Source: Eledone cirrhosa
Lineage: Eukaryota
Direction of reading: 5' to 3'
Length of the DNA stretch: 64,000 nucleotides
Assembly: GCA_964016885.1 (NCBI GenBank)
Contig: OZ024743.1
Location: 279,434,001-279,498,000 of the forward strand
The translations under genes and the position numbers were made by a program. Below the pieces are notes generated by a model. That model was not told where the DNA came from and did not search any database. It saw nothing but the letters and a program-made list of their open reading frames with translations. This document shows positions 1-64,000 of this stretch, in pieces; position 1 is the stretch's first letter, and each line of letters begins with the position of its first letter.

Positions 1-736
1 CTTAGAAAACATTTAAAGCACAGACATTGCTTGTTCAGGATATGTTACAGGTTCGTATGGCTGGCCGTAGCCTAAAAGTGCACCAAAGTCTATAATCTGA
101 CAAGCGATTGCAATACTCTTAGCAGAGTTTGCAGCCATCATATATATAAAGAATGAAATAGAGAAAGTATTCCATAGTAAGATATACGCAGAGAAATATT
201 GATGTTGAGATAGAGAAACGGGTAGAATAATCTTTATATACCATATATGTTTGTAAACACAATATGTCAGTATATAAGAATATTCATGGCGATGTGTGTG
301 TGTGAGGGCCAGCAAGAGTGAGAGAGAGAGAGCGAGGGAGAGCAAGAGAGACAGAGGGGGTGAAGGGGAGAGAGAAGACACAGAGAAGGAAAGAATGAGA
401 AGGATATATAAAAAAATGAGAAAGAAAACAGTGTGAAGAAAATGTAACAATAGTTAAAATCATGTGATAATTCTGTTTAGACGGATAATTTTATCACAAC
501 AGAAAATACTTAGAAATGTAGAAAATATCTATTCTTGTTATTCTTGGCATTCCTGTTATTATTGTTATTATTATTAATATTTTCCTATGGTTGTTTACAT
601 CTCTTTTCTTTTCGAAGTGTGAGTTATTTCACTTCGAGTTTTCTAACCGCCATACACACTCACACAAACACAATTACACACAATTACACACAATTACACA
701 CACACACACATATATATATATACATATATAAACGTT

Positions 737-834
<98 letters not shown>

Positions 835-926
835 CAAGGGTAATGTGCGCGTACGTCGGTCCGGGTCTATATTCCATCAAGAATATATATATATATAAAT
901 ATATATGTATGCATATATACATATAC

Positions 927-959
<33 letters not shown>

Positions 960-1235
960 CGTGTGGATGTGTGTGTGTTCTTTTCTTTCAACCTTCTTGA
1001 AGGTTCTTTCTATAAAATTGCATTTTTTTATATGCTACGGTAACAATAACACAATAGAAAAGAGATTGAGAAGCCGGCTTGATAATTCTCTTGCGATAGC
1101 TTAGTCTGATGAAATGGCTTCTTTCTTAGCTTCATAACACAGCGGATATTGTAACTTGCAATACCTTACCATATATCATGTACATATATACGCACACACA
1201 CATAAGCACGCACACACCCTGTATATATATATATG

Positions 1236-1368
<133 letters not shown>

Positions 1369-1397
1369 TTATATATATATGTATATATATTTACATA

Positions 1398-1715
<318 letters not shown>

Positions 1716-1908
1716 TTATATAAATATATATATATTTATATATATATATATATATATATATCCATATATATATATATGAATATATACATATATATATATA
1801 TATATGTGAATATAGACATAGAATATTCGAAAATATTCTGTATGTTTATAATAAACATTTTGAAGACCTAATCGCTATAGAATAGAATACGTCACGTATT
1901 ACAATTAG

Positions 1909-1998
1909 ATTCTCGATAAAAGCAAGGGAAGTAAGTCTACGCGTTTCATTCTTGTTAGAATTCATCAGGACTACATATCCAGTGCTTTTATCGAGAAT
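1909..1998 (-). ncRNA. Minimal type I hammerhead ribozyme, representative - strand copy (TCATCAG at 1962+311n, n=0..10)
   Basis: Reverse complement of the 5511-5600 motif. Confidence 0.9.
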
Positions 1999-4900
1999 GA
2001 CACAGCTAGAGACTTATAGAATACTTAGCTGTGTACAGGAACTGGTTTGAAAGAGCGGTTGCCGGTCCGGCAGAAATTAGAAATTGGAATAAATGCTCTG
2101 AAATAGCGATATATATGTGAATATAGACATAGAATATTCGAAAATATTCTGTATGTTTATAATAAACATTTTGAAGACCTAATCGCTATAGAATAGAATA
2201 CGTCACGTATTACAATTAGATTCTCGATAAAAGCAAGGGAAGTAAGTCTACGCGTTTCATTCTTGTTAGAATTCATCAGGACTACATATCCAGTGCTTTT
2301 ATCGAGAATGACACAGCTAGAGACTTATAGAATACTTAGCTGTGTACAGGAACTGGTTTGAAAGAGCGGTTGCCGGTCCGGCAGAAATTAGAAATTGGAA
2401 TAAATGCTCTGAAATAGCGATATATATGTGAATATAGACATAGAATATTCGAAAATATTCTGTATGTTTATAATAAACATTTTGAAGACCTAATCGCTAT
2501 AGAATAGAATACGTCACGTATTACAATTAGATTCTCGATAAAAGCAAGGGAAGTAAGTCTACGCGTTTCATTCTTGTTAGAATTCATCAGGACTACATAT
2601 CCAGTGCTTTTATCGAGAATGACACAGCTAGAGACTTATAGAATACTTAGCTGTGTACAGGAACTGGTTTGAAAGAGCGGTTGCCGGTCCGGCAGAAATT
2701 AGAAATTGGAATAAATGCTCTGAAATAGCGATATATATGTGAATATAGACATAGAATATTCGAAAATATTCTGTATGTTTATAATAAACATTTTGAAGAC
2801 CTAATCGCTATAGAATAGAATACGTCACGTATTACAATTAGATTCTCGATAAAAGCAAGGGAAGTAAGTCTACGCGTTTCATTCTTGTTAGAATTCATCA
2901 GGACTACATATCCAGTGCTTTTATCGAGAATGACACAGCTAGAGACTTATAGAATACTTAGCTGTGTACAGGAACTGGTTTGAAAGAGCGGTTGCCGGTC
3001 CGGCAGAAATTAGAAATTGGAATAAATGCTCTGAAATAGCGATATATATGTGAATATAGACATAGAATATTCGAAAATATTCTGTATGTTTATAATAAAC
3101 ATTTTGAAGACCTAATCGCTATAGAATAGAATACGTCACGTATTACAATTAGATTCTCGATAAAAGCAAGGGAAGTAAGTCTACGCGTTTCATTCTTGTT
3201 AGAATTCATCAGGACTACATATCCAGTGCTTTTATCGAGAATGACACAGCTAGAGACTTATAGAATACTTAGCTGTGTACAGGAACTGGTTTGAAAGAGC
3301 GGTTGCCGGTCCGGCAGAAATTAGAAATTGGAATAAATGCTCTGAAATAGCGATATATATGTGAATATAGACATAGAATATTCGAAAATATTCTGTATGT
3401 TTATAATAAACATTTTGAAGACCTAATCGCTATAGAATAGAATACGTCACGTATTACAATTAGATTCTCGATAAAAGCAAGGGAAGTAAGTCTACGCGTT
3501 TCATTCTTGTTAGAATTCATCAGGACTACATATCCAGTGCTTTTATCGAGAATGACACAGCTAGAGACTTATAGAATACTTAGCTGTGTACAGGAACTGG
3601 TTTGAAAGAGCGGTTGCCGGTCCGGCAGAAATTAGAAATTGGAATAAATGCTCTGAAATAGCGATATATATGTGAATATAGACATAGAATATTCGAAAAT
3701 ATTCTGTATGTTTATAATAAACATTTTGAAGACCTAATCGCTATAGAATAGAATACGTCACGTATTACAATTAGATTCTCGATAAAAGCAAGGGAAGTAA
3801 GTCTACGCGTTTCATTCTTGTTAGAATTCATCAGGACTACATATCCAGTGCTTTTATCGAGAATGACACAGCTAGAGACTTATAGAATACTTAGCTGTGT
3901 ACAGGAACTGGTTTGAAAGAGCGGTTGCCGGTCCGGCAGAAATTAGAAATTGGAATAAATGCTCTGAAATAGCGATATATATGTGAATATAGACATAGAA
4001 TATTCGAAAATATTCTGTATGTTTATAATAAACATTTTGAAGACCTAATCGCTATAGAATAGAATACGTCACGTATTACAATTAGATTCTCGATAAAAGC
4101 AAGGGAAGTAAGTCTACGCGTTTCATTCTTGTTAGAATTCATCAGGACTACATATCCAGTGCTTTTATCGAGAATGACACAGCTAGAGACTTATAGAATA
4201 CTTAGCTGTGTACAGGAACTGGTTTGAAAGAGCGGTTGCCGGTCCGGCAGAAATTAGAAATTGGAATAAATGCTCTGAAATAGCGATATATATGTGAATA
4301 TAGACATAGAATATTCGAAAATATTCTGTATGTTTATAATAAACATTTTGAAGACCTAATCGCTATAGAATAGAATACGTCACGTATTACAATTAGATTC
4401 TCGATAAAAGCAAGGGAAGTAAGTCTACGCGTTTCATTCTTGTTAGAATTCATCAGGACTACATATCCAGTGCTTTTATCGAGAATGACACAGCTAGAGA
4501 CTTATAGAATACTTAGCTGTGTACAGGAACTGGTTTGAAAGAGCGGTTGCCGGTCCGGCAGAAATTAGAAATTGGAATAAATGCTCTGAAATAGCGATAT
4601 ATATGTGAATATAGACATAGAATATTCGAAAATATTCTGTATGTTTATAATAAACATTTTGAAGACCTAATCGCTATAGAATAGAATACGTCACGTATTA
4701 CAATTAGATTCTCGATAAAAGCAAGGGAAGTAAGTCTACGCGTTTCATTCTTGTTAGAATTCATCAGGACTACATATCCAGTGCTTTTATCGAGAATGAC
4801 ACAGCTAGAGACTTATAGAATACTTAGCTGTGTACAGGAACTGGTTTGAAAGAGCGGTTGCCGGTCCGGCAGAAATTAGAAATTGGAATAAATGCTCTGA

Positions 4901-5510
4901 AATAGCGATATATATGTGAATATAGACATAGAATATTCGAAAATATTCTGTATGTTTATAATAAACATTTTGAAGACCTAATCGCTATAGAATAGAATAC
5001 GTCACGTATTACAATTAGATTCTCGATAAAAGCAAGGGAAGTAAGTCTACGCGTTTCATTCTTGTTAGAATTCATCAGGACTACATATCCAGTGCTTTTA
5101 TCGAGAATGACACAGCTAGAGACTTATAGAATACTTAGCTGTGTACAGGAACTGGTTTGAAAGAGCGGTTGCCGGTCCGGCAGAAATTAGAAATTGGAAT
5201 AAATGCTCTGAAATAGCGATATATATGTGAATATAGACATAGAATATTCGAAAATATTCTGTATGTTTATAATAAACATTTTGAAGACCTAATCGCTATA
5301 GAATAGAATATTCTATTCTATAGCGATTAGGTCTTCAAAATGTTTATTATAAACATACAGAATATTTTCGAATATTCTATGTCTATATTCACATATATAT
5401 CGCTATTTCAGAGCATTTATTCCAATTTCTAATTTCTGCCGGACCGGCAACCGCTCTTTCAAACCAGTTCCTGTACACAGCTAAGTATTCTATAAGTCTC
5501 TAGCTGTGTC

Positions 5511-5600
5511 ATTCTCGATAAAAGCACTGGATATGTAGTCCTGATGAATTCTAACAAGAATGAAACGCGTAGACTTACTTCCCTTGCTTTTATCGAGAAT
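5511..5600 (+). ncRNA. Minimal type I hammerhead ribozyme, representative + strand copy (cores at 5541+311n, n=0..8)
   Basis: GTAGTC-CTGATGA-ATTCT aaca AGAAT-GAAA-CGCG-TA-GACTTAC: intact core, 5-bp stem II, palindromic stem III (ACGCGT), predicted cleavage after GUA at 5571. Stem I is extended by a perfect 16-bp helix, 5511-5526 with 5585-5600. Confidence 0.9.
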
Positions 5601-8219
5601 CTAATTGTAATACGTGACGTATTCTATTCTATAGCGATTAGGTCTTCAAAATGTTTATTATAAACATACAGAATATTTTCGAATATTCTATGTCTATATT
5701 CACATATATATCGCTATTTCAGAGCATTTATTCCAATTTCTAATTTCTGCCGGACCGGCAACCGCTCTTTCAAACCAGTTCCTGTACACAGCTAAGTATT
5801 CTATAAGTCTCTAGCTGTGTCATTCTCGATAAAAGCACTGGATATGTAGTCCTGATGAATTCTAACAAGAATGAAACGCGTAGACTTACTTCCCTTGCTT
5901 TTATCGAGAATCTAATTGTAATACGTGACGTATTCTATTCTATAGCGATTAGGTCTTCAAAATGTTTATTATAAACATACAGAATATTTTCGAATATTCT
6001 ATGTCTATATTCACATATATATCGCTATTTCAGAGCATTTATTCCAATTTCTAATTTCTGCCGGACCGGCAACCGCTCTTTCAAACCAGTTCCTGTACAC
6101 AGCTAAGTATTCTATAAGTCTCTAGCTGTGTCATTCTCGATAAAAGCACTGGATATGTAGTCCTGATGAATTCTAACAAGAATGAAACGCGTAGACTTAC
6201 TTCCCTTGCTTTTATCGAGAATCTAATTGTAATACGTGACGTATTCTATTCTATAGCGATTAGGTCTTCAAAATGTTTATTATAAACATACAGAATATTT
6301 TCGAATATTCTATGTCTATATTCACATATATATCGCTATTTCAGAGCATTTATTCCAATTTCTAATTTCTGCCGGACCGGCAACCGCTCTTTCAAACCAG
6401 TTCCTGTACACAGCTAAGTATTCTATAAGTCTCTAGCTGTGTCATTCTCGATAAAAGCACTGGATATGTAGTCCTGATGAATTCTAACAAGAATGAAACG
6501 CGTAGACTTACTTCCCTTGCTTTTATCGAGAATCTAATTGTAATACGTGACGTATTCTATTCTATAGCGATTAGGTCTTCAAAATGTTTATTATAAACAT
6601 ACAGAATATTTTCGAATATTCTATGTCTATATTCACATATATATCGCTATTTCAGAGCATTTATTCCAATTTCTAATTTCTGCCGGACCGGCAACCGCTC
6701 TTTCAAACCAGTTCCTGTACACAGCTAAGTATTCTATAAGTCTCTAGCTGTGTCATTCTCGATAAAAGCACTGGATATGTAGTCCTGATGAATTCTAACA
6801 AGAATGAAACGCGTAGACTTACTTCCCTTGCTTTTATCGAGAATCTAATTGTAATACGTGACGTATTCTATTCTATAGCGATTAGGTCTTCAAAATGTTT
6901 ATTATAAACATACAGAATATTTTCGAATATTCTATGTCTATATTCACATATATATCGCTATTTCAGAGCATTTATTCCAATTTCTAATTTCTGCCGGACC
7001 GGCAACCGCTCTTTCAAACCAGTTCCTGTACACAGCTAAGTATTCTATAAGTCTCTAGCTGTGTCATTCTCGATAAAAGCACTGGATATGTAGTCCTGAT
7101 GAATTCTAACAAGAATGAAACGCGTAGACTTACTTCCCTTGCTTTTATCGAGAATCTAATTGTAATACGTGACGTATTCTATTCTATAGCGATTAGGTCT
7201 TCAAAATGTTTATTATAAACATACAGAATATTTTCGAATATTCTATGTCTATATTCACATATATATCGCTATTTCAGAGCATTTATTCCAATTTCTAATT
7301 TCTGCCGGACCGGCAACCGCTCTTTCAAACCAGTTCCTGTACACAGCTAAGTATTCTATAAGTCTCTAGCTGTGTCATTCTCGATAAAAGCACTGGATAT
7401 GTAGTCCTGATGAATTCTAACAAGAATGAAACGCGTAGACTTACTTCCCTTGCTTTTATCGAGAATCTAATTGTAATACGTGACGTATTCTATTCTATAG
7501 CGATTAGGTCTTCAAAATGTTTATTATAAACATACAGAATATTTTCGAATATTCTATGTCTATATTCACATATATATCGCTATTTCAGAGCATTTATTCC
7601 AATTTCTAATTTCTGCCGGACCGGCAACCGCTCTTTCAAACCAGTTCCTGTACACAGCTAAGTATTCTATAAGTCTCTAGCTGTGTCATTCTCGATAAAA
7701 GCACTGGATATGTAGTCCTGATGAATTCTAACAAGAATGAAACGCGTAGACTTACTTCCCTTGCTTTTATCGAGAATCTAATTGTAATACGTGACGTATT
7801 CTATTCTATAGCGATTAGGTCTTCAAAATGTTTATTATAAACATACAGAATATTTTCGAATATTCTATGTCTATATTCACATATATATCGCTATTTCAGA
7901 GCATTTATTCCAATTTCTAATTTCTGCCGGACCGGCAACCGCTCTTTCAAACCAGTTCCTGTACACAGCTAAGTATTCTATAAGTCTCTAGCTGTGTCAT
8001 TCTCGATAAAAGCACTGGATATGTAGTCCTGATGAATTCTAACAAGAATGAAACGCGTAGACTTACTTCCCTTGCTTTTATCGAGAATCTAATTGTAATA
8101 CGTGACGTATTCTATTCTATAGCGATTAGGTCTTCAAAATGTTTATTATAAACATACAGAATATTTTCGAATATTCTATGTCTATATTCACATATATATC
8201 GCTATTTCAGAGCATTTAT

Positions 8220-8314
<95 letters not shown>

Positions 8315-8319
8315 TATAT

Positions 8320-8350
<31 letters not shown>

Positions 8351-8371
8351 TACATATATACATATATATAC

Positions 8372-8436
<65 letters not shown>

Positions 8437-8751
8437 ATATATATATACTTCAGCAATAAAATTACTCTAAATTGACTCATATACAAACAAAAACACTAAA
8501 ACCTACACATGCCACACACGACACATACATTATCATGATCACTCCCACTGTTACACATCGATACACCAAAGAATACACACTTTCAATCTCCTACAGACAG
8601 ACAAATGCATGGACAGAGTGTTACTACCACCTCCACACCATCGCCATCACACGTCTATTCAATATTCTGCCTCGATGAGATGATGTTGAATCGTGAATAT
8701 CTCTATTAAGATTATTACGATTATCATTATTGATGAAAACGATGGTAGCGT

Positions 8752-8753
8752 TG

Positions 8754-8785
<32 letters not shown>

Positions 8786-8786
8786 T

Positions 8787-8824
<38 letters not shown>

Positions 8825-8846
8825 GGTGGTGGTGGTGGTGGTAGTG

Positions 8847-8884
<38 letters not shown>

Positions 8885-8942
8885 TGTAGTAGTAGTAGTA
8901 GTAGTGGTAGTGGTAGTGGTAGTAGTAGTAGTAGTAGTAGTG

Positions 8943-9002
<60 letters not shown>

Positions 9003-9062
9003 TTATTAGTAGTAGTAGTAGTAGTGGTGGTGGTGGTGTTGATGTTGGTTTTGGTGGTGGTG
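8752..9062. repeat. (GTA)n/(GTG)n microsatellite
   Basis: Direct reading; source of the poly-T/S/V ORFs. Confidence 0.95.
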
Positions 9063-9084
9063 AAAATGATAGTTTGGATAATGA

Positions 9085-9390
9085 TTTCTAGTATAAGCAC
9101 AAGGCCAGTAATTTGGAGGGAGGGGAAAGTCGATTAAATCGAACGAGTGCATTACTGGTACTTTATTTTATCGAGCTCGTAAAGATGAAAGGCAAAGCTA
9201 AGCTCGACGGGACTTGAACTCAGATCATAAAGGATAGTAACTCTATGCTGCAAAGTATTATTTTATCGACCCTCTTAAGGATGACAGGTTAACTTTGCCT
9301 TTCATCCTTAAGGAATCGATAAAATAAAGTACTAGTAATGCACTGGGAGTTTTTGTTGGTCTTGTGCCAAAAGTAGAAACAATTATTATT
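9085..9390. mobile_element. Two divergently oriented SINE fragments (- 9085-9250, + 9285-9390)
   Basis: Both match the core TTAACTTTGCCTTTCATCC...TCGATAAAATAAAGTAC and the tail CCTTGTGCCAAAAGTAGAAACAATTATT seen at 54277-54462. Confidence 0.75.
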
Positions 9391-9453
9391 ATTATTATTA
9401 ATCTCCAAACCATCAACTTTTCCTTTACTTTTTCTTTTTCAACTTCTACTACA

Positions 9454-9506
<53 letters not shown>

Positions 9507-9559
9507 CAACACTACCATCGTTTTCATCATTATCCCTATCATCAGAATCATCATCATCA

Positions 9560-10684
9560 TCTATATATTAATGTCCACAACGTCAGTATTCCGTGTGTCA
9601 TAATTCTCGATTATCATTGGTTCATCGGTTTCAAACGACTCCGCCCACTTCAACGCCGCCAAACTTAAATTAATACGCATAATGCCAATAAGGGAGTGAG
9701 AGGGAAGAGTAAGAAACAGAGGCAAAGTGAACGCTGTAATTATTACCATGTGTGCGTGTGTATGTACGTGCGCGTATGTTTATGTGTGTGTGCGTGCGTG
9801 CAGGGTTCCACAGAAAGTAAAAACTATCATCATGTGTGAGTGTGTAAGTGTGTATAAGTGCACGGGTGCGTGTGTAAGTTTGCGTGCGTGTGCGCGTTTC
9901 CATGCGTGTATGTGTGTGTACGTGGGGCGTTCCACAATCGCCACGCAGTTTATCTGTCTGTGTGCCTGGCTGTCAGTCTAACATACACAGAGTTGCGATG
10001 GGAGTAAATGGGGACCTTTTTTTACTTTGACGGACATCTTTTATATTTATTATTGTATCATTTTTTGACAATTGCTCGAAATGAATACTGATAATAAAAG
10101 CAATTCGACTTTATCAAACAGTGAACTACAGCGGCGACGGCGTGCAGCCAGGAATAAAGAAAAACGGGCCGAACAGCGCCATCGGAACGCCGAACTTCAG
10201 AGGCGAAGGTATACCGCCATGAATGAAGAGGGGCTGGCTGAACAACGCCAACCAAACACTGGAGCCAAGCAGCGACGGCATGCTGCGATAGTTGAAGACC
10301 AACTGGCTGAGCATCATCTTTTATATTAATTATCTATATCTATATCTACATATAATATAAAAGATTGGAACTTCCATCATCCTTTTGAGAAACGTGGAAT
10401 AACCACGTCTATGCAATGATACACGTTTTACAGTCAGGCAGAGAGGAACCATCTCCTAGCGGTCACTATTATAGGTGGGAACCTAGAATTGTTCATATAC
10501 TATGCCCAAACGGGACAACGAAGAATCTGGTATATCTGGAAGATTTTTGTTACTGTTTTTTTTGTATCATACCACGGACTCGCCTCATACTGTAATCAGA
10601 CAAACATCCAATACAGTCATTTTCTCTTGTACCTGTCTTCTCTTATCATCTGTTTACCCGGGCGAAGCTGGGTACGTCAGCAAT
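9560..10684 (+). mobile_element. Non-autonomous, internally deleted Helitron
   Basis: 5' TCTATATATTAA start. Charged Arg/Glu/Gln remnant at 10072-10329 resembles Helitron N-termini. 10490-10545 reads LF/ILCPNGTTKNLVYLE (frameshifted), like the Pif1 helicase C-terminus. 3' GC hairpin ACCCGGGCGAAGCTGGGT (10656-10673) is followed by ACGTCAGCAAT, a degenerate CTAG end. Confidence 0.65.
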
Positions 10685-10775
10685 TAATTATAATGGTTGT
10701 TTTGTTGTTTCCATTTTTGTTAGAAATATTATTGATATTAACATTATTAACCTCATATATATATTAGTAGTAGTT

Positions 10776-10995
10776 GGGCGGTGGATTGGCACTGCCGTTG
10801 GAGCATCGGACAACATGCTTTATGGCATAGAATTACGGCCCATTACGTTCTGAGTTCAATACCCGCCGAGGTTAGATTTGGCTTTCATTCTTATGGGGTT
10901 GATGAAAATAAAGCACCAGTAATGCACTAGGGTCGATTTCATCAACTTTCCCCTTCCCAAAATTCCTGGCCTTGTGCCTAAAGTAGAAAAAATTA
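10776..10995 (+). mobile_element. tRNA-derived SINE
   Basis: GGCGGTGGATTGGCA head, GAGTTCAATACCC B-box-like motif, family core and tail. Confidence 0.8.
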
Positions 10996-11035
10996 TCTGA
11001 AGCAGCAACAACAGCAGTATTAGTAGTATTAGTAT

Positions 11036-11070
<35 letters not shown>

Positions 11071-11450
11071 ATAGAGGTAGTCGTGGTTGTGGTGATGGTG
11101 GTAGTTGTACCAGCAGCAGCAGTAGTAGTAGTATTAACATAACAGAAAAATTAAAAATTGATAAAATAGATAAATGAAAATACACACTAATGTATGTAAG
11201 AGCAATGCAAATAATTATTTTAAAATGTCTGGAAATATATATATACCACGAATGAATTAATACGAATAAAACACATGAACTCTGAAATGTGCGCATACGT
11301 TTACCTTACATGTACCCATATCCATACCCAGCAGTATGAGACTTATGTGTTTATCCAAGTGAACATAATTTGAATGTGTATTTGCATACGATTTGTAATT
11401 CAAGAAGTCACATTATAACTATGAATATATATATCAATATAGATATAGAT

Positions 11451-11486
<36 letters not shown>

Positions 11487-11539
11487 ATATATACACATAT
11501 ATACGCGCGCGCGCACACATGCAGATACATATATATATG

Positions 11540-11600
<61 letters not shown>

Positions 11601-11739
11601 GCGTATTATTGACGGGTTGAGAAAGTGTACTCAGTACCAAAGTAGAATTTAAATATTCATTTATTATGGTTAAGTGTGCAAGGTAAAACATCAGAATAAC
11701 AACGCTCATCACTTAGCAATTATACATATAGAGAGAGAG

Positions 11740-11865
11740 GTGGCATATCTATGAACTGACTAACTGCCTGATGAGGTCATAGCCATTCAATGGTTATCAT
11801 CCAAATATATATAGCAGTAAATAAAGGATTATGAGTTCATGCAATTGACTTATGTTTCGTCACTA
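11740..11865 (+). mobile_element. PLE pLTR fragment with decayed hammerhead (11763-11818)
   Basis: ACTGC-CTGATGA-long stem II-CAAA (GAAA mutated)-TATATA-TA-GCAGT; homologous to 31136-31191 and 60233-60288. Confidence 0.7.
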
Positions 11866-11876
11866 TATATATATCA

Positions 11877-11908
<32 letters not shown>

Positions 11909-13952
11909 ATGTATGTATGTATGTATATGACGTATGTATGACAGTATTTATATGTAAATGTGTGTGTATGTGTATATACATATATATATATACATAATAT
12001 GTGAACAAGACGAAGAATGGTGAGTACTCATATCTTAAATTATATTATTTATTTAATGTCGAAAATTCACAAATAATATCTCCCAGTTGATTTTGTTCTT
12101 CCGTTCTTTGACTATTTTGAAAATCGTACCACTCTGATGGCATTTAATATATATATATACTATCGAGAACATGAATATCAGAGCACCTTTTATAAAAGAT
12201 ATCTTATTGCAAGTCTTATTGCATAACAAACGTATTTTATAGTTCGATATTATTGCAATTACTTTGAAATCTAGATGGGGAGATGGAGTAGCTCTTTTTA
12301 GAAAAGCGATAGTATATATCTATACATAAATATACAAAGAAAACATGTATATAGATGCGAGGATAACAAAACGGGAATGTTTAAATTCATAAACATGTCC
12401 TATACTCGTGGGTGTCTATACAGAGATGACGGCAATTTAATATGGTGTAATATGAACTGTTGTAAATGATGTGGAATCAGAAAAGAAAACATAAAATTAT
12501 TTTGGCTTGTGAATTGCAAAAGTTACTTTATATTAGGTTTAAGAATTATGGTATTCACTAATTTTATTTATATTTTTTTAATATTACTTTAAACTTGATA
12601 CATATAAATTTTGCACTTAACGAAAACTGAATGGAAGATTATTTTATATAAGAAATCTAACGCTCCGTCCAATATTCTACGAAATTTGATAGTTAATATT
12701 AGTAAATCTATCACCACATTATCTCATGATGTGGCTTCGGTTATTAGTCTACAATAGTTGGATATGCTCATTACTATTTTTCTTTATTATAGCGAGGCCC
12801 TTCGTGATATTTTCCTTCAGGTAAAGTATGATATACAATGTTATATAATGTTTCAAACAAGATTTTGGTGCATTATACAAGTTTCAGTACATATGAAAAA
12901 ATGGATTAATATTTCTTAAATGTATTTCTTTTTTCATTTCCTGAAGAATTATATATCCCATAACAGCTTTAACAAAAACTCTATCACGACTAACACTTAT
13001 TATAAAAATGTTCAAGCTTCACCAATTCAGTTAAAGAAGCGTTTTTATCCTTAATCATACACTACTAGATAAAATTGTATTGCTTCAAATAAATTTCCCA
13101 ACGGTTTTTGACTTTTCAGTGCTTTAGAATATTTTGATAACGAAGAACTAAACAAGGAGAGTGTACCAACTTTTCTGGCAGATTAAGCGAGAATAAAATC
13201 AACACTCATTCTTCTCAACACATGAATTCATAGAACATGCACAGTAAGCATGGAAATGCATACTTAAGAAAGCAAGCCAATCACGTTTAATCAAATGGTT
13301 TCGGATAGATATATGTCATAAGCACATAGCAATTTTCTCTTGTATCTGCGTCGTAAAATCTGCTTATCTGAAAACTTACAGCATATACATATAAAACACA
13401 CGATGTAGAAATTCAATCTTTTAATCCTAAACATTTTTGAAACAATATGGACATATTCTGCACAATAATTGACTCCACCTTTTCATCATTTTTAGAAAAT
13501 ATTTCAATGCTTTCATTATTTTATTTCTATTGTATAGTTAGTGCTTTTTAAACACGTAGTCTTTTAAGCGTCCCTTTTTTTGGAAAAGCTGCTTATTTAT
13601 GAATAACTACTAATATTTTATGGGGTTTCTTTTTCAGAAATATATTTATACTATTCTGTAACTGGCAAATACCCTTCCAAGCTATACATACTTTTCAAAT
13701 AAACGCTATATTGTCAACCAATGAAATCTGTTTAGTGCATTCCATCTAATCAAAGTGTGTAAGGATATTTAAATATCTACACTCTATATTGAATATATGC
13801 CATTTATATGATGGTTTTTCCATAAATGCCTAAAAAGTGAAACTCGGAGTAAAGATATGTAACGCTTTAGTTTCCCATTAACCCCGCCTAAAAACATGCA
13901 CACATACACATACCTACATACACACGCGTGCGTAAACGCACACATATATGTG

Positions 13953-13995
<43 letters not shown>

Positions 13996-14060
13996 GTGTG
14001 TGTGTGTGCGTGTGTTTATGTGTGTGTGTGTATGTGTGTATGTGTGTGTGGGGGGGTGCG

Positions 14061-14101
<41 letters not shown>

Positions 14102-15462
14102 CAGAAATCGAGAGAGTGAGAGAGAAAGAGAGATTCATAAATACAGAGACACAGATGCATTGTTTCATTTGCTGGAATTTAGTCATTGGACTGTGGTTGT
14201 GCAAGGACACCGCCTTGAAAGCTTACAGACAGGAGAACTCTGACGGCCGCGATGACATTCGGATTCTAACATATATAAAATCTCTAGGGGCGTACTCTTA
14301 ACGAAAGTCAAAAATGAAGGGTGCAACGATAATTATGCTTCCAACACAATATCATTCAATCACCATATATTATACATATATTATATAAAATACTTTAGAT
14401 AAAGTATGTTATATGATATATGTATAATAATATTGGTCTCACTATCAATTTCTCCTTCCGACACATATTTCTGCCTACATTCCATTCCCTAACTATTTTA
14501 TTGGCACCCATACACACCAACAAAGCTATTTCCCATCAACATGGAACATATAAAGGCCTCTCTATATCTGTAAATTTATTTGTATGTATCTATGTATGTG
14601 TATATATATATATATATTTATGTGTGTGAATACATTCTGTATATATTAATTTATTTATATATATATTCCCCTGCTATTCTTAATTTCCAGTCTTGTATGA
14701 CAATTTCTTTCAAAGTATCCAGCATTCATCTCGAAGATTCTGCAGTTTCTTATAGACCAACTTGTATTTAAACCTTGACTTTGACGAGGTGGCTGCACGT
14801 ATTTGTTGTGTGTTTGTAATGTACAGAAAGGGGAAGAGAAAGTGTTTCTCTGAACTATAAATGCAGATGTGTAATTATTTGAACATTTGTCTATATATCT
14901 ACACATATGTGTGTTATGTGAGTTTTACGCGATGGATAAATATATGTGTACATATTTGTAACATTATGTGAATAATGTGTGTGAATATATATTTATATGA
15001 GTATGTATGTGACATATATATATATGTGTGTAAATGTATATATATATATATGTTTGTATGTGTGTGTTTTTGTGTTTTTGTGTTTGTGTGTGTTTGTGTG
15101 TGTATAGCCGTTGATGGTTCTTTTCTTTTTCCTGAGATTGACTCAATCAATCAAATGCAGAAATAGAGAAAAAAAAAACAGAGAAAAATATTTTATAACA
15201 ATATTCTATGGGAAGCAAAGCAAATAACCAAATAAAAATAAATAGTAAAACACACATAACAACAACGATAACAACAAAAACAATAACAACCAAATTACGC
15301 ATTAATTCCCACCTGTATTGTCACTAGCGCCGTCGTAGTCGATATGTTGAATACCAGAAAAAAAAAGAAATAGTCGTCATCTTTTTCAAATATGTTTCGA
15401 AGAGAGCTATGTATGAAAAATCTACCGAGACTTCCAAAATGTATATAGACAAGTATTCATAC

Positions 15463-15541
<79 letters not shown>

Positions 15542-15822
15542 ATTATATAGATATAGATATATATATGTGCGTGTGTATGGGGGTGTGTGTGGGTGTGTTA
15601 GGAATAAGTAAATATTTTCAATAGAAGATAGTAGAATATTTCTTTTTATATTATTAGATCACCGATTTGAATTTATTATTGTCCTTGTTGATGTTTTTCT
15701 GTTTTTATTATTATCATTATTATTGTTATTTCCCAAGAAATACTTGGAAACAGCCTCTATATGTCCAAATCCCACATGTATATATATTTTTATATATATA
15801 TTTATATATATATTTATATATA

Positions 15823-15878
<56 letters not shown>

Positions 15879-15942
15879 GATAGAGAGAGCGAGTGAGAGG
15901 AAGAGAGAGAGAAATAGATAGTTAGATAGATAGATAAAAAGT

Positions 15943-16070
<128 letters not shown>

Positions 16071-18041
16071 CATGTGTAGTTGTAATGGACGTGTGTCTCT
16101 GCATGTATTTATGTCTGAACACAGCCATACACATGATGGTATTTTCCTTTGTTCTTTTTATAAATGAGAAAAAAAAACATCGTTCTTCTGCTTCTTATTT
16201 ATTTATTGTCTCATTTCAGTTCGTTGTCCACCTAGTCCCAAGATTCGTTACTGTGTAACATCAAGATGGGGTGTTATGTAGTATGTAATCACTGTCTACA
16301 GCCCTAAGTTTCGATATTCGGTTGAGACTCTTTCACTTCACTTACATCATTAATATCTGTCTGAATAGTTTCTTATCCTTAATGAACACATTCGTGACAG
16401 CCTTCTTCCCTGTAAGCCAACGGACATTTTTCATACAATTTCTTTTCCTTTTCAATACACCAACATCTTGTTTTTATATATGGCAATAAAGCTAGGTCTA
16501 CATAATCTGCTTGAAGCTTTCAATGCTTTCCTTTTGCTTTATTTCGTTGTTCTTATGCAATTCAGTTCCTCTTCGGATTGATTTGTATACACCCGTTACT
16601 AACCACTACTGGCTATGAATCAGTAGAGTCCTTAGTTCGTCAGATGAACTGCTTTGCATTATTCGTTCCGATTTTCTGTGCTCTTGGTTCGCATTGCCGA
16701 GATTAACTTTGCCTTTCAAACTTCGTGGTGGATAAATAGAATACTGGGTTCGACACCTTTACTGTCTTCCTCTCATTCTTCTTTACTCTTTGGAAGAAAT
16801 TGGCTGTGATCTACTCTGCGGAAGGATAGATTCCGTCAGGTTTTTAAATGCTAAAGAAAGGCCTTATGTGACGGCGATATCTCGCCAACATTAAGTGTTC
16901 AAGAAATTTAACATGTAGCTATACTTGTCGTGCTTTTAAATGTAAGAGAACCAAATGTCGAATAGTTTACTGTACATTTTTTAAAACATTACATATTAAA
17001 TATCACAATAATCAAGTAAATATCATCAAAAGTACGAAAGAAACGCTATGCAATCAATTAACAGTCCAAATATAGTAGCTAAATTCCCTTCAATTTACAA
17101 AGTAACATCTTAAGAAAAAGATGCATCAGGTCCACTGAACAAGATAGCATATATCTGAAAATGATATCTGTAAGGTGAAATTTAGAATGGTTTTATAATA
17201 GACCCCTGTTCAATTGGATTCCTTTTAGGGTTAAATAACAGCAACAATAGCGAGAATAATCATAGCAGTAGCAACATCAACAGCATGAAGTTCAAGCATA
17301 CAATCTATAAACACTGGAAAGGAGAAACAAATATATTATATAACAGTATACCACTCAAAAATAAAATGCTTACAGCTGGGACGCCGCTAATTTCAAATAA
17401 TGGTTTCTAAACTAGACACAGTAGTTTTCGAGAGGAGTGGGGATGACGGGTGTATCAACCCTAATACTTGACTGGTGCTTTATTTTATCAAATTGACCTC
17501 GACTGGATTTTAACTCATGCTCTGTTAATATAATAGAGAAGGTTCGGCACTGACCAACTTGCTATATATTTCAACATAACGAGATATGGAATATCCTGTA
17601 TGTTGGACCTATTATTTATAAATTATATAGTTGCTGGTGAACGGTCTTGACTTTGGTGTATGAGGTTAATCCGGATTTGTTATTGAGATTCTACGAATCA
17701 CTCTGTGTGATGGTTTGTTACGTTGGATATTATGTTATTGCGATCCCTGAACAATGGAAAAATTCGATATAGACAGGGTTGGAGTGCATTTACTTATAGC
17801 TCGGAGTGGACTTTATCTGAAGCTGAACAGGAGCAACAACAGAATCATTAACATACCCATCACAATTTACACGAACATCACCAACACAACAAATGCAATT
17901 GCAATCTTTATCACCACTAACAAAACTATCACTAACACAACTAATACAATAGCCATTACCTTCAGCACCAGCACCCCTATTGTCTTTCACTGTCATCATC
18001 AACACTTACTATTATACCAGTATTATTATTATCACCAACAA

Positions 18042-18220
18042 GGCGGTGGATTGGCAATATCGGTAGAGGGTCCGACGCCATGCTTTGACACCCTTGCCAT
18101 TCTGAGTTCAAATCGCGCCGGGGTTAACTTTGCCTTTCATCCTTACGCGGTCGATAAAATAAAGTACCAGTAATGCACTGAGTAATTGCTGGCCTTGTGC
18201 CAAAAGTAGAAACAATTATT
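18042..18220 (+). mobile_element. tRNA-derived SINE
   Basis: Close match to 54277-54462. Confidence 0.85.
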
Positions 18221-19753
18221 ATCACCAATAACATCTCAGCAACTAATAACCCTATCATTTCCACCAGCATCATCACCGCTATTACTACCACTGCCACCAC
18301 TACTACAACAACCAGCACCATCACTATCACCATTATATATCATCATCATCATCAGCAACGCTACAAATACTATCATCCCACCCACAGCCACCAACAGTAC
18401 TATCATTATCACTAACGTCAACTATTCACCTTCACACCCACTACTATTAGTACCATCACCATCGCTATCACCATTTAGCGCCAACTCCACAAATATTATC
18501 ACCGACATCTCCCCACCTAGTAGTACTATCACCACAACACCATAATCATCACAAACTTCAACACTAATATTACTATTATTATCCCCAATACCACCATCTA
18601 AACCAACACCACTACCACTGCAATAGCTCAACTACGAAGACCACCACGATCATTATTACTACTGTTACCAACAACACCAATACAACCGGCGTCATCGCCT
18701 ACATCACTACAGCAGTATCACCACTAAGAGCATTATCATCATCTCGACCACCACTAGTACTTTCACTATTGTCACGATCAATACCAATGCCAACATCATC
18801 GCCACTATCATATGCTCCACCATCATCTCCACCACTAGCAACACCATCACAAACATCGCCACAACCACCAACAACACTACACCCACCACCATCGCCACCA
18901 TTATCACCATTCTCGCAAGCATTATTACTACTGTCGCCAATAACAAAAAATACCATTAGCACCAACACCTGCATCACTAACACTACCATTATTATCAACA
19001 ATACCACCACCATCCACCAACACTACCACAACTACCACTATCACTACTGTCACCACTTCCGATGCAAGGTCTGAGTAAGTACGTGTCAATATTGAAAGAG
19101 TTTGCATACGAGAGAAAATAATACAACAAAAACAACCAAAACAAAAACGAATACGAAATAACGTAATATTAAACAAGCAAAACAAAAACAAAGAAAACAC
19201 ATGAAACAGGAAGAGTTTAAGGCGAAAGGCAAACAAGAGTTCAAAGGTTTGAAAAACTTATTAGATCTCTTGTCTCGTAAGCATAGACGTAAATATATTA
19301 TGTTCAACAAGTGTTCACACGTTTAGAGAGACAGGGAGAGAGGGAGGGAATGAGGGAGAGAAAAAGAGAGGCGAGGGGAGTGAAAGAAAGAGAGAGAGTG
19401 AGACAGAGAAAAATACAGCGAGATGGTAAACAGATTTAGGGAGAGGGAAGAGAAAAGAGAGTTGAAGGGGAGAGAAAAGCTGAGTGAGAAGAAATTAATC
19501 CCCAAATACACGCACGTATAGACAGATGCACTTGTCTATGTGAGCGATTGCACCAACATATAGGAAATACGCACATAAAGACTCTTACATACATACTCAC
19601 ATGCCGACGCTTTTCTGTCAACTTATATGAAATCGAAAAACATACAGACATATATTTATACGTTAGCATTGTCACATATGTGAATACACATATAGAGACA
19701 CGAATACATACACATACATACACACACATATATATATATATATAAATATATCT

Positions 19754-19835
<82 letters not shown>

Positions 19836-20033
19836 ATACATATGTATATATATATATACGTACATATATATATATATATGTGTGTGTGCGTGTGTGTGTG
19901 TGCATGTATATATATGCATCTAGACATTTTACACTGACATATAGATAACAGGAGACGTTCGTACATCCATATGTACACATTTGACGCCAATATATACAGA
20001 AATGCATGCACACAAATATTCATACACACACAT

Positions 20034-20071
<38 letters not shown>

Positions 20072-20082
20072 GTACGCAGCCA

Positions 20083-20143
<61 letters not shown>

Positions 20144-20145
<2 letters not shown>

Positions 20146-21530
20146 CCATCATTCGTCTTTTAAATACAAACTTAAAAGAACCAACACGGCTCTCTCAGAA
20201 CTCATGTGGTCCTTGAAAGACAAAAACATTAAATATAGCATCTTTTGGAAGAAGGTTTCTTCTGCGTCTACATACTTGAACAGTTCTCTATCTAAAATCT
20301 GCAATCTCTGTCTAAATGAAAAATTTACCATTATCTCTAATCTAGATTCTATAATAAATAGACGCACTGACTTGTTTTCTATCTGCTTGCATAAATTCCA
20401 TAAAACATTTCACAAAGTATACAGCTAATATTCAATTCTTTATCAATTTAGAATCTTTTTCTCAAAGGCACATATATATACACTTCTTTTAAAAATATAC
20501 CCATCTTTCTACCTTATTTCAAAGGTTATTATACATTCTATAATACTTGTTTACTCATTACTCTTACTCTATATCACCTTGTAAAATCCTTCGTAAACAT
20601 ATACATTTTTTTTGACGCTAGATTATTCATCCTCAATTCATTATTCTTTTCTCCCTATCATCTAACTCATTATTCTCAATACATATTAACATTTTCTTTT
20701 TCTTCGCACATATTATCAAATCCTTCAATATACAAACCTTAACTTTACATTATTTTTCTCAAATCCTTCAATATACAAACCTTAACTTTACATTATTTTT
20801 CTCTTCGTTAATTTTCAAATTTCTATAATACTTGTTGACTCTTTCTACATCACCCATATTTATCACTTCCTTTTCTTCTCTAACCCCTAATCTGTACCTT
20901 TCTCACTCTTGCCTAACATAGAATCAATTATTACATAATACAACACATTCTTACTCTATATCACCTTATAAAAATCCTTCGTAAACATATACATTATTTT
21001 TGACGTTAGAATATTCATCCGCAATTCATTATCTTTTCTCCCTATCATCTAACTCATTATTCTCAATACATATTAACTCCTTCTCTTTCTGCGCACATAT
21101 TTTTCTCTTCGTTAATTTTCAAATTCTTTTAATTTATACATTATCTTCCAACGGTTTTCAACCTCTCTATGTAAGACAATATATCTTTCTCAGTTATAAA
21201 AACTATCTCTCTCTCTCTATCACCCATCTCTCCTCCTATCTCATCCTTCCTCACTATACTCCTCCCTCTCCACCTTCACTCTCATCTCCTCCTCTTTTTT
21301 CATCCCCCCCCCCTCTAAATAAAATATTTTCCCCAATATCACACATCAATCTAAAACTACTTCTCATATGTTGATTTAAAACTGAACTATCCACAAGTGT
21401 TTTTTAGCCTTCATATCATGTCCTCCTGTTTTATCTGATGAAAACACAAATATTATTGCATGATGATATTTGTTTTTGAAATGCGCATAATAAAATACAT
21501 GGAACTCCTTTAACCATCTTTTGTTCTTAT
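20144..21530 (+). mobile_element. 5'-truncated Penelope-like (Naiad-like) element: GIY-YIG C-terminus, 3' UTR and HHR
   Basis: 20144-20428 reads HHSSFK...TALSELMWSLKDKNIKYSIFWKKV...CNLCLNEKFTII...INRRTDLFSICLH, homologous to the C-terminus of the 57334-58269 ORF. The pyrimidine-rich UTR has an internal duplication. Both flanks are (TA)n. Confidence 0.8.
21426..21498 (+). ncRNA. Type I hammerhead ribozyme
   Basis: GTTTTAT-CTGATGA-AAACACAAATATTAT...GATATTTGTTTTT-GAAA-TGCGCA-TA-ATAAAAT; palindromic stem III ATGCGCAT. Confidence 0.85.
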
Positions 21531-21643
21531 ATATTATATATTTATATATATATATACATACATATATATATATCAAGATAAGCAGAACAAGTAAAATTCT
21601 ACCAATTTTTCAAAATAAATCAAAATCAATATACAATTATATG

Positions 21644-21733
<90 letters not shown>

Positions 21734-21773
21734 TTCAAAATATTAACAAAATATATATTCTTGTGATCAAGTA

Positions 21774-21840
21774 TATTTTATTATACATATTTCAGAGGTA
21801 CTGAGTTAAGTTCAACAGTACGTTCTCATCAGATAAAATA
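21774..21840 (-). ncRNA. Type I hammerhead ribozyme
   Basis: Minus strand: TATTTTAT-CTGATGA-gaacGTACTG..CAGTACctct-GAAA-TATGTA-TA-ATAAAATA. Confidence 0.75.
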
Positions 21841-21895
21841 AGGTGATGTATGACATACCCGGACATAGTAGCTGGTTAAGATTCAGTCATGGTAG

Positions 21896-21932
<37 letters not shown>

Positions 21933-22204
21933 CGAAGGAAATGTGGTAGGGAACCATATGGACCATAACGCACCAATGTACTCAATACTTAGGGTAGTAG
22001 AGTGGGTAATAGGAACTCCTATATATATATATACTTATACATATATATTTATATTTACCTACATACGCCTCCACCTACGTCATTCCTATCACATAGCATC
22101 AGACTTAATAAGATCTTTACGAAACCGCAGCTACAGAAAGACAACTTGTCAAAATACACACACGATTTTATGCGTATATTGTGCATGATATATATATATA
22201 TATG

Positions 22205-22301
<97 letters not shown>

Positions 22302-22328
22302 GTATAGATATTTATATAGATATACATT

Positions 22329-22850
22329 ATTGTTATACTTTGGGAGGGTCATGTTGCCAATAAGAAACACACGCACCAATAACTTTCACTTCATTATAAT
22401 ACATTTATAAATTTAGGAATTTATAAATTTCCGGTTGGTTGGTTGGTTCCACAACCAGATGATTGTTTATATATTGTCAAAGTTCTTTCATCACACATTA
22501 TGTGACCTCTTCAGTGACTGGGGATTCTTTTCTTTGTTTTTGTGTCTCTCCTTTGTTCTGTCCTACGCCATCTTGTTTCTGTGTGTGGTCACAGAATGAA
22601 GAGGTCACAGAATGTGTGACGGAAGAACTTTGACAATATATAAACAATCATCTGGTTGTGGAACTAACCAACCAACCAGAAATTTATAAATTCCTAAATT
22701 TATAAATTTATTATAATAAATTGAAGTGAAAGTGACTGGTGCGTGTCTTTCTTATTGGCAACATGACCCTCCCAAAGTATAACAATATCGGTTTCAACAC
22801 ACGTTTTCAGATAAAGAATCTTGCTAAACAAATTCAGAAACGAAATATAT
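22329..22850. mobile_element. Fold-back pLTR-like element with HHR-like motif (22476-22518, -)
   Basis: About 185-bp inverted repeat (22329-22513 with 22598-22786). Minus strand reads GTCA-CTGAAGA-GGTCACA..TGTGTGAT-GAAA...TGAC. Same family at 32345-32553. Confidence 0.65.
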
Positions 22851-22955
22851 ACATTATATTATATTATATATATATGTATATATATATATATTTATATATA
22901 TATATGTATGTGTGTGTATGTATATACATATACATACATACAAATATATATGTAC

Positions 22956-22987
<32 letters not shown>

Positions 22988-22992
22988 GTATA

Positions 22993-23050
<58 letters not shown>

Positions 23051-23118
23051 TATATTTGTATGTATGTATATATATATACATATACATACATACAAATATA
23101 TATGTACATATATATATA

Positions 23119-23159
<41 letters not shown>

Positions 23160-23243
23160 GTATATATATATATATATAATATAATTGTTTCTACTTTTGG
23201 CACAAGGCCACCAATTATCCCAGTGTATTACTGGTATAATACA

Positions 23244-23560
<317 letters not shown>

Positions 23561-23571
23561 TATATATATAT

Positions 23572-24424
23572 ATATAAAAGTTTACACATATATATACATA
23601 CACATACATATACGTGTTTTGCAATTGGTCACTTTGTGGCTCAATGAAAAATTAATAAGTTAAACAATCACAGCTATATATCATAAAACATGTCTACAGA
23701 ATCACAAGATAAAATATATACTATTTCCTCTCCCAATTAGCATAATTAACTATATAAAAAATCGAATAGACCAGGCTATACTAATGAGGCTTCTATGAAG
23801 GAATCTCCGACAAATAACCAAAACTAGCGCTTCGCGTCGGCCGTAGCGGAATATTTATCGAATATTTCGACAGCGTAATCGCCTAGATACAGTCAACGAA
23901 GCAGAATTAGGTTTAAAATAAACTAGGAGAAAATAGAATACATTTAAATACCTCTACCATGGTTTCGTCCGTGTTTTGAGTTTTCCAATAATTATGTAAT
24001 AATTATATAAACTCGAGCGCCAGATTCTTCAGGAAGCTCGCTCATATCTAGACATTAAATTTTCCAAAACGATCGCGCCAAGAATTCATTTCAAAATGGT
24101 TAAAAATCGTGACGTAGTCGCGGTCAAGTTAGAAGGGGTGTGGTAGTTGCTTACGACTGGTGGCATTTTTGCTAGAAAGCACAGCACAATACAGCCAAAT
24201 TTGTATCTCAACCTTGTGGGAGATTATTACATATAAAAGTTTACATATATATATACATACACATACATATACGTGTTTTGCAACTGGTCACTTTGTGGCT
24301 CAATGAAAAATTAATAAATTAAACAATCAGAGCTATATATCATAAAACATGTCTATAGAACTTTTATATGTAATAATCTCCCACTAGGTTGAGATACAAA
24401 TTTGGCTGTATTGTGCTGTGCTTT
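23572..24424 (-). mobile_element. pLTR/retrozyme-like element: ~660-bp unit, partial tandem copy and short inverted cap
   Basis: 23572-23700 is repeated at 24231-24360, and 24361-24424 is an inverted copy of about 24177-24240. A diverged homolog lies at 38630-39190 (+). Confidence 0.7.
23950..24037 (-). ncRNA. Type I hammerhead with long stem II insert
   Basis: Minus strand: GCTTC-CTGAAGA-ATCTG...(about 50 nt)...CGGAC-GAAA-CCATGG-TA-GAGGT; palindrome ACCATGGT. Confidence 0.7.
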
Positions 24425-27400
24425 ATGCTGTCATATGTGGTGCATGTATATATATATACAGCGACAGAGAGAGGTGTTTTAGTTTACATATTATTCAATA
24501 CAGATAGATGTAAAGTATGAATAATTATTTCTGTGCTGAAATTACTCACTATATACTCTGAGTTTCAAAAATATCTTTATTTACCTATTGTCTCAGCACT
24601 CATTCCTATATGCATACATAAGGATATACTCATATTTGTGTGTGTATGTGTGTGTATGTGTGTGTGAGTGCATATGAATCTGTGTGTGTATTAATCACTT
24701 CATGTATATACACATATATCAGCAAATGTAATATAATACTACATTTAAGTTTGTGTACAATATTCATTATTTGTGTGATTCTTGTTTTCGCGACCTATGT
24801 GTTTAAATATGTATATTGATATGAAAGGAAATGAAAAGTGAACGTGGCAGAAGCAGAGCGATGTAGTGAGGCGTGGTGAGATGGATGCAGGCGTTGTAGA
24901 GAGGTTGTAATGGGAGGTGGTAGTGAAATAAACGACAAAAGGAAATTTAATAAAATTCATAACTCTTACAGCCACTGCTCAGCTGCAGGTTCTATCAATG
25001 ACGTCTATGAATTATACATAAATGACAATAGTCTCTTAATCAGTAAGTAATGTTTATCAGCAGAATAATTGAAAATACTACGATTTACAATGTCGACCAA
25101 CGGTATGGTGTTAATCCAGGGGATTTTGAAGGTTTCAATTATTTTGGATGGCTGTTAGTTGTGGTTTTCTGTAGTTTTATAGCACTAAGTCAAACCTGAA
25201 CGAGAAGCCTGTGATTTGGCAGAAGTGTTAGATTGTCGGGGTAAATGTTTTATAGTATTTGTTCAAGCACAGCCTTTTGTGTTCAAATCGTACCGAAGTG
25301 AACGTTGCATTATATCGGTTCGTTGAGACTAAAATGACGTATCAGTCCTAGACAAAGTATTGGCTGACACCATTGTTGAGCCTCTGAGTTCAAATTCAGC
25401 CTCCTGCTAGTGGATACTGTATGATGTGACAGAATTTGGGCCACTATCATTAAAATGAAGAAATCTCTCATGAGATGCTAATTGATAAGAGACTGGTGAA
25501 ACTTACACAGTTGTGGGCCATTTCAACAACAGCAACCCTGATTGAGTATACCTATTATCAAAGACGTTGCAGCTATAACAATCTCATACTCGGTTTTTAT
25601 TCACACAGTTTAACTTGGATTTCATAGTGAAATATGTTCGTTTTAAGTCTCTAAGGTTTGGTTGTGTTGTTGTTGGTCATGTGCAGAGGATTGGACTGTA
25701 TTGTCAGTCAAACAGTGCTGTCTGTATCATATGCGAACGTATGAGTAGAAGACAAAGAAGACGAGTAGATTGATGAATAGAATGATTGGGAGAATAGCAG
25801 GCAAGCATGAAACACGGAAGCTGTAGTTAGGTTGTAGGGGCAATAGACGGCGATCTTGAAGTTGTTAATTGGTTCATTCATTTGCATCTCCAAGGATGTC
25901 ATCTAATACATCAAGTGACAACTTTTATTGAATCTCATGTCCCAACATTTCTTTCCTGCTGGAAACAAAAGAATTGCTATGAAACATAACCCTGATTCAG
26001 TTAGCTAATTCCCTGCAGACATCAAGCATACTTACTAATGCGTCCTCCCGTTACAGTAAAAATGCTTTTTTTTATTTTCAGAAACACTAAAGACATGATA
26101 GTTTCTCGTAGTACATAATCCTATAACCAAAGTGAAATATTAAGTGTCACAATTTATTAGTAAAATAAATGATGTGTAAATATTCAAGTACTCATTGTAT
26201 TCGCCCCACAGGTTCTGTAGAAATGTCAAATCTGTTTATTTAAATAGAAATGTGTCCCAATTTACATTTGATGGGAAATTTATAAGCTTATATTTTAAAT
26301 AAAAATTTCATCAGTGGCTAAGCTCCTTTATCTATAAATGTATTTGGTTTGCATTCCGAACAAACAACATTCGTATGATATAGCTGATTCCAGCCCACTC
26401 TCAAACAATCAGCTTCAGAATAGCTCCCAGGTTCCTTTGATTCCTTCTCCTCTTCATGAAAACATAATGAGTGACTAGATGTTGATATTAACGTCACTGC
26501 ATCAACATGAATGTTACGTTCCTTCATGTACGTTACTTGAACATGAATTATGAAGTATTCAATACATTCATGAAGTAGATTCTACATTAGTGCCAGCCAA
26601 CTCTGTCTCTTCGAGTATTCTAGGAAACAGTGTCCTCGTTAGAAACGATTTATTTTATTCCCTTGGAATACCCGAATTGCCACATCCGCTTTCATACTTT
26701 TACTTTCCCTCATCTATCTATTATTATTTTTGTTGTTGCTCATAAAATGTTTTCTACCACTTTATGCTGTTTCCTTTTTTTAAGGATCCGTATTTGGTCA
26801 TAAAGTATATGTATAGAAAAAGAAAGCTTGTCTGGATAGGCACAATAATGTATAGGGTTAATGGTTTCAGTTGGAACTGAACTTCATTTCATACCCACTG
26901 TAATACAGGTAATGGTACGATAATAAATATAAAGTTCTCCTTCATTCAGCAAAAAGATATTATTTCCAGAGAGAAGAAAAGCGATTGGCAGAGAGGATGA
27001 ATGATTTTTCAGAACTGATAGATTATATTATATATCACTTGTCGAGAGGCAAATAAAATAAAATTATTTATCATATAATTTCTATGAAACGAATATAAAA
27101 GTATGTCATAATATTTCTATGAAACGATATAAAAGTATGTCATAACATTTCCACGATAGATAAATCACCTCCCCCAATCACACACACGGCAAGATGTATA
27201 TAAAATAAAATGAAAATATTTTAGGAAAATAAGTATCAAAGTCAATCATTTGATTTTCAGAAACACGCCACATACATATACTTTCACACAATTGCTGGAA
27301 TATGGCAAAAGTGAATTGTGGTTCAAGCTATTATTGAAGTTCAAGGTCAAAGCGTGTCAGGCACATACATACATTCATACACTCATACTGCGTTATTTTA

Positions 27401-27957
27401 ATAATATAGTTATAATAATGATATTATCGGATTATGGTATTATATAAGTCTACATCTGAGAAATTTCCTGAAAGTATTGTTCTGTACAATCATGTGAGTA
27501 TATATGAGACAAGTATATACGATGTGTTCGTAAGAGTGCGTGATATCTGTTCGCGGAAGTTTGTCTATGTATTAGTGTATGTGTGTGCTTGTATGTGTAT
27601 GTTAATGCCTATTTTCAGCGTATGCATGCATATATAGCGCAACTTTTATTACGAGTATGTTTGTTTTGCATGTTGATGAACTCATGTTACGTTGGTATAT
27701 CTACTAACATCATGGTTGTTGTATATCTGTAAATATATCTATATATATGCTAGTTGTACAGTATACAATAACTAACTCATACTTATTTATTGTATATGCG
27801 AAATTGTATTGACAATAAATATGTCTATGTGTATTTATAAATTTGTTTTGCTGTTTACGAGCATAAAAATGTGCGTATGTCCGTATATGACTAAATATTC
27901 CAGTAATTTTTTCAATGTGTCAAATATGTACGAATGCATGAGAGAAAGTGGGTATGG

Positions 27958-28049
<92 letters not shown>

Positions 28050-28439
28050 GTGTATAAACATACATATATATATATGTGTATATATACTTTATATATGGAA
28101 GGGCGTATGTATGTCCATGTGAGTGTATACGGAAACGTTTTCATTTTTGAATGCGTGTGTGTCTTCGTGACAACGATGAATGTTAAATTGTTTTGGCTAG
28201 CAATTTAGAACATTCAAACGAAGAGTGGGCTGTGCCAGTGCAATAGAGAAGTACACGATTTATTTAGTGTCTCAATATAGATACATACACACATATATTT
28301 ATATATATCTACATTCAAATAAACATATAGATATACATAAAGATATGGATAATAAATTCGACTCTATCACATGTATGGAGTTACCATACTAATAATTGTT
28401 TGTAGCTATTTAAAAACCAATAAATCTAACTGAAAGTTA

Positions 28440-28623
28440 AACTAATATAATTCACCACATAACATAGAAGTGGCCAAGAACCTTGCCAAGATTTTCCTAG
28501 CTCTAATCAGACATCCTTTTTTACTCATGAACAAATAAAATAAAATGTTTAATTCTCAATGATTTTAAGCTAAGACCAGCTTATCCTGTATACACAATAT
28601 CGACTCTCATATCAAACATTACA

Positions 28624-28625
<2 letters not shown>
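28440..28625 (+). pseudogene. Decayed Penelope-like (Naiad-like) coding remnant
   Basis: Reads YNSPHNIEVAKNLAKIFLALI...KMFN...SLSCIHNIDSHI with frameshifts, matching YFNPPYNQEVLTNIPRSFFSIL...IFN...LSFSTTPDISSHL in the 57334 ORF. Confidence 0.5.
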
Positions 28626-28705
<80 letters not shown>

Positions 28706-28713
<8 letters not shown>

Positions 28714-28998
28714 CGTATTTCTAAAGAAACACGGTATGTTTACAGGAACATTTAGGAAGCCGTAGCTATCTAAACACCGGAGCTGCGCCCTCTGGTGGTG
28801 TCCAGCAGAAGCAGGGGGACAACCGGTGGGAGGGATCGTCCTGATGAAGGCCAATCAAGCCTGAAATGCATAGACGGTTGTCCCCTCTTGCTTCTGCTGG
28901 ACACCAGCAGAAAGCGTTAGCCCCGGTGTTTGCATAGCTACGGCTTCCTAAATGTTTCCTGTAAACGTACTGTTTTTCTTTAGAAATACGAAATCTCT
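28706..28998. mobile_element. Fold-back element with ~120-bp arms enclosing a hammerhead
   Basis: 28706-28825 is an imperfect inverted repeat of 28875-28998. Confidence 0.8.
28835..28878 (+). ncRNA. Minimal type I hammerhead ribozyme
   Basis: ATCGTC-CTGATGA-AGGC caatcaa GCCT-GAAA-TGCA-TA-GACGGT; palindrome ATGCAT. Confidence 0.88.
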
Positions 28999-29030
28999 AT
29001 ACATATCTGTATATGCTTGAAACGAAATCC

Positions 29031-29061
<31 letters not shown>

Positions 29062-29302
29062 TCGCCTGTTTCAGATTCCATCAGAGATCAGTGGAAGCAC
29101 TGTCATGATTACAGCCAGAGAGCCAGAAATGCGTTGGCAGTTGTCCCTCGCTGCATCTGCTGGACTACGCCAGACGGTACTAGTCGTCAGCTAGTTAATA
29201 TTCATAGTTAGATGCTTTCCAAATGTTTATTCGTAAATATGCCTTGTATCATTAGATATACAAAATTCTCATACTGATGTGCATACATCTATGTCGGATT
29301 GA

Positions 29303-29720
29303 CATTGCTACAGTGGAGTCTGTGCTGTTGTACGGGTCTGAGACTTGGACACTGACCAAGAAACTTATTCAGATGGCGGATGGGTGCGACACGAGAATGC
29401 TGAGGATGGCTCTGAACATTAATCAGTATACACTGAGGATGAAGCCCTCAGAGCTGTTCGGGAGCCTCCCAAAAGTCAGCTGGAAAGTATCACAGAGGAG
29501 ACTGAGGTAGCTGGACATGCTCACCGACATCCAGAATTGACACTTCACTCAGTGCTCTGGTGGAAGCTCCTGCCCGGACACACTAGAAGAGGGAGACCGA
29601 GTTAATGCCCTAAGGACAGACACCGGTTTCTTGGAGACGCAGAACATGGCAGCGATGATGAAGGACAGAGACCGCTGGAGAGAACTAGTCGATTGATTTC
29701 GGGAATTTACCCGCCCTAGA
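29303..29720 (+). mobile_element. RTE-clade LINE 3' fragment (pseudogenised)
   Basis: ATVESVLLYGSETWTLTKK...RMLRMALNI...RRLR*, then AGH..RHPEL after a frameshift; typical post-RT RTE motifs. Confidence 0.8.
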
Positions 29721-30544
29721 TATATATATATATATATATTCAATCAGCCCCAATATCAACAGCCACCTTGAAACTTTCTAAATCTATCAACGGCTTAGTT
29801 TTGAGGATCTTACTTCACAACAGAATACGTATATCGAACAACAATAACGACCACTGACACAACTGTAAGGAATCATACATACATCACTGCAAATACTTTT
29901 AAGATTTGTTGCCTTCAGAAATTCATCCGAAAACGTATGTATAATGGAATGCAATTCATTCCCATTATTGTTTGGACAAAGATATAGATATATAGATTGA
30001 CTCCATAACGCACCGGAGCATTTAACTTCAGGGTTTGGCTAATTGAAAAGTTTTAGATCCTGAGGCACTCTGCCGTATACATCAATCAGAGATCAGAAGT
30101 ATTATTCAAATATTGTTATTGTAGGAGGAAATTTGTACGAAGTTTCCAGCCTCCCGATATTCTCAATACATAAAAATTGGTGTTAACGAGCTTCAGGTAA
30201 TAATCGCGTTTGACGGCGGTGGACTGTGATCGATTTGTCAAATCTAAAATACAACAGCCAAAACAACAGGAGACCAGTCATCTTATATCTACACAAATTC
30301 CGAGCATGTGATCAACTATCGCCAATGAGAATCAATATAACGAACGCTCAGTGTTCATAAAATAACTTACTGTTGTACATGAAGTCAGTATGCGTACGTG
30401 AAACTTGAGTGTATCACCAACAATCTTCCAATTATTTCAAAAAAGATAATTTCTATTGAATTCCCTTTCCTGTCGATTACCCACATGAAAGTATATAGAC
30501 CTGCACACACACACACACCCGCCCACAAACACACACACACACAC

Positions 30545-30645
<101 letters not shown>

Positions 30646-30888
30646 CCCGGGTTCAATCGGGCGTAACCACAGTAAGTAAGGTACTCAATACATAACAGAG
30701 TATATATATTTAATATAGAAATGGCTTCTACAGGACTAGAACTGTTTCATTCAGGAGAAATCATCAGGAAAGCCCTGGGCTTTCCTAAAGATTTGAAATG
30801 TTTCTCTTTTTCTTTCACTATCTAAACGGAACCTGAACCTATAAGGTCTGGATTCTCGGGTATGTCACTATTTATAAAACAAATTTTG

Positions 30889-30950
30889 TATTTTATCTGA
30901 TGAGTGCGTACCAAAGTTGTTGGTAGCCTTGAAATATGTATAATAAAATA
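30889..30950 (+). ncRNA. Type I hammerhead ribozyme in a PLE 3' fragment (~30790-31085)
   Basis: TATTTTAT-CTGATGA-gtgcgTACCA..TGGTAgcctt-GAAA-TATGTA-TA-ATAAAATA. Confidence 0.75.
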
Positions 30951-31135
30951 AATCTCGTTTTATAAATATAGTTTCCATCTATTAATATCATTGATATTAT
31001 ACTCCAGGAAACTTGTCGAGAGTGCTTTGAATCTGTTATAAATAAATTTGTTGAATTACCAGCAAATTAAATATATTTTTGCTTATATATAGTGACGAAA
31101 CATAAGTCAATGCATGAACTCATAATCCTTTATTT

Positions 31136-31191
31136 ACTGCTATATATATTTCGATGATAGCCATTGAATGGCTATGACCTCATCAGGCAGT
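31136..31191 (-). ncRNA. Type I hammerhead ribozyme
   Basis: Minus strand: ACTGC-CTGATGA-GGTCATAGCCAT tca ATGGCTATCATC-GAAA-TATATA-TA-GCAGT. Confidence 0.85.
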
Positions 31192-32344
31192 TAGTCAGTT
31201 TTTAGATATGCCAGGTCTGTGTTTATAGTGTTGATGGTATCAGAGCCTTGGGACATATGACCTTGTTAGGAATAATTTAATGTTGTCAGCAGGAATAGTC
31301 TTAATTCTCATTGGTCAGTTTGTAGATGCTAGTAGGGTTGGTATTTGACCTCAAAGAGGCAGGTGGTGTTGTAAAGTTCAAACCATCAGGCAAGATGACA
31401 ATAGTTCCATATGACTGATTTTCACAAAAAGCATTCCTGGTCAGATATATATTCAATTAAGGTTAATAGTATGAAATAAATACTACAGGTCATTCTTAAA
31501 TTAAGGAATTTATGTGGAGTGGTGCTACTGAAAATTATGGTTAGAGTAGAAAATTTACAAATAAAAAGACTTATGTAGTTTGGCTTGCGCATACATTCAC
31601 ACCCACCTGCACAGACACACACACACATCCACGCATACAAATTGAGGAATTAATGTGGGGTGGTAATACTTAAAATAATGGTTAGAGTCAAATACTTAAA
31701 TAGTTTAGAAAATTTAGAAATAAAAAGACATATGTTGGTTGACTTGTTCATACACTCACACCTAAGAAAGGTAACACAAGAGTTGATATATATAAAAACA
31801 AATAGTAGAAAAGACAAAGATTTTTTTCAGTAGAAAATGTTGAAGAGATTTTTAGTGAAATTTCAAAGCATTAATTCATTTACAATACCGGTTTCAGCAT
31901 TAAATACATTAACAATTGCGGATAAGCAGAATATTGTTGAGCTGCATATTTGTATAAATAGTGAAAATATAGAGAAGGAAAGAAAAGTTAAATTTCACAT
32001 ACGTGATCCTTCAGAGATAAAAGTAAATTTGTCTGTCCACCCTTCTTTGCTAATGGCTTTGTATATGTATTACGGATAACCATGTTGCTTCTTTATTTTC
32101 CTATCTTCGGTTTGCTTTTATCCTTCTATGTTGTTTACTTGTCTCACTCGCTTTACGCGATTTACCTGTCCCAATAGCTTTTTTTAGTTATTGCTCGCAC
32201 CAACCTGAGGTATATGATTTTTAATGCGATGTAATATCAATGATGGTTGGCAAAGCACTGACGAGGGACTAATTTTATCATATGTAACCCATGTGCAACC
32301 ACGCAGTATTCTTCTTTCTTCTCATGTTTTTTATATATATATAT

Positions 32345-32658
<314 letters not shown>

Positions 32659-32671
32659 TTATATATATTTA

Positions 32672-33167
32672 TACTTATATTTAAGTATCACCGTACTAAG
32701 AGTGAGAAATGAAATTTCATAATTTCATTTTTTCCATTTATCGTTTTCGGTACGCCCGGCCGACTAACTCACTCGATATGCAAATTAGGCTGCGCAGCCG
32801 TTAATATGCATAGGGAAAGTGTATACTTTCAAGCGTTTAATCGACTGACAGGAATGTATAAGGTGCTGATGACAGCTAATAAGCTAGAAACTAGTTCATT
32901 GTTCCTTTGTCAGTGTTGAACAAAAGGGCAACGATGGTTGCTAAACACTGTACGGCTTAATTCGAGCTGTTTGTTTACAAACAAACCGAACATTATAATA
33001 TATGTTCGGTAAACCCATACGTACATATATATATATATGTGCATGTATGTATGTATATACATACTAGTGCACGTCTGTATACATATATGTATGTACGTAT
33101 ACATACTTATATTTAAGTATCAGCCGTACTAAGAGTGAGAAATGAAATTTCATAATTTCATTTTTTC
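32672..33167 (+). mobile_element. ~420-430-bp HHR repeat family, about 1.15 units (HHR 32860-32902)
   Basis: TACTTATATTTAAGTATCA..CGTACTAAGAGTGAGAAATG occurs at both ends; core CTGATGA-cAGCT aata AGCTa-GAAA-CTAG-TT. Confidence 0.8.
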
Positions 33168-33282
33168 TATATATATATAAGTTATTCCGGGTTCAATCGG
33201 GAGTAACCACATTAAGTAAGGTACTCAATACAGCGCTTCCTAACGAATGAAACAGTTCTAGTCCTGTAGAAGCTTTTCTATA

Positions 33283-33365
<83 letters not shown>

Positions 33366-33774
33366 CAAAGATGGTGTGGTAAGATAACAGGGGGACCATA
33401 ACGGACAAGTGTACTCAATATTTAGGGTAATAGAGTGAGTAATAGGAAAAGAGTCAGGACCCCGACGGCTGAGCTCCGGTTGTTTCGACAGCTAGATCCA
33501 GACAAAGCCACCAGTATTAGAACGACGGGACTCTAGCTGAACTTATCAAGGGGCACAGTCCATATATGGGCATGCTGTCAAAACAAAAAAAAGCAGAAAT
33601 ATCTAAGCAAAATATCCTTAAAATGTGTTGTTTTTTTTTTGTCTGTCACGGGTCAATGATCTGGGAGTTCGTGTTCATAGCTGAATTCCTTCATAGCGGC
33701 GGGGGTCTGAACAGGCCTGGACATCCCAGATTATTGACCACTCCCCGTGACAGACTCATTTCCTATATATATAT

Positions 33775-34096
33775 ATATATGAAAGACGTAAAATAAGAAA
33801 ATTTTTAAAATTAAAAATTAACTTACTTACTAAAATTTTCACTCCAACTAATTAGTTTCTGTAATGGGATAAATATAGTTACACAATGTAACTATCGAGA
33901 ATTCATTACGTTATCAGGGAGTCCGCGCATTGCCTGGGAACTTAGCTGAGAATAGACTCCTGATGACGTAATGAATTCTCGATAGTTACATTGTGTAACT
34001 ATATTTATCCCATTACAGAAACTAATTAGTTGGAGTGAAAATTTTAGTAAGTTAATTTTTAATTTTTAAAATTTTCTTATTTTATGTCTTTCATAT
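33775..34096. repeat. Near-perfect ~145-bp inverted repeat (fold-back element)
   Basis: 33775-33924 with 33955-34096; CTGATGA at 33960 next to the loop, but no clear GAAA partner. Confidence 0.85.
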
Positions 34097-34203
34097 AATT
34101 GTTCTGCATCCCCCTGCATTGAACCACCTAGGTACTTTGACATAACTTATATATTTACTAGTATTAGTGTACATCTGTACGCATATGTTGGTAGATGTAT
34201 TAA

Positions 34204-34604
<401 letters not shown>

Positions 34605-34605
34605 T

Positions 34606-34669
<64 letters not shown>

Positions 34670-34895
34670 AAATAATAAAAGTGATGTGTCACCTAATAAC
34701 CAATTTCTAATAGATTTTTCTGGGAAATGGTATTTTGATATCTTCCAACCCGCTTCTCTTCAGTCTCCCACCCAACTTTTAGACGATGGCCAATGGTAGA
34801 ACAACAGCTATCTATAGCTGTCTAAGTATATATGTTTCTCTGAACAATGGAAATAATCTCTCTCTCCCCCTCCCCCATATTTCTCTCTCTCTCGC

Positions 34896-34935
<40 letters not shown>

Positions 34936-37080
34936 CTGGGACGGTCTTTGAAGGACAAAGACGGACGCGTGATACCTGAGCCGAAGCAGATGTGCGCGGC
35001 CTTTCAGCGGCACTTTGCTCAACTGTTTGGGCAGAGCGGCGCGCCGGTAGGGGCTATGGATTTCGGTCCATACCTCGACGGCCTACCGCGACTCTCGGAC
35101 AGCGAGTCGAAGTTCTGCGAAAGGCCGATTTCGGCCGCTGAGATAAGGGACGCGCTGAGCCAATGCGGCAAACACAAATCTCCAGGTCTCGAGGGTCTAC
35201 CCTACGAATTTTACGTAGCAATGCCGGACTTGCTCTCCGGTCTCCTGGAAGCGGTCTACTGTAACTGGCAGCAGAACGGGAGAATTCCCAGTTCTGTGAT
35301 CAAGGGTGTAGTCACGTTAGTCAGGAAGGACGAGAATAAGGGGGATGACATAGGCAACTTCCGGCCAATAACTCTGCTAAACACAGAGTTACAGATTTTG
35401 GCCAAGGTGTTGGCAAAGAGGCTAGCGCTTGTCGACGAAAACCTGGTGGGAGAAGCGCAGACATGCGCAATCCCGACCACGTCCATACACGACAATCTCC
35501 ACCTCATGCGATACATCATAGAGAGGGTGGGGTGTAAACCCGGCTTCGGTGGAGCCCTGATCAACTTGGATCAGTCTAAGGCTTTCGATAGGGTTGACCA
35601 TCGTTACCTGGAGGCGGTGCTCGAGGCGGCAGGCTTCGGACCTGTGTTCAGTGGCTGGATTGCTGCAATGCACAGCAACAACATCTGTTCAAGGGTCAAG
35701 GTGAACGGCTACCTCTCAGAGCCGTTCCATATCACGCGATCCATCCAACAGGGATGCCCTCTCTCCTCCCTTCTGTACGTACTAACTCTCGAGCCACTAC
35801 TGCTGAAGTTGGAGCTATTGCAGGGCATCCCTTTGGAACCGGGACTGCGAAAAGCGGCGTCAGCCTACGCCGACGACATGACAGTAATGGTGTCGAACAC
35901 TTCGCAAATCGGGGAGGTCGGCACCTTACTGGAGGAATATGAAAGGTTCACAGGAACGAAGCTGAACCGGGACAAATCTGTCGGTTTGCAACTCGGAACG
36001 TGGAGAGGCAAACCGATGCCTTCCGATGGCGTCGTCGGACGCTGGACGGAAGGACCAGTAAAGCTGCTCGGGGTCTGGTTTGGTCAGGACCTCCAGGTGG
36101 AGAAGAACTGGAACGAGGTGACGGCCAAGGTGTTTGCGCTCACCCAGAAGTGGGCCGAGTGCAAACTATCCTTGAAAGGTCGAGCGGAGGTGGCGAACAC
36201 TTTTATAGCGCCCATCATCTACTACCGCTTGACCGTCGTGCTTTGTCCAGCCAAAACGCTCACCAAAATGGAGCGCGTGCTCTTCCAATTCCTTTGGAAG
36301 AAAGGGGCTTCATTGGTGAGAAGATCCATCTGCTGCCAACAACCTTCAAACGGAGGGCTGAGGATGCCGTGTCTGACGATGCGCAAACACGCGCTCAGGC
36401 TGCGGCACCTCCACACATTCCTCACCGGACAACCGGTGTGGGTCCCGTTCGTGAGGCGAACCTTCCCACAACTCGTCTCGCTGACCGAGCTGCAGTCCTG
36501 GGCCAAGCAAAGACCGAGGAAAATTGGTGACTGGCACATCGAATGTGCTCAGGCGCTCACAGTCCTCTGGCAAACGAACCCGGCGATCAGTGGAGACTCC
36601 ACTTCGACATTCTATAGAGGATTGGTCGGCAGCAAGTGCGACGACGCGCTCGGAGAAACTCTAGGCGTAGAGGAGGAGGAACTGGCCAGTCTGTTCGGTA
36701 GGACCTCCCGCCTGGGACCAATGGACAAATTCCAAAAGTCCCTGACCTGGCAGTCCTACCGAGGAGCTCTACCAGTTCGAGACGACCTCTACAGACACGG
36801 GAACCCGGGCAGAGACCCCTCGAAAAAGATCTGTCCGAGATGCGTGCGCGACGAGGAAACCGCCGCGCACGTATTTGTACACTTCCCGGGCGTTACCGAC
36901 CTGCGGAGCTATGTAGAAAGACTATTGTCGCGGGTGGGACCAATCCAGTTGACCACCTACTCCATTGTCATGATCAAACCGCCACCCTCCTTCAAAAACG
37001 AGGGAGAGGTGGTTTTCCTATGTGTTATGGCTATGGAGAAAGAGGTTATATGGTGGACGAGATTAAAAGGGCTGAGTTGA
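34936..37080 (+). CDS. ORF2 reverse transcriptase (partial: no endonuclease, premature stop)
   Basis: Motifs KSPGLEGLPYEFY, NFRPITLLNTE, LDQSKAFDRVDH, QQGCPLS, AYADD and the zinc-knuckle remnant CPRC..ETAAHVF. The first ~50 codons of the 34786 ORF come from flank and microsatellite. Confidence 0.9.
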   Translation: MGRSLKDKDGRVIPEPKQMCAAFQRHFAQLFGQSGAPVGAMDFGPYLDGLPRLSDSESKFCERPISAAEIRDALSQCGKHKSPGLEGLPYEFYVAMPDLLSGLLEAVYCNWQQNGRIPSSVIKGVVTLVRKDENKGDDIGNFRPITLLNTELQILAKVLAKRLALVDENLVGEAQTCAIPTTSIHDNLHLMRYIIERVGCKPGFGGALINLDQSKAFDRVDHRYLEAVLEAAGFGPVFSGWIAAMHSNNICSRVKVNGYLSEPFHITRSIQQGCPLSSLLYVLTLEPLLLKLELLQGIPLEPGLRKAASAYADDMTVMVSNTSQIGEVGTLLEEYERFTGTKLNRDKSVGLQLGTWRGKPMPSDGVVGRWTEGPVKLLGVWFGQDLQVEKNWNEVTAKVFALTQKWAECKLSLKGRAEVANTFIAPIIYYRLTVVLCPAKTLTKMERVLFQFLWKKGASLVRRSICCQQPSNGGLRMPCLTMRKHALRLRHLHTFLTGQPVWVPFVRRTFPQLVSLTELQSWAKQRPRKIGDWHIECAQALTVLWQTNPAISGDSTSTFYRGLVGSKCDDALGETLGVEEEELASLFGRTSRLGPMDKFQKSLTWQSYRGALPVRDDLYRHGNPGRDPSKKICPRCVRDEETAAHVFVHFPGVTDLRSYVERLLSRVGPIQLTTYSIVMIKPPPSFKNEGEVVFLCVMAMEKEVIWWTRLKGLS

Positions 37081-37478
37081 GACACCTTACTCTCTGGCCA
37101 GCAACTGATTCGTTTTTTCAAATATAATTTTGGAAGAAGAATCAGGATGGAGAGAGAAGTTTTTACCCCATCAAACATTATAAAAGGTGGGTGAATGTGG
37201 CAAAGATAGCCCGAGTGGTTGGGCCTTCTCTCTATATAAGCCTGTAGGTTGAGGAAAAAGAGGAAGAAAGGAAGGGAGTATTCATTCTTGGTGCTCCTGG
37301 AGATGAGGGTTGTACATTTTTTCGGTGTGTGTAAAACCTCTGTGTAACGCCTACTCCCTATTGGGGATTTCAATTGTTATTTGTTATTTTATTAATAGTT
37401 TTATTTTCATATACCTGTATGTAAACTCCCCATTTGTATTTGTCCCCTTCTTTTGTGCCCTTGTGGCTAATAAAGAAA
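34936..37478 (+). mobile_element. 5'-truncated Tx1/L1-clade non-LTR retrotransposon
   Basis: GC-rich RT region and 3' UTR ending GGCTAATAAAGAA, with (CTAT)n on both sides. Confidence 0.92.
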
Positions 37479-37519
37479 TCTATCTATCTATCTATATATT
37501 TATATATCTACCTATCTAA

Positions 37520-38431
37520 CTGGAGGAGATCCGTCTGCTGTCAACACCCTTCCAACGGAGGGCTGGGAATGCTACGACTGATGATGCGGAAACATGCGCT
37601 GATGCTACGGCATCTATAGGTATTTCTCACCGACCAACCGGTGTGGGCACCGTTTGTGAGACAGGCCTTGCCGCAACTTGTCTCGCTGACGGAGCTAGAG
37701 TCCTGGGTCAAGCGGAGACCGAAGAAGATGGGCGCCTGGCACATTGAATGCGCTCAGGCGCTCATAGTCCTCTGTCAAGCGGGCACAGCAATCAGTAGAG
37801 ACTCCACTTTCTACAGAGGGTTAGTACGTCACGAGGGCGACGACATGCTCGTAGAGTCTCTAGGCGTCGAAGACGCCGAACTCACTAGTCTGTTTGGTAG
37901 GAAGTTCAGCCCGGGACCTATGAACAATTTCCAGAGGTCCCTGGACTGGCAGTTCTATCGGGGAGCTATCGTGACAAGATCTACAGGCACGGACGCCCCG
38001 GCAGGGATCCTTCCAAGAGGACGTGTCCAAGATGCGGGCAGGACATTGAAACTGTCTTGCATGGAATTGTACACTGCCCAGGCGTAACCGACCTGTGGAA
38101 CTACGCAGAATAACTGCTGTCGCGTATGGGACAAATCCAGTTGACTGCCGAGTCCATATAAGGATCAAACCGCCAAATTCTTTCTAAAACGAAAAGGAGG
38201 CGGTTTTCCTCTGATTGTGGCTACGGTGATAGAGGTTATATGGTGGACGAGATTGAGAGGACTGAGGACAGATGCCTTTCGCTCCGGACAACAACTCATT
38301 CCCTGCTTTAGGAACCACTTTAGAAGGAGAATCAGAGTGGTTAGAGAGGCACTGCACCCCAGTAAATTTACTGACAGTTGGGTGAGTGTAGCAAAAATGG
38401 CCGGAGTCATTAGCTTGTGGCTAATAAAGAA
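37520..38431 (+). mobile_element. Second, diverged and shorter Tx1-clade copy in tandem
   Basis: Homologous to 36317 onward (RRSVCCQHPSNGGLGM...), with stops and frameshifts. Most of the 3' UTR is deleted, but it keeps the same CTTGTGGCTAATAAAGAA end followed by TCTATCTAT. Confidence 0.88.
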
Positions 38432-38531
38432 TCTATCTATTTACGTCTAATAATCTATGCCAATCTATCACCAACTCCCTCTCTCTCTCTCCCTCTCTCT
38501 CTCTCCCTCTCTCTCTCTCCCCCTCTCTCTC

Positions 38532-38610
<79 letters not shown>

Positions 38611-38629
38611 CTTTATGTATATGTAAATC

Positions 38630-39188
38630 TTTATATTTGATAATCTCCCGTTAGGTTGAGATACAATTGGGCCATATTGAGCTGCACTTTCTAGCAACAA
38701 GCCTACCCGCCGTAAGCAACTAATCACATTCTTTCTAACTTGACCACTGCCACGTCACGATTCTTAGCCATTTTTTAATCTATTTTTGGCGCGATTACTT
38801 TGGAAAATTAAATGTCTAATCTTGAGTTTTTCTCCAGATGAGTCTGTTACTCTGCATATATCCCGATAATAGGATGTCTAAAAATACGGACGAAACCATA
38901 GTAGAGATATAATTACGGTATGTACACATTTCTTCTAAGTTTGAATTTACACCTAATTGTGTATGGTTGGCGGTATATTTAGTCAGTTTCTACATGCTGT
39001 TGAAATGTTGGATAAATACTCTATTGGGGCGACCGCGAAGTGGCCGCTTTCGGTTATTTGTCGAAAATTTCTTCATAGGAGCCTTTATTCTTATAGCCTG
39101 GTCTAATTGATTTTTTATATGGTTAATTATGTTAATTGGGAGAGGAAATGGTATATATTTTATCTAATAATTCTAAGGACATGATTTA

Positions 39189-39190
<2 letters not shown>
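38630..39190 (+). mobile_element. Diverged homolog of the 23572-24240 unit with decayed HHR (38829-38909)
   Basis: TTTCTC-CAGATGA-GTCTGT...ACGGAC-GAAA-CCATAG-TA-GAGAT; flanking sequence aligns with the reverse complement of 23680-24230. Confidence 0.65.
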
Positions 39191-39238
<48 letters not shown>

Positions 39239-39715
39239 ATATATTTATCTTTCTGTCTGCCTAACTAACTTTCAATCTATCTACATGACTATATTTATAT
39301 TCATATATACCTTCATATCTGCCTTTCTATGTACTGTCAATTTATAGCTATTTGTGTAAATATATTTACCAATGTATCTATCTTCGGAGAAGATCACCAA
39401 TAAAGCACAAATCTCAATAGCAACCCGAAATACGCAGCCAGACAGCGAGACAAATTGCTACATATGTAGATTAAAGTCATCGTAATAAAGTGGATATAGG
39501 ATTGATAATAATTAATCGAGAGAAAGAAGTCAATTATTGTAATTTATATAAATGAATGTGAAATGAAACATAGTGCTGGCTGGTGTCATAGGAAGGAGCA
39601 TGGTCAAGGAAAATCGAAGATACAAGCATCTTTGCATAGAATGCTATATCAAGGAATTATTGAATTAAATATTTTCATTATAGATACTTGCCTTTTGACG
39701 GTTAGTGTACATGTC

Positions 39716-39746
<31 letters not shown>

Positions 39747-40379
39747 ACGGTTATGTGTTTACCAGACATTTGACTGAGCGTATATGACCTTGACTGAAGA
39801 GAGGGCGACTCCTGTTTTGAGGGAAGCGTACTCATTACTGAACTGAAGGTTATTCTTCAATGGAGAGAAACTGACATGTGTGTATATAGCAGCAGCAAAG
39901 TGATTTCAATTGCAAGCTACTGGCCACGGTGGCAGCTTCAACGAACAAAACTTCACGTACCAAAAAAACATCCAGAAATATATTTTCATAGCCAGAGAAA
40001 CAAAGAGAGAATAACGGCTTGATTGTAATGTCGTTAATAGACCGGGAATGAACATAGAACTGAAAAACGTCAGCGACTTCAACACATGCAGTTCTCATAT
40101 TTTTAAACACTGAAAGGCCTTTGGATTCCCGAGTCGAGGTGGTGTATGCAGAATCGGAATATCAATCTGAAGATATGCATTGATTATATCCAGGAAGCAC
40201 ACCAGATAGTTAGGTTCAATGCTGCTGCATATGATATTGAGATCAGGTGAATGAAGATCAGATGGCCTAAAACACATGTATGGTTTAACAGTTCGAACTT
40301 GCTGCACGGAAGATGAAATGTAAATTGAAGAAGGGAAGGATAGTGTCAAAAGAGCTCCAGATACTTGCCACTTCGGTCT

Positions 40380-41930
40380 ACCTAACAGACGAGGAAATGT
40401 TTGGCACACTAAGAAGGCCGAAGACAAGGATGTGCTAGGGTGCAAAAGCTAGAAGAAGCACCTCCCAGAAGAAGTTAAGATGGAGAAGAAGATTTTGAGG
40501 AGCAGATGGATTGAAGCAAGGGAAGTAGAAATGACACATTTGAAAATGCTGTACAGTAATGTTAAGAAGCGTCTCTGCTAGTGGCTGCGAATTGAGAGAA
40601 CAAAGGAAAGCAAACGGCCCATGTGGCAAAAGAAATTCATCGAAGACCCTTAAAAGTATACTAACGAGCTGTTTCAGAAGAGCAGAAACGATGACCCGAC
40701 ATGTTGCAAGGATGATCTGGAGTCACACTAGCCCAATGCGTATAGTGATAATTTATGTCATATTCCTATGTCACCAATGAATGGGCATACCAAAGCCACC
40801 ATTGCCCGAAGCAAAATTCGACCTTGGAGACTTTCGAATAAAGAAAATTCGGAATTTCTTCAGAAAAGCAGGAACTGTGGGACAAGAACTCTCACTCTCT
40901 AACCAACAGGCTGTTTCTTATTCAAAGAAGAACTTGGAAAAAGCTGATTGTGGATTGCTGTCCGAGAGCGGAAGGAATATAGCTTACCAAGGAGCAGAAT
41001 TCGTCAACACTTGACAAGTTTAGACCAATCTGCCTACTGAATGTAGATGGGAAAATATTCCGTGAGATTATTGCTAAAAGAATGATGTCATTTCAGTTTG
41101 CAGTTTGGCACCGTACAGAAAGCATTTGAACATGATCGGGCTCGACATACAGACAGCCAAGATAGAGAAAATTACCCAGCTGTTATGTAGTTGACCTGGT
41201 AAATTATTTCCTGTCAGTCTCACATTAACTGCTTGTGTTGCTATGAACTTCTTCTGGATCTCTGTGGGGGTAGAGAAACTGATGATAAACTATTAAAAGT
41301 TCTACATGTGCTTTACCACAAATAATATAAAAGTGACGTGGCATGAGCTGGAGGTGGGGATTGCAGCTGGATGAATAATATCAGTCATATGATTCGTACT
41401 TGAAAGGGAAGACATTTCAAAAATTTCCTTCCCTCAATAAGGCCTTCATATATGATTCAGAAAGTTGGCAAGACTTAATAAGTCAATGGTGAAAATCCTG
41501 ATCAGACTAGATGAGCTATTTGGGGTAAGAATTGATTTAAAAACAAAGAAATCCACCAGTATGACAGATCTCAAAGGAAGGCAAAAACAATTGAAATAGT
41601 ATGTTGCTTCTCAGTCCCAAAGAACTAAAACGTTCGAAAGTAGAAGAGAGTGGTCTATGCAAAATGCGGAGAGACGAGACCATTGAGATGCATACTGGTC
41701 AGTTGTTCATTAGTCCTGATGAGCAAATGCACTTGGCGACATAATCAGATGCTTAGAGTATTAGTTGATTCAGTAGAAAAAAAGTACAGAGGATAATTGG
41801 TGGGAAACCACAGCTAGTCGAGAAGAGCGTGATGATTTATGAAGAAGAACAGTGCAAGCAAGCCACTGTAAGAAGGAAAACTGAGAGAAAATGGGGAAGC
41901 GAGATAGGAATATAATGAAAGAATAAATCC
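40380..41930 (+). pseudogene. Heavily decayed HERO-like (R2-superfamily) LINE
   Basis: Fragments across stops and frameshifts: KKFIEDP*KYTNELF (~40630), AEGI*LTKEQNSSTLDKFRPICLLNVDGKIF (~40968-41060), WHELEVGIAAG (~41340), CAKCGE and TWRHNQMLRV (~41657-41760). Confidence 0.7.
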
Positions 41931-42153
41931 CCGTACTGCACTGGGCTTTTTCTTGAAAAGACGAAATGAGGAGTTTCATTTCGCTGGGATTTGAACTCAA
42001 AGCACAGAGGAGCAAAACGAATTCTGTAAAACATTCTACCTAACGTCCTAATGATCTTCCAATTTGCCTCCTGATACAAACATACATATGAACACACATA
42101 GAGACATACACAAATACACACACACACGCATACACATATATATATATATGTGT

Positions 42154-42221
<68 letters not shown>

Positions 42222-42881
42222 ATGCATGTGTGTGTGTGCGTATGCGTATCTCAACTGTAGAAGTATATATTTCCTTTATATCTGAACATGCTGTTTGAGC
42301 GTATGAGTAATTTAATTACAGATTCGTTGTGCAACGTGCATAAATACACAATTTATATCAGCTTTACCAACTACCACCACTACAACTACCACAACTACTA
42401 CAACTACCAACATATATGAAACTAAACAAAAATATAGATGTTTCAGTATTATTCTGTAATGGCTTACTTCAACATCTTTTATTGTATCTGTTTATTTACT
42501 TTAATCTCATATATAAAGCTTTACAAAAACGAAATAACCATTCTGTAAGAGCGTAGCTTTCATCCCGAGACAAATGGAGGATTATCAAAATTCTAATTGA
42601 CAAAGCTTTTCGCTTTTGTTGTCCATAAATGCTTTCCGTTTAAGCGTAACATTTTGAGATTGATCATGTACTTGTTTCTCTTTTCTAATTTTGTGTAGAA
42701 TGTTTTTGTTCAATGTATTAACTCTTTGAATATCTATATCTAGCGAAGATAATGCGGATTGTGGCATCAAACCTTCTTATATTTTTTATTATTTAATTTT
42801 CATCTTTTTTATAAACAGTGTAAATGATCAGCGTGCATGACAGGTTAGTCAGGTTAAACGTGTGTTAGGTGCAATGATGTA

Positions 42882-42917
<36 letters not shown>

Positions 42918-42921
<4 letters not shown>

Positions 42922-43125
42922 TGAGATTCTACAGGACTAGAACTGTTTCATTCTTTAGAAATCATCAGGAATCTCTGATGATTTCTAAAGATTCCTGATG
43001 ATTTCTAAAGAATGAAACAGTTCTAGTCCTATAGAATCTCATCTATATTAAAACTTTTATACTCTGCAATGTATTGAGTACCTTACTTACTGTGGTTACC
43101 TCCGATTCAACCCGGAATAACGTAC
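42918..43125. mobile_element. Fold-back element with duplicated HHR-like cores
   Basis: Inverted repeat 42918-42974 with 42989-43046; CTGATGATTTCTAAAGA occurs twice in tandem; same family as 23359-23560. Confidence 0.7.
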
Positions 43126-43170
43126 CTATATATATATATATAGATATATATATGTATGTATATATATATG

Positions 43171-43288
<118 letters not shown>

Positions 43289-43303
43289 AATATATATATA
43301 TAT

Positions 43304-43346
<43 letters not shown>

Positions 43347-43572
43347 TGCGTTTGTGAGTGTGTGTGCGCACGCGTGTGTGACTGTGAACAGGTGTGGGTC
43401 ACTGTGTGTGCAAACGTATGGTCAGCTATTGAATTCCAATATACACTGCACTTCATGCGCAATACGTGCACATGTAGAAACAAACGTGTATAGACAAGCA
43501 TGTCCATATATACATATACATACACATATATATATGTACAGGAATATATCTATATACCTACATATATATATA

Positions 43573-43611
<39 letters not shown>

Positions 43612-43978
43612 ACTCTCAAGCGTGAACCTAACACCAAACACCTTTCGTAAATGTACCCCTTGTTGTTGTTATTTACATTTTCTATAGATATATATATTCG
43701 AACAATTTATGTATTCTAGCATCTTTCTATGTTAAACAATGAGATACTGAATTCATTCAAGTGATTTGAAATTGTCAGTACTTTAACGTTTTCTATGTTA
43801 AGCTGTTGAATCATTGATTATTCTTTGCTTTCCTGCAAGGGTTTCTACCTTGCTCTGCTTCCTTACAACAATTTAACTTGTGTCTGCTCTGGAATGTTCC
43901 TTCGAGCATGTTGTTAACGACAATATCGAATTCAGCGTATATCGATTTAAATATTTATAATATATATATATATATATA

Positions 43979-44151
<173 letters not shown>

Positions 44152-44558
44152 GTATATATATATATTTATATATATATATATATATATATATACGTATATA
44201 TATACATATATATATATATATATACATATATAGACATATATAGACATATATAGACATATATATATATACATATATATACATACATATATATACATATATG
44301 TATATATACAGTGGCGGACTGGGTCTAAGAATATTGGTTGCTAGGAGATGAAGAGTACCCACATACATATAGAATGCTATCATATAATTTTTATAATGAA
44401 TAAATAACATTTTCAAAAAATACATAAGAGGAAACAAAACAGTGCAATCAAATTTTTGCAGAAAAATATCTTATATTCTCCAATATAACATCTAGAGACT
44501 TTCAATAACGACCTTTGGTCTTTCACACTCACTCTCTATATATATACATATACATACA

Positions 44559-44668
<110 letters not shown>

Positions 44669-44739
44669 AAATTCAAAGGGATATATGTATATAATTAGAC
44701 ATAGTCACAGATACTAGTCACAGATACATATATGAGCTT

Positions 44740-45390
44740 GGCTACCTTTCACGGTGTGGCTCAATGAAGAATTAATTAAGCAAATAATCATTAATCAGAG
44801 CTATATATAAAATTGCAAGTTTGAAGAATTATTAGATAAAATATATACAGTATTTCCTCTCCTTAGTCCGTATAAATCAACCACATAATCATTTAAACGG
44901 CTATAAGTTTAAAATGTAACTATGAAGAAATAATAGACAAATGACACATTTTTTAATTCAATTCTGGCGGGGATCATGGTAGAAACTTTAGCCTAGACTC
45001 GGGGAGTCTCTTGCTGAGTTCCAAGCCACGTGGATAAATCCAAGATCGGGTATATCCACAAAAAAGGAACGAAACTACCGCTAGTCGAGACTAGAGGAAT
45101 TTTGGTAAAGTTTATATGCATTATTTATTGAAACTTCTATTTTATACCTAACTCCGTGTAGTTGATTATTTGTCGAGTCAATTTCTACGGGCTAAAAGAA
45201 ATAACTAGATAAATTTTATCTGGCTGTCCCTCGCGGAAGATAGTCTGTATCATTTTTCTATTATTTCTTCATAGTTACATTTTAAACTTATAGCCTCGTT
45301 TAAATGATTATTTATGTGGTTGATTTATACGGACTAGGTGGAGGAAATACTGTATATATTTTATGTAATAATTTTTCAAACTTGAATTTT
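44740..45390. mobile_element. Fold-back element related to the 23572/38630 family
   Basis: About 44805-44935 is inverted at about 45260-45390; shares GTGGCTCAATGAA and ATTTCCTCTCC with 23635-23735. Confidence 0.55.
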
Positions 45391-45710
45391 ATATATATAT
45401 GTGAGTACGTGTATATGTGTGCATGTACATGTGTATATATAGATTTATATATATGTACACATAACACGTTTTCAAGTTGTAAAAAAATCGCTAGGAATGT
45501 AAAATAAAAAAGTGAGAAAGATTACATGTACCTCATGACCAGGATTGAACCCAATGGCAGTACTTCCACCGTCTCTAGTACCTACCGATAGGGCACAGAG
45601 ACAATTAAGAAAAGCTTATGAAAATTCATACTTATAAACCTACTTCCAAAATTTTCAAAACAAAATGATGTGGTGTCATTCATGTCTTTCTTAATGTTAT
45701 TGTTCCTACT

Positions 45711-45788
<78 letters not shown>

Positions 45789-45801
45789 TGTGTGTACATA
45801 A

Positions 45802-45894
<93 letters not shown>

Positions 45895-45915
45895 TATATA
45901 TACATATATATACAC

Positions 45916-45951
<36 letters not shown>

Positions 45952-45952
45952 G

Positions 45953-46035
<83 letters not shown>

Positions 46036-46038
<3 letters not shown>

Positions 46039-46215
46039 TGGTAACACAACAGTTCGTTCCCCACACCGAGAACAATTGTTTCACCTTAGCGGCTAAGGTG
46101 AAACAATTGTTCTCGGTATAGTGAACTAACAGTTGTGTAACCACTTCTACCTAACTCGTCCCATGAACTCAGTGCTCTACCACTACGGATATTACCTTCC
46201 ACTGTTCTACCTATA
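46036..46215. mobile_element. Palindromic copy of the 34265 family
   Basis: GAGAACAATTGTTTCACCTTAGC-G-GCTAAGGTGAAACAATTGTTCTC, centre about 46091. Confidence 0.75.
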
Positions 46216-47809
46216 TCTCTTTCTCTCTAGATATATATGTATATGTATATATATGTATATGTATATATACATATGTATATATATTGGTAACTGTATGTTT
46301 CAGTCTATATTCGGGCTAGACATTAACTAGCAGCCGTACTCTGGCTTACAGGCGAAACTGTTGCATCTAAATTCTACAAAAGACAGTTCAATTTGAGCTG
46401 CATAAAAATATACCAACACAATTAATAATAGAATTTAAAATAAAATTCTATTGTTAATAATATTTTTTTTTTGTAGGAAAACATTTCATTTATTATACAG
46501 AACTGATTTATATATTTGCTCTGAATTAATTATTTTTCTAACACGTAACCTTTTCTTGAGGTCTATTGCAGTCTTTTTGAGTATACAAAATACTCATTCC
46601 TATAGAGCAATAAGAATCAGGTTCCTGAAACAGTCGCTTAGCTTTTGATCCCCTTGCAAATATTTGCCCTTATGCACCCTTTCATATTCAAACGTGCATC
46701 ATGAAGGTTTATAACTTAGATCGACAAATAAATAATTTAAATTCAATCTGTCTGCAATAATTTCTTTTACTTGCAAGATATTTGGGAAAGAACGAAATAC
46801 TAAAAAAAAAGGGTCAATAGGGATTAAAAATAGATCATAAATATGAATAGCTATATCCGCAAAACGAATGGATAGATCCGGAGCACAAAACACAGAGTCA
46901 TGACACAGCAAATGTAAATGACTTAACTCACTTCTTTTCGTTGGCCTGCAGCTGCAGTTATTGTAGGCGCTTTTACCCTGAACAGGCCTCTACTCTCACA
47001 TTCTTTTTTAAGTGCTACTTAAATTGTTTATTTAAATATTATTATAACTGGATAGGTTATCTATTTTGTTTTGCTATATATTACCATCAGTTGGAATTGA
47101 TACATTAAGTAAGAGGCATTTTAATAATCAATTGTCCTTAATCTCCCTTTTTGTAAGAGCTACCATGTCCTCGATTATGACCACTTTGTCATTCCTTTTG
47201 TAGTGTATATTTGTAACATCTCGCTTTGTAGTTTAACGCTACTTTAGTGTTGGTATTTCAAAACCATGGCATAATTTCCAGCGTATGAATAATATTAAAA
47301 GTCGTTATCCTGATGTAATTTACGTTGCCTTCTGAACTAGCACCAGTGCATCTTTGGTCATTGTTTAGTCTCGGTCTTCACTGTATATCAACTGATTTCT
47401 ATTTCTAGATCTTTACATTTTGGCAACCCGCTTTTTTATTTTTTATTTATTATTTACATTCTTGCAGTGTTTTTCTCTAGTGTTCCATTATGACTGGTAT
47501 TGCCATAGCAATATATTTGTTGCAGCAATTACACACTTGTTGTCCGGATTTCAATTCAAGCTAGGATCGATTTTGTTTTCCTCTCCTTTAAAAATCGATA
47601 AAATGAATTCCAACTAATATTGATGTCAGGGGCTATCGATTTTATCGATTTAAAATCCCTCCTCTCATTTAACAAACAAGGACCTTCTGCCAAGGCAAAA
47701 TAAATCATTAGGTTTATCACTTCATGTGTACTACTCCGACATCAACGATATCATCTTCATTAAGATTTTCATCAGCAACAGCAGCATAAACGTAATCATT
47801 TTTATGCCA

Positions 47810-47917
47810 TCACTGCCGTCGTCACTATAATCACCCACAACCTCATCATCATCATCGTCATCATTATAATCATCATCCTCATCATCATCGTCATCACCAT
47901 TATCATCATTATCATCA

Positions 47918-48002
<85 letters not shown>

Positions 48003-48106
48003 TATCATCATCGTCGTCATCATCATCATCATCATCATTATCATCGTCATCGACATCGTCATCAACATCATTATCATCATCACCATCAACAGTATCATCA
48101 TCGACG

Positions 48107-48140
<34 letters not shown>

Positions 48141-48160
48141 TATCATCATCGTCGTCATCG

Positions 48161-48221
<61 letters not shown>

Positions 48222-48250
48222 AACCACCATCATCGTCGTCATCCTCAGCA
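47810..48250. repeat. (CAT)n/(CGT)n microsatellite
   Basis: Direct reading; source of the poly-D and poly-M ORFs. Confidence 0.95.
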
Positions 48251-48497
48251 ACATCCCCAACACCAACTCCATCGCCACCACAAAGGCTACAGCCACACAG
48301 GCCATACATGCCACCGCTATGAATACCATTATGTTCCTTACAAAATGTTCGATCATTCAATAATAATGTTTTCTATTAGGAATTATGGCCAGTCTACCAG
48401 TCTACCTACATCTCATATTTTATCGCATTATACATATTTTTTTCTATGGTCATTAGCATTATATACATAATATACATATGATCATATATATAAATCA

Positions 48498-48628
<131 letters not shown>

Positions 48629-48663
48629 GATACATATGTATATATGTACATATATATATATAT

Positions 48664-48718
<55 letters not shown>

Positions 48719-48747
48719 CATATATATATATACATATATATATATAC

Positions 48748-48782
<35 letters not shown>

Positions 48783-48783
48783 C

Positions 48784-48851
<68 letters not shown>

Positions 48852-48855
48852 CTGT

Positions 48856-48916
<61 letters not shown>

Positions 48917-49542
48917 CATATATATAGAGAGAGAGAAAGAGAGAAACTGACAGACAGGGAGGGAGGTATATATATATATATATATATATATCTTTGTATA
49001 CATATATATACTACGTGTATATTTTTTCTGACTGTCAGGCTTGCTCAGACTTAATGATAACAACACTAAGAACATCGAAAACAAAACTAAAAACACCAAT
49101 AGGGTTGAACATCATCATCATCATCATTATCAACAACGACATCATCAGCGGAAGCAGAACACAACAACAATAAGAGGTCAATACATTAGATAAACAAGAC
49201 CAAACTGAAAAGAAAACAAAAGAAAACAAAAGTGGTTACTAATATTATGTCGACATATCTATGAGAGAGCTAAAGCAATTTTGACAGAACATTCTAGAAT
49301 TAATGGCGTAGAACATGTAATGAAAATAAATCCGGCCATGTTACTTTCTTACACACCGGCAAACACATATACGTATACATACCGGCAAATACACGTACAC
49401 TCATTACACGTGCGCACACTTATATATACCATGCGTGCACACATCACAGACACACATTAAACGCGCACTATGCTTTCCATTAACTGACATATACTCAGAA
49501 ACCAACAAACATATCTTATATACATACACACACATACACATA

Positions 49543-49574
<32 letters not shown>

Positions 49575-49620
49575 TCTCGACCCACAAACACACACAGACG
49601 CACACAGACATACACACATC

Positions 49621-49652
<32 letters not shown>

Positions 49653-50116
49653 GGAAAATTTTAAAGACCTTCTTCGTTATATATATATATATACGCAAAC
49701 CCTCAACTGCACGTTATATGTAAAACATAAATAAACATATAATTATGTGTGTATATGCGTGCTTATGTGTATGTGTGAGTGTACATGCGATACTTGTTTA
49801 ACAGTTTCCGTAGTACCGAAAACACGTCATACATCGTTATAAAAACTATGTATTTGCAGGGTTGTCTGTGTTTGTGAAATTATGCTATTATAGAATGGCA
49901 AGTGCGTTAGTTAGAGGGTGGATGCGTTTGTGTGAATCTGAGATTGAGTCTGAATTTATTTATCTGCATTCATATACATAACTATTTGATATAAACCCAT
50001 ATATATGAGCTTTTGTTTTGTGGCCAATGCTTTGGAGGTATTGCAAGCAGACACATTACAACTTCTTACTCATACTCATACACATAAATACACACACACA
50101 CACACATCACACACAT

Positions 50117-50160
<44 letters not shown>

Positions 50161-50386
50161 GTGCCCACACTCACACCCCTACAAACACACATAAACCAGT
50201 CTCTTTACTCTTTTTTCAATTCATAAAGAGACTCTGAAAGAAAGAAAACAACGTTCTTACAAGTCTGATATTTCGATGTATAACATTACCCCCCATTAAG
50301 TAACTCACGAATTGATGTACTTAAAAATAATATAATTTAATATAACATAATAAAATATAGTATAAAATAATATAATATATATATAA

Positions 50387-50445
<59 letters not shown>

Positions 50446-51489
50446 AGAGTCAGAAACCAAACGGCTGAGCTCTTGACTTTTTATAATATAACCATACTCT
50501 ACTACCCCAAGTATCGAGGACTCTGGTGAGTAATGGTCTAACCAACCTGATTTATGTATGTATATGAATATGTTGATTAAATTTTAATTTGTGAGAAAGG
50601 AACGATTCTGAAACTGTCATTTTTATAGAGTTGTGAAAGGAAATCCATATCTGGGTTGTTATATCTAACTCTATAGAGAAAAACGATTAAAATATAGTCA
50701 AACTAGGATACAGAGCCATTTTTTGGGAGAGATATGTTTAAGAGAAATAAATACTAACAGACTGGGGACGTGTTATGGCAGAGAAGGGGTAGAGTGTGAA
50801 TGTGGACGAAGCGACGGAGGGACATTTAGATCCTACAACGGTGTGTATTTGCTAAGCTTAGAAGTGGAGAGTCAACAAAGGATACTATAAGGAGTACTTT
50901 GACTTGCAAGACATGGCAAACAACACTCTTTGGTATTATACCCTATTGTGTTAAGAAAGGAAATAGATATTCGACAAGGTGGCATTCGATATATAATATC
51001 TGCAGGTAAAAGCGCCTTTGATCATAGTGTTACCTGGTTAAAACGAAAGAACTTAAAATCGTAAAAGTAAACTAATTCCAGCCGTTTATAGAAGTGTAGC
51101 ATTGCATAAATAAAACTTGTATAAATGTATATATTTGTGGAGTGGACGTGGTTCGCAACGGTTCATGTGAACAATCTGTTGCAATCATTTCTCTTAAAAC
51201 TCAAATCTGGTTAACAGTTTACTCAACTCGTAAAAACGATATTTCTAACACATTGTTATCGCAATCAAGTTAAGAATTAAACTGGCTCCTCACGTACACT
51301 CGGGGAAAGTCAACTGAAAATTAATCACTATATATATTGCTTACTTTTTTCTGTTCTAATATTAAGATCTAGACATTAGTAAAGCTTATATGGTGTTAAC
51401 ACTTAAGGATATCTATGAGAGCATTCGTATGTATCGCTCCATCTAATCATAATTGTGTATTCTTATGCTTAAGCGTGTGTAATTGTGTT

Positions 51490-51579
<90 letters not shown>

Positions 51580-51766
51580 AGACTATATATATATATTTAT
51601 ATCTGTATTTTTGACCGTTGGTCAGTCAATGATAAACATTGATGGCCGAATGAATTAACTACGGAGATATAAAAGATGCAGAAGCGAAAACGAACCAAAC
51701 AGTGAGTGTGTTCTGTTATTAATTCTGGCAATATTATTACAACAATATGACCCTCCCCAAGTATAA

Positions 51767-51885
<119 letters not shown>

Positions 51886-52287
51886 GATGGCTGTATCTCG
51901 ATTTTGAGTAATGCCATCGCTGGATACTTAAGCATGACTATCACGGACGTGGCATTTTAGTCCTGCTAGGGACTTGCCCATGGCCAGCAATACCACGCAA
52001 AAGGTTTCACATATCAAGTGATGCCTGTGCTTGAAGCTTTTTAAAGTGATAAAAGGTTTTGCCCGTGGCCAATTCCACTCTCTTAACATCGAATGATCTG
52101 TTTTAAATCAGTGGATGCAAACGAAGTCGGAGGTTTTATGTCAGAGTGACCTTCTGCTAGAGAGATGTCTTAATGAAGAATAGGTGTTTTTCGCTCCACC
52201 CCACAAAAAAATTGGATGGCCGTTGACTCTCCTGATTTCCTGCGTCCCTCGACAGGTTTTTTCCTTTCATTCTGAAGGGTTTCCAAA

Positions 52288-52390
52288 ATTACCCTCCTCA
52301 CCAAGTGAGCTTGGCGACCCGACTATACACAGGCTGTACTGTGTTACATGTTACCAGTAGCGCTGAATAGCGGCCTGACATAAATATATA

Positions 52391-52434
<44 letters not shown>

Positions 52435-52435
52435 T

Positions 52436-52482
<47 letters not shown>

Positions 52483-52637
52483 ATGAATAATGGTCTAACC
52501 ATCCTGAATTTTTATATATAAATATATAGTAATATATATTTATGTCAGGTCTCTCTTCAGCGCCGTGGGTAACATGTAACACAGTACAGTGCCACTGGTA
52601 ACATGTAACACAGTACAGCCTGGCGAGGAGGGTAATT
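52288..52637. repeat. Inverted-repeat element enclosing (TA)n
   Basis: AATTACCCTCCTCACCA...CAGGCTGTACTGTGTTACATGTTACCAGT...CCTGACATAAATATATA is mirrored at 52532-52637. Confidence 0.65.
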
Positions 52638-54276
52638 GTATTACACACACATTGCCAAAAAACGCCGTATATAAATATGGCGTCGCTGCGATTCTAACGG
52701 GAGTTGCGGGACTATACATACATGCATGTCTTCATATGTATTTATGTGTGTGTACAGGTATAAATCTGTACGTTTGGATTTATAAACATGTTGAAAAGTA
52801 CTCAATACCAAAGTAGAGAATGTTATATATTTATTGTATTGTTGCGATTATTCTCTGTTGCTTTGTCGCTGAACATATCGCTGAAAATAAGTTTTACCTG
52901 ACATAAGAATGTATGGCAGATATAATTGTTGTCGCCAAAACAATAAATTAGCTAGTAATGAAAGTTTTCAAAGACCCGCAAATGAATATTAAGATATTGT
53001 GAAAATGACAATACATTATATTGATAGTACTGACAACACTCATTATATTTGCACATGTTATTTCTATTTTAGCGAAATTCAGAGTAGCGTCAGACTCTCT
53101 CCCCATCCTCCAGGGAAACGCCTTCTCTGTTCTGTTTGCCAGGGTTGCCGGGCAGCCAATGCGTGGGCAGCCAATGCGTGGGGCCCCATTTGCTCATAAT
53201 AGTGAGAGATGGGGTGAGCAAGAGAGACGGAAGCAGTGACAGTGGAAGTTCGGTTCCTTTGTGTTCGGATCTGGTGTATATCTATATGTTTCACAAACAC
53301 ACATTCATATCATGTTTGTTAATAAAGAGAATAAACTTAGTAATGTAATAGATACATATACATGTACGTACATTTGTAGGTGTTCGCAACAAACATTTTC
53401 TAATTTCATATTACTATGTATTAGAAAGTATGTAGGTATATGTTTGTTTGGTATTTTAGTTAGGTTTTGTACATGTATGCATATCAGCGAAAATCTGTTT
53501 CGGAAATGGCATAATGTATGGTTCTATGTTTTATAGCTGCATTGTTGAATAACGCGTTGTAATAATTAGTCTGCACATTCTTGTCGTGTTCTCTGCTAAA
53601 CATTGTCTATAGAAGGTTTCCAGTCAGGTTTTTAAAATATTTTGTTGTTCCTTGTCCCCAACTCATATCGATCTTATAATGACTAACATAGAAGTACAGT
53701 TTCAGTACTGGCATCCGTGACACCATTTACAAAATAAGCTACTTGGTTAATCGCTTCAAAATCACTCCCAACCACTGGGTCACAAATGACCTGATTCCTA
53801 CTTCTGGTGTTAATACAATGTTTCCTGCTTCTTGGGTATTGCTGAAGTTATGCCATCTCCATTTACGCACACCTGATTGACCAGTCTTTCCACCTCTCAA
53901 TAATGATATAGTGTCGTCATTCCCTATTTCTCCGCAGTAACCACTGTGTATTTCCTACCAAGAACGCCGATCCACTGTTACTCACTCCCTGTTCATATCC
54001 TTTCCATAGGAATGAAACTGTAGCAAGTTAGACAAGGCATTAGCGACATCAATCTCTTCCGTCTCAGAGGCTGTATGAAGGCCGTGAACACTACCACTTC
54101 CTGCAGACCTTGCAAGTTAAAAAACAAAGAGCTTTTTTGCCTCCTTTACTGAGACCACATCAATGAATGGACATATTCGGGAACTCTTGTTTTCTATAAT
54201 CACGTACAGATCGGACTTCGCGATTGTCGCTTTTTGTATATACTTGCATATCGAAGAGAATAATACATTATTATTA

Positions 54277-54462
54277 GGATTGGCAGTATCGGTAGAGGGT
54301 CGGACGCCATGCTTTGACGCATAGAGTTACGGCCCTTGCCATTCTGAGTTCAAATCCCGCCGAGGTTAACTTTGCCTTTCATCCTTTCGGGGTCGATAAA
54401 ATAAAGTACCAGTAATACACTGGTTAATTGCTGGCCTTGTGCCAAATGTAGAAACAATTATT
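54277..54462 (+). mobile_element. tRNA-derived SINE
   Basis: TGGCAGTATCGGT A-box-like and GAGTTCAAATCCC B-box motifs, a core resembling the Nin/Deu domain (GCCTTTCATCCTTTCGGGGTCGATAAAATAAAGTACCAG) and an (ATT)n tail. Confidence 0.85.
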
Positions 54463-55004
54463 AAATTACTATCATCGCTTGGTTAGAGTAGTCGATAAGT
54501 ATAAACATTACCGAACCAGACAAAATGCTTTGTGGCATTTAGTTACAATCCTTTACTTTTCTGAATTCATATCACCCCAAGATCAAATGTGCCTTTCACC
54601 ATGCCAATGGATCGTTAAATTTAAGTAGTATTCAAGCTCATGTATCAATATTATCGACTTTCCCTTACAAGCAAATTGCTTGATTTTTGCCTCATTTAAA
54701 AGTCTTATCATAATAGTTTCAACAATTTGAAGTGATACTCTACGTGTTCCTGAAGTATAGTCAGTAAGTCTTTTAACATTTGTGAGTAACCTACACTGTC
54801 TTCTTTGGCAAGAATTTTCATTGGCACTTATGATTTTTTTTCTTCTCATTTTCTCATTAAACGTGGAATTTTAATCAATTAAATATGTTTGTTATGACAT
54901 TAATTATGAGTTCGAACTTAACAATATGTCGTTCACGCAGACAGTGTCTCGGGGAAATTTGCCAGTATCACAAATATATACTCAAACACTGACATACATA
55001 CTCA

Positions 55005-55043
<39 letters not shown>

Positions 55044-55054
55044 TATACACACGG

Positions 55055-55112
<58 letters not shown>

Positions 55113-55116
<4 letters not shown>

Positions 55117-56000
55117 GGAAAAAATGAAACAAAATGAAACAAAATTTCATTTCCCACTCTTAGTACGGCTGTTACTTAAATATAAGTATGTACACGTACA
55201 TACATATATGTATACAGACGTACAGTAGTATGTATATATATATACATATATGCACACATATATATATTTACGTATGGATTCACCGAACATTTATTATAAT
55301 GCTAGGTGTGTTTGTAAACAAACATCCCGTATTAAGCCGTAGTGTCTAGCAACCATCGTTGGTCGTTTGTTCAACACTGACAAAGGAACGCTGTATTAGT
55401 TTCAAGCTTATTAGCTATCGTCAGCAACATATACCTTCCTGCCAGATTGTTGAACGTATATACTTACCTTATGCATATTAATGGCTGAGTAGCCCAATTT
55501 GCATATGTGTGCATGTATGTATATATATATACATACTACTGTACGTCTGTCTACATATATGTATGTACGTGTACATACTTATATTTAAGTAACAGCCGTA
55601 CTAACAGTGGGAAATGAAATTTTATTTCATTTTTCCGTTTATCGTTTTCGGTGCACCCGGCCGATTAACCAACTCGATATGCAAATTGGGCTACTCAGCC
55701 ATTAATATGCATAAGGTAAGTATATACGTTCCACAATCTGGCAGGAAGGTATACGTTGCTGACGATAGCTAATAAGATTGAAACTAGTACAGCGTTCCTT
55801 TGTCAGTGTTGAACAAACGAGCAACGATGGTTGCTAGACACTACGGCTTAATACGGGATGTTTGTTTACAAACACACCGAGCATTATAATAAATGTTCGG
55901 TGAATCCATACGTACATATATATATGTGTGCATGTATGTATATATATATACATACTACTGTACGTCTGTATACATATATATATGTGCGTGTACATACTTA
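55113..56000. mobile_element. Head-to-head inverted pair of the 420-bp HHR family (HHRs 55388-55430 on -, 55753-55795 on +)
   Basis: Orientation switch near 55503. The + copy reads ACGTTG-CTGACGA-tAGCT aata AGATt-GAAA-CTAG-TA-CAGCGT. Both flanks are (TA)n. Confidence 0.85.
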
Positions 56001-56157
56001 TATATGTATATATATATATAAGCAAAAGAATGAGTGAGTGAAAGAGTTAAAAGCCGTTAAAACATGTCTTTATATAGCTCTTACACGTGTTTCACCCAGG
56101 GGGGACTCACCGGAGGTAGATACGATATTGTAACCTATTATATCTATATATATATAA

Positions 56158-56302
<145 letters not shown>

Positions 56303-56315
56303 TATATATATACAC

Positions 56316-56362
<47 letters not shown>

Positions 56363-56515
56363 AATTAAAATACTAGAGTGTGTTGGAGTTAAACACCCTC
56401 TTCGTATTATAGAAATGACAGTAAAGGTATAGCTGAATGTAATTAAACAGAGGCGAAGAATTATGAAAATAAACCAAAGAAGCCTTCAATACATCAAAAA
56501 TCTTCAAAAATCTTT

Positions 56516-56560
56516 ATTAGCCAACAATGTTTCGTCCTATTAAGGACTCATCAGGGCAAT
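56516..56560 (-). ncRNA. Type I hammerhead in inverted pLTR
   Basis: Minus strand: ATTGCC-CTGATGA-GTCCT taat AGGAC-GAAA-CATTG-TT-GGCTAAT. Confidence 0.8.
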
Positions 56561-57061
56561 TAAAGGTATAAGAAGCACTATCGGCCAATACAAGGCAAAA
56601 ACTCAGAAGAATATGGAGTGTACATACATTAAAGCATAGGAAAATTATCGCGTAAAAATTATCAAGTAAAAATTGCTAAGGAAGTGAATAACATTTTGAA
56701 CCATATTACAAATATAGTCCAATGCAAAAACTAAAGCTAAACAAAGGTGGTGATATAGAGCGGGAATTATTGTACTATATATAATATAATATAATATAAT
56801 ATAATATAATATAATATAATATCATATAATTGATAATGATAATAATAATAATAATATTAAAAGGCCCAATATACATATATATATATATACATATGTACAC
56901 ATATATACATATATATCAATACACATTTCCATCAATACAAGCACAAAATAACCCTTATTAAGAGTTTAAATATAAATAAGAATAATAAGAATAATAAGAA
57001 TAATAAGAATAAAAATAAAAATAAAAATAAAAATAAAAATAAAAATAAAAATAAAAATAAA

Positions 57062-57092
<31 letters not shown>

Positions 57093-57333
57093 TAAAAATA
57101 TAATACATATATTATTTACAGTATAAAATGAAGAAGAAATGATTAAAAGTAAACATATAATATATAATAAACTATATAATTATATAATAGATAATCTCCG
57201 GTTAATTTGCACAAACAATATAAATGTTACAATAACACTATAATAACAATATTATAATATAATGCAATATAACTTAACAAATCATATAGAGTTACAGACC
57301 GGGTGAGAAAAAAATATTGTACAGAACTAAATT

Positions 57334-58269
57334 ATGTTGGAAAAATTATGTTGGAAAAATATCAAAACCATTACAAGAAAACACCCTAATAATGTGGTTT
57401 TAACTAGTCCTTGTAGTAACCCAAATCTTAATAAGGGGATATTAGATAACGGTAGAGTTGGTAAGGATAAAAATAGAAGGAGACTAAATACTTATTTTAA
57501 CCCGCCATATAATCAGGAAGTATTAACTAACATCCCCAGGTCTTTCTTTTCTATCTTAGAGAAAAATTTCCCTCCTACTAATAAATACCATAGTATTTTT
57601 AATAAAAATGTAATTAAACTTTCATTCTCTACCACCCCTGATATTAGTTCTCATTTAGCTAGCAATGACAAAGGGAAAATTAGGGATGGATACTCCTCTC
57701 TACGTACTACTAGTCCGAATAGATCCATAAATACCTTACCACCTGAGCAGACCTTATCTCATAGTAACCCTACGTGTGATGCATCACTATTTCAGCCGAT
57801 CAATAGCACCCGGAAGTGTAACTGTAGAGTGAGTGCTAACTGCCCTTTAAACGGTAACTGCCTCTCTAAGAACATCGTTTATGCTTGTGTAGTTAAAACA
57901 AATTCCTCTAATAGCACATATATAGGCTCTACATCTAACACTTTTAAGACTAGGTTTAATTCTCATATCTCTAATTTTAAACATGTTAAGTTTAAGAATT
58001 CTACTTCTTTAGCACACCATATCTGGGATCTTAAGGGGGCTAATATACCATATAGCCTTAATTGGCGTATAGTAGCACGCTCTAATAACCTTTCAACACA
58101 TACTCAATTTTGTAATCTCTGTATCTTTGAGACCCACTCTATAATTTTCTCTAGGGAAACCTTACTTAATAGAAAGTTCGAGATATTCTCTTCTTGCCCC
58201 CATGCCATTTCAAATTCTTACTTTTATTATAAACCTAAAGGTTCTAGTAGTGTAAATTGTATCCATTAG
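57334..58269 (+). CDS. PLE C-terminal region: linker, Cys-rich motif and GIY-YIG endonuclease (RT missing)
   Basis: YFNPPYN...IFNKNVIKLSFS, CNCRVSANCPLNGNC, NIVY...TYIGST..FKTRFNSH, CNLCIFE, LLNRKFEIFSSCPH. The first ~17 codons come from the inverted arm. Confidence 0.88.
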   Translation: MLEKLCWKNIKTITRKHPNNVVLTSPCSNPNLNKGILDNGRVGKDKNRRRLNTYFNPPYNQEVLTNIPRSFFSILEKNFPPTNKYHSIFNKNVIKLSFSTTPDISSHLASNDKGKIRDGYSSLRTTSPNRSINTLPPEQTLSHSNPTCDASLFQPINSTRKCNCRVSANCPLNGNCLSKNIVYACVVKTNSSNSTYIGSTSNTFKTRFNSHISNFKHVKFKNSTSLAHHIWDLKGANIPYSLNWRIVARSNNLSTHTQFCNLCIFETHSIIFSRETLLNRKFEIFSSCPHAISNSYFYYKPKGSSSVNCIH

Positions 58270-60075
58270 CTGCTATATTCCCTTATCTTTTTTAGTTTAG
58301 GTTCATTTTGTTTACCACCATCATTATCATTATTATTATTATTGGTTTTTAACAGCTTTTCATTCTAGTTTTCATAGTCCTTTGGCTACCATACCATATC
58401 TATATTATATTTTCACTATTAACACCTTATGAGTTTATATCTGATTATATATTTTATTTTATATTATTTTATTTTATTTTATTTTATTTGGATTCTTCTT
58501 TGGATAATTAACCCCCTCCACCCACCCACCCCACACACACTTGTCATTCGCACCTTCAAATATACTATAATTATATTCAATTCCCTTTTATGCTTCTTTC
58601 TATTGTATAATACAGTATATTGATTATGATTTTATGCTCCTTCGTATCCTCCATACATTTCTTTTTTCTGTCCCCATTGGCCTACCATAATTCTACTTAA
58701 AGTCCGTTTATTAGTTTACGTTATTCAACTGATACTAGAATATTTCCTTCTTTTCCAGATATTTTTATAGTGATATCTTAAACTTTGGAGTTTTTGATTA
58801 CTTAAACCATAGCTAATTTTGTATCGACTTATGTATTTTAAATACTTTCAATATTAATTAATTTAATAGGGTTTTCTAGTCATTTATCCGGGTTTGTTTC
58901 CTAAATTTGTTTACTTAACTGCATGTGACACCTAAGTAAATACTTTTGTTTTTGTTTTTCGATTTCCGGTTGATTTTATTTATATATTTATACTACCGTG
59001 CGTAGTTTTCTGTCTGTTTCTTATTCACTTATTCACAAATGTCTGTCCACCAACCACGTAATTATGTATATTATACTATGTTCAATATTTTATATTGAAA
59101 TTTTTATATCATTCCACTCTTTGTAAACGTACTACTGATCATTATTATTTACCGATTATTAAATGTACCATTATGTTATGTTAAATTTTGTAAATTCTGT
59201 AATATGTTTATATTTTTATAATTTTTGTAATGTTTGGATAATATTTATTTACACCAATTGTAGAGAAATGTGACCTCCATCTGTTTTCTTGCAATGGTTT
59301 TGATATTTTTCCAACATAATTTTTCCAACATAATTTAGTTCTGTACAATATTTTTTTCTCACCCGATCTGTAACTCTATATGATTTGTTAAGTTATATGC
59401 CATTATATTATAATATTGTTATTATAGTGTTATTGTAACATTTATATTGTTTGTGCAAATTAACCGGAGATTATCTATTATATAATTATATAGTTTATTA
59501 TATATTATATGTTTACTTTTAATCATTTCTACTTCATTTTATACTGTAAATAATATATGTATTATATTTTTATTTTTATTTTTATTTTTATTCTTATTTT
59601 TATTTTTATTCTTATTATTCTTATTATTCTTATTATTCTTATTTATATTTAAACTCTTAATAAGGGTTAGTTTGTGCTTGTATTGATGGAAATGTGTATT
59701 GATATATATGTATATATGTGTACATATGTATATATATATATGTATATTGGGCCTTTTAATATTATTATTATTATTATCATTATCAATTATATTATATTAT
59801 ATTATATTATATTATATTATATTATATTATATTATATTATATTATATTATATTATATATAGTACAATAATTCCCGCTCTATATCACCACCTTTGTTTAGC
59901 TTTAGTTTTTGCTTTGGACTATATTTGTAATATGGTTCAAAAGGTTATTCACTTCCTTAGCAATTTTTACTTGATAATTTTTACCCGATAATTTTCCTAT
60001 GCTTTAATGTATGTACACTCCATATTCTTCTGAGTTTTTGGCTTGTATTGGCCGATAGTGCTTCTTATAGCTTTA

Positions 60076-60120
60076 ATTGCCCTGATGAGTCCATAATAGG
60101 ACGAAACATTGTTGGCTAAT
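60076..60120 (+). ncRNA. Type I hammerhead in 3' pLTR
   Basis: ATTGCC-CTGATGA-GTCC ataata GGAC-GAAA-CATTG-TT-GGCTAAT. Confidence 0.8.
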
Positions 60121-60232
60121 ATAGATTTTTGATGTATTGAAGGCTTCTTTGGTTTATTTTCATAATATATATATATATATATATATAGTGACGAAACATA
60201 AGTGAATTGCATGAACACATAATCCTTTATTT

Positions 60233-60288
60233 ACTGCTATATATATTTCGATGATAGCCATTGAATGTCTATGACCTCATCAGGCAGT
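60233..60288 (-). ncRNA. Type I hammerhead in a short pLTR fragment (60187-60350)
   Basis: Near-identical to 31136-31191. Confidence 0.8.
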
Positions 60289-60346
60289 TAGTCAGTTCTT
60301 AGATATGCCAGCTCTGTGTTAACAGTGTTGATGGTATCAGAGCCTT

Positions 60347-60417
<71 letters not shown>

Positions 60418-60609
60418 TGCACTATTACATACACTCAGTTTATAGAACAATACCAAACAACATTAATGTTTGGGCGTAGTTAAATTGCATCTTACACATG
60501 TATGTTCTTTATAAACAAAGTTACATGAAATTCCCTCAATCTGTCTCTGTCTCTCAGTCTGACACACACACATACGAAATCTCTCTCTCTCTCTCTCTCT
60601 CTCTTTCAC

Positions 60610-60665
<56 letters not shown>

Positions 60666-61129
60666 AATGCACAGAGGGACTACAGGAAAAAGTTCTCTCT
60701 AAGCGAGAAACCCTATCTCTCTCTCTATATATATGATGTCCTAATTTAGTGTTTAGTTTCAAATACACAGAAGTTAAAGCCAATAGCACGTTCTATATCA
60801 CAAGAGAGATGAATTTACCGCCCACTGAACTGTTAAAGTTACCACTTTAGGGCGATAAGTTGTTATATAGAAAAGCAGTTGGGGAAAATGTTTGTGCTAG
60901 TTATTAGAAGTGTTTGCATATGTCTATATTCGAATTGTAAGGATATGAATTATAAAGTGTGACAGCAGATATGTTTGTGTTTACATATTTAAATTAAATG
61001 AAGCCATTTAAATAATATTTATAAGAGTTACGTTATATGAATTTGAAAATATTACACACACACACTTATATTCATATACATACAGACATGCATAGATATA
61101 CACACACACACACGCATAGATATTTATAA

Positions 61130-61172
<43 letters not shown>

Positions 61173-61460
61173 TAGATCCTACAGGACTCAAACTGTTTCA
61201 TTCTTTAGAAATCATCAGGAATCTGGCTGTCCAAAGTAAATGTTGTGGTATTTATATCTATTCTGCTGGTAGGAGAGGTTCGAGAGTGGGATGGGTGGAG
61301 GTCATTGGTTGAAAGAAAAGCGAATTCATTAAAAGCTAATTCTTTAAAGCTCTACTTAGCGTGACAAAGGCCAAGAGAATTCCATAAACCAGTTCAAATA
61401 TGGGGTACCTATCATTATTGTCATGTTTCTCTTAAGCCATATTTCAGGTGTAGACAGACA

Positions 61461-61628
<168 letters not shown>

Positions 61629-61636
61629 CAATATAT

Positions 61637-62195
61637 TAACAAATGGAAACTATATTTATAAAACCATATTTATTTCATTATACATATTTCAAGGGCCACC
61701 AAGTCAAACTATGGTGCGCTTTCATCAGATAAAATATAATATAGGTTAGTTTAATAAATAAATATTGACATACACTGAAAAAATGCAACCATTCTGGTTG
61801 GAATCTTTTTGTTTTCTTTTTCTTTATCTATCTCTCCCTTTCTTTTCTCCACGTTTCTCTCTCTCTCTCCATCTTTTTACTTACTCTTAACACTTTGACT
61901 TACTAAAGTAAACAAATCACTATCCTGATGGCCTCCAAAAACAACGGTCAATTTTTAAAAGGGGTACGTCAATGTCTATTTATAAAACTGTTATATATTG
62001 TATTTTGTCTGATGAAGGCATACCATAATGTAACTTGGTATCCTTGAAATATATATAATGAAATAAATATGGTTTTATAAATATAGTTTCCATTTATTAA
62101 TATCGTATATCTACTCCAAATATTTGTCGAGTGCTTTATATCAGTTATAAAAATATTTACTTGTTGTATCCCAACAATTTAAATAAAACTTTTGC
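61637..62195. mobile_element. Divergent pair of HHR-bearing pLTR fragments (HHRs 61671-61736 on -, 62001-62065 on +)
   Basis: The + copy reads TATTTTGT-CTGATGA-aggcATACCA..TGGTATcctt-GAAA-TATATA-TA-ATGAAATA; same family as 21774 and 30889. Confidence 0.75.
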
Positions 62196-62235
<40 letters not shown>

Positions 62236-62239
62236 GTGT

Positions 62240-63090
62240 GTACATATATCTAAGTAACAGCCGTACTAAGAATGGGAAATGAAATTTCGTTTCATTTTTT
62301 TCCGTTTATCGTTTTCGGTGCACCCGGCCGATTAACCCACTCGATATGCAAATTGGGCTACTCAGCCGTTAATATGCATAAGGTAAGTATATACGTTCAA
62401 CAATCTGGCAGGAAGGTATACGTGACTGACGATGGCTAATAAACTTGAAACTAGTACAGCGATTCTTTGTCAGTGTTGAACAAATGAGCAACGATGGTTG
62501 CTGGACACTACGGCTTAATACGGGATGTTTGTTTACAAACACACCGAGCATTATAATAAATGTTCGGTGAATCCATACGTACATAGATATAAGTGTGCAT
62601 GTATGTATATATATATTCATACTACTGTACGTCTGTATACATATATGTATGTACGTGTACGTACATATATTTAAGTAACAGCCGTACTAAGAGTGGGAAA
62701 TGAAATTTCGTTTCATTTTTTCCGTTTATCGTTTTCGGTGCACCCGGCCGATTAACCCACTCGATATGCAAATTGGGCTACTCAGCCGTTAATATGCATA
62801 AAGTAAGTATATACGTTCAACAATCTGGCAGGAAGGTATACGTTGCTGACGATAGCTAATAAGCTTGAAACTAGTACAGCGTTCCTTTGTCAGTGTTGAA
62901 CAAATGAGCAACGATGGTTGCTGGACACTACGTGTTAATCCGGGATGATTGTTTACAAACACACCGAGCATTATAATAAATGTTCGGTGAATCCATACGT
63001 ACATATATATATATATGTGCATGTATGTATATATATATACATACTACTGTACGTCTGTATACATATATATATGTACGTGTACATACTTAT
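62240..63090 (+). mobile_element. Tandem dimer of the 420-bp HHR family (HHRs 62420-62462 and 62840-62882)
   Basis: Lines 62401 and 62821 are in register (period 420); ACGTTG-CTGACGA-tAGCT aata AGCTt-GAAA-CTAG-TA-CAGCGT. Confidence 0.88.
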
Positions 63091-63127
63091 ATATATATAT
63101 ATATTTACATACATATATATATATATT

Positions 63128-63163
<36 letters not shown>

Positions 63164-63492
63164 GTAATTAGGAATATTCCAAAGCCTGGTAGAACAAGTT
63201 GTTTAGGAAAGTTATCAACATACGTTAAGGTGACTCGACAGGTTGGTAGGGATTCTGTGGTGGAAACACGAACAAACGAGGAGTGTAATCAAAAAAGAGA
63301 AATAGGAGGAAGGTAAAACAGTTACAAAAGGATTTAATCCACGTATTAACAATTGTTTCATCAGAATTTCAGTCCATTTTTGCTACACTATGTCATAATA
63401 GGCAATCAGAAAGATACTGTGACATCCGAATTTTCAAAATACAAACTTGAAATGACCTTAGGAAAAGAAATATGGGGTAGTAGTGTAAAATA

Positions 63493-63547
<55 letters not shown>

Positions 63548-63553
63548 GTGTGT

Positions 63554-63586
<33 letters not shown>

Positions 63587-63661
63587 ATATATATACATAA
63601 TTGAAATGATTACAAAGGAGAATATACATGTTTATATAAAGCACCTACGTATCTCTGCGGC

Positions 63662-64000
63662 GTGCGGGGTGATAATGATACCACCCCGCACGCCATAGGA
63701 TATAATAGTACTAACGACCGAGATAGAGGCGTAGATAACAACATAGGTAGCAATAGTACTAGCTTTACTTCAGGAACTAAGAGAGACGGCGACCGAAAAT
63801 GTAACTGTCGTGATAGGGGAAGCTGCCCGCTCAGGGGAAATAGCCTGACTGATAATGTTATTTAGAGGTGCACCATAACTAGCCATAATAGCGTTAAGCA
63901 CTATATAGGGGCCAACTCTGGCCCGTTCAAAACTACATTTCGGCACATCTCCACTCTTTTGAGAAACAAAATATAAGACCCTCCACGTCACTTGCCAATT
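63662..64000 (+). pseudogene. Penelope-like (Naiad-like) GIY-YIG fragment running off the window
   Basis: RKCNCRDRGSCPLRGNSLTDNVI*RCTITSHNSVKHYIGANSGPFKT...STSLAN, with one in-frame TAG where Tyr is expected. Confidence 0.8.

What the first reader, a model, noticed from the sequence alone, without database searches (positions are those of the whole stretch)
2394..8225. 5.8-kb spacer-less mirror: the ribozyme array flips at 5309|5310
Seen: 2394-5309 is the reverse complement of 5310-8225 (2916-bp arms, zero spacer, centre AAT|ATT). HHR-sense strands point outward, with 11 on - and 9 on +. The two arms end at different registers of the unit, each running into (TA)n. Known: PLE insertions often carry an inverted 3'-end copy at their 5' side. 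Inference: this is the same fold-back or twin-priming step acting on a multimeric template. Read-through from either side would give an antisense multimer followed by a self-cleaving sense multimer, i.e. both kb-long dsRNA and monomers. Perfect palindromes this long are unstable and are also a known artefact of amplification or fold-back reads.
Basis: partly seen in the sequence, partly recalled or inferred. Interest (0 to 1): 0.82.

Follow-up and report, generated by a model that had tools for sequence, protein, structure and literature searches.

The report
Twin-primed mirror arrays of ribozyme retrozymes
This 5.8-kb palindrome is one of over a thousand similar insertions of a short hammerhead-ribozyme repeat in this animal genome, most of them two arrays joined head to head with one long and one short end, which likely form when a Penelope-like enzyme copies one circular RNA from both strands of a cut (TA)n site; the exact zero spacer here looks like chance.

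Summary
It is not unique. The genome has 1,024 'tail' ends and 1,195 'short' ends of this unit joined to (TA)n. Of 147 loci examined, 129 are head-to-head mirrors and none is tail-to-tail. All 125 resolvable mirrors pair one short end (unit position 131/140) with one tail end (about 166), like the two reverse-transcription start sites of a Penelope-like enzyme. Either arm can be longer (67 vs 58), and junction offsets are uniform with microhomology, so simple fold-back is rejected and the zero spacer is within chance (1 of 124 other loci). Locus-specific variants are shared by all units of both arms (2 discordant in 384 tests), pointing to one monomeric, probably circular, RNA template. Recurrent A>G changes suggest RNA editing written into DNA. 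Not shown: this junction in reads, ribozyme activity, expression, the driver element. Verdict: a new variant of non-LTR retrozyme architecture that bears on the open Penelope mechanism.

The parts
1717..1797 (.). (TA)n-rich left target sequence
1798..5310 (-). Left arm: 11.30 identical 311-bp retrozyme units, 11 hammerheads; outer 3' end at unit position 140 (short, no-tail end, inside the unit's own ATATATAT tract)
5309..5310 (.). Head-to-head junction: both arms stop at unit position 49, 2-nt self-complementary TA overlap
   Evidence: the junction 28-mer occurs once in G000; not verified in reads
5309..8225 (+). Right arm: 9.38 identical units, 9 hammerheads; outer 3' end at unit position 166 (tail end)
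5535..5578 (+). Type I hammerhead motif (one of 20): stem I, CUGAUGA core, stem II, GAAAC, 2-bp palindromic stem III (ACGCGU), predicted cleavage after GUA at 5571
   Evidence: sequence; Rfam HH9 only E=0.15, below gathering score; fold z=-3.8
5572..5882 (+). Predicted self-cleaved monomer (311 nt), position 1 = 5572; predicted circular RNA template
   Evidence: (z=-5.7)
5700..5770 (+). Block holding both start sites (short site 5704-5711, tail site 5737), conserved in an older sister family; inferred PLE recognition/initiation signal
8226..8447 (.). (TA)n right target sequence

Best explanation
This is a genuine-looking, very young insertion of a non-autonomous hammerhead repeat (non-LTR retrozyme) into (TA)n, likely made by a Penelope-like enzyme that nicked both target strands and primed reverse transcription from each on the same, probably circular, monomeric RNA. 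One strand starts at the tail site (position ~166), the other at the short site (131/140) 26-35 nt upstream. Each enzyme is inferred to roll round the circle with strand displacement for a variable number of turns; the two cDNA ends are then inferred to be joined by microhomology-mediated end joining at an essentially random register. The result is always head-to-head with one tail and one short end; here both happened to stop at position 49 on a TA overlap, giving zero spacer. Shown: architecture, end rule, target, junction statistics, shared haplotypes. Inferred: PLE enzyme, circular template, simultaneity, repair route.
For:: 129 of 147 loci are minus-then-plus mirrors, none reversed; 125 of 125 resolvable mirrors have one tail and one short end (76 of 76 not chosen for that, 54 of 54 adjacent -/+ end pairs were of unlike class). 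Tail arm longer in 67, short arm in 58 (p=0.47). Junction offset uniform (n=124, KS p=0.65); among 86 insert-free junctions, microhomology >=2 nt in 57% vs 18% null; 39 of 125 carry short inserts; 50 haplotypes in 147 loci; 25 private fixed variants, 21 seen in both arms; 2 discordant of 384 arm-to-arm tests; in L134 both arms read haplotype X for two turns from the outer end, then Y; L121 and L059 share a first-turn-only variant in both arms: symmetry counted from the outer ends, as predicted for one template. PMC11167929 (read): a PLE protein nicks and extends both strands of AT-rich DNA, starts at two adjacent internal sites whose gap is the 30-40 nt tail, and is predicted to be a dimer. 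Single-arm loci mostly join their 5' end straight to TA-rich DNA, as expected if the second priming failed.
Against: The driver PLE was not found. No RNA data, so circle and cleavage are unshown. L134, L121 and L059 need a multimeric template or a template switch, so not every locus comes from one monomer circle. L108, L139 are arm-discordant; L049 and L156 show later local duplication; L157 and L049 carry a variant in both arms at unlike turns. Arm lengths are weakly correlated (rho 0.27). All loci come from one assembly and, apart from the window, from the first 273 Mb of contig C1. This junction was not seen in reads.
Confidence: 0.7

Rival explanations
1. Twin priming as above, but on a linear uncleaved multimer transcribed from an existing array, with no circle.
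For: L134, L121, L059 show the same unit-to-unit change at the same turn in both arms. PMC11167929 found unprocessed RNA to be the dominant substrate in vitro.
Against: 25 private variants are fixed in every unit of a locus, up to 25 of 25 units, and A>G pairs in 36-38 units of L039: this needs a monomer bottleneck at or shortly before each insertion. Only 2-3 paired one-unit variants were seen over 344 units of overlap.
Confidence: 0.14
2. Fold-back or self-priming: one cDNA (or an antisense RNA) hairpins and is copied back, as proposed for PLE inverted repeats in PMC3846280.
For: This locus and L083 are spacer-less; 9 of 124 have spacers <=5 nt; both arms share haplotypes; some junctions use the unit's own stems (L036, L090).
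Against: Spacer counts match the random-join null (<=5 nt: 9 of 124 vs 4.1-7.9%; <=40 nt: 28 of 124 vs 27-30%). The copied arm should be shorter, yet each class is longer by more than one unit in 52 and 37 loci. L134, L108 and L121 are not symmetric about the junction. No short/short pairs.
Confidence: 0.06
3. A short mirror was inserted and each arm grew later by slippage or unequal crossing-over (satellite model).
For: L156 and L049 show higher-order periodic variants; the bioRxiv preprint discusses this route.
Against: 40 of 106 loci over 1.5 kb have no one-unit variant at all, including this 20-unit locus and the 37-unit L039; many arms are under one unit; arm lengths fall off smoothly (medians 4.3 and 3.1 units).
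Confidence: 0.05
4. Sequencing or assembly artefact (fold-back reads), at least for the exact centre at 5309|5310.
For: Perfect long palindromes are a known artefact; the junction was not found in the one short-read contig set laid, which could not show single-copy joints.
Against: The two flanks are different and unique; the ends obey the family's tail/short rule; 128 other mirrors have diverse junctions with microhomology and inserts; independent-looking contigs in run X1 show the short end running into TA (X1 may be the assembly's own sample). A 2-nt overlap is the commonest junction class (22 of 86).
Confidence: 0.05

Closest known systems
Non-LTR retrozymes of metazoans (PMC7229834; bioRxiv 10.64898/2026.07.22.740005)
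   Same: Non-coding ~300-bp AT-rich tandem unit, one type I hammerhead per unit, structured monomer, dispersed arrays, proposed circular RNA template and PLE helper.
   Different: Described as plain tandem arrays. 'inverted' does not occur in PMC7229834's main text and no mirror layout appears in the preprint parts read. Here most loci are two-armed mirrors with fixed, unlike ends in (TA)n.
EN+ Penelope-like element insertions with inverted 5'-truncated copy and tail (PMC8557442, PMC3846280, PMC11167929)
   Same: Head-to-head inverted copy, 30-40 nt tail at one end only, (TA)n target bias, hammerhead in the repeat.
   Different: No ORF; both arms are multimers of the whole unit, often many turns; the driver was not identified; junctions do not show the palindrome excess on which the self-priming proposal rests.
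LINE-1 twin priming (reviewed in PMC10760644)
   Same: Two target-primed cDNAs joined head to head by microhomology.
   Different: In L1 it is a minority outcome on a linear RNA and the arms cover different parts (recalled); here it is the rule, start sites are fixed, and both arms repeat the same unit.

Membership tests
Non-LTR retrozyme | Tandem repeats of about 170-400 bp, low GC, non-coding | tested here: met
   311 bp, GC about 0.34, no credible ORF in the array
Non-LTR retrozyme | Type I hammerhead motif in every unit | tested here: met
   Core, stems I-II and minimal palindromic stem III read in 20 of 20 complete units; Rfam hit weak (E=0.15); sister family has a U3/A8-type core variant (numbering recalled)
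Non-LTR retrozyme | Self-cleavage of the transcript | not testable with these tools
   needs in vitro transcription; a 2-bp stem III suggests a dimeric ribozyme (recalled)
Non-LTR retrozyme | Expressed as linear and circular monomers | tested here: inconclusive
   no RNA holder listed; indirect support from locus-fixed variants
Non-LTR retrozyme | Dispersed, mobile copies | tested here: met
   1,024 and 1,195 TA-joined ends genome-wide
PLE-mobilised insertion | Inverted 5'-truncated copy head to head | tested here: met
   129 of 147 loci
PLE-mobilised insertion | 30-40 nt tail at one end only | tested here: met
   ends at 131/140 vs mostly 166-173; 125 of 125 unlike pairs
PLE-mobilised insertion | Microsatellite / AT-rich target | tested here: met
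   (TA)n flanks; partly built into the search patterns, but also true of the 8 loci found by the ribozyme pattern where ends were readable
PLE-mobilised insertion | Homology to the pLTR of an autonomous PLE | tested here: inconclusive
   none with the one PLE family examined or in 30 loci fetched by the sister-family motif; many PLE families untested
Autonomous PLE | RT plus GIY-YIG ORF | tested here: not met
   all mirror loci consist of the unit only
PLE-mobilised insertion | Target-site duplication | not testable with these tools
   masked by (TA)n; no empty allele available

The most novel reading that the evidence does not exclude
These arrays are a genome-wide fossil record of the Penelope reaction: a dimeric enzyme primes both target strands at paired start sites on one circular RNA and rolls round it twice over, and A-to-I edits of that single RNA circle are written into every unit of the new locus, sometimes mid-reaction (L108), making RNA editing a heritable source of the family's variation.
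Probability: 0.4. Interest if true: 0.8.

Novelty: new variant of a known kind. Interest (0 to 1): 0.62.

Why it matters
How Penelope-like elements make their inverted copies and one-sided tail is called unresolved in the papers read, and rolling-circle copying of retrozyme circles is a proposal without direct genomic proof in them. A periodic template turns each insertion into a record of the reaction: the strict tail/short pairing, free arm lengths and random junctions favour two-strand priming over self-priming, and locus-wide private variants point to a single monomer. It gives a small defined RNA (311 nt, two mapped start sites) for an in vitro test. It also implies over a thousand kb-scale inverted repeats with short spacers in one genome, a potential source of instability and dsRNA (untested).

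Tried and rejected
DNA search of G000 with the monomer returned nothing because common words are skipped; exact patterns were used instead. Rfam at gathering threshold: 0 hits in the window. Reads: no RNA holder listed, which says nothing on expression. Laying 4 of 24 listed runs on one monomer listed no strand-changing joint; single-copy junctions fall under the 1% floor, so this is no test of 5309|5310. A genome-wide list of the window's own subfamily could not be obtained, so the sample stays on C1. Driver search: the window's PLE fragment (57331-58269) led to a 911-aa RT+GIY-YIG frame (L212) whose repeats show no meaningful match to the unit (best local scores 27-33 in AT-rich patches, no shuffle control); 30 loci fetched by the sister-family motif held no linked PLE ORF. 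The idea that the unit's AATACGT-G-ACGTATT hairpin, adjacent to this junction, directs the flip was dropped: 5' registers spread over the whole unit. Rows dropped before counts: L106 (duplicate of L053 across a gap), L040 merged with its neighbour L039, the second array in L097 (= L049), alignments over 6% diverged, variants within 8 nt of the 5' end or 12 nt of the 3' end of an arm; 4 complex junctions were left out of junction statistics. Earlier-findings look-ups returned nothing.
Full report
OBSERVATION. The palindrome is exactly as described: centre 5309|5310, 2,916-bp perfect arms, first mismatch at 2393/8226. It is made of identical 311-bp units, 11.3 on the minus strand (1798-5310) and 9.4 on the plus strand (5309-8225), with 11 and 9 hammerhead cores. 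Numbering the unit from the predicted cleavage site (position 1 = window 5572), both arms stop at position 49 with a 2-nt TA overlap; the left arm's outer end is position 140, the right arm's 166, both joined to (TA)n. The junction 28-mer occurs once in the 3.0-Gb assembly.

THE UNIT. It is non-coding, GC about 0.34, folds better than 100 of 100 shuffles (z=-5.7), and carries a type I hammerhead: stem I, CUGAUGA, stem II, GAAAC, a 2-bp stem III within the palindrome ACGCGU, and GUA. Rfam gives nothing at gathering level and only HH9 at E=0.15, so the identification rests on the motif read directly. A stem III this short usually implies a dimeric ribozyme (recalled). Cleavage was not tested.

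THE FAMILY. An exact 40-mer of this ribozyme variant has 1,144 matches; the first 100 listed fall in 8 loci, all 8 minus-then-plus. End patterns found 1,024 ends at position 166 and 1,195 at 131/140 joined to (TA)n, so more than a thousand loci. Among 180 listed ends in the first 222 Mb of C1, 54 adjacent minus/plus pairs were found and all 54 paired a 166 end with a 131/140 end. I fetched loci and analysed 147 including the window: 8 chosen by ribozyme, 49 as end pairs, 89 by one end. 129 are head-to-head mirrors made only of the unit; none is tail-to-tail. 18 show one arm: 2 are cut by a gap or the fetch limit, and most others join their 5' end to TA-rich DNA. Of the 129, 4 have an unreadable end; 125 of 125 others have one tail end (166 in 110 of 138 tail ends, nearly all the rest 167-173) and one short end; 76 of these were not chosen for that property. 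The 131 and 140 ends differ only by one base inside the unit's own AT tract and are probably one priming site (inference).

JUNCTIONS. The tail arm is longer in 67 loci and the short arm in 58 (p=0.47; medians 4.3 and 3.1 units). The offset between the two 5' registers is uniform (n=124, KS p=0.65). Of 125 simple junctions, 39 have inserts, often copied from nearby unit sequence; among the other 86, 57% have 2 or more nt of microhomology against 18% for random register pairs. Spacer 0 occurs in 1 of 124 other loci, <=5 nt in 9, <=40 nt in 28; random joining predicts 0.6-3.1%, 4.1-7.9% and 27-30%.

TEMPLATE. The 147 loci hold 50 haplotypes. Variants are typically fixed in all units of a locus: 25 are private to one locus, 21 of them seen in both arms, and only 2 of 384 arm-to-arm tests disagree. 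That needs a single-monomer bottleneck shared by both arms, most simply one RNA circle (inference). Three loci show a change at the same turn counted from the outer ends of both arms: L134 (two turns of one haplotype, then another), L121 and L059; L059 is also junction-symmetric, the other two are not. These support one template read from paired starts, but require a multimer or a switch, so the circle is not the only route. L049 and L156 show later local duplication; L049 and L157 have two-arm variants at unlike turns, unexplained.

A>G BIAS. Among minor locus-fixed substitutions, counting separate haplotype backgrounds, A>G outnumbers T>C 20 to 6 on the ribozyme strand (p=0.0014), whereas one-unit variants run 12 to 29 (Fisher p=0.0002). 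Positions 21, 277 and 260 recur on 5, 5 and 3 backgrounds; 9 of 10 sites are predicted paired and 15 of 20 events have a 5' U (p=0.002), the ADAR preference as I recall it. Against: by distinct sites the ratio is only 10 to 6, backgrounds are a rough proxy for independent origins, and recombination between haplotypes could mimic recurrence. L108 has A277G in all 7 units of one arm but only the 2 innermost of 6 in the other, which fits an edit during copying or gene conversion near the centre. I put editing at about even odds.

MECHANISM. PMC11167929 (parts 1-2 of 4 read) reports that a PLE protein nicks and extends both strands of AT-rich DNA, starts at two adjacent internal sites whose gap is the tail, and is predicted to be a dimer. 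PMC8557442 (passages) describes inverted 5'-truncated copies, a tail at one end, (TA)n bias, and calls the cycle undefined. PMC3846280 (passages) proposes self-priming from junction palindromes. The data here fit paired two-strand priming and not self-priming: free arm lengths, no palindrome excess, no like-ended pairs, and variants symmetric about the outer ends. Rolling with strand displacement and end joining by microhomology are inferred. The driver was not found. An older sister family of about 320 bp (1,434 matches to a motif variant, a few of them variant units of the main family) keeps the block around both start sites and shows mirrors too, which marks that block as the likely recognition signal.

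READS. Twenty runs from 17 studies hold half or more of the unit's words, none on record as RNA. In X1 (possibly the assembly's own sample) 536 contigs lay on the monomer, with the family's common variants and short ends running into TA; no strand-changing joint was listed, but single-copy joints lie below the floor, so this junction remains unverified.

KNOWN AND NEW. Both halves are known: tandem hammerhead retrozymes (PMC7229834, passages; bioRxiv 10.64898/2026.07.22.740005, parts 1-3 of 5, supplements not seen) and PLE inverted copies with tails; twin priming is a proposed L1 model (PMC10760644, passages). Eight literature searches (other papers seen as listings only) showed no report of retrozyme arrays as routine two-armed mirrors, of a strict tail/short pairing, or of editing fixed in retrozyme loci; the library lacks most subscription papers, including older Penelope work, so absence is not established. 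Verdict: real architecture, new variant of a known kind, interest 0.62; the value lies in the family-wide rule, not in the zero spacer.

Noticed in passing
runs X4, X5, X7; 18 organism labels in 17 studies: Three runs labelled as other organisms each hold one 340-nt contig that closes on itself, at least 99% like the unit, in two different haplotypes. Carry-over, diet, close relatives or horizontal spread cannot be told apart here.
   Followed up: partly
window 56360-60170: 5'-truncated PLE: 312-aa frame with GIY-YIG-like C-terminus (57331-58269; no Pfam hit), canonical hammerheads at 56554 (-) and 60082 (+), inverted arms about 90% alike, in (TA)n. Relatives with 900-1,130 aa frames exist (L210-L213).
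   Followed up: partly
window 55113-56012 and 62217-63092: A repeat of about 420 bp with a hammerhead-like motif (seen and in L213), arranged as a mirror at 55.1-56.0 kb; the tandem at 62.2-63.1 kb appears to be the same family. Probably a second retrozyme with the same layout.
   Followed up: no
window 1513-1720: Short element with a 48-bp inverted arm, both ends in (TA)n, directly beside the array; the same element flanks L035 and L218. PLE-type insertions nest in shared TA tracts.
   Followed up: no
window 28831-28880: Another type I hammerhead-like motif with a palindromic stem III.
   Followed up: no
L139:3770-4620, L177, L214-L243: Older ~320-bp sister retrozyme family with a UUGAUAA core variant and mirror insertions; L237/L238 hold a ~163-bp deleted unit that lacks the ribozyme but is still tandem.
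   Followed up: partly
window 34783-37080: 765-aa non-LTR reverse transcriptase frame (PF00078, E=1.7e-24), unrelated to the finding.
   Followed up: no
147 loci: One-unit variants show a T>C excess (29 vs 12 A>G, p=0.04), possibly reverse-transcriptase wobble errors.
   Followed up: partly
L032, L157, L178, L179: Complex junctions with extra short inverted or direct pieces, like repeated template switching during repair.
   Followed up: no
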